From Candidatus Heimdallarchaeota archaeon (GTDB taxonomy: Archaea > Asgardarchaeota > Heimdallarchaeia > Heimdallarchaeales > Heimdallarchaeaceae): a stretch of DNA of 13,326 nt. Shown piece after piece: positions 1 to 13,326 of this stretch. The notes under the pieces were generated by a model. That model saw only the letters and a program-made list of their open reading frames with translations. It was not told the DNA's origin and did not search any database. The stretch spans positions 1 to 13,326 of the forward strand of contig JAEOTE010000172.1 in NCBI GenBank assembly GCA_016839945.1, given 5' to 3'. A program made the translations under genes and the position numbers. Every line of letters starts with the position of its first letter. Position 1 is the stretch's first letter.

Positions 1-16
1 ACTGTTTGAATTAACT

Positions 17-1984
17 ATGAAGGAGGAGGTAAGTTCCTTAACATTTGTGCTAGAACAAGTTGATGAAGATTCTAAAATTATAGCTTTAGCTGAAAAAATT
101 GCATCAAAGAAAAATCAACAACTTGATGAATTTGCAATAGAGTTACTTCAAGCAAAACATCTTAAAAGCCAGAAATTAGCTATTCGAATTCTCGGTTATT
201 TATACTCAATAAAAGGAAAAATAGATTTAAAGAATGAAGTTATTCTAAATGAACTATTACAAGCATCAATAAGCATGTTACAAGATAGTGACATTGTAAT
301 TAGGGTAAGAGCAACCTCTTTGCTTGGAGAAACTGGAAATTCCAAAGCTGTAAAACCACTAATTAAAATATTAAAGGATAATAATTCTACCATACAAGAT
401 GTTGCAATTAATTCCTTGGTAAAACTTGGAGAAATATCTGTAGATCCGCTAATATCTATTCTCAAAAACAAAAAACATCCTGAAAGAATACGAGCTGTAA
501 AAGCGCTAGCTGATTTAAAAAATGAAAAAGCTATAGAACCTTTGATAAGCTGTGTAAGAGAGCAAAAAGATTTAATTAGCAACCATTCATTAGGTGCTTT
601 AGAAAATTTCTCCGATGAAAGAATAATAGAACTATCGATTGATATTTTAAAGAATGAAAATTCATCTTTGAGAAACAAAGCAGCAAAAGTTTTGGGATCA
701 ATGGGAGATAACAGGGCAGTAAAACCATTAATCAATTATCTAAAAGAAGGATTGCCAAACTGGAATAGAAGTGCAGAAGGATCATTAGTAAAACTAGGTC
801 ATAGAGATGAATTAATTTCATTAGTCAACAATAGCTTAAATAATCCAGATCCTAAATTCAGAGAAGTATTTGTTGATAGATTAGGAGGAATAGAAAGTAA
901 ACAATTAGCACGTGAGTCTTTAATAATTGCTTTAGAAGATGAAGATAAAGTAGTTAGAAATAGGGCTTTCTTCGTATTAGGATCTATGAAAGATCCAGCT
1001 ATTATTCCTGTTCTCATAGAGAAATTGCAACATGAAGATTCTAGGGTAAGATTGGCAGCTGTAGAAGCATTACCGAGAATAAGTGGAAAGCAAGTTGTTA
1101 AACCCCTAATTAAATTACTAGAAGACGAAAATCAGCAAGTAAGAGATGCTGTGGCTGATAAGTTAAGTACACTAGGAGACATAGTAATTGAACCATTATT
1201 ACAAGCTTTAGAAGATGAAAAAGAGGTAGTTAGAAGAGGAGCAGTGATGGCTTTTGGATTATTTCTTCATTCTCCTCGAATACATCATCTCATGGAACAT
1301 GATGAATACGAAAATAAAATAATAGAAGTTATAGAGGATTTAGAAACAAAAGAGTTGGAGAAAGTTAGGAAGTATATACTTGATACAAAGAGTGATATTA
1401 TAGGAAAGGGAGATAAAGAAACCAAAGAAAGTTGGAATATACTAGCAAAAAAATTAAGCTCAACTAACTTGAATATATCCGCAAGAGGAGTTAGCTCTGG
1501 TTGGATTAGAGGGATTGATGTAAATATAATAAAAACTTGCTGTCAATACACTGGATTTTACCTTTTGGAAATTGATTTTATCAATGAATTGGTAGAAGAA
1601 AATAAATCTACGATTATTAATATTGCAAAAGAAATTTCAGAAAATCTAAGTATATTTAATTTGAATAACACTCTATTGGTAGATAGTGAAAGTGAGTGCT
1701 TCATTGATACCCAATTTGAAATTAGAGAAAATAATAAAGAGATATGGGAAGAATTTACTACAAGTTTAAGGGAGATGGATCCATATATTGTAAATGTTTT
1801 ATTAGATATTACAGAAAAACAAAGAACTTTAACTGTACAAATAGATAAGAGAAGTAAAATCTCTGTATTGAAAATTATAGAAATGGTAGAAGAGTTCGCA
1901 GAAGAAGTAAAGGTAACTTCTACAGAGAATAAAAAAGATGAACAAGTTATAGTAACTAATTTGAAAATAATAGAAGAATTGTAG
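17..1984 (+). CDS. HEAT/PBS-lyase-like repeat protein with uncharacterised C-terminal domain(s)
   Basis: 655-aa ORF with about 10 ~31-aa repeats of the type (P)LIxxLxDedxxVRxxAxxxLgxxg (e.g. PLIKLLEDENQQVRDAVADKLSTLG, PLLQALEDEKEVVRRGAVMAFG) over aa ~80-415. The last ~235 aa are non-repetitive. Confidence 0.9.
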   Translation: MKEEVSSLTFVLEQVDEDSKIIALAEKIASKKNQQLDEFAIELLQAKHLKSQKLAIRILGYLYSIKGKIDLKNEVILNELLQASISMLQDSDIVIRVRATSLLGETGNSKAVKPLIKILKDNNSTIQDVAINSLVKLGEISVDPLISILKNKKHPERIRAVKALADLKNEKAIEPLISCVREQKDLISNHSLGALENFSDERIIELSIDILKNENSSLRNKAAKVLGSMGDNRAVKPLINYLKEGLPNWNRSAEGSLVKLGHRDELISLVNNSLNNPDPKFREVFVDRLGGIESKQLARESLIIALEDEDKVVRNRAFFVLGSMKDPAIIPVLIEKLQHEDSRVRLAAVEALPRISGKQVVKPLIKLLEDENQQVRDAVADKLSTLGDIVIEPLLQALEDEKEVVRRGAVMAFGLFLHSPRIHHLMEHDEYENKIIEVIEDLETKELEKVRKYILDTKSDIIGKGDKETKESWNILAKKLSSTNLNISARGVSSGWIRGIDVNIIKTCCQYTGFYLLEIDFINELVEENKSTIINIAKEISENLSIFNLNNTLLVDSESECFIDTQFEIRENNKEIWEEFTTSLREMDPYIVNVLLDITEKQRTLTVQIDKRSKISVLKIIEMVEEFAEEVKVTSTENKKDEQVIVTNLKIIEEL

Positions 1985-2044
1985 GTATTTGTTTTCGATT
2001 GAAAGAAGAACAGATATAAATCAAATTGAAGATAGTTGATTGCT

Positions 2045-2125
2045 ATGGGGAAAGAAGAAGAAGAACCAACTTTTGAAGAATTAGTCAAACAGCTGAAAGA
2101 TGAAAGTAAAGGTTTAACTAGCTAA
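2045..2125 (+). pseudogene. Truncated 5' remnant of a HEAT-repeat paralog, or a small ORF (MGKEEEEPTFEELVKQLKDESKGLTS*)
   Basis: ATG at 2045 with TATAAA at 2015-2020. The peptide resembles the N-terminus of the upstream ORF (MKEEVSSLTFVLEQVDEDSK) and the HEAT LxxxLkDe motif. It runs into the stop of the convergent gene. Confidence 0.45.
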
Positions 2126-2957
2126 TTTCCATTAATTTTATTCTTCTTTTCCTATATTCCCTGAGAATTATAGATACAACAATAAATATTAAACATATTA
2201 AGTTGAAATACCAAAATTCCTTGGATAAGAAGTCAAATAGATGCCCAACAATTCCTACTTTGGGAAGTTCTAATATATAACTTATTAGACTGATTAATGA
2301 AACGAAAGCTAAATATCCAATTCCCAAAAATAAATATCTTTGCCAATATTTTATCTCATGAATTGATTTTCTTTCTTTATCTTTTTTTATAATTCTTGGA
2401 AAGAAAAATCCTGTTGATTTTCTATATTGGTTGAATTCATCTCCAAATTTCTTAGCTAAGTTCTTATCTTCAAAATCTGACATGATTATTAAGATCAATG
2501 AAAAGAATGACCAAGAGACAATTTCTCCTATTCTAATGAACTCATCTATGGTCCAAGGGATATAAAGAGAGATACATAATGACATTAGTATTATTCCTAG
2601 ATGCTGTGGATGCCTTATGAACTTATATGGACCAGTTTTTACCAAACCAGTTTTGTTAATCTTAGCTTTAGCTATAAGAATTACTCCCCATACAAACAAA
2701 CACAATCCAACTCCAAAAATAATAAACTCAGTAACTATAAGAGCAATCATTGTATCATTAGCGGAGATAACTCCCAACATCCAATCTTTCTGTCCAAGGA
2801 ATGCAAAAATCCACCAAGAGGTAAAAGCAGCTGGAAACATCCATATCATTGCGAATAGAATACCTGCTATGATAGGCGAATAAATCCAAATAAAGGATGG
2901 AATTAGTAATATTTTTTCAATAATCTTTGATATGTTTAAACTATTTTCGTTTTTCAT
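2118..2957 (-). CDS. Isoprenylcysteine carboxyl methyltransferase / phospholipid methyltransferase (ICMT/PEMT/Ste14-like) membrane protein
   Basis: Signature LVKTGPYKFIRHPQHLG and EDKNLAKKFGDEFNQYRKSTGFFFP; multiple hydrophobic TM segments. Confidence 0.85.
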   Translation of the reverse strand: MKNENSLNISKIIEKILLIPSFIWIYSPIIAGILFAMIWMFPAAFTSWWIFAFLGQKDWMLGVISANDTMIALIVTEFIIFGVGLCLFVWGVILIAKAKINKTGLVKTGPYKFIRHPQHLGIILMSLCISLYIPWTIDEFIRIGEIVSWSFFSLILIIMSDFEDKNLAKKFGDEFNQYRKSTGFFFPRIIKKDKERKSIHEIKYWQRYLFLGIGYLAFVSLISLISYILELPKVGIVGHLFDFLSKEFWYFNLICLIFIVVSIILREYRKRRIKLMEIS

Positions 2958-3086
2958 GGTTTAAATGAGACAAAGACACTGAAGTAAGTAATTGTGTATA
3001 TTTTGACACATTTGCGAAGACTATTCTTCTTAAAGTGAATCAAATTTTGTCTTTTCTATTTCTTCTTTCTCTTTGCATTAAGACAC

Positions 3087-3114
3087 AAACGAAATATTTA
3101 GACTGCTTAAAAAA
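3087..3114 (+). repeat. Direct repeat copy 1 (AAACGAAATATTTAGACTGCTTAAAAAA), left of TA module
   Basis: 27/28 identical to 3654-3681; weaker similarity continues (AAGATT..CCTA) to ~3129. Confidence 0.9.
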
Positions 3115-3179
3115 GTAAAAGATTTCCTAATAAATAATAAATATTAAATAGTTTTATGCAGTTTTTATATTTGACTATC

Positions 3180-3371
3180 ATGACTGTTGATAAGGTAGAA
3201 TCTTTAGTTGATAAAATATCTTTTCTTGAGAAAAAAATTAACAGAATTGAGGAACTATTGCTACTACTCATTGAAGAAGAATATCTTACTGAGGAAGAAA
3301 AACAGCGAATCGAACAAGCAGATGAGCTTATTAAAAATAAGAAATTCAATGAATTAGTTAAGGTGAAATAA
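3180..3371 (+). CDS. Antitoxin of RelBE-type TA pair (archaeal aRelB-like)
   Basis: Small protein (63 aa from ATG 3180; ORF track starts at 3156) with a coiled-coil N-terminus and acidic EEEYLTEEEK segment. Its stop overlaps the toxin start (TAATG). Confidence 0.75.
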   Translation: MTVDKVESLVDKISFLEKKINRIEELLLLLIEEEYLTEEEKQRIEQADELIKNKKFNELVKVK

Positions 3372-3637
3372 TGGTAGAAAAACCTGATTTTGAGGTCTTT
3401 CTCCTACCTATAGCTTCAAAAGAATTAGAAAAGCTACCTAAGAAGGTAAAAACACAAATCAAGGATTTTTTAAAAAATTTAAACAAACCTTTTCTTATCT
3501 CTTCACGAAAACTGAAAGGAGTTGAGAATGCATATAGAGTGAGAATAGGAGATTATAGAGTTTTATATAAGATTTATACTGATGAAAATGTAGTTGTTAT
3601 CATTAAAATAGCACACAGAAAACATGCATACAAATAA
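3371..3637 (+). CDS. relE: Type II toxin, RelE/ParE (RelE/StbE) family mRNA interferase
   Basis: 88 aa, basic; AxKELEKL, KLKG, YRVRIGDYRVLY, IAHRKHAY motifs; AGGTGA SD at 3361-3366. Confidence 0.92.
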   Translation: MVEKPDFEVFLLPIASKELEKLPKKVKTQIKDFLKNLNKPFLISSRKLKGVENAYRVRIGDYRVLYKIYTDENVVVIIKIAHRKHAYK

Positions 3638-3653
3638 AAGCTCTTTTGTCAGA

Positions 3654-3681
3654 AAACGAAATATTTAAACTGCTTAAAAAA
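3654..3681 (+). repeat. Direct repeat copy 2 (AAACGAAATATTTAAACTGCTTAAAAAA), right of TA module
   Basis: 27/28 identical to 3087-3114. Confidence 0.9.
3657..3669 (+). promoter_or_regulatory. Archaeal BRE + TATA box of the carbamate kinase gene (probably leaderless)
   Basis: CGAAA followed by TATTTAAA ending 26 nt before ATG 3696; no SD in between. Confidence 0.65.
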
Positions 3682-3695
3682 AGAAGATTATACCT

Positions 3696-4649
3696 ATGTC
3701 AGAACAGAAAAAAGTAGCAGTTGTTGCTATTGGTGGTAATTCACTAATCAAAGATAAGAAGCACAAAACTGTACAAGATCAATATGAAGCTGCTAAAGAA
3801 ACATCATTTCATTTAGTAGATATGATTGAAGCAGGATGGGATCTTGCTATTGGCCATGGAAACGGACCACAGGTGGGATTCATTTTACGACGAAGTGAAA
3901 TCGCTCATAAGGTGGCAGGTATGCACGAACTACCGTTAGATGTTTGTGGAGCTGATAGTCAAGGTGCTATTGGTTATGCTTTGCAACAGAATATCCAAAA
4001 TGAGCTTAAGAAAAGAGGAATTGATAAACCTGTAACTACAGTAGTAACACAAGTTCGTGTAGAACCAAATGATCCTGCTTTTCAGACACCTACTAAACCT
4101 ATTGGTTCATTCATGGAAGTAGAAGAAGCTGAACAAAAAAAAGAAGAATTAGGTTGGAATGTAGTTGAAGATTCTGGTCGTGGTTGGCGTCGAGTAGTTC
4201 CTTCTCCGTTACCTGTAGAAATTATGGAATTGAAGGCAGTCAAAAAGCTTATTGAATCTGGAATAATCACAATTACAGTAGGAGGTGGAGGAATACCAGT
4301 TATTCAAACTGATCAAGGAATTATAGGAACTGAAGCAGTAATTGACAAAGATTTTGCATCTGCATTATTGGCTGAAAAAATTAATGCTGATATGCTTTTG
4401 ATATCAACTGCTATTGAAAAAGTCTCCCTGAATTTTGGTAAACCAAATCAATCAGATATAGATAAAATGACTATTGTTGAAGCAAAGAAATATCTAGATG
4501 AAGGACACTTTGGTAAGGGATCTATGGAACCTAAAATTAAAGCAATAGTTCAATTTTTAGAACAGGGTGGAAAAGAAGCTTTGATTACCAATCCCGAAAA
4601 TATCAGTCGAGCTCTAAAAGGTGAAACAGGAACTAGAATAATTCCTTAA
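3696..4649 (+). CDS. arcC: Carbamate kinase (ArcC/YqeA-like)
   Basis: VVAIGGNSL, HGNGPQVG, PTKPIG, EDSGRGWRRVVPSP, GGGGIPV, EAVIDKD, GSMEPK motifs; 317 aa. Confidence 0.97.
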   Translation: MSEQKKVAVVAIGGNSLIKDKKHKTVQDQYEAAKETSFHLVDMIEAGWDLAIGHGNGPQVGFILRRSEIAHKVAGMHELPLDVCGADSQGAIGYALQQNIQNELKKRGIDKPVTTVVTQVRVEPNDPAFQTPTKPIGSFMEVEEAEQKKEELGWNVVEDSGRGWRRVVPSPLPVEIMELKAVKKLIESGIITITVGGGGIPVIQTDQGIIGTEAVIDKDFASALLAEKINADMLLISTAIEKVSLNFGKPNQSDIDKMTIVEAKKYLDEGHFGKGSMEPKIKAIVQFLEQGGKEALITNPENISRALKGETGTRIIP

Positions 4650-4669
4650 TGCAGTATGAATTTTTTGAT

Positions 4670-4996
4670 TTATACTCTTATAACCTCGTCAAGTATTTGT
4701 TTTCCTAGATTTGGTTTAAGTGTTTCCTTCATTACTAAATCTACTTTTATTTCTAGTAGTTCGCTCAAATAGTTTTCCAAGCGAATAATTTGAAATAGAC
4801 TAGGAGTTTCAAAAAATTCAACTAATATATCTATATCACTATATCTTTTTTGTTCATTTCTAACAACTGAACCAAAAATACCTAAATAGTTAACCTTAAA
4901 CTGTTTTTCAATTTCCTTAAAATTTCTTCTTAGAATTTCTAAGTAAATTGCTACCTTATCATTCTCTTCTGATTCAATTGCAGTCATTCTTTTCAT
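4670..4996 (-). CDS. Minimal nucleotidyltransferase (MNT, pol-beta superfamily; MntA-type antitoxin)
   Basis: IFGSVVRNEQKRYSDIDILVEF (GS-x10-DxD) and LSELLEIKVDLV; about 100 aa. Confidence 0.92.
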   Translation of the reverse strand: MKRMTAIESEENDKVAIYLEILRRNFKEIEKQFKVNYLGIFGSVVRNEQKRYSDIDILVEFFETPSLFQIIRLENYLSELLEIKVDLVMKETLKPNLGKQILDEVIRV

Positions 4997-5063
4997 CTTT
5001 TACTATTCAATTTAATATAAAAATACTTTAGCATTGTTAATTTAGATTATATTTGCTCTCATC

Positions 5064-7697
5064 TTATTTTCTTGCAATTGGTAATTCAAATCTCCATTTA
5101 CCATCATATTGATAGCAGGCTCCTACAATAGCTCCAGCTGTTGGAACTAATCCTATCTCCCCTACGCCTTTTGATCCAAATCCTAGAATTTCTTCAGGTT
5201 CTTCTATGATAATAACTTCAACCTCAGGAGTTTCTTTAGCTTTAACTATCTGAAGATCCCTCATCTTAAAAGAATCAGGTACCCCCTTTGTTGTTGGAAA
5301 GTTTTCCGAAAGTGTATGTCCTACTCCCATGTGAATTCCACCTTCGATTTGTCCAGCTACTGCCATTGGATTGATTGCTTTTCCTACATCATGAGCTGCA
5401 ATAATTTTCTTAAGATTACCATCTTTATCCAAGAAAGCAACTTGAACAGCATAACTAAATGCTAGATGAGTAACTGGATTGTCAACTTGAATTCCTGGTT
5501 TGACAGTAAAGTTGGTTACAAACTCTCCATGAAACTCTTCACCTGCAAGTTCTTTGAGTGATTTTGTTTGCAAAGCAGAAGCAAGTTTTTCAGCTGCATA
5601 TTTTGCAGCCATTGAATCAAGTGCTGTTCCTCTAGATGCAGTAGTCATTCCACATTTAGTATTAGGATAGCTGATTGATTTAACACTCATCTGTGAAGGA
5701 GGAATGTTAGTCAGTTCTGTAACAACTTGAGTTAGTACAGTAAACAATCCTTGACCCATTTCAGTGAAACCAGTTAAGATTTCAATTTGTTCATCATCTA
5801 GTACTTTGATGAGTACTCTCCCAGTATCTTCGAGAGCATTACCTATCCCAGTATTCTTAATCCCACAAGCTATACCTGTTGGTACTTCCGAATTTTTGTA
5901 AACTCCCTTAACAGCATCAAGACATTTTTGTAAACCAACAACAGTTTTAGTCATCTTTTGTCCAGTGGCAAATCTTTGACCTTCTCTGAGAATATTTATT
6001 TCTCTAATGTCATAATCATCAATCTCGATTCCATCATCTCTCATCTTTGCAGCAATCAAATTCAAACAAGTCTCAATAGCAAAGGCAGTTTGGTTAACAC
6101 CGAATCCACGCATTGCACCACATGGAGGATTGTTTGTGTGCACAGCTTTTGCATCAATGTCAACATTTGGAACATAATAAGGACCGCATGAATGACCTGC
6201 AGCTCTTTCAACCACTTGAGCACCTACTGATGCATATGCACCAGTATCAGCTATGAGTCTAAGTTTAACTGCAGTTAACTTTCCATTTTCATCAGCACCT
6301 ACTTCATAATCCATTGTCATTGGATGACGTTTTGGATGTAACCTCATTGATTGTTCTCTAGTGAGTACAGTCTTGACTGGTTTTTTCAACAGAAAAGATG
6401 CTATAGCTGTTTGAGCTTGACATGAGAGATCCTCTTTACCACCAAAAGCACCTCCATTAGTCACTAGCTCAACAATAACATCTTCCTTATCTAACCCAAG
6501 TACTTCAGCAATCTGTCTTTGATCTTCATGAACACCTTGTCCTTGACTGTATACATGTATACCCCCTTCAGTTGAAATTGCTAGACAACTTTCGACTTCC
6601 ATGAAGGCATGTTCAATTCTTTGAGTCTTGAATTGTTGTTTGATAACATACTTGGAATTTTCTAAAGCTTGGTTGACTTCACCTCTTGTGAAAAATGTGT
6701 GACCTAGTAGGTTTCCTTTATCATGAACTTTTTCTGCATTAGGTAACAAAGCTTTTTCAGGATCATCAATTGGTTCAAGTATTTCATATTTGATTTCAAT
6801 TTTGTCAAGAGCTGCTCGAGCATGAATCATTGAATCAGCTACGACCATTGCTAGAATATCACCAATGTATCTAGTGATTTCTCCTTCGGCAACAAAAACA
6901 GGCCAATCAGAAAAAATGTGTCCAATGAATCTTTTTCCAGGAACATCTTCAGCTGTAAATATTCTTACAACACCACTAGCTGATTCTACTTTTGTTGTAT
7001 CTATCTTAATTACTTTAGCTCTTGGATGTTCACTTAACAATAAAGCTCCATGAAGCAAACCCTCTACTTCCATGTCTGCAATGAAAGGTTTCTTTCCAAG
7101 TGCCATGTCAATTCCTCTGTAGCGATGAGTACTATCACCAACCCCTTTTTCTTTTGGAGTGTATTCTCTTTTCATACCATACTTCTCACCAAAGAAATCA
7201 GCTCTTCGGGGATGACTCAAAATAACAGTGTCTTTCTTTTGCCAATGTTCTTCAGCTGTTTCCATTGCATCGAGGATTCTTTGATAACCAGTACAACGAC
7301 AAAGATTACTTGAAATTGCTTTGGCCTTCTCTTCTCTTGTAGAAGAGGGATGTGTATCAAGAAATCCTTTGATGCGAAGCATTAAACCTGGCGTGCAGTA
7401 GCCACATTGAATCGCCCCTTCCTTAACAAGGGATTTGGAAAGAATATCTTTTTCAGTTTCACTTAGACCTTCAATGGTTGTAACTTCTTTACCCTCAACA
7501 AAAGCTGGATCTCTTCTACATGACATCATAGGTTTATTATCGATAAGTACAGTACATGCTCCACAAAATCCTTGACCTGAACAACCATCTTTGCAGCTTT
7601 TAATTAAACAAACTTCTCTTAGCACATCTAGAAGACTCATACCTTCTTCGTACTCTGCTGTTATCTCTTTTCCATTAAGAGTAAATGTTACATCCAT
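5064..7697 (-). CDS. xdh: Molybdenum hydroxylase, selenium-dependent xanthine dehydrogenase type (2x[2Fe-2S] fused to Moco-binding subunit, no FAD domain)
   Basis: N-terminal KDGCSGQGFCGACTV and QCGYCTPG...NLCRCTGY. Moco motifs EHAFME, GGAFGGKED, HPKRH, ADTGAYAS, AMRGFG, EMGQG, TTASR, GQIEGG and catalytic KGVGE. GHIFSDWP and NPVTH segments recall the clostridial/enterococcal Se-dependent XDH family (TIGR03311). Start placed at ATG 7697 because of the AGGTGA SD at 7707-7702 (ORF track: 7721). Confidence 0.9.
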   Translation of the reverse strand: MDVTFTLNGKEITAEYEEGMSLLDVLREVCLIKSCKDGCSGQGFCGACTVLIDNKPMMSCRRDPAFVEGKEVTTIEGLSETEKDILSKSLVKEGAIQCGYCTPGLMLRIKGFLDTHPSSTREEKAKAISSNLCRCTGYQRILDAMETAEEHWQKKDTVILSHPRRADFFGEKYGMKREYTPKEKGVGDSTHRYRGIDMALGKKPFIADMEVEGLLHGALLLSEHPRAKVIKIDTTKVESASGVVRIFTAEDVPGKRFIGHIFSDWPVFVAEGEITRYIGDILAMVVADSMIHARAALDKIEIKYEILEPIDDPEKALLPNAEKVHDKGNLLGHTFFTRGEVNQALENSKYVIKQQFKTQRIEHAFMEVESCLAISTEGGIHVYSQGQGVHEDQRQIAEVLGLDKEDVIVELVTNGGAFGGKEDLSCQAQTAIASFLLKKPVKTVLTREQSMRLHPKRHPMTMDYEVGADENGKLTAVKLRLIADTGAYASVGAQVVERAAGHSCGPYYVPNVDIDAKAVHTNNPPCGAMRGFGVNQTAFAIETCLNLIAAKMRDDGIEIDDYDIREINILREGQRFATGQKMTKTVVGLQKCLDAVKGVYKNSEVPTGIACGIKNTGIGNALEDTGRVLIKVLDDEQIEILTGFTEMGQGLFTVLTQVVTELTNIPPSQMSVKSISYPNTKCGMTTASRGTALDSMAAKYAAEKLASALQTKSLKELAGEEFHGEFVTNFTVKPGIQVDNPVTHLAFSYAVQVAFLDKDGNLKKIIAAHDVGKAINPMAVAGQIEGGIHMGVGHTLSENFPTTKGVPDSFKMRDLQIVKAKETPEVEVIIIEEPEEILGFGSKGVGEIGLVPTAGAIVGACYQYDGKWRFELPIARK

Positions 7698-8308
7698 TGT
7701 TTCACCTTGAAAGCTTCCCAATCTTCAGGAGTGTTGAGATTAAGTGTTATGTTATTGTCGTTAACAGATATAATTCTTGCTTTTCCTTGTTCTATCTTCT
7801 TATGTATCTCATGATCAAGACGAGTATTCAAGTCACATGATAAGAGATAATTCTTGAATTTTTCTGATAATAACACTGGATGTCCCTTTTTACCTTGAAA
7901 CTGTGGTATCAATACACTAGCTTCAAATAAATTTAGATTAAATGCTAGTTGTTTCCAGACTTCTTTAATTGGACATGGAACATCAAGAGGGAGTATAAAT
8001 ACTCCAGATTTGTGAGATTCTAATAATTTATGCAATCCATATTTTATTGAAGAAAATTGTCCTTTTGCAGGATCTGGATTTAATGCTACTTTGCATTTAC
8101 TAAGTTCAGGAATCTTCTCTAGATAAAGATCATTATCCTTTCCAAGAACAACAATAATTTTTGAAAAACCGATTTCTATTAAGCATTCAATTTGACGTGA
8201 AAAGAAAGGTTTACCATAATATTCCAGTAAACCTTTGGGCGTACCCATTCGTTTAGAATCTCCAGCTGCTAGAATAATAACAGATATCATTTTGAAATCA
8301 GATTTCAT
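7688..8308 (-). CDS. mocA: Molybdenum cofactor cytidylyltransferase (MocA/YgfJ-like, NTP_transf_3)
   Basis: IILAAGDSKRMGTPK, GQFSSIK, LPLDVP, GHPVL, NLNTPED; overlaps the xdh start by 10 nt. Alternative start at 8290. Confidence 0.85.
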   Translation of the reverse strand: MKSDFKMISVIILAAGDSKRMGTPKGLLEYYGKPFFSRQIECLIEIGFSKIIVVLGKDNDLYLEKIPELSKCKVALNPDPAKGQFSSIKYGLHKLLESHKSGVFILPLDVPCPIKEVWKQLAFNLNLFEASVLIPQFQGKKGHPVLLSEKFKNYLLSCDLNTRLDHEIHKKIEQGKARIISVNDNNITLNLNTPEDWEAFKVKQWM

Positions 8309-8324
8309 AAGTAAAACCTTTAGC

Positions 8325-9410
8325 TCACATCAATTCAGTAAGATTAATGTTTCTTGCTTTTGCTTTTTGTTCAACCCAATCTTTTCGTGTAGCAGGATAT
8401 TTTTCAAACTGATCTGTTTTTCTTTTTGCTAGTTGAAGAGCATCTTCTGGACAAACTAATGCACATACACCACACCCAACGCATCTTTCGTTTACGTTGC
8501 AGATTCCATCTATAATTTCTAGAGCTTCGAATTGACACCTATCTAAACATGTTTCACAACCTATGCATGAATCTTCATCGACAGTCATCACATAATTAGC
8601 TTTAGCAAAAGCATGAGGTTTCTCAAACTCTATTAAACCTCTGAGTATACCGCAACAACAAGAACAACAGTTGCATATATAATAGACTGAATCTTGCGTA
8701 TTTCTTGTGGTATGAACTAAACCAGAGTCTTCAGCATGTCGTAATAATCTAAGTGATTCTTCCTTTGTTATAGGTTTAGTATTTTTGTCATTTTGAAAAT
8801 AATTTTCAACAGGTGCAAAAACTAAACATACAGTTTTAGAATAATTACATTCTTCCCCAATTAATCCTTTTTGAACTTTGCAGATACAATCTCTTACTCC
8901 CCAACTTTTTGCACCTTCTATGAATTTTTCAACTTCTTCAAATGGATGGATTTCAATCTCAGTTTTTATGACTTTATTAACTGGAATAACTCGATGTACT
9001 GGGGGTTTTGTTTCCATTAATCCTCCAAACTTAGTTTTTTTGAAATATTCTTCGATTAGCTTAGCGAATTCTTCATCCATTCTAAATAATTGTTCTTCAT
9101 AAATTCCAACAATCCATTCCATAAGTGCATACTTCCTCCCCTCTTCTGAATAATAAGCTGATATTTGTCCTTTTGATTCCATAGTTTCTAAAAGCTCTTC
9201 TACTTCTTTTTTATCTAGATTTAACCTTATAGCAATTTCTTCAGCTGTTTCACCTTTCATTTTTAATTTACTTGCTAAATCTGCTTCTTCTGGAGTAAAG
9301 ATCCATTCGAGAACTCTAAGATGAGTTCCATCTTCCGCCACTGGGAAAGCATTTGGTATTTTATCTAAAACTTCAGCTAGTTTTTCATATGGATTGTCTG
9401 ATTCTGTCAA
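8325..9410 (-). CDS. 4Fe-4S dicluster protein with N-terminal winged-HTH-like region and Cys-rich middle domain
   Basis: TTG start with AGGTGA SD at 9422-9417; TAEEIAIRLNLDKKEVEELLETMESKGQI (wHTH-like); CICK..C..C, GLVHT, ICNCCSCCCG; C-terminal CIGCETCLDRCQ and CVGCGVCALVCP. Confidence 0.88.
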   Translation of the reverse strand: MTESDNPYEKLAEVLDKIPNAFPVAEDGTHLRVLEWIFTPEEADLASKLKMKGETAEEIAIRLNLDKKEVEELLETMESKGQISAYYSEEGRKYALMEWIVGIYEEQLFRMDEEFAKLIEEYFKKTKFGGLMETKPPVHRVIPVNKVIKTEIEIHPFEEVEKFIEGAKSWGVRDCICKVQKGLIGEECNYSKTVCLVFAPVENYFQNDKNTKPITKEESLRLLRHAEDSGLVHTTRNTQDSVYYICNCCSCCCGILRGLIEFEKPHAFAKANYVMTVDEDSCIGCETCLDRCQFEALEIIDGICNVNERCVGCGVCALVCPEDALQLAKRKTDQFEKYPATRKDWVEQKAKARNINLTELM

Positions 9411-9436
9411 CTCAAATCACCTTTTGAAAAAAGATA

Positions 9437-9488
9437 AGCTAACTTAAAAGTCCTTCTCTGAAATGAGAAGTAATTTTTTATTTAAGCT
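9437..9488. promoter_or_regulatory. Divergent promoter region with central inverted repeat CTTCTC-N6-GAGAAG (9453-9470)
   Basis: TTTAAG TATA-like boxes on both strands (9448-9443 minus; 9481-9486 plus) flank a perfect 6-bp inverted repeat. Confidence 0.5.
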
Positions 9489-9504
9489 ATGGAATGATAA
9501 AGTC

Positions 9505-10332
9505 ATGTGTGAGTACTGCATTCAACATGGTGGTGGGAAAAAATGGTACTTGAATGCAAAGAACTATCTTCGAAATTACGAAACAACAGATCATCGTCGA
9601 AGAGTGTTTGTTAATGACTTTGTTGAATATTATATGGAAAAATATAATTTGTACTTGAAAACAAACAAAAAGAATTTAGCTATGGGAGATAATGATCCTA
9701 GTTGGTTTAAGAGATTAAAATACAATTTGTTCTTTAAGTACCAACATGCTGGTCAAGTGATACCTCAAGAAGAAGCTAAGCTTGTCATGGATATTGCTGG
9801 ACAAGTTTCTTTGTTACCTTGTGTTTGTCGTTTTGCTAACTCTGGAGAGAAGCATCAGCTTTGCATGCTTTTTATGCATATTCCAGACGATTTGTATGGT
9901 GCTCACAGATTTGATAGAATTAGAGAAGTTGAACAACTTACAATTGAGGAAGCTAAATACAAAGTAGATGAATTCGCGAATATGGGGTACGTCCAAACAA
10001 TTTGGGCTTTTCTTACTCCTCATATAGGGGCTCTTTGTAATTGCGACTATCCTTATTGTACTGCTCTTAGAGTAAGAAGAAACACTGGGATACAACACGC
10101 ACTTCTAAAAGCGGAGTATATAGCAGCTATTGATGAAAATTCTTGCGTAGGATGTAAACAGTGTATTCCAAAATGTCAATTTGGTGCTCTTAGTTACTCG
10201 ATTGCTGAAAATAAAGTAAAGATTAATCAATCAATCTGTTTTGGTTGTGGAGCTTGTAGAATAGCATGCAAAAATGATTCTATCACATTAATTCCTCGTG
10301 AAAAACATCCAACTGTTTCAAATTATTGGTAA
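9505..10332 (+). CDS. 4Fe-4S dicluster protein (MCExCxxHG-type N-terminus), paralogous core to the divergent neighbour
   Basis: MCEYCIQHGGGKKWYLNAKNY start (ATG 9505; ORF track: 9463); HAGQVIP, PCVCR, GYVQT, LCNC; CVGCKQCIPKCQFGA and CFGCGACRIAC. Confidence 0.88.
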   Translation: MCEYCIQHGGGKKWYLNAKNYLRNYETTDHRRRVFVNDFVEYYMEKYNLYLKTNKKNLAMGDNDPSWFKRLKYNLFFKYQHAGQVIPQEEAKLVMDIAGQVSLLPCVCRFANSGEKHQLCMLFMHIPDDLYGAHRFDRIREVEQLTIEEAKYKVDEFANMGYVQTIWAFLTPHIGALCNCDYPYCTALRVRRNTGIQHALLKAEYIAAIDENSCVGCKQCIPKCQFGALSYSIAENKVKINQSICFGCGACRIACKNDSITLIPREKHPTVSNYW

Positions 10333-10349
10333 TTATTATATTCCAAACT

Positions 10350-11129
10350 CTAATTTCGTTTAGATTTTATTTTCTGAAAACAATCTTGGCAATAGACAGG
10401 TTTATCTTTGGTTGGTTTGAAAGGAAGAGTTATTTCTTTATTACAAGTTCTACAAACAGAATTATGCATTCTTTTACTTTCTCTATATGGTCCTTTTCTT
10501 TCTCCAAATCTCTCTACATTTTTATTACTTGTTCTGTCACTTGCTCTAAAAACTCTCTTTGGTCTAATTTGTCTGGAATCTTCTTGTGGTTTTTTAGTCT
10601 CAAAACATTCTCTACAATAAACAGGTTTTACACCAGTTGGTCTGAAAGGTACGGTTGTATCTTTACCACATGAAGCACACATCACTTGATGTTGTTGCTT
10701 TGGTCTAGCTTGACTACTGGATTTTCTAAAACTCCTCTCTCTAGGTTTTTGGTCTTGAAAACATTCTCTGCAAAAAACAGGCTTTACTCCTGTAGGTTTG
10801 AATGGTAAAGTTGTTTCTTTATTACACTTGCTGCAAATTGCTTTATACTGTTGAACTGATCTTGCTTGAGGTCGGCTTCCTGATCTATTATAAGTTCGCT
10901 TACTTGATCCATCCCTTGAACGATAAGGAGGTTTTTTTCTGGAACCAGGTGGAGAACGTCTCCTAGTTTGGTTATCAGCTCTATCTCTTGAACGATTATT
11001 TGGTTTAGCACCTGATTTATATTTGGGTTTATCTCTAGATTTATAACCATCCTTTGATTCTTTCTTACTAACAGTTCTCTTAGTTGGTTTGCTTCTATAA
11101 GAGCTTCTTGTTCCTCGATTTTGTGACAT
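10350..11129 (-). CDS. CxxC-x17-CxxC zinc-ribbon repeat protein (3 copies) with basic low-complexity N-terminus
   Basis: Three repeats CxxC-xKE/DxTxPFxPT-xxKPVx-CxxCF (TIGR04272-type). Start is ATG 11129 or GTG 11138; TTTATATA box at 11195-11188 on minus. Confidence 0.88.
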   Translation of the reverse strand: MSQNRGTRSSYRSKPTKRTVSKKESKDGYKSRDKPKYKSGAKPNNRSRDRADNQTRRRSPPGSRKKPPYRSRDGSSKRTYNRSGSRPQARSVQQYKAICSKCNKETTLPFKPTGVKPVFCRECFQDQKPRERSFRKSSSQARPKQQHQVMCASCGKDTTVPFRPTGVKPVYCRECFETKKPQEDSRQIRPKRVFRASDRTSNKNVERFGERKGPYRESKRMHNSVCRTCNKEITLPFKPTKDKPVYCQDCFQKIKSKRN

Positions 11130-11283
11130 TAATTTCACTTTCTAGTAGCAACGTCTGTTACTTAACCAAGCTCCACCTTCTAGTAACTATATAAATAAGT
11201 CTATTTAAGTGGAATTCGATCGCTGAAAAGTGCTTATAAGTGTATGAGCATATAATTAACTAGTCTCTTTAAGTTGGATAAAC

Positions 11284-13269
11284 ATGAGTAAAGAAAAGAA
11301 ATTTGTCATAATTTTAATGATTATAATACTATTATCCAATAGTTGTATTCTTTTGAATACAGCTGTAACACCTTCACCCTATCATTATTGTGAAAAAAAT
11401 AAAAAACCTTACATAACTTCTTTGACTTTAAGAACTAAAGCAGAATCTGATTTGTATGATTATGCTCTTTATGTGGCTCAATATCTTAATAGAGTTGGAA
11501 TAGAGATAAGAATAAGAACTAACAACATGCATACTTTTCTTGGTCATTTATTAACAACGCATGATTATGATTTGTTCATAGCAAAAAATGAAGATATTCC
11601 AAATTTTAATGAAAGAATTTACTCGAAGAATGGGAATTTTAGTATATTCAACCTAGATATGAGTATCCCATATGTAAACATGAGTCTGCAAGAATATGAC
11701 AAAATTAAGAGTGAATTAAGTTTAATTGAACAACAAAATCATACTCATCGCTATCAAGATTTAATGATGGATAAAATTGTTCCGATGTTACCTCTTTTCA
11801 AACCTACAGCTTATAGATTAACTTGGTCTAATATAATGGGATTTATGAATGGGTGGAGAATAATCGAAAACCTTCCTCATATTCATTGTGATGGTTTACA
11901 TTTGAGTCAGGAATCAACAAATGAACTGAGTTTTCCAGGTTCTTGGATTAATCTTAATCCTCTTCTAGCTAAAGATCAGAATAGTAAAGACTTCTGTTCA
12001 TTATTCATGACAAAATTATTAGAAATCTCACCAGATAGAGAACCATTATTTTCTTCAATGATAACAGACTGGGAAATAGTTGAGCCATCAATGATAAAAT
12101 TTACAATTAGAGATGATGTTTTTTGGGGACCTTCTTTCAACATAACATCTAGAAATGAAGTTTCTGAAGAACTAAATCCCCAAGATATAAATCAACTAAT
12201 GATAGGATTGAAAGGGGAGTATAGTAATGGAATGAATCAAAAAGTAACTGCAAAAGATGTAATTTTCAGCTTACTAGTATATGGAAATTCTTTAGTGAGT
12301 CACAGAAGTTCAGAATTTTCCTGGATATCTAATATTTTTGAATCTCCTACTGATGAGTATACATTTTATTTAGAGATTGATAATGATATAAATACACCAG
12401 AACTAGAACCTAATGGAGAATTTTGGTGGGATTTAGATGTTTTCATTCTACCTGAATTTTTTTTGAATAGTACAGATACAACTATAACTAATACTACTAG
12501 TGGTTTGGGGATGGTAGGTATATATCCTGAAATTCTAAATACCTCAGTATGGCAAAGTTATAGCAAATCAGCTTTTGGTTCAGGAATGTACATGTTAGAT
12601 TATTATGATAACCAAAAAGGAGTTTCAGTATTAGAAGCTAATCCCCATTGGTATAATGTAAGTGTAGTAGATAATTCCTTTCAAACTCTTGAAATAAAAA
12701 AAATAAAAGTGAAGAAATTTGAAGAAGATAAAATATTAACACAGTTTATCAAAGGGAATTTAGACTACATAGATTTAGGAAGAGAATTACCTTTCAATGT
12801 GAAGAGTGCTTTTTCAGATTTTAGATTTAATGCTCATAGATATAATAATGATTCATATGTCTTCTTAGGTTTCAATGTTGGTAGACCTTTCGTAGGAGGA
12901 CGTAATAATTTTAAATTTCTAACTAAACCTGGGAGTGAAGCTTACACTAAAGGTGTAGCTGTTCGAAAAACAATTTGTTATTCTATAGATAGAGATGAAA
13001 TGAACAATAATATCCATAATAATGAATATACAATAGCACATGTTGTAATTTTTCCTTATACTTTATTTCATTATTATGAGGACATCGTAACTTACAAATT
13101 TGATTTATGTGAAGCAGGCGAATGGATTTGGTCAGCTGGTTACCTTTTATGTTGTACTAGTTTGAAAAATTGTCGTAATCCTTATAGTGATAACTGTAAA
13201 ACTAGTTTTTCTATCATAGGATTGATATCTATTCTGTTTTTAAAAAGAAGAAAGAAAATCAGAAAATAG
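11284..13269 (+). CDS. ABC transporter substrate-binding protein, family 5 (OppA/DppA-like), apparently circularly permuted
   Basis: N-terminal hydrophobic signal/TM; family-5 motifs LNPLL, FTIRDDVFW, VTAKDVIFS, FGSGMY, LEANPHWY, LGFN, VRKTICYSIDR; C-terminal hydrophobic stretch plus KRRKKIRK. Confidence 0.85.
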   Translation: MSKEKKFVIILMIIILLSNSCILLNTAVTPSPYHYCEKNKKPYITSLTLRTKAESDLYDYALYVAQYLNRVGIEIRIRTNNMHTFLGHLLTTHDYDLFIAKNEDIPNFNERIYSKNGNFSIFNLDMSIPYVNMSLQEYDKIKSELSLIEQQNHTHRYQDLMMDKIVPMLPLFKPTAYRLTWSNIMGFMNGWRIIENLPHIHCDGLHLSQESTNELSFPGSWINLNPLLAKDQNSKDFCSLFMTKLLEISPDREPLFSSMITDWEIVEPSMIKFTIRDDVFWGPSFNITSRNEVSEELNPQDINQLMIGLKGEYSNGMNQKVTAKDVIFSLLVYGNSLVSHRSSEFSWISNIFESPTDEYTFYLEIDNDINTPELEPNGEFWWDLDVFILPEFFLNSTDTTITNTTSGLGMVGIYPEILNTSVWQSYSKSAFGSGMYMLDYYDNQKGVSVLEANPHWYNVSVVDNSFQTLEIKKIKVKKFEEDKILTQFIKGNLDYIDLGRELPFNVKSAFSDFRFNAHRYNNDSYVFLGFNVGRPFVGGRNNFKFLTKPGSEAYTKGVAVRKTICYSIDRDEMNNNIHNNEYTIAHVVIFPYTLFHYYEDIVTYKFDLCEAGEWIWSAGYLLCCTSLKNCRNPYSDNCKTSFSIIGLISILFLKRRKKIRK

Positions 13270-13326
13270 TACCAGTAGAAGTAAAGGTAAGACCTTTTTG
13301 TACCTAGATTATGAGACATTATATTC

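Follow-up and report, generated by a model that had tools for sequence, protein, structure and literature searches.

Substrate-binding proteins have a textbook fold, which is a favourite scaffold for biosensors and has been artificially permuted by engineers. Importers of the Dpp/Opp type require a receptor from family 5 of these proteins. The Heimdall lineage stands close to the origin of eukaryotes, and its organisms live on peptides. In cultured Asgard archaea, family-5 binding proteins are the dominant N-glycosylated surface proteins (PMC11284389; bioRxiv 10.1101/2025.02.26.640444). The papers on these archaea do not comment on the chain order of the glycosylated family-5 proteins, and our full-text literature search found no report of a natural circular permutation in the OppA/DppA class. 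In Pseudomonas aeruginosa, the unlinked paralogs DppA1-A5 have been shown experimentally to feed one transporter in trans (PMC4206461).

The window analysed here is an entire contig (C168) of 13,326 bp with ~31% G+C, from a 3.0-Mb metagenome-assembled genome (MAG) that is 88% complete. Its open reading frame (ORF) at 11284-13269 on the forward strand encodes a 661-aa protein (P0001), a family-5, cluster C solute-binding protein of the OppA/DppA type. The stop codon lies 57 nt from the contig end, and the downstream side is beyond the contig. The relatives of this ORF are all named Heimdallarchaeota or Heimdallarchaeaceae. We report that the protein is circularly permuted, a rearrangement that appears to be undescribed so far, and that the permuted form is the standard order in its Heimdall lineage, with hundreds of relatives in several Heimdallarchaeia families. 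A preliminary description of the locus had called the protein an orphan; as a lone protein it is not one, given the size of its family and about 12 paralogs in its own genome.

Results

The SBP_bac_5 profile (PF00496) matched the 661-aa protein with 78.6 bits (E 6.5e-22; cut-off 32.4 bits), and 156 homologs with 35-42% identity covered 87-100% of its length. The profile match spans residues 313-620 with positions 29-278 of 368 only, and the last 90 profile positions are absent C-terminally. When the N-terminal piece was searched alone, residues 47-100 gave a weak match to profile positions 291-344. The family profile thus matches twice, locally and in swapped order, as would follow from the preliminary claim that motifs of the OppA/DppA C-terminus come first in this protein. 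All the motifs on which that claim was built are in place: LTLRT at residues 47-51 (nt 11422), NIMG at 183-186, LNPLL at 224-228 (nt 11953), VTAKDVIFS at 321-329 (nt 12244), and YKFDLCEAGEWIWSAGY at 604-620 (nt 13093-13143).

The order of the pieces can be read along the forward strand. Residues 44-185 (11413..11838) correspond to the C-terminal third of canonical OppA/DppA, that is, the second half of domain III and the closing strands, according to profile matches and the fold of the isolated piece. A new linker follows (residues 186-214; 11839..11925), leading from the old C-terminus to the old N-terminus. It is conserved in the alignment of 34 homologs, where it displays the family motif WG..DSLPYM.YDG.HEGQ, and it has no counterpart in solved chains. 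Residues 215-620 (11926..13143) correspond to the first two thirds of canonical OppA/DppA, namely domains I and II and the first half of domain III, and end with the ..AGY motif; this assignment follows from the Pfam positions above and from a comparison of the model with DppA 1-340.

A single-sequence phmmer search against solved structures returned chance matches only (filamin, S3a; E > 0.1), and a family profile was therefore required. This profile, built from 34 aligned homologs and searched against solved structures, matched OppA/DppA-type proteins in swapped order. On DppA/HbpA of H. pylori (6ofq), profile positions 46-181 fell on chain residues 383-518, while positions 216-275 and 538-623 fell on residues 43-103 and 295-379. 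The junction is clean, one match ending at chain residue 379 and the other beginning at 383, and the cut point within domain III is as sharp as had been proposed. A profile of the N-terminal piece (41 sequences) matched 16 solved cluster-C chains, all 16 in their C-terminal third as the preliminary assignment of residues 44-185 implied; the best of these was AppA (residues 360-503 of 520, E 3.7e-11). The HMM of the same piece matched residues ~400-555 of canonical-order relatives with 57-121 bits. The weak Pfam match to MCEL_GT_NTPase that residues 40-145 produced (16.5-18.6 bits, below the cut-off of 27) was rejected as chance, since these residues strongly match SBP_bac_5 relatives by profile and fold.

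Close relatives with the canonical order run unbroken across the cut ('..AGF - ~20-aa loop - F.V.VLSPNTNPARNQW..'), and the two flanks of their loop, '..AGF' and F.V.VLSPNTNPARNQW, coincide exactly with where the permuted paralogs of clade B end and begin (see below). Two collinearity controls, C65 from the same genome and P0316, were collinear with the SBP_bac_5 profile, whereas the 661-aa protein was not. We conclude that the ORF is circularly permuted, with a cut at about DppA residue 340 and nothing lost or duplicated. The swapped order is far beyond chance.

The predicted structure points in the same direction. The AF2 model of the 661-aa protein (mean pLDDT 85.7, pTM 0.81) was compared with known folds using the residue ranges of VIA-align, a sequential structural aligner. 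Model residues 213-620 aligned with residues 1-340 of DppA (1dpe; Z 20.9, rmsd 2.7 A over 317 residues), and about 50 cluster-C entries aligned to the same stretch (Z 19-22), always with their first two thirds only. The N-terminal piece folded alone (pLDDT 77.5) aligned over residues 40-183 with DppA 340-474, OppA 353-483 and AppA 349-486 (Z 7.1-7.8), and 49 of the 50 entries listed for it were solute-binding proteins (SBP/PBP-type), aligned over their C-terminal parts. These latter Z-scores are middling, and the weight of the modelled comparison lies in the exactly complementary ranges of the two pieces. Domain III of DppA, which we take to span about residues 263-478, would contain a cut at ~340, and the cut is thus inside lobe 2. 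With Foldseek the model reached TM-scores of only 0.3-0.5, values that a hinged protein with a permuted chain would be expected to give. The model shows residues 20-39 as disordered and a short helix in the linker (193-199). On this prediction, the two-lobe, three-domain OppA/DppA fold is present in the 661-aa protein.

The source genome holds 13 family-5 genes, 12 of which are permuted in HMM order tests; C65 is the sole canonical one. Ten full-length permuted paralogs are collinear end to end and form two clades with ~17% identity between them, clade A (C14, C97, C168 of the window, C115 and C39) and clade B (C82, C73, C55, C34 and C75). Another paralog, C107, is cut by a contig end, and C76 is a single-lobe remnant. 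Contig ends are a frequent location of these genes (C14, C115, C107, C55 and the window copy). The insert previously noticed before VTAKDV is real, at ~35-40 aa, and is restricted to one sub-clade. It occupies residues 282-320 (12127..12243), between '..DDVFW' and 'VTAKDV', and in the paralog alignment it is present in C14, C97, C168 and C115 and absent from C39 and all of clade B. Matches from family f6 bridge it as a gap, and AF2 modelled it confidently as irregular structure.

Beyond the source genome, the HMM of the N-terminal piece matched before that of the C-terminal piece in 77/77 related loci, which come from species-representative genomes (independent MAGs). In two closed Heimdallarchaeum genomes no PF00496 match extends past profile position ~300, and pieces matching 289-359 lie upstream in the same frames; hence the entire family-5 complement of these genomes is permuted (7 and 11 intact genes). 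We surveyed 301 sampled genomes of the phylum with the clade-A profile. It was found in all 28 genomes of the window's own family, in the single genome of one more family of the same order, and in 11/11 genomes of one family of another order in the class; none was found among the genomes searched from the other 27 families of the phylum. All 22 same-genus genomes sampled carry the permuted family, and more divergent permuted forms occur in two further families. Permuted paralogs also stand in arrays of up to five in a row (L076), and some members have extra stalk domains of ~100 aa.

The ends of the protein suggest how it is held at the cell surface. Residues 1-27 (11284..11364) comprise MSKEKK, an 18-residue hydrophobic core and a polar stretch, with a hydropathy peak at residues 3-14 (15-aa windows). 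All members of the family and the canonical-order relatives share this signal-like layout, and the segment looks like a Sec signal peptide that is putatively cleaved. The protein had been described as doubly anchored, a view that this n-region, h-region and polar arrangement does not support. The protein sequence has no lipobox before Cys21. Residues 621-641 (13144..13206; pLDDT <50) form a Cys-rich stalk with four Cys, followed by residues 642-661 (13207..13266), a short putative hydrophobic anchor (12-14 aa) with the basic tail KRRKKIRK. A signal-like N-terminus and a hydrophobic C-terminal segment before R/K make up the layout of archaeal C-terminally anchored surface proteins. The anchor of the relatives is ~20 aa long before R/K, so that of the window copy is unusually short. 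The stalk of most relatives is Ser/Thr-rich, and Cys-rich stalks occur only in the window copy and C107, its closest relative (61% identity). The 661-aa protein has 9 N-glycosylation sequons, not enriched over shuffled sequences (7.6 +/- 2.4).

In DppA, Asp408 pairs with the alpha-amino group of the peptide (PMC3295651). At the aligned position the clade consensus has Gly, and the window copy has a deletion or another residue; the mapping was made by alignment only. In this region 6ofq reads 'GWMADIADPD', which presumably includes the anchoring Asp, over the clade consensus 'LSGGGASPD' and 'IAK---NEDIPN' in the window copy. Clade B paralogs keep 'GWSWD' here. As the Asp408-aligned position is not conserved in the sub-clade, the classical di/oligopeptide binding mode is doubtful for the window copy. 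This copy is also the most divergent of the 34 clade-A members, keeping 96 of the 127 positions that are at least 90% conserved in the clade (76%, against at least 87% in the others). It lacks the GGG motif and a conserved Cys of the clade, its end branch in the tree measures 0.87 against a median of 0.49, and its best homolog outside the source genome shares just 42% identity.

No permease or ABC ATPase was found in the window, which covers 11 kb upstream of the ORF and ends with the contig on the downstream side, and the preliminary observation for the upstream side stands. Permeases lie within 10 kb of a permuted gene in only one of the 77 related loci (L075), and the 18 intact family-5 copies in the two closed Heimdallarchaeum genomes have neither a permease nor an ATPase within 10 kb. 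At L075 a DppB-like permease, a DppC-like permease (OppC_N) and a 259-aa gene directly precede the permuted gene. C133 of the source genome is an operon of this type: two permeases (335 and 358 aa) are followed by a 260-aa gene and two ATPases, and a binding-protein gene is absent. A second operon of that genome, C62, encodes permeases of 586 and 408 aa followed by two ATPases, again with no binding-protein gene. C65 alone among the family-5 genes of the source genome lies in a binding protein-permease-permease-ATPase-ATPase operon. Both permease pairs recur in the closed genomes, where every family-5 protein that could serve them is permuted. Because importers of this type need a family-5 receptor, we infer that the permuted proteins serve them in trans. 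Two apparent neighbours were discarded: a 'permease' beside C82 in a phmmer screen was an LVIVD-repeat/zinc-ribbon protein, and a motif-based screen took for an ABC ATPase what is a doubled UvrA unrelated to transport, encoded by a giant ORF that lies upstream in four related loci.

A profile of clades A and B was searched against 1.84 billion representative proteins, and the best 150 matches were examined. Among these were 18 canonical-order proteins (270-355 bits), four kinds of tandem double of 1,217-1,772 aa (P0317, P0373, P0319/P0387 and P0326/P0388), and short single-lobe forms. By name, the tandem proteins include one Thorarchaeota, one Promethearchaeota and one Heimdallarchaeota. The family is lineage-specific, as had been supposed, having been found only in Heimdallarchaeia families apart from the tandem forms named Thorarchaeota and Promethearchaeota. 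A canonical-order query was collinear in a sister Heimdallarchaeia family (9/11 genomes) and split in the window's own family, with the C-terminal part upstream. In another family, a single-unit protein (L132) has a third order: its chain opens with the last section of the old N-terminal part, the old C-terminal third comes next, and domains I and II follow, with Pfam positions 3-214 at residues 364-600 of 642. At least three chain orders therefore coexist in Heimdallarchaeia: the canonical one, the cut in the middle of domain III, and a near-hinge cut that places lobe 2 before lobe 1 (L132).

We built a maximum-likelihood tree from both pieces, concatenated in canonical order, with nine canonical outgroups (a quick LG+G4 search, with long outgroup branches). 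In this tree, 27 canonical-order rows form a clade (support 99) that branches from within the permuted radiation. Constraining all rows of canonical order to lie on one side of a branch lowered the log-likelihood by 121 units, and one origin of permutation without reversal was thus rejected (AU p 0.003), for a group named after the tree had been seen and under the quick LG+G4 model. Our reading is that chain order changed at least twice, by reversion or by repeated permutation at the same loop. Since tandem doubles and close relatives with the canonical order are both extant, the permuted order most likely arose from an in-frame tandem fusion of two copies followed by the loss of the outer ends.

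Discussion

Based on these findings, we regard it as fairly probable that the permuted 661-aa protein is a receptor of the OppA/DppA fold, of tandem-fusion origin, exported by Sec, tethered at its C-terminus and feeding a Dpp/Opp transporter in trans. Its chain starts in the middle of lobe 2 (domain III), reaches the old C-terminus, passes through a linker of ~30 residues to the old N-terminus, and then runs on through domains I and II into domain III, where it stops in the first half, just past the '..AGY' helix. The N-terminal Sec signal would direct export, and the C-terminal hydrophobic anchor with its basic tail would hold the protein at the surface. The tether would leave lobe 2, whereas in canonical archaeal relatives it would leave lobe 1. 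Acting as a Venus flytrap, the receptor would capture solute and hand it to a Dpp/Opp-type ABC transporter encoded elsewhere. A broader proposition, that the phase of OppA/DppA changed repeatedly via tandem fusions and that the permuted forms are the sole family-5 receptors of Heimdallarchaeum, still feeding Dpp-type transporters, is one that we put slightly short of an even chance.

The swapped order itself could in principle be an artefact of mis-assembly or of read-through of two adjoining partial genes. Paralogs often lie at contig ends, suggesting that repeats break assembly, but the same order in 77 loci of independent MAGs and in two closed genomes, together with a conserved junction linker and uninterrupted reading frames, makes this explanation extremely improbable. 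Another reading accepts a functional family and holds that the window copy and C107 are drifting under relaxed selection or gaining a new specificity. The low retention of conserved positions, the long end branch, the short anchor and Cys-rich stalk, and the 42% identity of the best outside homolog although every same-genus genome sampled carries the family would all agree with it. However, the reading frame of 661 codons is unbroken, the predicted fold has a high mean pLDDT, and C107, at 61% identity, conserves the same unusual stalk, which argues for selection on the C168/C107 sub-branch. We consider drift or new specificity improbable, if much less so than an artefact.

A more serious alternative is that the permuted proteins have left transport and became free-standing surface receptors, be they scavengers or retainers, adhesins, a glycoprotein coat or non-ABC sensors. 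This would agree with the near-complete loss of linkage to permease genes, the large paralog arrays of up to five, the single-lobe derivatives that are unable to close on a ligand (C76, P0339), and the extra ~100-aa stalk domains of some members. Moreover, in an Asgard archaeon that has no S-layer, the glycoprotein present in greatest abundance is a family-5 binding protein (PMC11284389). Yet the same genomes retain complete Dpp/Opp-type transporters and, apart from the permuted proteins, have no family-5 partner to offer them; at L075 a permuted gene is part of such an operon; and both lobes and the hinge are conserved and confidently modelled. Several unlinked binding proteins per transporter are also well known, as in DppA1-A5 (PMC4206461). 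We find an exit from transport rather unlikely, although clearly less so than the drift of one sub-branch. The preliminary description saw a possible surface receptor or scavenger in this protein; scavenging independent of a transporter is possible and less likely than service in trans to Dpp-type transporters.

The permuted form is a rule rather than a curiosity, as it makes up the whole family-5 complement of two closed genomes. These archaea also provide an unusually complete natural series for the duplication-and-truncation model, with canonical proteins, tandem doubles, two permuted phases and single-lobe remnants. For ABC transport, the question is whether a transporter accepts a receptor that is threaded and tethered differently. 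If permuted receptors do feed Dpp-type transporters, docking in ABC importers would tolerate both the re-threading and the re-tethering of the receptor. Annotation pipelines call the permuted genes ordinary 'ABC transporter substrate-binding protein'; profile matches span only two thirds of the protein, and the rearrangement is thereby hidden from annotation.

Among known systems, the several family-5 paralogs unlinked to one DppBCDF or OppBCDF transporter are reminiscent of DppA1-A5 of P. aeruginosa (PMC4206461) and OppA1-5 of Borrelia (PMC7822543). In those two cases the chain order is canonical and action in trans was demonstrated, whereas for the Heimdall permuted proteins it is what we infer. 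DSAG12_03090 of P. syntrophicum (PMC11284389) and the family-5 proteins of Hodarchaeales strains (bioRxiv 10.1101/2025.02.26.640444) are likewise surface-exposed archaeal proteins from peptide-fermenting Asgard archaea; they are glycosylated, while the sequons of the window copy are not enriched.

E. coli DppA (1dpe/1dpp), OppA, B. subtilis AppA (1xoc), NikA/NikZ and MoaA share the three-domain, two-lobe fold predicted for the 661-aa protein. Unlike it, these canonical cluster-C proteins have no cut at about DppA 340 and no new linker, and the permuted gene lies outside an opp/dpp operon. The closest canonical-order relatives are sister proteins such as P0316 and P0331 (and loci such as L106, L107 and L111), which score 270-355 bits with the permuted-family profile and share with the permuted family its signal peptide, Ser/Thr stalk, anchor and basic tail. 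They differ from it in that Pfam positions 2-358 match in one collinear stretch and in that at three of eight loci they belong to a full binding protein-permease-permease-ATPase-ATPase operon. A precedent for altered chain topology in the binding-protein superfamily is the 'domain dislocation' that sets type I apart from type II periplasmic binding proteins, reportedly described by Fukami-Kobayashi et al. in 1999. That event changed the strand order in the lobe cores of ancient classes, whereas the Heimdall case is a permutation of the whole chain within one family, with its intermediates still extant.

Gene neighbourhood in the window and in related loci

The binding-protein gene of the window (11284-13269, + strand) has a zinc-finger gene just upstream of it in divergent orientation (10350-11138, - strand), whose 262-aa product consists of three zinc fingers of the treble-clef type (PF23477, E 8e-46). 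The minus strand also carries a cluster of a xanthine-dehydrogenase-like gene, a MobA-like nucleotidyltransferase and a TrmB-like/4Fe-4S protein (5064-9410). The xanthine-dehydrogenase-like protein is an 885-aa fusion, a single chain that combines two 2Fe-2S domains with a hammerhead domain and with molybdopterin-binding domains. An amino-acid-kinase gene is flanked by a ParE-family toxin gene (3371-3637, + strand) and by a small nucleotidyltransferase gene (NTP_transf_2; 4670-4996, - strand) of a type known from toxin-antitoxin pairs.

Related loci displayed other neighbours. In four of them, a doubled UvrA of 1,921 aa lies directly upstream of the permuted binding-protein gene (L070:4149-9914, L073:73-5961, L081:4048-9804, and L090:3978-9737); in this protein, a single open reading frame contains the UvrA domain set twice. 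In the operons of a neighbouring Heimdallarchaeia family (L106, L107, and L111), a conserved gene whose product has about 520 aa (e.g., L107:11110-12672) separates the canonical-order binding protein from the permeases, and a 260-aa gene lies between permeases and ATPases in two operons with Dpp/Opp-type permeases (contig C133 of the same genome as the window, and locus L075). Pfam searches returned no match for the ~520-aa gene of these three loci, nor for the 260-aa gene of these two operons.

Arrays and a broken copy

Head-to-tail arrays are common among the permuted paralogs, with five genes in a row in locus L076 and further arrays in L060, L045, L022, and L023. In the genome of the window, permuted paralogs often sit at contig ends (C14, C115, C107, C55, and the window's own contig, C168), suggesting that these paralogs break the assembly. 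One permuted gene of the closed Heimdallarchaeum genome G026 is in three pieces (C1:2488359-2490125), the middle piece of which, covering profile positions 175-366, is on the opposite strand. This looks like an internal inversion.

Single-lobe and extended members

The genome of the window also encodes a single-lobe derivative (contig C76:15652-16875, - strand; the same gene is locus L008:784-2004). Here the old C-terminal third runs straight into the final ~100 residues of the old N-terminal part (Pfam positions 207-286), and therefore lobe 2 is all that remains; about 140 more residues follow before the anchor. P0339/P0389, of 306 aa, is also a single-lobe derivative. In seven homologs (P0027, P0043, P0054, P0077, P0089, P0108, and P0120), an additional domain of about 100 aa separates the binding domain from the membrane anchor (columns ~700-800 of the 34-homolog alignment).

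Chain order within the family

The same fold also occurs in a third circular order, found in a Heimdallarchaeia family with large genomes. The gene at L132:412-2337 (+ strand; Pfam 3-214) encodes a single unit that runs from the end of the old N-terminal part, through the old C-terminal third, to domains I and II. Genome G208 encodes many paralogs matching Pfam 3-214 only.

Tandem double binding proteins are candidate intermediates of permutation. These comprise P0317 (1695 aa), P0373 (1772 aa), P0319/P0387 (~1230 aa), P0326/P0388 (~1530 aa), and locus L129, and were carried by metagenome-assembled genomes named Thorarchaeota, Heimdallarchaeota, and Promethearchaeota. By Pfam, the middle of P0319 is a complete canonical unit, with partial units on either side. 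In the maximum-likelihood tree, which was examined with an AU test, a canonical-order, operon-linked clade is nested within the permuted radiation. This nesting suggests that chain order either reverted to the canonical one or was permuted several times independently at the same loop.
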